From Macrostomum lignano (taxonomy: Eukaryota): DNA of 64,000 nucleotides. The notes beneath the pieces were generated by a model. It made no database searches and had not been told where the DNA came from. It saw nothing but the letters and a program-made list of their open reading frames with translations. Positions 1 to 64,000 of the stretch are shown one piece after another (position 1 is the first letter of the stretch; each line of letters opens with the position of its first letter). Position numbers and translations under genes: made by a program. The stretch is from NCBI GenBank assembly GCA_002269645.1, contig NIVC01002724.1:1-64000 (forward strand), read 5' to 3'.

Positions 1-287
1 TCAGATATTCAGCAGAGTTGGTATCCGCAGTAGCAGAAGTGAATTAATAACATTAAATAAAATTTGCTTTGATAAATAATAAAGGCTAACAAAGTGCTTG
101 GTTCCATAGATGAAAAAAGACCAAGAAACGCAGGAATATAGTGAGGTGTTTATTAACGAGACAGATTCAAGCAGATGGCTGCATAAGCACAAAGATCTTA
201 TGGCGGAAAAAAATCAATGCAATTGTAAATTTGTTTAACACAAAAACCGCTTACCGACGCAATAAATCATACACGGAACCGCGACTC

Positions 288-1165
288 ACTGAAGCATTTG
301 GGGGCAGAGAGGGCGGCTCACTGAAGCATTTGGGGCAGAGAGGCGGCTCACTGAAGCATTTAGGGCGGAAGGGCGACTCACTGAAGCATTTGGGGGCAGA
401 GAGGGCGGCTCACTGAAGCATTTGGGGCAGAGAGGGCGCTCACTGAAGCATTTAGGGGCGGAAGGGGCGACTCACTGAAGCATTTGGGGGCAGAGAGGGC
501 GGCTCACTGAATTAACTTGAATGGGGGGCGGCTCACTGAAGTATCTAGGGCGGAGGGGGCGGAAAGGCGGCTCACTGAAGTATCTAGGACGGAGGGGCGC
601 TTACTGAAGTATCTAGGGCGGAGGGGGCGGAAAGGGCGGCTCACTGAAGTATCTAGGGCGGAGGGGGCGGAAAGGGCGGCTCACTGAAGCATTAGGGCGG
701 AGGGGGCGAAAAGGGCGGCTCACTGAAGTATCTAGGGCGGAGGGGGCGGAAAGGGCGGCTCACTGAAGTATCTAGGACGGAGGGGGCGGCTCACTGAAGT
801 ATCTAGGGCGGAGGGGGCGGAAAGGGCGGCTCACTGAAGTATCTAGGGCGGAGGGGGCGGCTCACTGAAGTATCTAGGGCAGAGGGGGCGGCTCACTGAA
901 GTGTCTAGGGCGGAGGGGGCGGCTCACTGAAGTATCTAGGGCGGAGGGGGCGGCTCACTGAAGTATCTAGGGCGGAGGGGCGGCTCACTGAAGTGTCTAG
1001 GGCGGGGGCGGCTCACTGAAGTATCTAGGGCGGGGGGCGGCTTACTGAAGTATCTAGGGCGGGGGCGGCTCACTGAAGTGTCTAGAGTGGGGGCGGTTCA
1101 CTGAAGTGTCTAGGGGGGGCGGCTCACTGAAGTGTCTAGAGTGGGGGCGGAAAGGGCGGCTCACA
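288..1165. repeat. GC-rich minisatellite, core GGCGGCTCACTGAAG(TATCTAG), variable ~27-40 bp units
   Basis: Direct inspection. Confidence 0.9.
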
Positions 1166-1307
1166 GAAGTATCTGCGGCACCAAAGCAAAGAAAGCAAAA
1201 CATCAAGCTGGAAAATTGCAAGCCAGATTTGAACACGCAAATTTGTGCTGAATATGAGAATATACGGCACCAATTTTTATAACTCTTAGTTATGCAAACG
1301 AAATACA

Positions 1308-1313
1308 TTTATT
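1308..1313 (-). terminator. Candidate S6K polyadenylation signal AATAAA
   Basis: tttatt on the plus strand ~610 nt past the stop codon. Confidence 0.45.
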
Positions 1314-1514
1314 CTGAGCAAAGTCAGCTAAACTCACGACAGCAAAATAAGATTAAAAATTGAAACACAAGATGGAATTATGCTAGGAAAATTTCAATTC
1401 GCCAAGCCATTGAAGCCAGCGTGAAAGCCATTAAGTTAAGAAAACGATACATAAATTTCTTTGAAAAATTTTTTAGATTATATTATTATAAAGTAGCTTA
1501 CTATTAGTCGCTTG

Positions 1515-1858
1515 AACCGAAATATACGCATACAAAATAACTTTTACCAGTCATGCGCGCAATAAGCCTACTATCAGTAGCTTAAGCCGAAATATACGCA
1601 TACAAAATAACTTTTACCAGTCATGCGCGCAATAAGCCTACTATCAGTAGCTTAAGCCGAAATATACGCATACAAAATAACTTTTACCAGTCATGCGCGC
1701 AATAAGCCTACTATCAGTAGCTTAAGCCGAAATATACGCATACAAAATAACTTTTACCAGTCATGCGCGCAATAAGCCTACTATCAGTAGCCTAAATGCA
1801 TACGGACATAACAAATTCTACTAGCCATGCGCCCAATAAGCCTACTATCAGTAGTTTC
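1515..1858. repeat. 70-bp tandem repeat, 4 near-identical copies plus 1 degenerate
   Basis: aatatacgca recurs at 1521, 1591, 1661 and 1731. Confidence 0.95.
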
Positions 1859-1925
1859 AACGCGTTAGTGCATTTTTTAGAATATTAGACTCAGTCAATT
1901 ATTTAGATACCAGTCCATATGGTTA

Positions 1926-15565
<13,640 letters not shown>

Positions 15566-16829
15566 GGTTAGCAGTTAGCAGGTAAAAGGCCTAGGCCTAG
15601 TAAAAATACTAGGACTCGACCAAGTTATATTCACAAATTTACTTAAAATTTAATATAGTTCAGCTTCAGTTCAAGATTCCAAGTTTTATAAATGTAATGA
15701 GAACTGCGACAAAGTTAGTTCCTATATATTAGGCGTAAACGCTAGCAGTTAAAGACAAAAAACGAACTAGAAAAGTATAACGCGTGATGTAAGTAAGAAA
15801 CCAAGGCCCACAGAAAGACAGCAAATATTCCATTCGATTTGACTAATGACGTTCGGCTGTTAGTTCTTATTCTCGGGCGTCATATCATTTTTTCACGCGA
15901 GATGAACTCCATTTTAAAACTATTACAGGAAAAAAGTCAACATAACAAATGAATAAAATCAGGCTTTTTTGTGTAGCTTTTTATATTTTTCTTTATTAGT
16001 TGACTTTATAAAAATATTTTTGATACAAAATTTTTGAAAACATGTTAAATAGTAATAATTTCGTTAACTTTCATCATCAGCCTAGTCAAGTTCATTCAGT
16101 GGTTCAGGTCAGGTCAGGTCCAGGACCAGTGTACCACCGCACGCGCAGCGCGGACGGAGTAGGCCTATCTGTTATTACGGTATACAACTTATTACGTCTA
16201 CTATCCTATGTAGGCCTCAAGGACCACTAGGAACACTTCGTTATATAAGGATGTAGGGGGCCTAATACTCGATTCGTGTAAAAATCAGTTGAAGGCCGAT
16301 TTTCGTTCTCGTATACATTAGTGAGATAGACGAATTGCTGCATGATTTTCAACATAATGTGCTTTTTGAGGAAGCGTACGGCTAGGCCTACTAATTTCTG
16401 TAATTTTGCAGTGTGTAACCAGAAACACTTAGCTAAATTATATATTATTTCGTCCGTGGTTTAGGCCTAGTCATATTATTAGGTTATTTACCGTTTTTTA
16501 CATTGACTTGACTAGGACAAACCTAGTAATAAATTATACTTTATAGGCCTAGATCTATTTGATTTCTAGCTATTCATAACCCTAACTGCCTTAACTAACT
16601 TATGCATATTGTGTTTTTATTTTTTATGTATTTAGCCTAAATATTAAGAACTAAGAAGCTTATTGCCTATTGGGCTAGGCCTATATTTAGTTTAGTTGTT
16701 GCCTTATTAGGTAGGCCCTATGGAATGTCACTATAAATGTCACTGGCTTTAGTGGGCTAGTGGGAGGGAGGGAGTTCATTTTTACGGAGAGGATTTCGAT
16801 GGATTTGGCACATTAAATGAGTCAGAGAA

Positions 16830-17520
16830 GAGTCATCATCTCACAAAGGAGAGATGATAGAAAAGAGAGTAGATATGAGAGAGGACAGATTAGAGATAAC
16901 AGATGGGAAAGAAAAGGAGAGTAAGGTAGGAATGAAGAGGCAAAGAGAAGAGAAGAGGAGAGAGGAGTTATGAGATAGCAGAGAGGAGACAGGAGAGATG
17001 AGAGAAGAAAGGAGGGATAAGAGCATACAGCTGAAATAAAAGAGAAGAGAGAGATGAAATATCAGAAATGAGAGAGTTAAGAGAAGAAAGTAGTGAGGAG
17101 AAAGAAAGAGGGTAAAGATAAGAGTGCAGAGAGGACAGATGAAAGATGCGATGAGAAAAGATATGATTGAGAAAATAAGAGAGAGAAGAGATTAGAGAAG
17201 AGAAGAGACAAAGGGGAGAAGATAGAATCGAGATGGTAGAAAGGAAGCAAGAAAGATGGGAGATAAGAAAGGAGAGGGTATACAAGATATGATAAACAAG
17301 AGCAGAGAGGAGAGAGAAAAGAGAAGAGAGAGGGTATAGGAGAGACATGAGATATGAGAGAGGAGAGAAGAGAGGAGAAATAAGAGAGAAGAGAGGAAAC
17401 AGGAGACAGGAGAGGGTACAGATGAAACACGAGGGAGAAGAGAGTAACAGCGAGAGTGCAGAGAAAAGACATGAGAGTCTGAGTCTGGACAATGGAAGTC
17501 AGTTTTTGCAAACAGGGAAA
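16830..17520. repeat. AG-rich polypurine low-complexity tract
   Basis: Direct inspection. Confidence 0.85.
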
Positions 17521-17624
17521 ACAAGATATGGTATTTGAAAGGCTTTACAGAGGATTTTAAGACAATTTAAAATCTGCACCCCCCGTCAGTAGTAAGTAAG
17601 ACAATTTAGAATATGGGATTCAAG

Positions 17625-17780
17625 ACAACTTAGTTCCTCCCGATTGCGACTTAGTTCCTCTCGATTGCAACTTAGTTCCTCTCGATTGCGACTTAGTTCC
17701 TCCCAATTGCGACTTAGTTCCTCTCGATTGCGACTTAGTTCCTCTCAATTGCAACTTAGTTCCTCCTGATTATGACTTAG
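17625..17780. repeat. 21-bp minisatellite GACTTAGTTCCTCTCGATTGC
   Basis: ~7 copies. Confidence 0.9.
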
Positions 17781-18454
17781 CAACTTAATTTCACTTTGTA
17801 AATGAATTTTCTTGCCTTTTTCTCTTTCTTTCTCCTCTTTCCCCTTCTCTCTCTTCTTTCCTTTCTTTTCCTTTTCTCTTCCCCTCCTTTCTTTCTTTTC
17901 TAAATTTTTCATTTTTTGCATTTTCGATTTTGCAACTTACCTTGGCCAGCAGCCATTTCACCTGTCCGGTTTGGACAAGTTGGACGGGTGTTGGGCATGA
18001 ATGATTAGCTATAAAAATAATTGTTATGGCATTTTGTTATTTATATGGTCAACGTAACAATAACAACTGCCTATTATGACTTTGTCTTCATTTAAGAATT
18101 ATCTTGTTATCCTGGCCATGTGAACCAAGGTTCTATAGTCTATCCTACTACCACAGCTGAGCCCACATCCCACATATAGATATAATTGCTATTTGGAAAC
18201 TGCTTGGCAAGCCACAATAGATTATATATTTGCAGCAACTATTAGTATATAGCAGCTGTGACTTTTTGGCCAATTAGCATAAAGATTGATAGCATCTAAT
18301 ATCTAAGAAGACAATGCTGAGAAACATAACAGCTTAAGCTATTGCATGCTTCATGGTAATGATGCTAGCAACCTTGGGACTAGTGTCATTGGCAGATAAA
18401 AGGATTCTATCATTGTAATGGTTGCATATTAAGTCAACTGTAAACAGCTAAAAA

Positions 18455-18620
18455 TTAAAATGTCTATGTGTATGTGTGTATGTGTGAGATAGATTCCAGA
18501 AAAAATGGCTCAACCGATTTTCATTAAACTTGCATCATTCGATCAGAAATTTTCCTGGGACGGTACATGCATCCTGGCTAAGAAATTGCTCAATGTTAAA
18601 GGGACTAAATATTCTAAAAA
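18455..18620 (+). mobile_element. Possible Helentron/DINE-like non-autonomous element fragment
   Basis: ATGT/GTGT microsatellite followed by aaaatggctcaaccgattttcattaaactt, a layout typical of such elements; ends not found. Confidence 0.3.
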
Positions 18621-18914
18621 TATGCTTTTTTGCAAAGGTCAAGCAAAACTTTCAATCTGAAATGCATTGTAAAAATGCTAGAGAAAAACCTGACTGAATT
18701 TCAATTCTGATAAAGATTGCATCACAACAGGTTGAAAATGGTGTCAAAGAAATGCACACCCGACTTGATTGAAATTGCGTAACCATATTGCTAACTTAAA
18801 TTGGGACTGATACTGGCTGACTGAGAAATTGATTATGTCATAACTTTTTACTCCATTTGACTTGCTGTAAGTATCGAATTATAAGGGCCACAATTCATGT
18901 TCTCAAATTAAAAA

Positions 18915-18982
18915 GAGATAGCCTAGATGCGAGCAGACTGGACTGCTAATGTAGTGACCTGGGTTCGAATCTTAGTAGAGCA
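18915..18982 (+). pseudogene. Degenerate tRNA-derived (Ser-GCT-like) SINE head or tRNA pseudogene
   Basis: ggactgctaat anticodon-loop-like segment and B box ggttcgaatc; the stems do not close. Confidence 0.35.
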
Positions 18983-19019
18983 AAATAATTTTTTTATTGA
19001 AACACCTTCAAAACACAAA

Positions 19020-19580
19020 ATGTCAAACATAAAAGAGCCACCATGTAAAACATATACGTGACTGGATGTTGAACATTAAAGAGCCAATTTTTTGAATATT
19101 AAAGAGCCACTATGTCAAACATTAAAGAACCACCATGTAGAACATAAAAAACAACCATGTCTAATATAAAAGAGCCACCATGTCGAACATTAAAGTGCCA
19201 TCGTGTCGAACATTAAAGAGCCATCATTTTGAACATAAAGGAGCCACCATGTCGAACATAAAAGAGCCACTATGTTGAACATTAAAGAGCCACAATGTCA
19301 AACATTAAAGAGCCACCATGTCAAACATTGAAGAGCCACCATGTAAACATTAAAGAGCCACCATGTCAAACATTAAAAAGCCACCACATCAAACATAAAA
19401 GAGCCACCATGTCAACTATAAAAGAGCCACCATGTAAAACATATATGTGACTCCATGCCAAACATATACGTGACTCCATGTCAAACATATACGTGACTAT
19501 GTCAAAAGTATACGTGACTCCATGTTAAACATTAAAGAGCCACTATGTCAAGCATAAAAGAGCAACCATGTCAAACATGA
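19020..19580. repeat. ~23-bp minisatellite CATTAAAGAGCCACCATGTCGAA
   Basis: Direct inspection. Confidence 0.85.
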
Positions 19581-19925
19581 TTCTTGCTATCTGGGGTATG
19601 CTTGCATGCTATCTGGGGATGCTTGATATTAGGGAGGCAAGAAGCTTGCTCTTAGAGGGGAGGGGTACTTGCTATTTTTGGGGAGGGGTACTTGCTATTT
19701 TTGGAGAGGGGTTGCTATCTGGGTGATGCTTGCTATCTGGAACATGCTCTTGAGATTGTATTTGGGGGTGCTTGCTATTGTATTTGGGGTGGAAGGGCTT
19801 GCTATCTGGGGGATGCTTGCTATCTGGGGGATGTTTGCTATTTGGGGGATGCTTGCTATCTGAGGTATCCTTGCTATCTGGGAGATGCTTGCATGCTGTC
19901 TGGAGATGCTTGCTATCTTGGGATG
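19580..19925. repeat. Degenerate ~18-bp repeat TGCTTGCTATCTGGGGGA
   Basis: Direct inspection. Confidence 0.8.
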
Positions 19926-20650
19926 TTTTTTGGAGGAAATGTCTGTTATTTTTTCGTTGTCTATTTGTTACTTGTAAAGAAAACAAATATTCTATCCAGA
20001 TGTCCCCCATTGGGGGGCAAAGATTGCTAGTCCATATACTAAAAATGAAAATCTTGTCTTATCTAAAAGACAATAGTCTAACTAGAATCATAGTCTGATC
20101 TAGTTTAACAAATCATCTTGTTAAACTAGAACTAAAACAACATGTTAAACTAACAAATCAACTTGTTAAACTAAAATCATATTGTTAAACTTGCTTTACC
20201 TTTTGTACAACTGTACCTTAATGACAAGTGGCTAAGTCTTGCAAACCACAGAGTGCCAATACCAGTCAGCCTTTACTAGTCTATGCATTGACAGATATTG
20301 GCACCATTCTATGCTTAGCTGCCAAGTCCAAGGATCATGGCAAATCATGGCTTTCACAATAGCAATTGTCTTAGCAATGTAGGCCTAAGCAGATTGTGGG
20401 CAACCACTTCCTAGCTTATAATAGATGTGGCCTTGGCATTGGATTGTTACTTATATGTAGTAAACTGTTGCTAATCTAATCTCAAATTGTAATTAGATTG
20501 TCTTAAAAATTAGAGGCATCATCACATAAAACAATTTGATAGCACTTTGCCACAAAGCTTGTTGCTTGCTTATAATCAAAGTAAATGAGAAAATTTTGAT
20601 ACTATATTAGTATATGAAAGCTAAACAATTGTAGATTGTTTTTTTCATGA

Positions 20651-22869
20651 TGATGTAACCACGCTCTGGTCGCGGGATAGGGCATGGGAACTTTTTCGAA
20701 AGTGCCTCCTATCCTGTGTACCCTCTGCACAGAGCTGTCGAGACTTGGCCAGGTCTCCGCCCAGGCCTGGAGACTCCCGCTCTGCTGCCCCCCCCTCCTA
20801 CTGCCTTGGTTCCGTCTCCCCTGCCGCCACACCTGCCTTTCCGGAGCTCCCTGTCCCTCTCTGTACCCTCCCCTCTACCTTATCTCCCCTGCACTCCACC
20901 CTATTCTTCTTGTACTCTCCCTTTCCCCCCTCTTTTTGTCTCTCTCTGCACTCTTTTCCTGCGCTGTCCCCTCCTTCTCTGTGTCTACTTACAGTATTTT
21001 GTGTGCTCACCGTCTCCCCATCCCCTCCCAAACTCCCAAACGGTGACGCAAGTCGTGTGACCCCTTCTTCCCCCCGATGACTCATCGATGACTCATCCCC
21101 CTCTCTTGCGCAACCTTTTCTCATGCCATTGTTCTCCTCCCCAAATTTCTCATGCGACACCCACCCCACCTCCGCTTCTATTGTTCTCGTTTTTGCTTCT
21201 TTTGTTCTCTCGACCCCCACCAATTATCACATTTTCTCCAATTTTCTCTTTCTTTTGTTCTCGTTTTCGCACCTAATTATCACCTTTTCTCCAATGTTTA
21301 CTTTTCCATTGTTCTCAGTTTTCCCCAATTATCCCCGATTTCCAATTCCTTTGTTCTTGACCCCAGCCCTATTGTTCTCAATGTTTGCTTGTGCAACACT
21401 TTCGCGACCACCCGCTGCGCCAATTATCCCCCCACCCCACCTCCGGATTGCGCAATTTCCCTATTTCTCATGTTGCTATGCCGGTCTCATGCTTCTCATC
21501 ATGACTCATTCTGACGTCATTTTGCCGGCAGCCAATCAGAGAGAGGGAGCCATGGTAACGACCTTGAGGAGGCGGCTGTGAGGTCTATAAAAGGAAGCGA
21601 TTTTGGCATGAGAATCCTCAACCTTTCTTCCTCTCCTCGTCCTTCTTTGGACTTGCAGTCAGATTGAGTTCTGACCCATTCGTCTATAAGACGAATCCCT
21701 GCCGGTCCGCGGTCTGTTACCGCCAAGCTATCCTTCGCTCCCCAAGTGAGCTCGCCTATCGGCCAGCAGTCTGATACCGCCCAGCATCATCAGCATCGCC
21801 TGATCTACATCAGCGCCTCGTCGCTCCAGCGCATCGCCGCTTCACTGTCTGCCTGACTGCAGCCTACAGCCGCCCTCGGTCACTCCGCCTCTCTCTCTCT
21901 CTCTGTGCAGCCGCCGGTAAGTTCCTGTTACTAATTTGTGCTCTAATTGCCTTTGCTTATCCGGGGTTTGCCGATTTTCCATTGTCTGATTAGAGAGCTG
22001 AGCCAATTGTGATACCGTATCTTCTGCTGTATTTTACTCAATAGTGAAGCCGCCTAATTGCCTGATTATTCGCCTAAGGGCCTAATTATTAACTATTACA
22101 TGTAACTAACTTCATCATTATTCAATCTTTCACCATCATTTGACTCATGGCTTGCTAAGCCTTCCTCCCGGGGTGGCAAAGCATAAGGAAGTTTGGGTAA
22201 GCTAATGGCCTCTCCCCGTGCAAAGCCCGCCTGTGAGTGCGTGCTGCGGGGCCGCGTGTGCGTGCAGTAGAGGGATTAGCAAGTCTTGGCACAGAATGGC
22301 AGTAGGAAGGTTGCAACCCCATGCTGACGCGTCCCTTCGCCCTGAGCAATCTAAACTGTAGACAGTACATGTTTGCCTCATACTACTCTTAGTAATCAAA
22401 GTCGCAAGTCAGCCTCGCTCACAGCCACAAAGGATCCCCTGCTGAGAAATCCTCCAGGATTGAGCCCAGAGTTCCCAATCATGCCCCAAGCAGAGTCCCT
22501 GTACTCGGCTGCATGCGTCTCCCCTGTTAGCCTAAATCCCCTGGTAACCAATCCAGGCGGGGCTCTAGCCTCGAGAGGTCTGGTAGAAAGATCCAGGTGC
22601 GCCAGGTCACATAGAGTGGTGGCAGCCACTCGGTCATACCATGACCGAGTGACCAACTATTGCACCTTGGCTACAGGTGGGGTCCATGTGGGTCCTTGGC
22701 CCTCTGGTCACGAAGCGCTACCAAAGCTACTAATCATGTGGGCGGGACAGTCTGGTGCTGGAGGTCCGTCAGGTCATTGCCCGGTCATAGGCAGCCTATG
22801 GTCATTGCCCCCTCTAGTCATGCGTTCGTCTCTCTATGGAGTGGACAGGCGACAAGGGCGGTTACATCA
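20651..22869 (+). mobile_element. Solo LTR (or internally deleted LTR element), 2219 bp
   Basis: Termini TGATGTAACC...GGTTACATCA form a perfect 10-bp inverted repeat (TG..CA); 4-bp TSD ATGA at 20647-20650 and 22870-22873; GC-rich relative to the flanks; internal Pol II promoter. Confidence 0.85.
21500..21595 (+). promoter_or_regulatory. LTR core promoter: AP-1, CRE, CCAAT, TATA
   Basis: TGACTCA 21502, TGACGTCA 21512, AGCCAATCAG 21530, TATAAAAG 21586. Confidence 0.7.
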
Positions 22870-24914
22870 ATGATAGACACAAAAATTGATTGAAATTAAA
22901 AAAGCAAAAAAAACAAAATTTTCATGTTTGATATACATTAGTACTCTTAAATACTAAATTGTTTTGGTTTTTTTATAATTTAAAAATAATTTCCCAAGTT
23001 TTTGTAAAAACCCAAGATTATTCAAGACAAGAAAAAAAGATGTTATAGATGTTAATGTGTTATGGTTCTATCCTATAAAATGATCTCATTGCTATCACTA
23101 GGCCCTAAGTTGATATAGAGGACAGGGGTTACTTCTGCCTTCTAGAGTAATCCTATTGTTATTAATGCTAAAGTTGTTATTTATCTTATTATTTATGTAC
23201 TTCTTTCATGTATTTATCCTTTGGTAGCATATATATTTATCTATTGGTAGCATGTGTTTATCTACTAGTAGCATATATAATTATTTATTGGCCTGAATAA
23301 TCCTATGGTACTGTCTACTCTATTCTTATATATATCCCCTTATTCTATTCCTCTAAAGGGTTTTCTTTCAGTCTTGGGCATTCCTGGGATTAGAGGATCA
23401 TGGCTTACACTTTGCTAAGTTTACTGCCCTAGGGCAAAGTTTTTAGACTATATATCTAGATTAGTCTACCCTTTTGGTAGATGTTCTGCCTTCTAAGGCA
23501 AGTTGCTAGATTCTAAAGAATGGATCAAATCCCTTTTTGGTGCTCATTTTAGGTTGCTATCTACTATTCAAAAGAAGTAACATAAGAGTGAATACTAGCC
23601 CTGAGGCTAATTGAATTTTGTCTCCAAAAAGAACAAACAACTGGAGAAATTATTAGCATGCTTGAAAGAACTGCAATTTACAAGAATAGTTATCATTTAA
23701 CAGTTTATTTGGTTAGGCTTTCAGTTGGCTTCTATTTTATAATAAACTTTTTGCTTACTTTTTTAATCATAACAACATATAAAATATACAAAATATATAA
23801 AATATTTCAAATATGTGTATGATATAACAAAATAATGCAATTTTGAAATTATTTTTGAAGAAATTGATCTACTAAAAGTGAAGCCTTTTACAGACATTAG
23901 AGTCTTAAAACACTTTTTACAAATCCCTAATGCATTTATTAGGGCCTAATAGTAGAATATAAGATATTCCAATACTAATTAATAGTACAGATACTTTTTG
24001 CTTTACAATTATTGACTATAACTGATAATTTAGCAATAAAGAATGACCTTAATATTAAATATATATTTTTTATACTTTAGTTTCTAAAGATCTAATATTA
24101 TTAGCTCATATGAATGTAACTATATAAAATGAAATTTTCAATGGTAAAATATTTTTTTTATAAATAATAAGATAGTTGATAAAAAATCAATATGCATTAT
24201 TTTTTAAATAGAAAAATTGTCTTTTTAATATAACTTGTATTTTCTTTGTCTTTTGTATAAATTTTACAATTAAAAAAAGCTAAGAGTGTGCTTGTAAATA
24301 TAAAAAGTTGTTTATAAATGATTATTTTTTTTTAATAAAAATAGCATTTATTTTACTAAAATAGTATAAATACCTATTTTTCTAAATTTTTTATAGGATT
24401 ATAAGAGCCATAGTGATAATTTACAATGAAACACTATTGGTATCTAGATATCATCAGCTGGTTGACATGCCAGCCAAGGCAAGTAGGTATAGAATTAAAC
24501 AATCAAGCACTAAACTTTTTTAAATGTTGTTCACAAGACAAGAGCTTGAATATTAAATCTATAAAACAAAGAAAAAATATAGGAAAGTTAAGGAAAAAAA
24601 CTTATGATCACAGAAACAAATAAATTAAAAAAAGGCATTAAATGGTTGAGGCAAGAAAGAGAAAAAACTTGAATTACAAGCAGAGAAAAGCAATATTGCA
24701 AAAAATCTCGACAGATGGATGTATATTGCAGTTTGATGAAGAACTATGTTGCACCAGCCAGGTAAAATTCAGAAAGTTGAACATGCATGACTACAATTCA
24801 AGCTGGTTAACTTGAAATTTAATTTTTCCTAAAACTGGAAATGATCAATTCTCTTTTGATGCAAGAATAAAACAACAATTTTTGCTACAATCATTAGTTT
24901 GAACAAGAAATACC

Positions 24915-25436
24915 ATGGCTGACAAAGAGAAAGCTGACAAAAAGAAGCAAAAGAAGGAGGCTGAAAAAGCAGCCAAATTGGCCAAGTTTCAAGCCAAGAA
25001 ACAGTTAGAGGAGCAGCAGAAAGCCGCTGCAGCAGCTGCTGATGGACAAAAGCAATCAAAAAAGAAGAAAGCTGGCAAGCCAGAGAAGCCAGCTGGTCCA
25101 GCTGAGTACAAGTGGGAGCACGAGCCCGGGCAGCGTAAGAACACAGCCTGTCCCCTACCAGAGGCCTATGAGCCTCGCTATGTTGAATCTGCCTGGTACG
25201 AATGGTGGGAATCTAAAGGCTTCTTCAAGCCCGAATATCAACAGCCAGATTTTACTAAACCAAATCCCAGAGGTATATTTATGATGGTGATTCCGCCGCC
25301 GAATGTCACAGCTGGCCTGCATATTGGCCACGCGTTGACTAGCGCTATTGAGGACACCCTAACTAGGTGGCACCGGATGCGGGGTGAGACCACCCTGTGG
25401 AATCCCGGATGCGATCACGCTGGCATTGCTACGCAG
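24915..25436 (+). CDS. VARS1: ValRS exon 1 (K/E-rich N-terminus, HIGH motif)
   Basis: In-frame TGA at 24900 just upstream of the ATG; donor CAG|gtttgt. Confidence 0.93.
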
Positions 25437-28400
25437 GTTTGTGTTGGCTGGTGCCATTTCAGATCCCACAGTTTCATCAACTCTTAAAATCTCATCAATC
25501 CCACAATCTCGGCACTCCCACAATCTGAGCACTCATTAGCTTGACACTCCCACAACCTGAGCACTCTCACAATCTCGGCACTCCCACAATAGTCGAACTC
25601 TAAAAATCTACACATCCTCAATCTCGGCCCTACCATAATCTCAGCACTCCCGCGATCTCTTAGAACTCTCACAATCTTAGAACTCTCACAATCTGAGCAT
25701 TCCACAATCTTAAAACTCTCACAATCTGAGCACTCCCACAATCTTAGAACTCTCACAATCTGAGCACTCCCACAATCTTAGAACTCTCACAATCTGAGCA
25801 CTCCCACAATCTTAGAACTCTCACAATCTGAGCACTCCCATAATCTTAGAACTCTCACTATCTGAGCACTCCCACCATCTTTGAACTTTCACAATCTGAG
25901 CACTCCACAATCTCGGCCCTCCCATTATCTTAGAACTTCCATAATCTCAGCCCTCCCACAATCTGAGCACTCTCACAATCTGAGCGTTCCCACAATCTTA
26001 GAACTCTCAAAATCCGAGCACTGCCACAATATCGGCAAGTCAATAATCTAAGTAGTCTCAAAGTCTGAGCACTCTCACAATATCCAACTGCCGCAGGTTG
26101 TAGTGGAAAAGAAGCTGATGCGAGAGCGCGGCCTGACCCGACACGACCTCGGCCGGGAAGCATTCGAACAAGAAATCTGGCGCTATCGCAACGAGAAAGG
26201 CGATCGAATCTATTATCAATTGCGTCATCTCGGCTGCTCATGCGATTGGTCACGGGCTCGATTCACAATGGAACCAAAAATGAGTCGGGCCGTTATTGAA
26301 GCCTTCGTTCGCATGCACGGCATGGGCCTGATGTACCGGGCCAACCGGCTGGTTAACTGGTCCTGCACCCTGCGCAGCGCCATCTCCGATATCGAAGTGG
26401 AAAAGAAGGAACTGACTGGCAGGAAAGCGCTTCACGTGCCCGGCTACGAGCAGCCCATTGAGTTCGGCGTGCTCACCCATTTTGCCTATCCGTTAGCAGA
26501 TTCGGATGAGAAGATTGTCGTGGCTACTACTCGGCCGGAAACTATGCTGGGCGACACTGCTGTGGCTGTGCACCCGGAAGATCCTAGGTAGGTTGCGGTT
26601 ATTAATTACTTGTAGAATTGTGTTGATTGTGTTTGAAATTTTGCCGTATCGAATGTATCGAAAATAGAGTTTGCACAGGTTATGATGTACTAGAAAGCGT
26701 CATTTTAAATTAGCTTGCCGTTATGTATCAAAAAATCATTATCAGAGTAGATCATTGGTAAAATTGCCCGATATGTATCGAAAATCACATATCTAGATCG
26801 ATTGTCGATTGGCCGATATGAATAGAAAATCACTTTATCAGCGTGTTACATTATATAGTACAGTTAGCCGATATGTATCGAAAATTAATTTATAGGCGTA
26901 TTGGATTACATCGTAAAATCGGCCGATATGTATCGAAAATCACTTTATCAATGTTTTATATTAGATTGTAAAATCGGCCGATATGTATCAAAAATCACTT
27001 TATCAGCGTTTTATGTTAGATTATAAAATCGGCCGATATGTATCGAAAATCACTTTATCAGCGTATTGGATTACAGTAAAATCGGCCGATATGTATCGAA
27101 AATCACTTTATCAGCGTATTGGATTACATTATGTAATGTATTCGGCCGATATGTATCGATAATAGCAATTAAATTATTCGAAACCAACTCTCCGCTCCCC
27201 CTAGATACAAGCACATGCACGACCGTCGTATCGTTCATCCGTTCTTCCCCGACCGGGAGATGCGCGTCGTTGCTGACAGCTTTGTCGAGCGCGAGTTCGG
27301 CACAGGCGCGGTGAAAATCACCCCGGCTCACGACGCCAACGATTTTGAATGCGGCATTCGTAACAATCTCGCCTTTATCACAGTCATCGGCGAGGACGGT
27401 CGCATCGCCGACAATTGCGGCGAGTTCTCCGGTTTGCCCCGGTTCGATGCTCGCCAACGCGTTGTGGACGCTTTGAAAGCCAAGGGTCTCTGGATTGGAG
27501 AGCAGGACAATCCTATGGTTGTGCCAATTTGTAGTCGCAGCAAAGACGTTATTGAACCGCTAATTAAGCCGCAATGGTTTGTTCTTTTATCATGCTTGTT
27601 TTACACTATAAAAGTTGTGCAGTGATAACTTGACTTTAATATTTAACAATCGTAGGGTTTCAGAATTAAAAAGTTCGCCCCAAAGTTCTATTTCTATTTT
27701 AAAAATCCTGAATTCGATGAAAAATTGCCCAGATTTCTGTAATAATCGCCCCAGATTTACATAAAAATCGCCTTAGATTTCTAATCACCTTAGATTTCTA
27801 TGAAAAATCGCCCCTGTTTCTATGTAAAATAGCCCCAGATTTCTATGAAGAATCGCTCCAGATTTCTATGAAGAATCACCCCAGATTTCTATGAAGAATC
27901 ACCCCAGATTTCTATAAATAATCGCCCCAGATTTTTATGAAGAATCGCCCCAGATTTCTATGAAAAATCGCCCCAGATTTCTATGAAGAATCGCCCCTAA
28001 ATTTCTATGAAAAATCACCTCAGATTTCTATGAAGAATCACCCCAGATTTCTATAAATAATCGCCCCAGATTTTTATGAAGAATCGCCCCAGATTTCTAT
28101 GAAGAATCACCCCAGATTTCTATGAAGAATCACCCCCGATTTCTATGAAGAATCGCCCCTAAATTTCTATGAAGAATCGCCCCAGATTTCTATAAAGAAT
28201 CACCCCAGATTTCTATAAAGAATCACCCCAGATTTCTATGAAGAATCACCCCAGATTTCTATGAAGAATCACCCCAGATTTCTATGAAGAATCGCCCCAG
28301 ATTTCTATGAAAAATCGCCCCAGATTTCTATGAAGAATCGCCCCTAAATTTCTATGAAAAATCACCTCAGATTTCTATGAAGAATCGCCCCTAGATTTCC

Positions 28401-31400
28401 ATGAAAAATCGCCCCAGATTTCTATGAAGAATCGCTCCAGATTTCTATGAAGAATCACCCCAGATTTCTATGAAGAATCACCCCAGATTTCTATGAAAAA
28501 TCGCCCCAGATTTCTATGAAGAATCGCCCCTAGATTTCCATGAAAAATCGCCCCAGATTTCTATGAAGAATCGCCCCAGATTTCTATAAAGAATCACCCC
28601 AGATTTCTATGAAAAATCGCCCCAGATTTCTATGAAGAATCGCCCCTAAATTTCTATAAAGAATCGCCCCAGATTTCTATAAAGAATCGTCCCAGATTTC
28701 TATGAAGAATCGCCCCAGATTTCTATGAAAAATCGCTCCAGATTTCTATGAAGAATCGCCCCAGATTTCTATAAAAAATCGCTCCAGATTTCTATGAAGA
28801 ATCGCCTTCAATCTTGCACTCCAGGTACGTCCGCTGCGAAGGCATGGCCAAGCGCGCCTTAGACGCGGTGGAATCTGGCGAACTGCAGCTCATACCCGAA
28901 TATCACAATCGAGTTTGGCGCGAATGGCTCAGCAACTGTCGCGATTGGTGCATCAGCCGCCAGCTCTGGTGGGGCCATCAGGTGCCGGCTTGGCTGCCGC
29001 TGATCGACGGTAAACCGGCAGGCGGATGCGACCCCAATAGCGGCGACTCCTGGCTGATTGGGCGCAACCATGACGAGGCGATGGCTCAGGCCAGGGCCAA
29101 GTGGCCTAAAGAGGCCGCTGAAGGCCGGCTGACTTTAAAGCAGGTAAATAAAAAGGTGTTGGCAGCCAGCCACCCATCCCGTGATTCAATAAGGAATCTC
29201 ATGACCCCCTTCTGCGAGATTCATATGACCCCTCACTTAAGAAATCATTGGGGAGTCATATGACCCCCTCATCCAAGAGAAATCATCAGGGAGTCATACG
29301 ACCCCCTCACCCAAGAGAAATCATTGGGGAGTCATACGACCCCCTCATCCAAGAGAAATCATCAGGGAGTCATACGACCCCCTCACCCAAGAGAAATCAT
29401 TGGGGAGTCATACGACCCCCTCACCCAAGAGAAATCATGAGGGAGTCATACGACCCCCTCACCCAAGAGAAATCATCAGGGAGTCATACGACCCCCTCAC
29501 CCAAGAGAAATCATCAGGGAGTCATACGACCCCCTCACCCAAGAGAAATCATCAGGGAGTCATACGACCCCCTCACCCAAGAGAAATCATGAGGGAGTCA
29601 TACGACCCCCTCACCCAAGAGAAATCATGAGGGAGTCATACGACCCCCTCATCCAAGAGAAATCATTGGGGAGTCATACGACCGCCTCACCCAAGAGAAA
29701 TCATCAGGGTGTCATATGACCCCCTCACCCAAGAGAAATCATCAGAGTGTCATATGACCCCCTCACCAAAGAGAAATCATCAGAGTGTCATATGACCCCA
29801 CCAGAGAATCTCAGGATGTCACTCACAGGACTCTTTTTTACCTACCGATTTCTTTTCATTAATGAAGTATTTCAAGATAAGCTCTAAAGTAACTTCACAA
29901 TTTCACTCGCAGGACCCGGACGTCTTGGACACCTGGTTCAGCTCTCAACTATTTCCATTTAGCGTATTCGATTGGCCAGATCAAACTCTAGAATTGAGCA
30001 CATTCTATCCTGGCACTCTTTTGGAGACTGGACACGACATCCTGTTTTTCTGGGTGGCCCGAATGGTTATGGCCGGATTAACATTGATGGACAAGCTGCC
30101 CTTTCGCTACGTGTATCTTCACGCTATTGTTCGCGACTCTCATGGACAGAAAATGTCCAAATCTAAGGGCAACGTCATCGATCCAATGGACGTCATTAAT
30201 GGCATCACGCTTGAGGTTCGCGTCATTTTTGGATTTTGGGATTATACTGCATAATATTGTTTGCAATATGCTCACATAAGCTACTCAACAACTACTCAGA
30301 TAAGCTACTCAGAAACTACTCAGATAAGCTACTCAGAAACTACTTAGATAAGCTACTCAGAAACTACTCAGATAAGCTACTCAGAAACTACTTAGATAAG
30401 CTACTCAACAAATACTCAGATAAGCTACTCAGAAACTACTCAGATAAGCTACTCAGAAACTACTTAGATAAGCTACTTAACAACTACTCAGATAAGCTAC
30501 TCAGAAACTACTCAGATAAGCTACTCAGAAACTACTTAGATAAGCTACTCAGAAACTACTCAGATAAGCTACTCAGAAACTACTTAGATAAGCTACTCAA
30601 CAAATACTCAGATAAGCTACTCAGAAACTACTCAGATAAGCTACTCAGAAACTACTTAGATAAGCTACTTAACAACTACTCAGATAAGCTACTCAGAAAC
30701 TACTCAGATAAGCTACTCAGAAACTACTTAGATAAGCTACTCAGAAACTACTCAGATAAGCTACTCAGAAACTACTTAGATAAGCTACTCAGAAACTACT
30801 CAGATAAGCTACTCAGAAACTACTCAGATAAGCTACTCAACAACTACTCAGATAAGCTACTCAGAAACTACTCAAATAAGCTACTTAATAACTCCTTAGA
30901 TAAGCTACTCAACAACTACTCAGATAAGCTACTCAGATAAGCTACTCAGAAACTACTTAGATAAGCTACTCAACAACTACTCAGATAAGCTACTTAATAA
31001 CTCCTTAGATAAGCTACTCAGAAACTACTTAGATAAGCTACTCAACAAATACTCAGACAAGCTACTCAGAAACTACTCAGATAAGCTACTCAGAAACTAC
31101 TTAGATAAGCTACTCAACAACTACTCAGATAAGCTACTCAGAATCTACTCAGATAAGCTACTCAGAAACTACTCAGATAAGCTACTCAGAAACTACTCGG
31201 ATAAGCTACTCAACAACTACTCAGATAAGCTACTCAACAACTACTCAGATCAGCTACTCAGAAACTACTCGGATAAGCTACTCAACAACTACTCAGATAA
31301 GCTACTCAAAAACTACTCAGATAAGCTACTCAAAAACTGCTCAGATAAGCTACTCAAAAACTACTCAAATAAGCTACTTAATAACTCCTTAGATAAGCTA

Positions 31401-34400
31401 CTCAAAAACTGCTCAGATAAGCTACTCAAAAACTACTCAAATAAGCTACTTAATAACTCCTTAGATAAGCTACTCAAAAACTGCTCAGATAAGCTACTCA
31501 AAAACTGCTCAGATAAGCTACTCAAAAATTGCTCAGATAAGCTACTCAAAAACTACTCAAATAAGCTACTTAATAACTCCTTAGATAAGCTACTCAAAAA
31601 CTGCTCAGATAAGCTACTCAAAAACTACTCAAATAAGCTACTTAATAACTCCTTAGATAAGCTACTCAAAAACTGCTCAGATAAGCTACTCAAAAACTAC
31701 TCAAATAAGCTACTTAATAACTCCTTAGATAAGCTACTCAAAAACTGCTCAGATAAGCTACTCAAAAACTGCTCAGATAAGCTACTCAAAAATTGCTCAG
31801 ATAAGCTACTCAAAAACTACTCAAATAAGCTACTTAATAACTCCTTAGATAAGCTACTCAAAAACTGCTCAGATAAGCTACTCAAAAACTACTCAAATAA
31901 GCTACTTAATAACTCCTTAGATAAGCTACTCAAAAACTGCTTAGATAAGCTACTCAAAAACTGCTCAGATAAGCTACTCAAAAACTGCTCAGATAAGCTA
32001 CTCAAAAACTACTCAAATAAGCTACTTAATAACTCCTTAGATAAGCTACTCAAAAACTGCTCAGATAAGCTACTCAAAAACTGCTCAGATAAGCTACTCA
32101 AAAACTGCTCAGATAAGCTACTCAAAAACTACTCAAATAAGCTACTTAATAACTCCTTAGATAAGCTACTCAAAAACTGCTCAGATAAGCTACTCAAAGA
32201 TTCACCTTTAACATAGAAGTTTGTTATCCAAAAAATCCCACAGTCTCTTCACGCTCAACTCGAAGATTCGAACCTGGACCGTCGCGAGATTGATCGAGCT
32301 CGCCAGTGCCAGAAGGAAGATTATCCCAATGGCATTCCTGAGTGCGGCACCGACGCCCTGCGCTTCGCTCTCTGCGCCTACAGCGCTCAAGGACGCGATA
32401 TCAACTTGGACGTGCTACGAGTTCAAGGATATCGGTTCTTCTGCAACAAGATGTGGCAAGCTGTACGCTATGTGCTTATGTGTCTGGGCGATTCGTTTCA
32501 ACTGCCCGAGACTCGGCTGCCGCATCGAATTGGCAGCTCGTTGGATCAATGGATTCTGTCTAGGCTGACCTACACTGTGCGAGCTATTGACAAAGGATTG
32601 GAGGCCTACGACTTCCAGGTTTGTGTGGACCTTAGTTATAGCATGATAGTCCCTTTGCATCATTGGCGAGAATTCTCCTACCCTAATAGTAAGATTCCCC
32701 TACCCTAATGGTAAGATTTCCCGCTCTCTAATGGTGAGAATCCCCAATCCCTAATGGTGAGATTCCCCAATCCCTAATGGTGAGATTCCCCAATCCCTAA
32801 TGGTGAGATTCCCCAATCCCAAATAGTGAGATTCCCCAATCCCTAATGGTGAGAATCCCCAATCACTAATGGTGAGATTCCCCAATCCCCAATAGTGAGA
32901 TTCCCCAATCCCTAATGGTGAGAATCCCCAATCCCTAATAGTGAGATTCCCCTATCCCTAATGGTGAGATTCCCCAATCCCCAATAGTGAGATTCCCCAA
33001 TCCCTAATGGTGAGATTCCCCAATCCCTAATGGTGAGAATCCCCAATCCCTAATAGTGAGATTCCCCAATCCCTAATGGTGAGATTCCCCAATCCCTAAT
33101 AGTGAGATTCCCCAATCCCTAATGGTGAGAATCCCCAATCCCTAATGGTGAGATTCCCCAATCCCCAATAGTGAGATTCCCCAATCCCTAATGGTGGGAA
33201 TACCCAATCCCTAATGGTGACATTCCCCAATCCCCAATAGTGAGATTCCCCAATCCCTAATGGTGAGATTCCCCAATCCCTAATGGTGACATTCCCCAAT
33301 CCCCAAAAATGAGATTCCCCAATCCTTAATGGTGAGAATCCCCAATCCCCAATGGTGAGATTCCCCAATCCTTAATAATGAGAATCCCCAATCCCTAATG
33401 GTGAGATTCCCCAATCCCCAATAGTGAGATTCCCCAATCCTTAATAATGAGAATCCCCAATCCCTAATGGTGAGATTCCCCAATCCCCAATAGTGAGATT
33501 CCCCAATCACTAATGGAGAGAATCCCCAATCACCAATGGTGAGATTCCCCAATCCCCAATAGTGAGATTCCCCAATCACTAATGGTGAGATTCCCCAATC
33601 CCCAATAGTCAGATTCCCCAATCACTAATGGTGAGATTCCCCAATCCCCAATAGTGAGATTCCCCAATCCCTAATGGTGAGATTCCCCAATCCCCTGTCC
33701 ACTCCAGTCGGCCACCACCGCCTGCTACAATTTCTGGCTGTACGACTTCTGCGATGTGTACCTGGAGTACTCGAAGCTCGCCTTAAAGGACCCCGAATAC
33801 GACGCCGACTTGATCAGGCACACGCTGTACATCTGCTGCGACACGGGCCTGCGACTGGCTCATCCATTCATGCCCTTCATCACTGAGGAGCTCTGGCAGC
33901 GATTGCCTCGACATCCGCCGACGCCGCTGTTCTCCGAGCCCAGCCTGTGTGTTGCTGAGTTCCCTTCGATTGGCGAGTTTCACTGCTATCGTAAAGAGCA
34001 TTGCGAGACTGAGGTTGATCAGCTGATCAAAATTATTAAGGTGAGAATAAAGTGCATATTTCGACTTTTGTCCTAATAAGCACCATTGATACTTGACGTT
34101 TCTAACAAACAGTATTTCATGAACACAATTTCTAAGAATCTTGAATCTGTTCTAGTAATCAGTATCCATTTTCTAGTAATCAGTATTCCTTTTCTAGTAA
34201 TCAGTATCCCATTTCTAGTAATCAGTCTCCCATTTCTAGTAATCAGTCTCCCATTTCTAGTAATCAGTATCCCTTTCTAGTAATCAGTATCCCTTTCTAG
34301 TAATCAGTATCCCTTTTCTAGTAATCAGTATAAGATTCATTTTTGAAGCATTTCTAAGAAAGCCTGTAAGCTATTACTACTATATTATTATTACCATACC

Positions 34401-35417
34401 GCCCTGTAGGCAGTCCGCAGTCTCCGCGGTGAATACCAGCTGACTGGACGCCAGCGAACTCGCGCCATTCTGGTCACAGCAGATTCCGAACTCGCTGCTC
34501 TAGTACAACGAGAGCAGAAACCATTGTGCAGCCTCTCCAACTGCTCCATCATCGAGTGCAGCAGCAGTCGTCCAACCGAAGCCTGCGCTATGAACACCCT
34601 GAACGATCGGGTTGAACTGCACCTGGTCCTAGCTGGCATTGTTGACCTCGCCAAGGAGGCCGCCCGGCTGGCATCCCGGCTGGACACCCTCGACAAGCAG
34701 GTGGCGAAGCTTCGCGAACAGCTTGACGCGCCGGGCTCGGCGAGCATGCCGGAGGCTGTCCGTGCGGCCAACAGAGACAAGCTGGAGAAGCTGCTGACCG
34801 AACGGGCCAAGCTGGCCGAGTCAGCTGTTGTGTCTGGCGGCAGCGGCGGCATCAAGCAGCTGATTCGCCTGTCGAATAGCAAATCCGCTTATCTACTGAC
34901 TGAAGCGGCCAAGTGCATTGCTAATCTGCTTGGCAACGGGCAGAAGATCACTACTGTTCAAGTGGCCGACAAGCAGACTCGAGACCGGCTAATCAACTGT
35001 AACAATATGCCAAATGGAAATGCCGAATTCGTAGCGACATTCGATAGTTCCAACCCCAATGATGCAATCTTTGATTTGATTGGCCTGTGCCACCGACTGC
35101 AGCCGGGTGTGCATTGCGCCAGAGACCAATGGATTAGCCTGGCTATTAGCCGCCTATTGCCAGCCGTGGTTGCCATGGCAACTAACAGCCGGCATTCTTC
35201 TATTGGCCGCTGTCAATTTGTAGACTTTGCCCGAATGCTGAATGGCTACTTGGCTACCAGGACTTTTCTGGTCGGCGAGTCGCTCAGTGCTGCCGATGCG
35301 GCTGTTGCAAGTCTTCTTCAACAGGTTTCTAGCGATGTTGCCGTGACAACATTGACCGAGTTTGGCAATGTTAGACGGTATTTGGATCTGATGAAGCACC
35401 GGGAGCCGCTTGCCTGA
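24915..35417 (+). CDS. VARS1: Valyl-tRNA synthetase, cytosolic type, with a C-terminal GST-like extension; join(24915..25436,26097..26587,27205..27576,28825..29143,29913..30215,32244..32618,33708..34040,34410..35417), ~1240 aa
   Basis: All introns are GT-AG and the phases close (3723 nt). Motifs: [19 protein letters not shown], editing domain [85 protein letters not shown]. Confidence 0.97.
25495..26080. repeat. ValRS intron 1 minisatellite, alternating CACAATCTGAGCACTC / CACAATCTTAGAACTC
   Basis: Direct inspection. Confidence 0.9.
26097..26587 (+). CDS. VARS1: ValRS exon 2
   Basis: VVEKKL...HPEDPR; splice sites in phase. Confidence 0.95.
26770..27160. repeat. ValRS intron 2 ~55-bp repeat, core GGCCGATATGTATCGAAAATCACTTTATCA
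   Basis: Direct inspection. Confidence 0.85.
27205..27576 (+). CDS. VARS1: ValRS exon 3 (editing domain)
   Basis: [12 protein letters not shown]; [16 protein letters not shown]. Confidence 0.95.
27730..28810. repeat. ValRS intron 3 23-bp minisatellite GCCCCAGATTTCTATGAAGAATC
   Basis: Direct inspection. Confidence 0.95.
28825..29143 (+). CDS. VARS1: ValRS exon 4
   Basis: [12 protein letters not shown]. Confidence 0.95.
29200..29800. repeat. ValRS intron 4 38-bp minisatellite GACCCCCTCACCCAAGAGAAATCATCAGGGAGTCATAC
   Basis: Direct inspection. Confidence 0.95.
29913..30215 (+). CDS. VARS1: ValRS exon 5 (KMSKS)
   Basis: [11 protein letters not shown]; [12 protein letters not shown]; [12 protein letters not shown]. 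Confidence 0.96.
30275..32200. repeat. ValRS intron 5 24-bp minisatellite GATAAGCTACTCAGAAACTACTCA
   Basis: Variant composition shifts along the array. Confidence 0.95.
32244..32618 (+). CDS. VARS1: ValRS exon 6; not captured as one ORF in the track
   Basis: [12 protein letters not shown]...[12 protein letters not shown]...[10 protein letters not shown]...DQWILSRL. Confidence 0.95.
32690..33695. repeat. ValRS intron 6 23-bp minisatellite TGGTGAGATTCCCCAATCCCTAA
   Basis: Direct inspection. Confidence 0.95.
33708..34040 (+). CDS. VARS1: ValRS exon 7 (anticodon-binding domain)
   Basis: [14 protein letters not shown]; [14 protein letters not shown]. Confidence 0.95.
34150..34330. repeat. ValRS intron 7 ~21-bp repeat TTTCTAGTAATCAGTATCCC
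   Basis: Direct inspection. Confidence 0.9.
34410..35417 (+). CDS. VARS1: ValRS exon 8 (coiled-coil arm plus GST-like domain)
   Basis: Acceptor ctgtag; AVRSLR...DLAKEAARL coiled coil, a GGSGG linker, then ~188 aa to TGA. Confidence 0.92.
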   Translation, partial: AVRSLRGEYQLTGRQRTRAILVTADSELAALVQREQKPLCSLSNCSIIECSSSRPTEACAMNTLNDRVELHLVLAGIVDLAKEAARLASRLDTLDKQVAKLREQLDAPGSASMPEAVRAANRDKLEKLLTERAKLAESAVVSGGSGGIKQLIRLSNSKSAYLLTEAAKCIANLLGNGQKITTVQVADKQTRDRLINCNNMPNGNAEFVATFDSSNPNDAIFDLIGLCHRLQPGVHCARDQWISLAISRLLPAVVAMATNSRHSSIGRCQFVDFARMLNGYLATRTFLVGESLSAADAAVASLLQQVSSDVAVTTLTEFGNVRRYLDLMKHREPLA

Positions 35418-35582
35418 GGAGACTGGGCAATAATTACCGTCTTAATTTGACCTTATTAATTCCCATGACTCCTTTTTGGTGACAGCTATAAAACTGGGAA
35501 TATTTACAATTACAGGATTTAGAAACTTAATTTATCACCAATCAACCCCTCCCCAGGTAAAGTCTTGTTTATTTGCGCCATA

Positions 35583-35612
35583 AATAAACATTTTTGTTTA
35601 ATTAGTAATAAA
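35583..35612 (+). terminator. Candidate ValRS polyadenylation signals (two AATAAA)
   Basis: AATAAA at 35583 and 35607, ~170-190 nt past the stop codon. Confidence 0.6.
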
Positions 35613-35939
35613 AATGTTTATGCTACTTACTGTAATCTAATTACTGATATTTTATTCGAAAGTTGTTGAATTGACATTAGAAAAAGACAAGTAGAAAATG
35701 GACCACTTGATTCAATTAATTGCGACTGGCTAATGTATTTGCAAAGTATAAAAAATGTGCCGCCATCACTCAGTCGTGCTCCGCTCAAAACATTGATTTG
35801 AAAATGCAATTGCCTTGAATATAACTGCGTGTGCTGAATCTTCGATTGGAAGATTGCTGACTAAAAATAGGAGTTTGTTGATTGCAGCCTCTGGACAAAT
35901 AAGTCAAGTATTTGAATTTTCGTTCATTTGCTGCCGGCG

Positions 35940-36520
35940 ACCTTCCAGATCCTCAGTTGCTGGGCCAGCCTCCCAGATCCTCAGTTGCTGGGCCACCAGC
36001 CTCCCAGATCTTCAGTTGCTGGGCCAGACTCCCAGATCCTCAGTTGCTGGGCCAGCCTCCCAGATCCTCAGTTGCTGGGCCAGCCTCTCAGATCCTCAGT
36101 TGCTGGGCCAGTCTCTCAGATTCTCAGTTGCTGGGCCAGCCTCCCAGATTCTCAATTGCTGGGCCAGCCTCCCAGATCCTCAGTTACTGGGCCAGCCTCC
36201 CAGATTCTCAGTTGCTGGGCCAGTCTCCCAGATTCTCAGTTGCTGGGCCAGCCTACCAGATCCTCAGTTGCTGGGCCAGTCTCCCAGATTCTCAGTTGCT
36301 GGGCCAGCCTCCCAGATCCTCAGTTGCTGGACCAGCCTCCCAGATCCTCAGTTACTGGGCCACCAACTTCCCAGATCCTCAGTTGCTGGGCCAGTCTCCC
36401 AGATTCTCAGTTGCTGGGCCAGCCTCCCAGATCCCCAGTTGCTGGACCAGCCTCCCAGATCCTCAGTTGCTGGGCCACCAGCCTCCCAGATCCCCAGTTG
36501 CTGGGCCAGTCTCTCAGATC
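35940..36520. repeat. 28-bp minisatellite CCCAGATCCTCAGTTGCTGGGCCAGCCT (diverged copy)
   Basis: Same unit as 38497-38915. Confidence 0.95.
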
Positions 36521-37219
36521 GGCACAATTATAACAAATCGCACTATTACATGTACACACAAGGATTTGAGGTCCAACCCCCAGGCATACGAGAGTGTACA
36601 TGCGGCTAAATATATTAATAATAATCCCAATGAGTGTACCGTCTCGATAGAATGTACATGTACGAGCGTACATATGCAATTAACCCGGTCAAGCCTATCG
36701 AGCTGGGCACCTCAATTGGAGTGCACGCGAGGGAAATGCAATCCCATGCAATTAGACAGCTGCACTACAAGATAAAGTACATACATGTACGCGTAAGTAC
36801 CTGAACGCAGATCTGCAGTTGGCGTTAGTAGCGTACATGTTACGCAGGAATTTTTGGTGAATGGTATGTTTCTCTTGTACTCGTACATGTAGTTAAAACT
36901 GTATCTACTACAAACAATGCTTCAATAAAAGGAGGCGATAATATCGAGAAATTATTCAATTTGACAAAAACAATATGATATCCATGCACCAAAAGTCACA
37001 ATAGCGTATAAAAACTGATAACCATGACCGTGTTTTACATTCAGTATAAAGGTGATATGCAATATTGCGAAAGTTTAGCTGAAGATAAACTGCAAACAGA
37101 ATAATTGTTTGTCTACCGTAAAATCCTAAGGGTAAGAAAGGTAAATTATTTTTGTTTATAGATAATTCCGAGCGAAATTTTACTGAAAAATCAATTTAAA
37201 ATGTAATAACCAGATTCGA

Positions 37220-37307
37220 TCAGTTAAGAAGAATATCCACCAGCTGCTTCAGGTCGTCCACGTAAGCCGTTGGGGTCACGCTAGGGTGCGGCTCGTCTGC
37301 GCTCGGT
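37220..37307 (-). CDS. LHPP: LHPP exon 4 ([28 protein letters not shown])
   Basis: Acceptor ttttaatttcag; matches the LHPP C-terminus. Confidence 0.9.
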
Positions 37308-40300
37308 CTGAAATTAAAAGTCGAATAACTGCCTCACACTCTCAATCAGCACCACCACTCCACTGCCTCACACTTAATCAGCACCCACCACTCCACTGCC
37401 TCACACTTAATCAGCACCCACCACTCCACTGCCTCACACTTAATCAGCACCCACCACTCCACTGCCTCACTCTCGATCAGCACCAACCACCCCACTGCCT
37501 CACTCTCAATCAGCACCCACCACCCCACTGCCTCACACTTAATCAGCACCCACCACCCCACTGCCTCACACTTAATCAGCACCCACCACCCCACTGCCCC
37601 ATCACTTAATCAGCACCCACAATCCCATTGCCTCGCTCTCGATCAGCACCCACCACCCCACTGCCTCACACTTAATCAGCACCCACAATCCCATTGCCTC
37701 ATTCTCAATCAGCAACCACCACCCCACTGCCTCACTCTCAATCAGCACCCACCACCCCACTGCCTCACACTTAATAAGCACCCACCACCCCACTGCCTCA
37801 CACTTAATCAGCACCCACCACCCCACTGCCTCACTCTCAATCAGCACCCACAATCCCATTGCCTCGCTCTCGATCAGCACCCACCACCCCACTGCCTCAC
37901 ACTTAATCAGCAACCACCACCCCACTGCCTCACTCTCAATCAGCACCCACAATCCCATTGCCTCGCTCTCGATCAGCACCCACCACCCCATTGCACTGCC
38001 TCGCTCTCGATTTAGCCACTCACCTGAACTTTCCAGTCCGCACCTGCACGCCCAGCAGTCCAGCAGCCATCGCTCCGCCCACGTCGCTGACAATGTCGTC
38101 CCCAACCATGACCACAGCAGCGGCGCCGTCCAATCCGAGCGTTTTGACTCCGGCACCGAAGAAAGCCGCCGACGGCTTGCCGACAACCTCGGCCGTCGAA
38201 CCGGATGCGAACTCCAGCGCTCTGGCGAAGGCGCCGACATCCAGATGCAGCTGCTCCGCCTGCCTGTAGTAGCGGCCCATGCCGAGGCTGAGCAGCCCCA
38301 CTGGCTGCCCGCCGCCGCGCGCTGCCGGCGTCATCAACCGCTGGAAGGCGGCGTTCAACGCCGCGTAGCTGAACCCGTCGCTGGCGTCTCCGAGCACGAC
38401 GCAGTCGACAGGGTCGGCGGCGGTCGCTGCCACGTCTTGAAGCTCGGGAAGACAGTCTGGAGGATCGGTTTGAGGGGGGTTTTATCAATGCTGCGCATCC
38501 CAGATCCTCAGTTGCTGGGCCAGCCTCCCAGATCCTCAGTTGCTGGGCCAGCCTCCCAGATCCTCAGTTGCTGGGCCAGCCTCCCAGATCCTCAGTTGCT
38601 GGGCCAGCCTCCCAGATCCTCAGTTGCTGGGCCAGCCTCCCAGATCCTCAGTTGCTGGGCCAGCCTCCCAGATCCTCAGTTGCTGGGCCAGCCTCCCAGA
38701 TCCTCAGTTGCTGGGCCAGCCTCCCAGATCCTCAGTTGCTGGGCCAGCCTCCCAGATCCTCAGTTGCTGGGCCAGCCTCCCAGATCCTCAGTTGCTGGGC
38801 CAGCCTCCCAGATCCTCAGTTGCTGGGCCAGCCTCCCAGATCCTCAGTTGCTGGGCCAGCCTCCCAGATCCTCAGTTGCTGGGCCAGCCTCCCAGGTTAT
38901 TAGTTGCTGGGCCAGGCCCTGTGCTGTAGTTAGTTAACTGAAGAAATTCATGATACTACTACACTAGCTTTGGTTCTACCAGTAGTAATAAAAAAGGCTT
39001 TTTAAATCAAAATTTTGACTTGCTTCTTAATTCCTTGCATTACGAAAAGCTCGGTGAAAAGAGAAAGTTTTTAAACGCCAAAAAGGCTCAGGTTTCAATG
39101 ACAGATTTTCCTCCTTTCCTCCCTTTAAAAGGATCTATCCAGCTTATCCACCAACAGTGCAAGCATTTTGCCTCATTTGAAATGTTTTCCAAATTTAAGA
39201 GAATATAACTATTAGTTGGGAAACCGGATGAACTTCCGCAGCTCCAGGGGCCTCCGCGGCGCTGCCAGGTGCTTTTCTGCTGATGATAAAAAACACAAAA
39301 TTCCCGACATAGCCACTTCCGCCTTCAGAAAAAAATTAGTAGTCACATCCGGTTTGCTTGAAAGGTGGTTTCCCACTGTAACAGTACTTCATCTGCTATA
39401 TGCATATGAAAGCGGGAGTATGGGATTTCCAAGAAATTGCTGTAATAGCTATAAAATACAGCATTGGGCATGCGCGGGGCGGACAGCTGCATTAAGAGAT
39501 TTTCCTTCCCGATTTTCTCCAGGCAAGTGACGCAGCTCAGTAGCCAATAAAATCCGTCTGTGCCCTTGACAGGGACAATCATTGTGGCTTAGTGTGAGAC
39601 CGGATGTTAACAAGAAAAAGTTGTTATCTGATGTGGCTTAAAAGTCTTATTTTATTATTGTTAAATTATAGTTTCTGAAAATCGTAGATCCCAGATCCTA
39701 AGTCCCAGATCCTAGATTCCAGATCCTAGATCCCAGATCTTAGATCCCAGATCCTAAATCCCAGATCCTAGATCCCAGATCCCAGATCCCAGATCCCAGA
39801 TCCCAGATCCTAGATCCCAGATCCTAGATCCCAGATCCTAGATCCCAGATCCTAGATCCCAGATCCTAGATCCCAGATCCTAGATCCCAGATCCTAGATC
39901 CCAGATCCTAGATCCCAGATCCTAGATCCCAGATCCTAGATCCCAGATCCTAGATCCCAGATCCTAGATCCCAGATCCTAGATCCCAGATCCTAGATCCC
40001 AGATCCTAGATCCCAGATCCTAGATCCCAGATCCTAGATCCCAGATCCTAGATCCCAGATCCTAGATCCCAGATCCTAGATCCCAGATCCTAGATCCCAG
40101 ATCCTAGATCCCAGATCCTAGATCCCAGATCCTAGATCCCAGATCCTAGATCCCAGATCCTAGATCCCAGATCCTAGATCCCAGATCCTAGATCCCAGAT
40201 CCTAGATCCCAGATCCTAGATCCCAGATCCTAGATCCCAGATCCTAGATCCCAGATCCTAGATCCCAGATCCTAGATCCCAGATCCTAGATCCCAGATCC

Positions 40301-43300
40301 TAGATCCCAGATCCTAGATCCCAGATCCTAGATCCCAGATCCTAGATCCCAGATCCTAGATCCCAGATCCTAGATCCCAGATCCTAGATCCCAGATCCTA
40401 GATCCCAGATCCTAGATCCCAGATCCTAGATCCCAGATCCTAGATCCCAGATCCTAGATCCCAGATCCTAGATCCCAGATCCTAGATCCCAGATCCTAGA
40501 TCCCAGATCCTAGATCCCAGATCCTAGATCCCAGATCCTGGACTCTAGGTAAATGCAATCCAAAATAAAGTACAAACAATTACAAAGTATCAATTTCACA
40601 TAGCTTCACAATCCTAAACTTTCCTCTTCCCTTATTTGTCAGTTATCTTGCACTCCCATCGGACACGTCAAGGCCTCCTTTCTATAACAAAGAACAAGAA
40701 GGCAAATATAAGTCTATTTGTATATTTAAACAATAACTGTTCAATTCCACTTTTTTGAAGTCTGAAGTTCTGAACACAATTTTCAGTCTAACACAAAGTC
40801 AAAATTAAGTACACCTGTACTAATATCGTTTCTTATAACGAGCTAAAGTTTGCGATGGCTTAGCCAAAGCTGAGAAGGCAGTTGCGTATTTGCCATATTA
40901 GATAGACAGTGTTTAGGAGGGGATGGATTTCGGTTTTCAGACCCCAACTCGAAACCCCGCCTTGACAACAGAAAGAAGCAATTGAGCAATTAAAAAACTT
41001 AAAGACGACATGACCATTGCAAAGAGAAGCATTAGAGTCAGAGATTGAATACATTAAAGTGAAGAAAGAACATTAATATTAGTCTTTTAGCAGGATGTCC
41101 AGATCACTGAGCACACGGTTCTCTAGTATTTGTTGGATGCATTCTGAAACTCGAATAATTTATAGTCAAAGTTGAGTTTAGTTTATTTAAAACAACAAAC
41201 AAATTCTGTGTTCTGGGCCTCTGTAACTCCCAATAATGTTTCATTCACTTTACGGTTTCCATGCGCACATCTACCTGGAGCGATTTTGTTTCGTTGTCAA
41301 GCGGAAGTTGGCTTGCATGATTTTTATTTTAATGCTCTCATGAACTGCTCGGGCCGCGGCCTCTGTTGCTGCTGCTGCGCGACCCGATTTTTTTAGTTGC
41401 TGGGATGAAATAAACAGAGATACTTAGCTAAGGCAATTGTATTATGGGCATTATAGCTCATTTGAGGATTCTAAAGTGTCATTTTGAAAATTCTCAAGCT
41501 TCACTGAGGTTTCAAAAGCTTCACTGAGGTTTCAAAAGCTTCACTGAGGCTTCATGAGCTTCACTGAGGATTCAAAAGCCTCACTGAGGTTTTTAAAACC
41601 TTATTGAGGATATTAAAGCTTCACTGAGGATCCTAAAACTTTGCTGAGGATCCTGAAACTTCACTGAGGATTCTAAAGCTTCACTGGGGTTTCAAAAGCT
41701 TCACTGAGGATTCAAAAGCCTCATTGAGGTTTTTAAAACCTTATCGAGGATATTAAAGCTTCACTGAGGATTCTAAAGCTTCACTGAGGATTTGAAAGCT
41801 TCACTGAGGATTCAAAAGCTTCACTGAGGATTCAAAAGCTTCACTGAGGTTGCTTAAACTTTATCGATGATTTTTTAAAGCTTCATCACTGATTCTAAAG
41901 CTTTACTGAGGATTCTGCAACTTCACTGGAGAGTCCAAAACTTCATAAGGATATCGTCATTAAACTGAACATGCAAAATAGCTCATAATTGCAGTTGAAC
42001 CCGATTTTCGTCGCTTCCCACTGCCCCAGTCTCTCCACCCTTTCTCAAACGCGATTCGTGGCCGCAGAGATTCAGCCAGCCAATGACAGACGCGCTGGTG
42101 GAGCCCCATCCCTTGCCTTCCCCATCGCCAACGAGAACGCATCCCTAACCACTTCTATAATAAAACTTGATTAGCCACCTGCCAGTCCGTAAAACATACA
42201 AACACACACTTAATCTTTTCAACTCAATCTATCAAGCTAATCGGCCGATCCTATGCAACAATTTGATGGTGACCATGGCTCAGCCTCAGGCTGGCCAAAC
42301 CCAGCTGCATTGGAGACCACAGATCTCGAACTGCTGGCCTTAATTGAACAGCATCCGCCTTCATCTACTGAGTACTCATCTGAGCAGCCTTTGATGATGA
42401 CGAATATGACAGTGCCGTCAGCACAGCAGCATCTTCAGCAACCGGACGAAGATGAGGCGACCATGGTGGAACAGATGTTTGCTGGTAAGGCTGAAGATTA
42501 CATTATAAATGCGAATTTGCTTATTTTAGTTTCGAAATGGCATGTTTTAAGCTCTGAAATGGCACCTTTAATCTCTAAAATGGCATCTTTAATCTCTAAA
42601 ATGGCATCTTTAAGCTTCAAAATGGCATCTCTAAGCTTCAAAAAATGGCATCTTTAATCTCTAAAATGGCATCTTTAATCTCTAAACGGCATCTCTAGGC
42701 TCCAGAATGGCATCTCTAAGCTTCAAAAATGGCATCTCTAGGCTCCAAAATGGCATCTCTAAGCTTCAAAATGGCATCTCTAGGCTCCAAAATGGCATCT
42801 CTAAGCTTCAAAAAATGGCATCTCTAGGCTCCAGAATGGCATCTCTAAGCTTCAAAAATGGCATCTCTAGGCTCCATAATGGCATCTCTAAGCTTCAAAA
42901 TGGCATCTCTAAGCTTCAAAAATGGCATCTCTAGGCTCCATAATGGCATCTCTAGGCTCCATAATGGCATCTCTAGGCTCCATAATGGCATCTCTAAGCT
43001 TCAAAATGGCATCTCTAAGCTTCAAAAATGGCATCTCTAAGCTTCAAAAAATGGCATCTCTAGGCTCCAGAATGGCATCTCTAGGCTCCATAATGGCATC
43101 TCTAAGCTTCAAAATGGCATCTCTAAGCTTCAAAAATGGCATCTCTAAGCTTCAAAAATGGCATCTCTAGGCTCCAGAATGGCATCTCTAGGCTCCATAA
43201 TGGCATCTCTAAGCTTCAAAATGGCATCTCTAAGCTTCAAAAATGGCATCTCTAAGCTTCAAAAAATGGCATCTCTAGGCTCCAGAATGGCATCTCTAAG

Positions 43301-46300
43301 CTTCAAAAATGGCATCTCTAGGCTCCAGAATGGCATCTCTAAGCTACAAAATGGCATAACTAATCTCCAAAATGGCATATTTTATCTTCAAAAATGGCAT
43401 TTTAAAATTCCGAAATGGCATGTTTAGCCTCTAGTGGCAACTTCTAGCTAAAAATGGCATGTAAAGCTCTCACTTGAAGTAATAATTTAATAAAATTTAA
43501 TATTTGAAAAATAATAATGAATACACCTGACTGCAGATTATAACAACTACAACTGTGTGATTGTACCAGAGGAGAATATCTACAGTCACCATCAGCAGCA
43601 CCAGCTTTCTTCGCAGACATTTGAGCTCGAGCTGTCCCCGGGCCAGGGCACAAGTCCGGATTGCTCATTCTTCTCAGGTAAATCATATTATTATTTAGTT
43701 TGTAAAAACAATAGCACTATAGTCTAACCTATATTATGCTATATTATATTAGGCAGAGTGTTGCCCGAGTTCCGGTTTCCCTGTGACCGCAGGTGGTGAC
43801 CACAATGCATGCGCAATGCATTAGAACCCGGAAGTGGATAAAACATTTATAGTCATTGTCTTCAATTCGAGAAAATTCTATCTAAGCTATAAAACCTGTG
43901 CTCGTGCTCGAAGAACAAGCTTGCCTTCCTGTCTGTCTGTCAGCCTGTCTGACTGTCTGTCTGCCCGGAAGTTACGAATGTAAAATAAAATCTTTTTTTT
44001 TCATTCCCGTTAGAGTGTCTGCCAATCTTTGATCCCGTCCCATGCAGGTGCCTGGACAAGTTCGGCTAGAAAAAACCGGAACCATGTTACTCATGTAATT
44101 TTTTAAAGTTCGGTTTCATATTTCAATTACATCAGCTTTGAACTTATATAGACAGACCCACCTATGAACAGATTCAGTCAATTGACAATTATTTCATCAG
44201 AGTTGGGGGCGCCATTGCACTCAGTTGGGGCGCCAGTTCATTAGAGTTGGGACGGCGCCATTTCACTAGAGTCGGGGCGCCATTTCACTAGAGTTGGGGC
44301 GCCATTTCACTAGAGTTAGGACCGCGCCATTTCACTAGAGTCGGGGCGCCACTTCACTAGAGTTAGGACCGCGCCATTTCACTAGAGTCGGGGCGCCATT
44401 TCACTAGAGTTAGGACGGCGCCATTTCACTAAAGTCGGGGCGCCATTTCACTAGAGTTGGGGCGCCATTTCACTAGATTTGGGGCGCCATTTCACTTGAT
44501 TTAGGGCGCCATTTTACTAGAGTCACGGCGCCATTTCACTAGAGTCAGCGCGCCATTTCATTATATTTGGGGCGCCAGTTTATTACGTTTGGGGCGCCAG
44601 TTCATTAGATTTTGGCGCCAGTTCATTACATTTGGGGCGCCAGTTCAATAGATTTGGGGCGCCAGTTCATTAGATTTGGGCGCCAGTTCAATAGATTTGG
44701 GGCGCCAGTTCATTAGATTTGGGGCCCCATTTCACTAGAGTTGGGGCGGCGCCATTTCACTAGAGTTGGGGCGCCATTTCACTAGAGTTGGGGCGCCATT
44801 TCACTAGAGTTGGGGCGGCGCCATTTCAACAGAGTTGGGGCTCCGCCAAAAATCAGAAAATATTTTGACAGGTTACAATTGGTGGTGCCTGATTCATTTC
44901 CGGTCCAAGGTAATCCGAGAGCCTCCCTCCATGCGCGTGCAGCCTCTTAACTTTTCATTTCTATATTTCAAACAGACTCGTCACAAAAAGGCGGAACTCC
45001 TTTCCTATTCCGTATCGTCAGGGAGGAAAAAGTTTTTTTTTAAAAAGCCGAAAAGATGACACAAAAAGATTGCAGGCGGATGTAGGGGGTGGGGGTGCCC
45101 AGACAAGTGGGGGCTAAAGGAAAACTTTGGGACAAGGAGGCGCATGGCAAGTGAGAGGCATTGTGGTAACAACACCCCAACTTCCGCTTTCAAGATTTGT
45201 TCGGGAGGCCCGTCAAGGAGATCCTCAACTAGAACTTGGAGTAACACAATGTATTAAGTTAAGCACTGATTTAAGGGCGATTGTTCTGCGTGTTTTCGTT
45301 CTGGTCTCATTGCAAACTTGTGTAAATTTCGTCAGAGCTTTGTATAGATTTTAGCACCAGGGGCTTTAGCACCAGGGGCTTTAGCACCAGGGGCTTTAGC
45401 ACCAGGGGCTTTAGCACCAGGGGCTTTAGCACCAGGGGCTTTAGCACCAGGGGCTTTAGCACCAGGGGCTTTAGCACCAGGGGCTTTAGCACCAGGGGCT
45501 TTAGCACCAGGGGCTTTAGCACCAGGGGCTTTAGCACCAGGGGCTTTAGCACCAGGGGCTTTAGCACCAGGGGCTTTAGCACCAGGGGCTTTAGCACCAG
45601 GGGCTTTAGCACCAGGGGCTTTAGCACCAGGGGCTTTAGCACCAGGGGCTTTAGCACCAGGGGCTTTAGCACCAGGGGCTTTAGCACCAGGGGCGCCAGC
45701 ACCAGGGGCGCCAGCACCAGGGGCGCCAGCACCAGGGGCGCCAGCACCAGGGGCGCCAGCACCAGGGGCGCCAGCACCAGGGGCGCCAGCACCAAGGGGC
45801 GCCAGCACCAGGGGCGCCAGTTCCCCCTCCCCCCAGTTGACAAGTTCAGCTCTCCAGACCCTATTTCAAGATTTCCTGGGAGTGGAGGCCCACACCAAAA
45901 AGAGGAACTTATCACCGGGACAAGAAAAACCCCCTCTCCAGTCAACTGGTTACTGATAGAGCACCAACACCACCACCTCCGATAGTTTATGACAGCACAA
46001 AGGGTGATTAATAAACCGAAACAATGAGGATGTCTTGGAACTAGAAAAAAATTCGCGGAATTTTCTCTGTTCCTGAATTTTTTGGGATAAACTATAAAAA
46101 GTACAGCTTTTTTGGACAGGGACAAGGATGCTATATGACTTAGGGGAGAGAGGGAGAGAGGGAAGAGAGGGGAGATAGGAAGAGAGGGGAGAGAGGGGGG
46201 ATAGGAAGAGAGATGAGAGAGGGGGGATAGGAAGAGAGGGGAGAGAGGGGAGATAGGAAGAGAGGGAGAGAGGGAGACAGGGAGAAGAGGAGAGAGGGAG

Positions 46301-49300
46301 AGAGGGAGAGAAGTAGAGCGGTAGAGCGGGTAACCTATTACAAGAGCTACAAAGACCTGGAACCCGGTACCCAGAAATAAAATATTAACAACGGAGTGAA
46401 TTGTTTTCCAATGAAACATGATCTTAGCCATATCTCCAAATTGAATGCCAAAGTATTATTTTGCTATGCTATTCTGTGCTTTAATACAGAATGCTTTAAC
46501 ACTAGTACTGAATTGTAGTGGCATCTGCGCCTTGTAAACTCTCAGACCTTCCAGGTTTTCTAAAGTTTTTTTACAACGAAGACGTGCAGTGTATGAGCTT
46601 TTCTGTTCCAGCTGGCATACAGTTTGAAAGGTTGTAGCGATTGGGATGCTGGAAGATGAGCAATAATAATAATAATAATAATTTTGGAGCGGGTCATTTC
46701 CGATGCTCTATATTTTGTTGGAAGCTTTTAATAACGGTTCGTCACTTCTGGTGTGCTGCGCTCTGGGCTGGGCCAAGTGGAAAGAACAAGAAAATGGCTA
46801 GAAAGAAGAGATAGTAGTTGAGAGAAAGTAGATAAGGGAGAGTAGAGGTGAGAGAGTAGATAAGGGATAGAGAGGGTAAATAACAGAGAGTAGAAATGAG
46901 AAAGTAGATAAGGGAGAGTAGAGGTGAGAAAGTAGATAAGGGAGAGTAGAGGTGAGAAAGTAGATAAGGGAGAGTAGAGGTGAGAAAGTAGATAAGGGAG
47001 AGTAGAGGTGAGAAAGTAGATAAGGGATTAGAGAGGGTAGATAACAGAGAGTAGAGGTGAGAAAGTAGATAGGGAGAGTAGAGGTGAGAAAGTAGATAAG
47101 GGAGAGTAGAGGTGAGAAAGTAGATAAGGGATAGTGAGTAGAATAACTAGTTATTCCCAGCTACACAGCATCAGTTTCCGAACACAAAACAGAATCACAT
47201 TGTTTACAGATCTATAATTTTGTGACTAGGTGTTAGGCGAGAATGAGTACATAAACTATGTATACAGGCACACGCTCGGCACCCACCCGCTTGTAACTAC
47301 ACATTATTGAACTATACTATACATTACTGCAACCTTTGAGTTGGGAAAATGGCAGGGATATGCCACTATATACCGGATTCCCACGCGGCAATATTCATTT
47401 GGGGCTTGGGCAATAAAAAATGATCTGGAGAGTGCCAAGCCCCCCCCCCAACCCAATTATTGTCCTCAAACATAGCTATAGCCAAACTCTAAACAAGCCT
47501 ACATTTGGAGAACTCGCAACCAGTGTGACATTGAATCTCTTGGATTTCTATTCGGTGTCTTTCGATTCTCTCCAAAGTGTCAAATTGCGTAAACAGCAAA
47601 GCATGCAAACGAATCTGTGCATCACCTTTTATATCAATTTGAATTGCTAATCCTAGCGAGAGGCTATGCAGGCTCGGCCTTAACTTTGCATCCATCAATT
47701 AAGTAAATAGGCATTTACAGGCAGATACTGTAAGAAGAAAGTGCAGGTGTGAGACAGAAATGATGCCAAGTGACTGCGTGTCAGACAGAAATGACGCTAA
47801 ACTGAGTGTGTCAGACAGAAATGACGCTAAACTGAGAGTGTCAGACAGAAATGACGCTAAACTGAGAGTGTCAGACAGAAATGACGCTAAACTGAGTGTG
47901 TCAGACAGAAATGACGCTAAACTGAGTGTGTCAGACAGAAATGACGCTAAACTGAGTGTGTCAGACAGAAATGATGCTAAACTGAGTGTGTCAGACAGAA
48001 ATGACGCTAAACTGAGTGTGTCAGACAGAAATGACACCAAGTGAGTGTGTGTGTCAGACAGAAATGACGCCAAGTGAGTGTGTGTGTGTCACATAAAAGT
48101 GACGCCAAGTGACTGTGTGTGTCACACAAAAGTGACGCCAAGTGACTGTGTGTGTCACACAAAAGTGACGCCAAGTGACTGTGTGTGTCACACAAAAGTG
48201 ACGCCAAGTGACTGTGTGTGTCACACAAAAGTGACGCCAAGTGACTGTGTGTGTCACACAAAAGTGACGCCAAGTGACTGTGTGTGTCACACAAAAGTGA
48301 CGCCAAGTGACTGTGTGTGTCACACAAAAGTGACGCCAAGTGACTGTGTGTGTCACACAAAAGTGACGCCAAGTGACTGTGTGTGTCACACAAAAGTGAC
48401 GCCAAGTGACTGTGTGTGTCACACAAAAGTGACGCCAAGTGACTGTGTGTGTCAGACAGTAAGATTTCTCAGCATTAATTTTTCAAACTGTTTTCGATGC
48501 ATCGCGCATTCAACAGCTGCGATCATATACTCGTAAGTGTGAAAATCTCGTTTCCTTGATTGTTTACAACTTCTGTCGGCAGGGTGTTATTACGCAATCA
48601 TGATCAGGCTACGATTGTCAAACAAACAGAAACCTTCCTTGAATCAAACTGGGACAACAAAAACTCCTTATTTCAATATTGACAGATCAGGACACGGCCA
48701 GCAATGGTGCAACCGCCGCTTCAAATGCCGCCCTCATAGCAGCCGCAGCCGCCCCAATGAACAGTGGCGGACAAATGACCAGTTGCTATGGGCAGAGCGG
48801 TGAGCACTGTCAGATGAAACACCTCATGGGTGCAACAGGCGCCTCGGTGTGCACTGAGCCAGTGCTCGTTGGTAATGGTGAGCATTCTGCAGAGTCTTCT
48901 CTATGTCTGAGTCTTATTTTTAAATCCCAGTCTCGATCTCACTCTCTCACTCTCATTCTAAATCTTCCTCTCACTCTCAATCTCAATCTCACTCTCACTC
49001 TCTCTCTCACTCTTAATCTCCCTCTCACTCCCAATCTCTCCCTCTGACTCTCAATCTCCATCTCACTCTCAATCTCTCTCTCACTCTCAATCTCCCTCTC
49101 ACTCCCAATCTCTCCCTCTGACTCTCAATCTCCATCTCACTCTCAATCTCTCTCTCACTCCCAATCTCTCCCTCTCACTCTCAATCTCTCCCTCTGACTC
49201 TCAATCTCCATCTCACTCTCAATCTCTCTCTCACTCTCAATCTCTCTCTCACTCCCAATCTCTCCCTCTGACTCTCAATCTCCATCTCACTCTCAATCTC

Positions 49301-52300
49301 TCTCTCACTCTCAATCTCTCCCTCTGACTCTCAATCTCCATCTCACTCTCAATCTGTCTCTCACTCTCAATCTCCATCTCACTCTCAATCTGTCTCTCAC
49401 TCTCAATCTCCCTCTCACTCTCAATCTCTCTCTCACTCTCAATCTCTCCCTCTGACTCTCAATCTCCATCTCACTCTCAATCTGTCTCTCACTCTCAATC
49501 TCCATCTCACTCTCAATCTGTCTCTCACTCTTAATCTCCCTCTCACTCTCAATCTCTCTCTCACTCTCAATCTCCCTCTCACTCTCAATCTGTCTCTCAC
49601 TCTTAATCTCCCTCTCACTCTCAATCTCTCTCTCACTCTCAATCTCTCTCTCACTCTTAATCTCCCTCTCACTCCCAATCTCTCCCTCTGACTCTCAATC
49701 TCCATCTCACTCTCAATCTCTCTCTCACTCTCAATCTCCCTCTCACTCCCAATCTCTCCCTCTGACTCTCAATCTCCATCTCACTCTCAATCTCTCTCTC
49801 ACTCTTAATCTCCCTCTCACTCCCAATCTCTCCCTTTGACTCTCAATCTCCATCTCACTCTCAATCTCTCTCTCACTCCCAATCTCTCCCTCTCACTCTC
49901 AATCTCTCCCTCTGACTCTCAATCTCCATCTCACTCTCAATCTCTCTCTCACTCCCAATCTCTCCCTCTGACTCTCAATCTCCATCTCACTCTCAATCTC
50001 TCTCTCACTCTCAATCTCCCTCTCACTCCCAATCTCTCCCTCTGACTCTCAATCTCCATCTCACTCTCAATCTCTCTCTCACTCTTAATCTCCCTCTCAC
50101 TCTCAATCTCTCCCTCACTCTCAATCTCTCTCTCACTCTCAATCTCTCCCTCACTCTCAATCTCCCTCTCACTCTCAATCTCTCTCTCACTCTCAATCTC
50201 TCCCTCTGACTCTCAATCTCTCCCTCACTCTCAATCTCTCTCTCACTCTCAATCTCTCCCTCACTCTCAATCTCTCTCTCACTCTCAATCTCTCCCTTAC
50301 TCTCAATCTCTCTCACTCTCAATCTCTCTCTCACTCTCAATCTCTCTCTCACTCTCAATCTCCCTCTCACTCTCAATCTCTCCCTCTGACTCTCAATCTC
50401 CCTCTCACTCTCAATCTCTCTCTCACTCTCAATCTCTCTCTCACTCTCAATCTCTCTCTCACTCTCAATCTCTCTCTCACTCTCAATCTCTCTCTCACTC
50501 TCAATCTCTCTCTCACTCTCAATCTCTCTCTCACTCTCAATCTCTCTCTCACTCTCAATCTCTCTCTCACTCTCAATCTCCCTTTCCCTCTCACTCTCAC
50601 TCTTACTCTCAATCCCAGTGTCAATCTCCTTCTAATTCTCATCCACAATCTCATCCACAATCTCATCCACAATCTCATCCACAATCTCATCCACAATCTC
50701 ATCCACAATCTCATCCACAATCTCATCCACAATCTCATCCACAATCTCATTAAAAACCTAGCAATGTAATTCTATCTCATTCCCCGCCTTCAAGTCTCAT
50801 TCAGTTAGTCTATTAATTTCAAGTCAACCTGTCTGCAAAGCAATAATGGTATTCAAATTTTGCATACTGGGCTGGAGAGGGTTCCACGCTGAGCAGTGTC
50901 ACATTTCATAATGGGAACATAAAACCTTAATTGGAACACACCTACTAGGACTAAGGACTTAGCCAGAAATCTAGACTTGGAGACTGAAATCACCAGTCAC
51001 TCTGTTCTGTAAACTGCCAGTATGTCCTGTTCTTCTTAAACTGTTGTTTTTAACCGATTCGGACTTGCCTCACCTCATTAACACTGGATTCTAGTTTTAG
51101 ATCTAACAGGTTTTATTATATACTCTGTATAGGAATACATTTGCATAACATTTGCATAGAGAAACTGTGATTTTTCCACTCACACACAGCAACAACACAC
51201 ACAAAATTATAGTTAGTTTTGCAAATCTATTCATTGTTGCTGCTTGAGAGAGTTTTGCAGAGTTTTTTTGGCGGTAAATTTCCTTTGATTATAAAATTAA
51301 TCTGTGGGACTTGGTTGCTTTAGGAGAAGTAGAGATGGATAAATATCTGCAGGTATAGGTATATAGATAGATGAATCCGGATATTTTATATAGTGATAGG
51401 CATGCTACACAAGTATTTAGACACAGGTATATTTAGATACACAGGTATTTATATGCACAGGTATCTAGAAAAACCGGGATTTAGATACACAGGTATTTAG
51501 ATACACAGGTATTTAGATACACAGGTATTTAGATACACAGGTATTTAGATACGAAGGTATTTAAATACATAGGTATTTAGATACACAGGTATTTAGATAC
51601 ACAGGTATTTAGATACACAGGTATATTTAGATACACAGGTATATTTAGATACACAGGTATTTAGATACACAGGTATTTATATGCAAAGGTATATTTAGAT
51701 ACACAGGCATTTAGATACACAGGTATCTAGAAAAACCGGGATTTAGATACACAGGTATTTAGATACACAGGTATTTAGATACACAGGTATTTAGATACAC
51801 AGGTATTTAGATACACAGGTATTTAGATACGAAGGTATTTAAATACATAGGTATTTAGATACACAGGTATTTAGATACACAGGTATTTAGATACACAGGT
51901 ATATTTAGATACACAGGTATATTTAGATACACAGGTATTTAGATACACAGGTATTTATATGCAAAGGTATATTTAGATACACAGGCATTTAGATACACAG
52001 GTATCTAGAAAAACCGGGATTTAGATACACAGGTATTTAGATACACAGGTATTTAGATACACAGGTATTTAGATACGAAGGTATTTAAATACATAGGTAT
52101 TTAGATACACAGGTATTTAGATACACAGGTATTTAGATACGAAGGTATTTAGATACATAGGTATTTAGATACGAAGGTATTTAGATACATAGGTATATTT
52201 AAATACACAGGTATTCTCCTTCACAGTTATACATAACCTACACGTCACAATAAATGCACATGGCCTGTGACTCACAGGCTCCAATCGCCCTGACTGGCTG

Positions 52301-55300
52301 ACAGTTTCGCACAGGGCCCAAGCCACAGTCCCAAATAAAGGTGACAGCAAAGTAGAACTAACATTGTCAATAGCTCAACAAATTTATATTGTTTATAAAT
52401 TTTATCGTTTATAATTTACCCAAACAACGTCCCTTGTCCACCTCTCCCCACTGTCAGTTGCTGAGCCGACGAAATCTTCAACCGACAGTCGTCAAGAAGT
52501 CGCCGCCGCAACAAGCGGAGATGCTCAGGACTCGGGATTGTTGCTGACTTCTGAATCGATTCAGAAAGAGGAAATTCCTCTGCAGACTGACTTCGGTAGC
52601 GGTGGTGGTGAAGGCGGAGCAGAAGGCATGTACCAGCAACAGCAACAGCAGCAGCATGTGCAGCATCATCCGGATTATAACAATGGAAGCTGGTGGACTA
52701 GCAGTACTGATGGTTTTATGCAAGGTGATTTTTTTTCAGAAATATTTTTATCTATTTCATCATGTCTTTAGTTTCGCTGGTTTAAGATAATAAATTTTAG
52801 TTATTATAACAATCGCCTTTTGAATCGTCTTCTACAGGTGTTTTTAGGAATTGCCCCTTTGAATTCTCTTTAAGAATAAACCATTTAATACGAGTATTTT
52901 CCTAGGATCGTCTTTCTAATGTTTTTCTAGCCCTTCAAATCCATTTCTAAGAATCGTCGTTCAAATAACTTCTAAGAATCACCTTTAAATCGATTTCTAA
53001 GAATCACCCTTCAAATCCATTTTTAAAAATTACCCTTTAGATTTATTTCTAAGAATCACCCTTAGATCTATTTCTGATAATCACCCTTTACATCTGTTTC
53101 TAAGAATCACCCTTAGATCTATTTCTGATAATCACCCTTTACATCTGTTTCTAAGAATCACCCTTAGATCTATTTCTGATAATCACCCTTTACATCTGTT
53201 TCTAAGAATCACCCTTTAGGTTTATTTCTAAGAATAATCCTTTAGATCTATTTTTATGAATCACCCTTTAGATTTATTTAAAAAAATCGTCCTTTAGATT
53301 CATTTCTAAGAATCAACCTTCAAATCCATTCCTAAGAATCGCAATTCAAAATCTTTTCTAATAATCCTCCTTCTAATCCTTTTCTAAGAATCGCCCTCCA
53401 AACCCTTTTCTAAGAATCATTTAAGAACGTCTCTTTAATCGCATTTATTCCTCTCAGCCGTCTCCCTACGACTGCAGACTAATCATCATCTTAAATACAG
53501 CAAAAAAACACGACAACATTTCTTGTCAAACGTTTTGCAGAAATGGATCCTTACTCAACCGAGCTGCAGCTGCACCACAGACACCTCATGCAGCCGCAGC
53601 AGTACCAGCCGCAGCAGCAGCAGCAGCAGACTCAGCAGTACCAGCCGTCTCAACAGCAGTCACTGCCAGCGTGGCCAGGTCATCAAGGTCACTGTGATTT
53701 ATTCGGCTACGACTCCTGCTATCCACCAGGCGGCTACCAGATCGGTCATGAACTGCCAACTGAAACGCAGCTGTGCAATGAACTTTTTATGGCTAATAAC
53801 TTTCCTAATACAGTTCAACAGCAGCAACATCAGCACCAGCAGCAACAATACTTCTGCTACTCAACAATAAACGACCGCGGTTACGTACTCGATCAAGATG
53901 ATGGGTTCCTTCTGAACTCTGGCAAAGAGGCTACCATGATGCAGCAGCAGCAGCAGCAACTTGATGGTTTCGCTCAATTAGACTCATTAATTCAGCAACA
54001 GCAGCAGCAGACGCAGCCGAAGCAGCAGCAGGCACATCAAAGACAGCGTCAACAACAGCAGCAACCGCTGGTACAACAGCGAGGCAGTAGAAGCTCCTCG
54101 ACTGCTCCTAGAACTACCACTACGGCCAGTGAAGTACCAACCAGCGAAGGTGGCAGCGCTGCCGGAGGTGGCGGAGGCGGCGGTGGCCAGGTTCACCTGT
54201 GGCAGTTCCTGCTTGAAGAACTGTCGAACCCCGCGTCTGACCGGCACATCTGCTGGACCGGTCAGGGCCAGTGGGAGTTCAAGCTCAAGGATCCGGACGA
54301 AGTTGCAAGGCGCTGGGTGAGCTGACTTTATAGTTCTCTTGGCAACGAATGTCACTGGGGTTTGAGGGGCTGCGGGCAGAGTCGTTGCAAACTACAAACT
54401 ACAAACTACAACTCACGAGAGGCGCTTGTGACGCAACATTCGCCTCTTTTAGTGACATTAGACGCGTTTGAATCGTTAAAAAGTCACAAGAGGCACTAGA
54501 AAGTTGTTTACAACGGCTTTTTTAGCAATTCTTGTCACGATATCGTTTTCAGCGGGACAGGGTGTACAGGGTGGGCCTTCATGGTGTGAATCGCCTGTTG
54601 CTAATTCAATATGGCCGCTCAAGGAAATTTCCCACTTTAACTCACTCTTAAACTCACTCCATCAACTCCAGGGCCAGCGCAAGAACAAGCCGAAAATGAA
54701 TTACGAGAAGCTGAGCAGGGGCCTTCGGTACTACTACGACAAGAGAATCATTGAGAAGACCACCGGCAAACGCTACGTGTACCGGTTCGCCATGAACATG
54801 GAAGATGTTGTCCGCTGCGGACCTCAGGAATATTTCCAGCACTGCGGTGTCCAACCGCAGCCAGTGTCCGATGGAGAGTGAACTAAAGTCTTCGATTATG
54901 AATTTAAAGTTTTAGAAGTACTTTTAAAAAGACTACAAGAAAACACAATATAGCTTTACTGTGATAGGTAGTCTGGGTGTTGAAAATATAAAATTTTACA
55001 CTGTCTATTTCAATAATACGGTTAAAACATGATCCCCCCCTCTCTAGTGCTGTAAATTTGTAATTTATACTAGCGAATTATAAGAACACAATGAACTTTA
55101 AGTCCCCTGGCCGTGCGTCTTTCTCACGTGTTCCCTCACGTCACGCACAAGTTACACAACAATAACTTTGGCCGGTTCTGTAGTTAATTATTTATTAAAA
55201 TCTAGGATGCCACCAAACAAAAAATTATTAGCAAATTCCGCCACTGACTACTTACTCTATCTAAACAGTAGTGTAGTTTGACGCTAACAAAATATTGCTT

Positions 55301-58300
55301 ATTTGACCATATGTTACAATATATTTACCTCTAATAGTTATTTTATTTGTTATAAATAAAAGTTTCCCTACCAATTTTTCAAACAGCGCAGTAAATGTCA
55401 ATTTTTATTATTAACTTTCTTATTATTTAGCTTTCATTACGTTCATAAGCATGTTTTGCTATCAGACTACTAACAGTATACAGTTCAGACATTTTAGGTC
55501 CTTATTTTTTACACCAATTTGACAAATTCTGACGGCCCAAAAAAGCAACAAGTCCCTCAGCTCGTCTTGAAAGCCTCTTTCGCCTTGTGCACTATGAACT
55601 GCTGCACTTTGTTATAATTGCACCCATTAATTTGCTCATTCTGTGCTACTTTTACGGTCATATATTGTTTTGTCAGGCGCATGTAACCTGTTCATTATCG
55701 TCTTGTGTAACTTATAATATATATTAGTTATAAATAGAATATATTTGTACACCATTGAATAAAGATAAATGCTTACACTGAGTAAATTTATTGTTTTTTC
55801 CATATTAATAATCGATAAAAATATTAGAAATTAATGATTGTCAATAAAATTTTGTTCAAAATAAAAAGAAACGCATTTATACTGAAACAGTCACGATCTC
55901 AATCAGAATCTCAACTACGAGTATTATATGGAATCTCAACCTGAGAATATCCAGATATCTTATCCTGAGAATCGCCATGAATCTCATACTGAGAATCTCC
56001 ATGAATCTCATACTGAGAATCACCATGAATCTCACCCTGAGAATCGCCTCAAAGAAGCCTGAGAATGAATCGCCATGAATCTCACCCTGAGAATCGCCTC
56101 AAAGAAGCCTGAGAATCGCCATGAATATCACCCTGAGAATCGCCTAAAAGAAGCATGAGAGTCGCCATGAATCTCATCCTGAGATTCTTTTTGAATCTCA
56201 TCCTGAAAATCACACTTGAATCTCACCCTAAGAATCGCTTTCGAATCTCACCCTGAGATCCCTTTTGAATCTCACCCTGAAAATCACACTCGAATCTCAC
56301 CCCATCGCTTTCGAATCTCACCCCATCGCTTTCGAATCTCACCCCATCGCTTTCGAATCTCACCCTGAGAATCGCCCCGAATCTCATTCTGAGAACCACA
56401 CAGAATCTCATTCTGCGAATCGATTCGAAATCTCAGCAAAAGATCTCACCCTCGTGCACCAGCAGATGAGCTTTCCAATTCCGCTCCTTCAGCACCGCCC
56501 GAACAGCAGTCACTGGTGACAGGATGTCCTCCTCCGTCACTGAGAAGCCGAGATGTTGAAGCTTTGCCGTCAGCCCAGCTCGAGTCGTCTGACTCTCGTT
56601 GGTGACAAATTTCAGCGGAAATCGAGCGTCTTTCAATCTGGGTTGGAAAGCAGAAGGCGAGTTTTGGCTTAATTATGATTGATACATGTGAATTCAGGGT
56701 TAACATGTACATGTATCAGAGTGATTCTCACGGTGAGACTCAGGAGTGACTCTCAGTATGAGATTCGAGTGCGATTCTCAGGGTGAGATTCGAAAGGGAT
56801 TCTCAGGGTGAGAAATTCTCAGGGTGAGATTCGAAAGGGATTCTCAGGGTGAGATTAATGGCGACTCTCAGGGTGAAATTCATGGCGATTCTTAGGGTGA
56901 GATTCGAGTGTAATCTTCAGGGTGAGATTTGGGTATGATTCTAAGGGTGAGATTCGAAAGCGACTCTCATGGCGAGATTACCAGTAGAGTGTTATTCTTA
57001 GGGTGAGATTCAATGGCGATTCTCAGGGTGAGATTTGGGTGTGATTTTCAAGGGGAGACTTCTTAGGGTGAGATTTGGGTGTTATTCTCAGAGTGAGATT
57101 TGGGTGTGATTCTTAGGGTGAGATTCAAGAGTGATTCTCAGGGTGAGATTCGAAAGCGATTCTCAGGGTGAGCTACGGGTGTGATTCTTAGGGTGAGATT
57201 CGAGTTTAATCTTCAGGGTGAGATTTGGGTATGATTCTAAGGGTGAGATTCGAAAGCGACTCTCATGGCGAGATTACCAGTAGAGTGTTATTCTTAGGGT
57301 GAGATTCAATGGCGATTCTCAGGGTGAGATTTGGGTGTGATTTTCAAGGGGAGAATTCTTAGGGTGAGATTTGGGTGTGATTTTCAAGGGGAGAATTCTT
57401 AGGGTGAGATTTGGGTGTTATTCTCAGAGTGAGATTTGGGTGTGATTCTTAGGGTGAGATTCAAGAGTGATTCTCAGGGTGAGATTCGAAAGCGATTCTC
57501 AGGGTGAGCTACGGGTGTGATTCTTAGGGTGAGATTCGAAAGTGATTCTCAGGGTGAAATTCGAAAGTGATTCTCAGGGTGAGATTCGAAAGTGATTCTC
57601 AGGGTGAGATTCGAAAGTGATTCTCAGGGTGAGATTCGAAAGTGATTCTCAGGGTGAGATTCAAAAGTGATTCTCAGGGTGAGATTCAAAAGTGATTCTC
57701 AGGGTGAGATTCGAAAGTGATTCTCAGGGTGAGCTATGGGTGTGATTCTTAGGGTGAGATTCGAAAGTGATTCTCAGGGTGAGATTCAAAAGTGATTCTC
57801 AGGGTGAGATTCGAAAGTGATTCTCAGGGTGAGATTCGAAAATGATTCTCAGGGTGAGATTCGAAAGTGATTCTCAGGGTGAGATTCAAAAGTGATTCTC
57901 AGGGTGAGATTCAAAAGTGATTCTCAGGGTGAGATTTAAAAGTGATTCTCAGGGTGAGATTCAAAAGTGATTCTCAGGGTGAGATTCAAAAGTGATTCTC
58001 AGGGTGAGATTCGAAAGTGATTCTCAGGGTGAGATTTTACACGATTCTTAAAACAAGATCAGAAAATATTCCTAGAATTTTACGGGTTACTCTTTACTTA
58101 CAGGCTAAGTCTCTGAAGACTTAAGGCCAGTCAAAGGTGGGTTGAAATCTACTCAGACAATGTACGAGCGTAGGTTTCCTGTACAGTTACCTTTTGACCG
58201 CCTCAATGGATCCTTCAATCAGTCTGCCGCCTGATCCATCCGGGTCGTAAAGCACGCCGGAAATGTCGCACAGCAGGCCCTTTGCAGATCGCAGCAGGTG

Positions 58301-58309
58301 TGACGCCAT
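37220..58309 (-). CDS. LHPP: Phospholysine phosphohistidine inorganic pyrophosphate phosphatase (HAD IIA); complement(join(37220..37307,38024..38456,56450..56637,58191..58309)), 275 aa
   Basis: Phases close (828 nt). Motifs: DISGVLYD (LHPP-type motif I), [52 protein letters not shown]. Confidence 0.93.
37330..38005. repeat. 33-bp minisatellite filling LHPP intron 3 (CACTGCCTCACACTTAATCAGCACCCACCACCC)
   Basis: Direct inspection. Confidence 0.95.
38024..38456 (-). CDS. LHPP: LHPP exon 3
   Basis: HAD motifs III and IV. Confidence 0.93.
38497..38915. repeat. 28-bp minisatellite (homogeneous copy)
   Basis: ~14 near-identical units. Confidence 0.95.
39220..39610. promoter_or_regulatory. CpG-rich promoter/enhancer with five ETS-like sites, a GC box and CCAAT
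   Basis: ACCGGATGA 39223, ACTTCCGC 39232, CACTTCCGC 39314, CACATCCGGT 39344, ACCGGATGTT 39599; GGGGCGGA ~39476; GCCAAT ~39543. Confidence 0.55.
39685..40540. repeat. 14-bp satellite CCCAGATCCTAGAT (dimer of 7-mers)
   Basis: Perfect over most of its length. Confidence 0.97.
41495..41945. repeat. ~21-bp minisatellite AAAGCTTCACTGAGGATTC
   Basis: Direct inspection. Confidence 0.88.
42253..42484 (+). CDS. ETS gene exon 1
   Basis: ATG after an in-frame TAA; donor G|gtaagg in phase 1. Confidence 0.65.
42253..54881 (+). CDS. ETS transcription factor, ETS1/2-pointed class, nested in LHPP intron 2; join(42253..42484,43537..43677,48686..48877,52458..52724,53541..54316,54672..54881), ~605 aa
   Basis: ETS domain [10 protein letters not shown]...[21 protein letters not shown]|[24 protein letters not shown]...GKRYVYRF. 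The upstream exons form an unbroken phase-1 chain with GT-AG sites and encode a Q-rich region. Confidence 0.85.
42555..43400. repeat. ~21-bp minisatellite AAAATGGCATCTCTAAGCTTC
   Basis: ETS intron 1. Confidence 0.95.
43537..43677 (+). CDS. ETS gene exon 2
   Basis: ctgcag| ... G|gtaaat; open in phase 1/1, 141 nt. Confidence 0.65.
44200..44845. repeat. ~22-bp minisatellite GGGGCGCCATTTCACTAGAGTT
   Basis: Direct inspection. Confidence 0.92.
45350..45820. repeat. 15-bp minisatellite GGGGCTTTAGCACCA switching to GGGGCGCCAGCACCA
   Basis: Sharp switch at ~45690. Confidence 0.95.
46140..47140. repeat. Two AG-rich repeats (46140-46320, and a 28-bp unit GAGAGTAGAGGTGAGAAAGTAGATAAGG at 46800-47140)
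   Basis: Direct inspection. Confidence 0.85.
47760..48460. repeat. 30-bp then 33-bp related minisatellites (GTGTCAGACAGAAATGACGCTAAACTGAGT / GTGTGTGTCACACAAAAGTGACGCCAAGTGACT)
   Basis: Direct inspection. Confidence 0.93.
48686..48877 (+). CDS. ETS gene exon 3
   Basis: ttgacag| ... G|gtgagc; open in phase 1/1. Confidence 0.68.
48935..50750. repeat. Polypyrimidine CTCTCACTCTCAATCT array ending in a (CTCATCCACAAT)n 12-mer
   Basis: Direct inspection. Confidence 0.95.
51410..52210. repeat. 16-bp minisatellite GTATTTAGATACACAG with internal block duplication
   Basis: The tctagaaaaaccggg variant recurs three times. Confidence 0.93.
52458..52724 (+). CDS. ETS gene exon 4
   Basis: ctgtcag| ... 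G|gtgatt; open in phase 1/1; polyQ. Confidence 0.7.
52900..53420. repeat. Degenerate TTTCTAAGAATCACCCTT repeat
   Basis: Direct inspection. Confidence 0.8.
53541..54316 (+). CDS. ETS gene exon 5 (Q-rich region plus first half of the ETS domain)
   Basis: ttttgcag| acceptor; ends at ARRW|gtgagc. Confidence 0.9.
54672..54881 (+). CDS. ETS gene exon 6 (recognition helix)
   Basis: [15 protein letters not shown]; KRYVYRF. Confidence 0.95.
55900..56410. repeat. GAATCTCACCCTGAGAATC satellite (left arm)
   Basis: Reverse complement of 56720-58040. Confidence 0.88.
56450..56637 (-). CDS. LHPP: LHPP exon 2
   Basis: LKFVTNESQ motif II and cap domain. Confidence 0.92.
56720..58040. repeat. GATTCTCAGGGTGAGATTC satellite (right arm, ~24-bp unit)
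   Basis: Fills LHPP intron 1. Confidence 0.95.
58191..58309 (-). CDS. LHPP: LHPP exon 1 ([22 protein letters not shown]...)
   Basis: HAD motif I; donor AG|gtaact in phase 2. Confidence 0.92.
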
Positions 58310-58787
58310 TTTTACAGACCAATTCAAAAGTTCCGATCTGTAAAAATTGAAGTTTGCAGACAGATTTATGTCACAAGTTAGTAGTGCCTTAGTGCTTGTG
58401 TGCGCTAAGGAGTCAGCGGAATGGGGCAGAACTGCCTTAGTGCTCTGCTTGTGGGAGGGTTAGCTGATCGTCTCATCGACAGGAAGACAAAATCATGTAC
58501 ACACTCAAAGTCTGGCTATCATAACAGCGAATTTTTTAATCGCACAACATGCGACCGGCTATTTTCTATGGTTTTTTATTACTATAAGTAGACAAAACTA
58601 GATATGAGTTTAAAAACCGAACAAGCGTGAGGAGAAAGAGCAGTCTGTCCTCTGATTGGCTGGGTTCGACTCAGGATAGTTCTAATTGGCAAAAGATTTG
58701 GAAATACGAGCTAAATAACGAGATCGACAAGCAAGAAAAGCTCTTCTATAGGAAGAGTAGATATTTTCGTCACGAACTAAAAAAACA
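58310..58787. promoter_or_regulatory. Probable bidirectional promoter region for LHPP and the GPCR
   Basis: Divergent ATGs separated by 478 nt; ATTGG boxes at 58655 and 58685. Confidence 0.5.
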
Positions 58788-60014
58788 ATGAACGTCACAA
58801 ACAACGGAACTGAATTGCTAGCAGACGCGGCACCGTTTGGCGACCTGGTGACTCGAGTGATTGCTTCAATCTACGGAGCATGCATAATCGTATTCGGCAC
58901 CATTGGCAACATGCTGAGCCTGAAGATCTTCTGGAATAGCGACGTGTTCAAGGAGAGCACGCACTTCCTGCTGATCATCCTGCAGATTGCTGACAGCTGC
59001 GTCCTGCTGCTAGTCGTTGGTCGCTACTGGATTCAACAGGCGTTTCGCTTTGACATCCGGGATCTTGGCTATCCAGTCTGTTTAAGCCACGTCGTTCTGA
59101 CGTATCTGTGCGTTGACTTCGCCACCTGGGTGTTGGTGTTCATCGTGTTGGACAGATTTCTAGCAGTGACCTATCCGATGCGAGCCAGACTCATCATGAC
59201 GAAACGGAATGCGGTGAAAGTCCTGCTGGCTATCCTGGCCGTTCTCTGCGCCAAAGATTTGCCGCTGTTGATGTCGCACGATTGGCACGCCGACGAGACG
59301 CGACGCTGCATGTACCGGGACAACTTCTTCAAGTACTACTTGGTAGCTGACAGTATTTTGAACTTCTTCGCTCCAGACTCTCTGCTGTTGATATTCAATT
59401 TGATCATCTTCTTTAGCATCAGGAAGCATGCCAGGCTGATGGCGCAGACGGTGAAAGCATCCGTGGATCGGAACTCGTCAGTAGCTTCGGTGTCTATCTT
59501 AACACCGGCCAGGAAACGAAGTCAGACGGACAGTCGGCAGAGGCAAATGTCTGTAGCCAGGGTGGCGTTGGTCTCGGGCACAATTCACCTGCTAACAACC
59601 ATGCCCAGTGCCGTTTACCTGCTGTCGCACTCGTTCATTGACTACAAAGGCACCAGCTTTCTAGTGAATAACATCTTACTAATGCTGTCCTACACTAACA
59701 ACGCCATCAACTTTCTAATCTACCTGCCAATTGACGGTCGATTTCGAACCAGCTTCAACACGATGGTCACCCCTGAGTGCTCCAACATTAACAATGCCAA
59801 CAGGCGAGCGACCAAGCGTAACACTAGAAAGTTGGCTTTGCAACAGCGAGAGGAGGACAACGACGAAGAAGCCTGCGCTGCGGACGCGTCGAAAGTTCAG
59901 AGAGCGACCGAACTATCACAGGAAACTAAAAATGCTAACGAAACGCCGCTGCTGCTAGCAGAAGTTGCTAAAGATAATGCTAACAATGATTTGAATGTTG
60001 ACAGTCGTGTGTAA
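58788..60014 (+). CDS. Intronless class A (rhodopsin-like) GPCR, orphan peptide-receptor type, 408 aa
   Basis: Seven hydrophobic segments; N-terminal NVT/NGT sequons; GN in TM1; IAD in TM2; Cys at the top of TM3 and in ECL2; LDRFLAVTYP; P in TM5 and TM6; NAINFLIY in TM7. Confidence 0.92.
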   Translation: MNVTNNGTELLADAAPFGDLVTRVIASIYGACIIVFGTIGNMLSLKIFWNSDVFKESTHFLLIILQIADSCVLLLVVGRYWIQQAFRFDIRDLGYPVCLSHVVLTYLCVDFATWVLVFIVLDRFLAVTYPMRARLIMTKRNAVKVLLAILAVLCAKDLPLLMSHDWHADETRRCMYRDNFFKYYLVADSILNFFAPDSLLLIFNLIIFFSIRKHARLMAQTVKASVDRNSSVASVSILTPARKRSQTDSRQRQMSVARVALVSGTIHLLTTMPSAVYLLSHSFIDYKGTSFLVNNILLMLSYTNNAINFLIYLPIDGRFRTSFNTMVTPECSNINNANRRATKRNTRKLALQQREEDNDEEACAADASKVQRATELSQETKNANETPLLLAEVAKDNANNDLNVDSRV

Positions 60015-60537
60015 CAAGCAGTAATGTTTCACGAGTTATAGTTACACGTTAAAAAAGTTTTTTTTGACAGTTTGCACATAATGGTAGACCCCGAAAGTTG
60101 AACGCGCTGGAGTAACCGTCTGTGTGCACACACACGCACACGAACACTGGAAATGTTTAATCAGATTAAATATTCATGTTAGCAACTAACTGTTATTATA
60201 CTATACATATATACTTTGAACAGCGATTCTTTGCATTAGCTATCGGGAACACAGAAGCGCGAAAGCTAGCTACTAAGAATAAACAGTATAAGTCCAATCT
60301 CTACTGAACAACATACTGTACAATATTTACAATCTGCATAGCTAACTATGGCTATGGAAATTAAGTACTACCCTCAGTACCCTCAGGTAGCATCCACTAC
60401 ACTATACAAATATACATATATACATAAATATAATTCCTACGCTTCAGTCTGCACAGGGACCGCTGTTCCCACCTAAAATATATGCGGATCGATAAATAAT
60501 TACATAATCTAATTATCTCTGCTGGTCAGGAACAAAG

Positions 60538-60539
60538 AA

Positions 60540-60628
<89 letters not shown>
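60538..60628. repeat. (GA)n microsatellite
   Basis: Direct inspection. Confidence 0.97.
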
Positions 60629-60633
<5 letters not shown>

Positions 60634-60749
60634 GATGCGGAGGCGCAGAGAACTTTATTTTCAAGTTGACCTCGATAGGCATAGCTACCTGAAAATTGTC
60701 GTGTTTGTTTCTCAATTGCTATTTTGTATTGACGTACATTCGGGATAGT

Positions 60750-60980
60750 TACAGTAGGTGAAGGTTAAGCTGTAGATTAGGTGAAGGCAGATTTGTAGAT
60801 TAGGTGAAGGCATAAGTTTGTAGGTTAGGTAAAGGGAGGGTTGTAGGTTAGGTAAAGGGAGTGTTGTAGGTTAGGTGAAGGGAGGGTTGTAGGTTAGGTG
60901 AAGGAGGGTTGTGAGTTAGGAGGATTGTAGGTGAAGGAGGGTTGTAAGTTAGGTGAAGGAGGGTTGTAGGTTAGGTGAAG
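60750..60980. repeat. Degenerate GTTGTAGGTTAGGTGAAGGGAGG repeat
   Basis: Direct inspection. Confidence 0.8.
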
Positions 60981-61269
60981 GAGGTCTTATCCAGCATAAA
61001 AAGCGAAGACCATTCAAAAGCTATTTTAAAAGTATAAGACAACGAAGGAGTTTGAAAGCTAACTTCCGCCTTTTACTTCGAAGTTATATATGCAACTTTC
61101 ACCATAAATACTTCAGCATTGTTTACGATTTCGATTTAAATTGTTATACCAAAGGTCATAGAAAGCAATAGGCGTTACCACTCAATGAACAAAAAATTCA
61201 ATTGATTTGAAATTACGTGTAAAAAGTAAGATATTGCATTGCTAATATAACCTAAATAATTGGTGAATG

Positions 61270-62035
61270 TAATAGAATGGATTGCTAATCTAGCCAGCAT
61301 CATGGATGAAGGAATAGAATGTATTGCTAATCTAGCCAGCATTATTAATGGAGGAATATAATGGATTTCTAATCTAGCCAACATAATGGATGAAGGAGTA
61401 GAATGGGTTGCTAATCTAGCCAATATCATGGATGAATGAATAGAATGGATTGCTAATCTAGCCAACATCATGGATAAAGGAATAGAATGGATTGCTAATC
61501 TAGCCAACATAATGGATGAAGGAATAGAATGGGTTGCTAATCTAGCCAATATCATGGATGAATGAATAGAATGGATTGCTAATCTAGCCAAACATCATGG
61601 ATAAAGGCATAGAGTGGATTGCTAATCTAGCCAACATCATGGATAAAGGAATAGAATGGATTGCTAATCTAGCCAACATAATGGATGAAGGAATAGAATG
61701 GGTTGCTAATCTAGCCAATATCATGGATGAATGAATAGAATGGATTGCTAATCTAGCCAAACATCATGGATAAAGGCATAGAGTGGATTGCTAATCTAGC
61801 CAACATCATGGATACAGGAATAGAATGGATTGCTAATCTAGCCAATATCATGGATTAAGGAATAGAGTGGATTGCTAATCTAGCCAACATAATGGATAAA
61901 GGAATAGAATGGATTGCTAATCTAGCCAATATCATGGATTAAGGAATAGAATGGATTGCTAATCTAGCCAACATCATGGATAAAGGAATAGAATGGATTG
62001 CTAATCTAGCCAATATCATGGATTAAGGAATAGAA
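61270..62035. repeat. 42-bp minisatellite GAATAGAATGGATTGCTAATCTAGCCAACATCATGGATAAAG
   Basis: Direct inspection. Confidence 0.93.
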
Positions 62036-62524
62036 CGCATTTACTTTGGCCCCTCCTTGAACTAGCATAAAATAATGGTGACCCTTTTCAAGAGCTTCAA
62101 AAATCCCAAATCTAGATCGAGTCGCGGATCTGAAGACACAAAAGGGCCAGCCGCAATCCCAGCTCGATGGAAATTTTGCATGATAAATCAGATCCGCCTA
62201 GCCTGCCAAGCTGCTTGCCACAGATACAGGACAAGCAAGCCGAATAATATCGTATCTTATTTTTAATAACTCTTTAAAAATAGAATATACTTCCGGTCTC
62301 TTTTTCCTGTTGGATTTAAAGCGCTTTTTGCAGCCTTATAAAAAGAATCTGCACAAATTTGACGCGACCCTCTTGTTACACTTATAAGATTTCAACGGCA
62401 CTGCAGAAAAAATGGTTAAAAATAATTGAAGCCCATGCAATGATTTAATTAAAAAAGGTTCCTTCTCGTGAAACGAGTACCAACTGCATATTGATTTAAT
62501 TAACTTTTTTCCAGAATACATCCG

Positions 62525-64000
62525 CCTTGACGCTACTGACACCCAATTTGACGCAAGTGACACCCAACTTGATGCTACTGACACCCAACTTGACGCTACT
62601 GACACCCAATTTGACGCTACTGACACCCAATTTGATGCTACTGACACCCAAACTGGAGCTACTGACACCCAACTTGACGCTACTGACACCCAATTTGATG
62701 CTACTGACACCCAATTTGATGCTACTGACACCCAATTTGATGCTACTGACACCCAACTTGAAGCTACTGACACCCAAACTGGAGCTACTGACACCCAACT
62801 TGACGCTACTGACACCCAATTTGATGCTACTGACACCCAATTTGATGCTACTGACACCCAACTTGAAGCTACTGACACCCAATTTGACGCTACTAACACC
62901 CAATTTGACGCTACTGACACCCAACTTGAAGCTACTGACACCCAAACTGGAGCTACTGACACCCAATTTGACGCTACTGACACCCAATTTGACGCTACTG
63001 ACACCCAACTTGAAGCTACTGACACCCAAACTGGAGCTACTGACACCCAATTTGACGCTACTGACACCCAACTTGAAGCTACTGACACCCAAACTGGAGC
63101 TACTGACACCCAATTTGACGCTACTGACACCCAATTTGACGCTACTGACACCCAACTTGAAGCTACTGACACCCAAACTGGAGCTACTGACACCCAACTT
63201 GACGCTACTGACACCCAATTTGATGCTACTGACACCCAATTTGATGCTACTGACACCCAACTTGATGCTACTGACACCCAACTTGATGCTACTGACACCC
63301 AACTTGATGCTACTGACACCCAACTTGATGCTACTGACACCCAACTTGATGCTACTGACACCCAACTTGATGCTACTGACACCCAACTTGACGCTACTGA
63401 CACCCAATTTGACGCTACTGACACCCAACTTGATGCTACTGACACCCAACTTGAAGCTACTGACACCCAAAATTGATGCTACTGACACCCAAAATTGATG
63501 CTACTGACACCCAACTTGATGCTACTGACACCCAACTTGATGCTACTGACACCCAACTTGATGCTACTGACACCCAACTTGATGCTACTGACACCCAACT
63601 TGACGCTACTGACACCCAATTTGACGCTACTGACACCCAACTTGATGCTACTGACACCCAACTTGATGCTACTGACACCCAAAATTGATGCTACTGACAC
63701 CCAAAATTGATGCTACTGACACCCAACTTGATGCTACTGACACCCAAACTGAAGTTGCTGACACTTGAACTGGAGCTACTGACACCCAAACTGAAGTTGC
63801 TGACACCCAAACTGAAGTTGCTGACACATGAACTGGAGCTACTGACACCCAACTTGATGCTACTGACACCCAAACTGAAGTTGCTGACACTTGAACTGGA
63901 GCTACTGACACCCAAACTGGAGCTACTGACACCCAAACTGAAGCTACTGACACCCAAACTGGAGCTACTGACACCCAAACTGGAGCTACTGACACCCAAA
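62525..64000. repeat. 21-bp minisatellite GCTACTGACACCCAACTTGAT, runs off the window
   Basis: Direct inspection. Confidence 0.96.

Follow-up and report, generated by a model that had tools for sequence, protein, structure and literature searches.

A candidate GST_C-type docking appendix at the C-terminus of the valyl-tRNA synthetase of Macrostomum lignano

The valyl-tRNA synthetase gene and its last exon

The stretch of Macrostomum lignano DNA analysed here (64 kb, referred to as the window) carries a gene for a cytosolic valyl-tRNA synthetase (ValRS), the features of which are listed in Table 1. The product of our gene model was the same (100 % identity over 100 % of the length) as the M. 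lignano protein PAA55654.1 in GenBank (A0A267E400 in UniProt), an entry designated 'BOX15_Mlig030791g2' and automatically named valine--tRNA ligase. The sequence is thus already public, yet undescribed. The protein is a eukaryotic cytosolic class I valyl-tRNA synthetase: it matched the Pfam families tRNA-synt_1 (aa 94–725, 451 bits) and Anticodon_1 (aa 770–924, 120 bits), its translation displays the HIGH-type (LHIGHA) and KMSKS motifs, and its core is 54–58 % identical to other animal/invertebrate ValRS over aa ~10–1045. The C-terminal coiled-coil arm was likewise recognized: against a cut-off of 25.9, it scored 30.9 bits in the last-exon fragment and 27.3 bits when the full protein was searched.

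Table 1. Features of the M. lignano ValRS locus, in window coordinates
Feature	Position	Strand	Description
In-frame TGA	24900..24902	+	15 nt 5' of ValRS start ATG
Cytosolic valyl-tRNA synthetase gene	24915..35417	+	GT-AG model, 8 exons, 1240 aa
CDS exons 1–4	24915-25436, 26097-26587, 27205-27576, 28825-29143	+	
CDS exons 5–8	29913-30215, 32244-32618, 33708-34040, 34410-35417	+	Stop included
Lys/Glu/Ala-rich N-terminal extension, ~aa 1–60	24915..25094	+	Usual eukaryotic ValRS tRNA-binding appendix, without GST domain
C-terminal coiled-coil tRNA-binding arm, aa 984–1042	34644..34820	+	Pfam PF10458 Val_tRNA-synt_C
SGGSGG segment	34833-34850		Directly 5' of the tail codons
Single armadillo-repeat-like motif (SGGSGG plus first ~27 tail residues)	34833..34931	+	[32 protein letters not shown]; Pfam Arm PF00514
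Tail, I1053–A1240	34851-35414		188 codons, same exon as coiled coil
Tail 1–89 (aa 1053–1141), degenerate thioredoxin-like or helical Arm-like	34851..35117	+	Pfam, profile, pLDDT
Predicted GST C-terminal-type helical domain, tail 90–185 (aa 1142–1237)	35118..35405	+	Predicted alpha4–alpha8; Pfam, profiles, AF2
Stop codon TGA	35415..35417	+	Read in sequence and gene model
AATAAA, probable polyadenylation signal	35583..35588	+	166 nt 3' of ValRS stop; read from sequence, inferred

At the N-terminus, the first-pass annotation of this DNA had noted a K-rich extension preceded by an in-frame stop, and both are present. Extensions of this kind have been termed a tRNA-binding domain (PMC4394549). Alignments with other invertebrate ValRS (BLASTP) begin inside the extension and revealed no additional N-domain. 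A six-frame search of the 24.9 kb upstream of the ATG yielded no segment resembling either eEF1B-gamma or the GST-like domain that vertebrate ValRS bears at its N-terminus (hereafter ValRS-N), and no GST-like coding segment was found elsewhere in the window outside the region described below.

The unusual part of the gene is its last exon, in which the reading frame, open from 34410, runs past the coiled coil and through SGGSGG for a further 188 codons (the tail) before it reaches the terminal TGA. This run had been reported in the first-pass annotation, and its coordinates and residues proved exact; all of the peptide strings quoted there were also present in the translated gene model. By our own arithmetic, the chance of 188 stop-free codons in random sequence is ~(61/64)^188 = 1e-4, and the extension is therefore more than chance. 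The first Met within the tail is its residue 53, and as such the tail cannot be made in full length from a cistron of its own.

Three near-identical copies of the gene lie on separate M. lignano contigs, the tail being intact in all three, and it is also present in models from an earlier assembly of the genome. These observations bear on whether the tail could be an annotation or assembly artefact, or belong to a minor isoform, with the main ValRS ending at ~residue 1052 by unannotated splicing or polyadenylation. M. lignano transcripts are indeed often trans-spliced or polycistronic (PMC5730564). Nevertheless, we consider this explanation very improbable, given that three contigs and two assemblies show an identical structure, and given a frame that contains no stop from the coiled coil to 35415, the position of the first Met, and a GenBank annotation whose coding sequences were derived from RNA-seq-based transcriptome assemblies (PMC5730564).

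Two unequal halves of the tail

The first-pass annotation had described the whole tail as a domain of the glutathione S-transferase (GST) type, carrying the GST C-terminal signature of EF1B-gamma proteins. For the last ~95 residues this assignment was borne out. Pfam GST_C (PF00043) scored 26.8 bits on the tail alone and 22.3 bits on the full protein, above the gathering cut-off of 20.7, and GST_C_3 scored 23.4 bits on the tail alone (cut-off 21.6); a third family, GST_C_2, remained under its cut-off of 24.9 at 23.4 bits. A profile of vertebrate ValRS-N matched tail residues 93–157 with 31.0 bits (hmmsearch), whereas the best of 2000 shuffled tails reached 8.6 bits, and hhalign gave a probability of 96.4 % for the match between the tail and ValRS-N over tail residues 90–155. 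The tail motifs QW..la...lP and RTFLVGE..s.AD align with both vertebrate ValRS-N and human eEF1B-gamma, in agreement with the signature noted at first pass; in the ValRS-N alignment the columns Q93, W94, T138, L140, V141, A148 and D149 are invariant, and the tail carries the alpha4–alpha6 signature of the subfamily, QW.s.a...l.P ... L..RT[FY]LVGE..[TS].AD.

Sequence and fold searches pointed to the same relatives. The best sequence match of the tail in the PDB was human eEF1B-gamma (5dqs, E = 0.008). When the tail was compared by phmmer with 1.84 billion representative sequences, the recognizable non-self matches were EF1-gamma or GST_C-domain proteins, all of them weak; the same scan also returned two repetitive low-complexity proteins and M. 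lignano models. The best non-self match was ≤38 % identical over ≤90 aa. The tail is thus without a close paralogue and is no very recent copy of another gene.

AlphaFold2 (AF2) produced an unusable model from the single tail sequence (pLDDT 45.6). When supplied with the ValRS-N alignment, it predicted five helices across tail residues 85–183, with pLDDT means of 67–91 for 10-residue blocks, a model that is biased towards a GST fold by the alignment that guided it. Foldseek comparison of the tail model with the PDB returned GST folds for 50 of the 50 matches listed, headed by eEF1B-gamma (5jpo), with weak E-values of 0.02 or worse. A PDB profile search that combined the tail with the ValRS-N alignment was dominated by its vertebrate rows; it indicates solely how near ValRS-N stands to eEF1B-gamma, and was not used as evidence on the tail. 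From the profile scores and conserved motifs, tail residues ~90–185 very probably form a GST_C-type helical domain of the eEF1B-gamma/ValRS-N kind.

The first ~90 residues behaved differently, and here the description of the tail as a GST did not hold. Pfam GST_N gave no match at E ≤ 10, and the profile of the ValRS-N N-subdomain scored –1.0 bits on tail residues 1–90, a value equalled or exceeded by 779 of 2000 shuffles. Model confidence was also poor in this half, with AF2 pLDDT below 50 for residues 1–13 and 28–67. Helices were predicted at residues 10–27, 41–50 and 69–83, and a Pro of the tail aligns with a conserved Pro of ValRS-N; this helix spacing and the aligned Pro are compatible with a degenerate thioredoxin-like subdomain in the model, and are insufficient to demonstrate one. 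An N-subdomain, in which a glutathione-binding and catalytic Ser/Tyr/Cys would be expected at the start of alpha1, gave no reliable alignment. The proximal part is not detectably a GST N-subdomain, and no canonical two-subdomain GST fold is recognizable in the tail as a whole.

The SGGSGG segment, whose GGSGG was taken at first pass for a linker, is present in the sequence but falls inside a borderline armadillo-repeat-like motif. Pfam Arm (PF00514) scored 16.4–22.4 bits on aa ~1047–1079, depending on the fragment, around a cut-off of 20.6, and found no match in the 65 residues that follow the motif. The same motif matched consensus-designed armadillo proteins in the PDB, at ~7–8 bits per single repeat.

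Distribution, gene copies and origin of the tail

That ValRS normally ends at the coiled coil, as the first-pass annotation had it, agrees with ~110 other metazoan ValRS that we retrieved (from vertebrates, amphioxus, echinoderms, molluscs, an annelid, nemerteans, a brachiopod, arthropods, a priapulid, a nematode and a coral). All of these stop at the coiled coil, at –2 to +4 residues from M. lignano residue 1052, a few larger offsets representing split or partial alignments, and in none was the tail present. No GST domain was found in the other protostome ValRS retrieved. The phmmer scan of 1.84 billion representatives likewise contained no homologue of the tail outside M. lignano. That library consists of clusters at 50 % identity, however, a level that ValRS cores of different animals exceed, such that tail-bearing orthologues may hide behind tail-less cluster representatives; coverage of other flatworms by the searches for the tail was incomplete. 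A scan of metagenome contigs with the tail found no relatives. Word-index searches for which either the tail or the entire last exon served as query returned nothing, a null result without weight as even the identical protein was missed. With no tail orthologue found beyond M. lignano, conservation does not speak for a function of the tail. Separately, we observed a Logan contig (SRR28338164), presumably from a congener, that covers CDS nt 445–1742 at 85 % nucleotide identity and ends before the tail.

Within M. lignano, identity among the three gene copies exceeds 99.6 %. They have only 6–10 differing codons per 1240, too few for an estimate of dN/dS, and the copies are as such uninformative on selection. 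Between the g1 and g2 copies the tail (188 codons) has four nonsynonymous and no synonymous differences, as compared with three of each in the core (1052 codons), a skew that suggests weaker constraint on the tail sequence than on the ValRS core. Neither a free-standing paralogue of the tail nor an N-terminal GST exon was found in the window or at the two paralogous loci. The GC3 of the tail codons, examined as a test of foreign origin, was 0.54 and falls within the range of windows of the ValRS core (0.54–0.68), giving no sign of such an origin.

As judged from these sequences, the C-terminal appendix of M. lignano ValRS is a genuine, lineage-specific fusion that follows the coiled coil in the same exon. 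For its origin, both an independent acquisition and a transposed N-terminal domain had been put forward at first pass. Transposition of an N-terminal ValRS GST was rejected, as the other protostome ValRS retrieved have no such domain to transpose; independent acquisition of the GST_C module is therefore the better reading of the comparison.

The acquired tail need not be of use to the enzyme. Stop loss or a local rearrangement could have joined part of a GST-like gene to ValRS, by accident and without function, the product being tolerated, drifting and partly decayed. Partial decay would explain why the first half of the tail is unrecognizable, with no detectable family and low model confidence, and the absence of a homologue outside M. 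lignano in our searches, the nonsynonymous excess among the gene copies and GST_C scores just modestly over threshold are all in keeping with it. Against it, all three copies keep the 188 codons open and an annotated mRNA is transcribed from each, the key motifs of the GST_C core are intact, and the GC3 of the tail is within the range of the ValRS core windows. Furthermore, a fusion without a close donor paralogue is probably not very recent, and its frame has nonetheless survived. We regard such an accident as unlikely, and lean, on balance, towards a real and functional docking appendix of the GST_C type.

Comparison with known GST-like appendices and a possible role for the tail

GST-like appendices are a route by which eukaryotic synthetases and elongation factors form complexes. 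To our knowledge, ValRS is the sole synthetase tied to eEF1B, and this link is regarded as a deuterostome feature that depends on the N-terminal domain; we know of no synthetase-borne GST-like domain in a C-terminal position. The GST-like domain of ValRS has been placed at the N-terminus and is apparently restricted to Deuterostomia (Havrylenko & Mirande, 2015, PMC4394549), where it is required for eEF1B binding (PMC4394549; PMC9458455). Our literature searches found no description of a C-terminal GST in ValRS or of flatworm aminoacyl-tRNA synthetase architectures, in line with the impression of novelty at first pass.

The closest parallel is the vertebrate ValRS–eEF1H complex, in which the same enzyme bears an appended domain of the same class (VARS1-N), and in both cases a non-catalytic docking role is presumed for the domain; human VARS1 and eEF1B-gamma-type GST-like domains are regarded as non-catalytic (PMC10452860). 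The vertebrate domain precedes the K-rich segment, whereas that of M. lignano, a protostome, lies C-terminally, after the coiled coil. The helical GST_C half alone is recognizable in the tail and the thioredoxin-like half is not, and, relative to VARS1-N, the tail has a deletion of ~8 residues between alpha4 and alpha5. Among solved structures, the GST-like domain at the N-terminus of eEF1B-gamma (5dqs, 5jpo) is nearest by both sequence and fold search, at ~24–38 % identity over 60–130 residues for matches of this type; the tail differs from eEF1B-gamma in lacking the EF1G C-terminal domain and a detectable GST_N, and in being fused to a synthetase. Other invertebrate cytosolic ValRS (~1045–1090 aa) have the K-rich N-extension and coiled coil in common with M. 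lignano ValRS, which is longer by the tail.

A further family of comparable appendices, of ~170–200 aa, serves hetero-oligomerization of translation factors (EPRS, MARS1, AIMP2, AIMP3/EEF1E1 and yeast Arc1p). AIMP2 carries its GST-like domain C-terminally, as does M. lignano ValRS, and AIMP3 (EEF1E1), a translation-complex protein, has a truncated N-subdomain, a precedent for the tail (PMC10452860, PMC4394549). The tail could dock ValRS onto an assembly of the multisynthetase type, its pairing partners being the GST-like domains found in MetRS, GluRS/EPRS, AIMP2 or AIMP3. The multisynthetase complex is glued together by GST-like domains, which tolerate degenerate N-subdomains (PMC10452860, PMC4394549), and C. 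elegans ValRS is a member of that complex, by other means (PMC4394549). Similarity of the tail to Arc1p_N_like (23.4 bits) and to the GST-like domain of EPRS in the PDB (E 0.6–0.8) points the same way, but the former is under its cut-off of 27 and the latter is not significant; no PDB chain of AIMP3, AIMP2 or MetRS/MARS was matched by the tail at E ≤ 10, and eEF1B-gamma and ValRS-N consistently matched it better. We thus hold docking to a multisynthetase assembly to be quite unlikely.

Returning to the preferred reading, a docking appendix of the GST_C type, the distal ~95 residues would be a non-catalytic helical domain nearest to the GST-like domains of eEF1B-gamma and vertebrate ValRS, and the proximal ~90 residues a divergent connector or subdomain. 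By analogy with other GST-like appendices of the translation apparatus, protein–protein docking is the most likely function of the tail. We infer that the tail is folded, kept by selection and used as a docking module, and its partner is inferred in the same way. The putative partner is eEF1B, an assignment that we put forward tentatively and with some doubt. The tail would then tether ValRS to the eEF1B exchange complex, by contacting an eEF1B subunit through an interface of the GST type, and Val-tRNA could be passed to eEF1A as in the vertebrate ValRS–eEF1H complex. Such tethering would have evolved independently of the vertebrate one and would start from the other end of ValRS. The fullest form of this proposal, a protostome re-invention of the ValRS–eEF1B 'heavy' complex by means of a C-terminal EF1B-gamma-type GST_C module and a novel, possibly Arm-like connector, is rather unlikely as it stands.

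If the tail is merely a drifting fusion, it would be a minor curiosity in a recently duplicated genome. Were the re-invention true, M. lignano ValRS would be the first case of a synthetase that docks by a GST-like domain at its C-terminus, the geometry of Val-tRNA channelling to eEF1A would be different, and the flatworm would serve as a natural experiment into what causes ValRS, of all synthetases, to become tethered to eEF1B. The gain by a flatworm ValRS of the same domain class at its other end would, if true, represent convergent domain recruitment and strengthen the idea of recurrent selection for the channelling of Val-tRNA to eEF1A. Such a ValRS would also provide a second, geometrically different system in which channelling may be tested, and M. 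lignano is capable of transgenesis.

A ValRS gene extended at its 3' end

Positions 34851–35417 form part of the last exon of a multi-exon valyl-tRNA synthetase (ValRS) gene on the + strand, which we modelled as eight stop-free stretches spliced together at canonical GT-AG boundaries (see table). The CDS of 3723 nt specifies 1240 aa, identical over its full length (100 %) to GenBank PAA55654.1 / UniProt A0A267E400, a record from the free-living flatworm Macrostomum lignano titled 'hypothetical protein BOX15_Mlig030791g2' and automatically named valine--tRNA ligase. As described in the first-pass annotation, an in-frame TGA (24900–24902) lies 15 nt 5' of the ATG, and the ValRS reading continues past the coiled-coil arm and linker within the same exon: the frame opening at 34410 is stop-free up to the TGA at 35415–35417, with a Gly/Ser linker-like segment (34833–34850) 3' of the arm, and then 188 more residues (aa 1053–1240; hereafter the tail, numbered from aa 1053). 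An AATAAA lies 166 nt 3' of the stop codon.

Each of the seven introns is mostly occupied by its own minisatellite array (units of 17–55 bp, up to ~80 copies, 70–95 % matches), and these arrays generate long spurious ORFs in several frames. Two arrays 3' of the gene have an essentially common 28-bp unit, CCTCCCAGATCCTCAGTTGCTGGGCCAG, and are separated by a third array built from a 33-bp unit.

Features of the ValRS gene, its product and neighbouring repeats
Feature	Position	Strand	Basis
ValRS exon 1	24915–25436	+	GT-AG model
ValRS exon 2	26097–26587	+	GT-AG model
ValRS exon 3	27205–27576	+	GT-AG model
ValRS exon 4	28825–29143	+	GT-AG model
ValRS exon 5	29913–30215	+	GT-AG model
ValRS exon 6	32244–32618	+	GT-AG model
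ValRS exon 7	33708–34040	+	GT-AG model
ValRS exon 8	34410–35417	+	GT-AG model
tRNA-synt_1	aa 94–725		Pfam
Anticodon_1	aa 770–924		Pfam
Val_tRNA-synt_C coiled-coil arm	aa 984–1042		Pfam
Intron minisatellite	25488–26030
Intron minisatellite	26811–27163
Intron minisatellite	27713–28806
Intron minisatellite	29240–29799
Intron minisatellite	30271–32198
Intron minisatellite	32681–33694
Intron minisatellite	34150–34331
3' array, 28-bp unit	35941–36520
3' array, 33-bp unit	37328–37994
3' array, 28-bp unit	38498–38915

The assembly GCA_002269645.1 contains three copies of the gene (g2, in the window, plus g1 and g3) on separate contigs, all specifying the 1240-aa architecture, with a common exon structure and CDS >99.6 % identical, which fits the recent genome duplication of M. 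lignano. The g1 and g3 loci lie at 3001–12701 of L001 (NIVC01001946.1) and 3001–12792 of L002 (NIVC01003356.1); their intron lengths differ from those of the window copy, corresponding to other minisatellite copy numbers. A minor isoform without the tail may exist, but that the tail is an artefact, or belongs to a minor isoform only, is unlikely given its presence in all three copies and in models from an earlier assembly (P0131, P0002 and P0121), the lack of any in-frame stop before 35415 in the last exon, and a GenBank annotation that was built on RNA-seq transcripts, assembled both with genome guidance and de novo, instead of being predicted ab initio (PMC5730564).

Two dissimilar halves of the tail

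The first-pass annotation had proposed a GST-like domain at the ValRS C-terminus, and this held for the distal half of the tail. Residues 129–184 matched Pfam GST_C (26.8 bits with the tail alone, 22.3 bits with the full-length protein; gathering cut-off 20.7 bits), GST_C_3 was above its cut-off with the tail alone as query, and GST_C_2 and Arc1p_N_like were just under theirs. Amongst solved structures, the GST-like domain of human eEF1B-gamma ranked first (5dqs, E=0.008), followed by non-significant matches to those of EPRS (E ~0.6–0.8). A profile of ValRS's GST-like N-terminal domain (ValRS-N), built from 24 such domains (23 vertebrate plus that of P0048, a ValRS described below), scored 31.0 bits on residues 93–157, where the best of 2000 shuffled tails reached 8.6; hhalign returned 96.4 % probability for residues 90–155, and the invariant columns of the joint alignment include Q93, W94, T138, L140, V141, A148 and D149. 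AlphaFold2 failed to model the tail as a single sequence (mean pLDDT 45.6), but when given the ValRS-N alignment it predicted five helices in the C-terminal half (10-residue block pLDDT means of 67–91). Foldseek of this model, itself biased by that alignment, against the PDB returned GST-fold proteins only among the 50 matches listed, all with E-values of 0.02 or worse, the first being eEF1B-gamma 5jpo (24 % identity, TM 0.49 normalised to query).

By contrast, no GST N-subdomain was detectable in the first 90 residues: Pfam gave no GST_N match, the ValRS-N profile, limited to its N-subdomain, scored −1.0 bits (equalled or exceeded by 779 of 2000 shuffles), and residues 1–13 and 28–67 stayed below pLDDT 50 in the guided model. 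The first-pass interpretation is thus partly supported: the ValRS C-terminus carries an EF1B-gamma-like, GST_C-type module, in the distal half of the tail. The segment at 34833–34931, spanning the 'GGSGG linker' and the first ~27 tail residues, scored 16.4–22.4 bits against Pfam Arm depending on context (cut-off 20.6) and also matched consensus-designed armadillo proteins in the PDB (~7–8 bits per repeat), with no Pfam Arm match in the following 65 residues. Judged by these borderline matches, it may resemble a single consensus armadillo repeat and form a structured element, not a flexible linker. Helices were predicted at residues 10–27, 41–50 and 69–83, a spacing compatible both with a degenerate beta-alpha-beta-alpha-beta-beta-alpha subdomain and with helical repeats; a precedent for a truncated N-subdomain among translation-complex GST-like proteins is EEF1E1/AIMP3 (PMC10452860).

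Distribution and origin of the tail

ValRS was expected to end at the coiled coil, and when the M. lignano core (aa 1–1052) was compared with 119 other ValRS from a homology search, ~110 terminated −2 to +4 residues from residue 1052, including those of vertebrates, amphioxus, echinoderms, molluscs, an annelid, nemerteans, a brachiopod, arthropods, a priapulid, a nematode and corals. Larger offsets in the remainder represent broken single-HSP alignments (e.g. insect isoforms, internal insertion) or partial models. The C-terminal extension of M. lignano is unusual among ValRS. Vertebrate ValRS measure ~1230–1290 aa owing to an N-terminal extension of ~200–235 aa with Pfam GST_C; the invertebrate ValRS retrieved by this search measure ~1045–1090 aa and contain no GST domain. 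In P0048, a JGI-sourced ValRS of 1298 aa on a 4.1-kb contig, the N-terminal domain is complete, with both GST_N and GST_C detected by Pfam, and by eye looks closer to eEF1B-gamma than to vertebrate ValRS-N sequences, which hints that EF1B-gamma-type GST domains were possibly recruited by ValRS more than once.

When 1.84 billion representative proteins were scanned exhaustively with phmmer, no tail homologue turned up outside M. lignano, although tails in other flatworms may be missed because the library consists of 50 % clusters, in which ValRS of different animals are possibly collapsed behind tail-less representatives. The other matches were weak and of EF1-gamma/GST_C type (identity of 38 % or less over 90 aa or fewer; one a multi-copy EF1-gamma model), together with two repetitive, low-complexity proteins. 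No close donor paralogue was found anywhere, which argues against the fusion being a very recent copy. A metagenome contig scan yielded no tail relatives; word-index searches with the C-terminal 188 or 335 residues missed the identical deposited protein P0001, which the full-length query finds, making their nulls uninformative. A spliced ValRS transcript contig from Logan SRR28338164 (L003, 1–1232; 85 % nt identity to M. lignano CDS nt 445–1742), presumably from another Macrostomum species, ends long before the tail-encoding region; a suitably diverged congener is nevertheless present in public data. In L003, 71 nt (CDS 1513–1583) are replaced by 3 nt, shifting the frame after ...REWLSNCRD, a difference that may come from misassembly or from an alternative junction.

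As to origin, both independent acquisition and transposition had been proposed. ValRS's GST-like domain is described as N-terminal and apparently deuterostome-restricted (PMC4394549), no other protostome ValRS retrieved has an N-terminal GST domain, and no GST-like coding segment occurs elsewhere within the 64-kb window. From these comparisons we infer that the tail was acquired independently, when ValRS became fused to an EF1B-gamma-type sequence containing GST_C; that ValRS transposed its own N-domain is unlikely, given the GST-less N-termini of the other protostome ValRS retrieved and the lack of such a segment elsewhere in the window. The base composition of the tail is unremarkable. Whilst its sequence is already public, literature searches found no description of a C-terminal GST in ValRS, and as far as they show the architecture is indeed undescribed.

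Constraint and putative role

Between g2 and g1, the core carries 3 nonsynonymous and 3 synonymous differences over 1052 codons and the tail 4 and 0 over 188; four of the seven amino-acid differences thus fall within the tail. These counts, far too small for dN/dS, hint that the tail is less constrained than the core, which is itself under strong constraint, and the main null is that the tail is a drifting fusion without function. GST-like domains of eEF1B-gamma, EPRS, MetRS, AIMP2 and AIMP3 are dimerisation modules, not enzymes (PMC10452860), and ValRS of deuterostomes needs its N-terminal domain to bind eEF1B, in a complex thought to pass Val-tRNA straight to eEF1A (PMC4394549, PMC9458455). 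The main functional rival is a multisynthetase-type complex as partner of the tail. As the closest relatives of the tail are eEF1B-gamma and ValRS-N, its most likely putative role is a different one, in which it would tether M. lignano ValRS to eEF1B.
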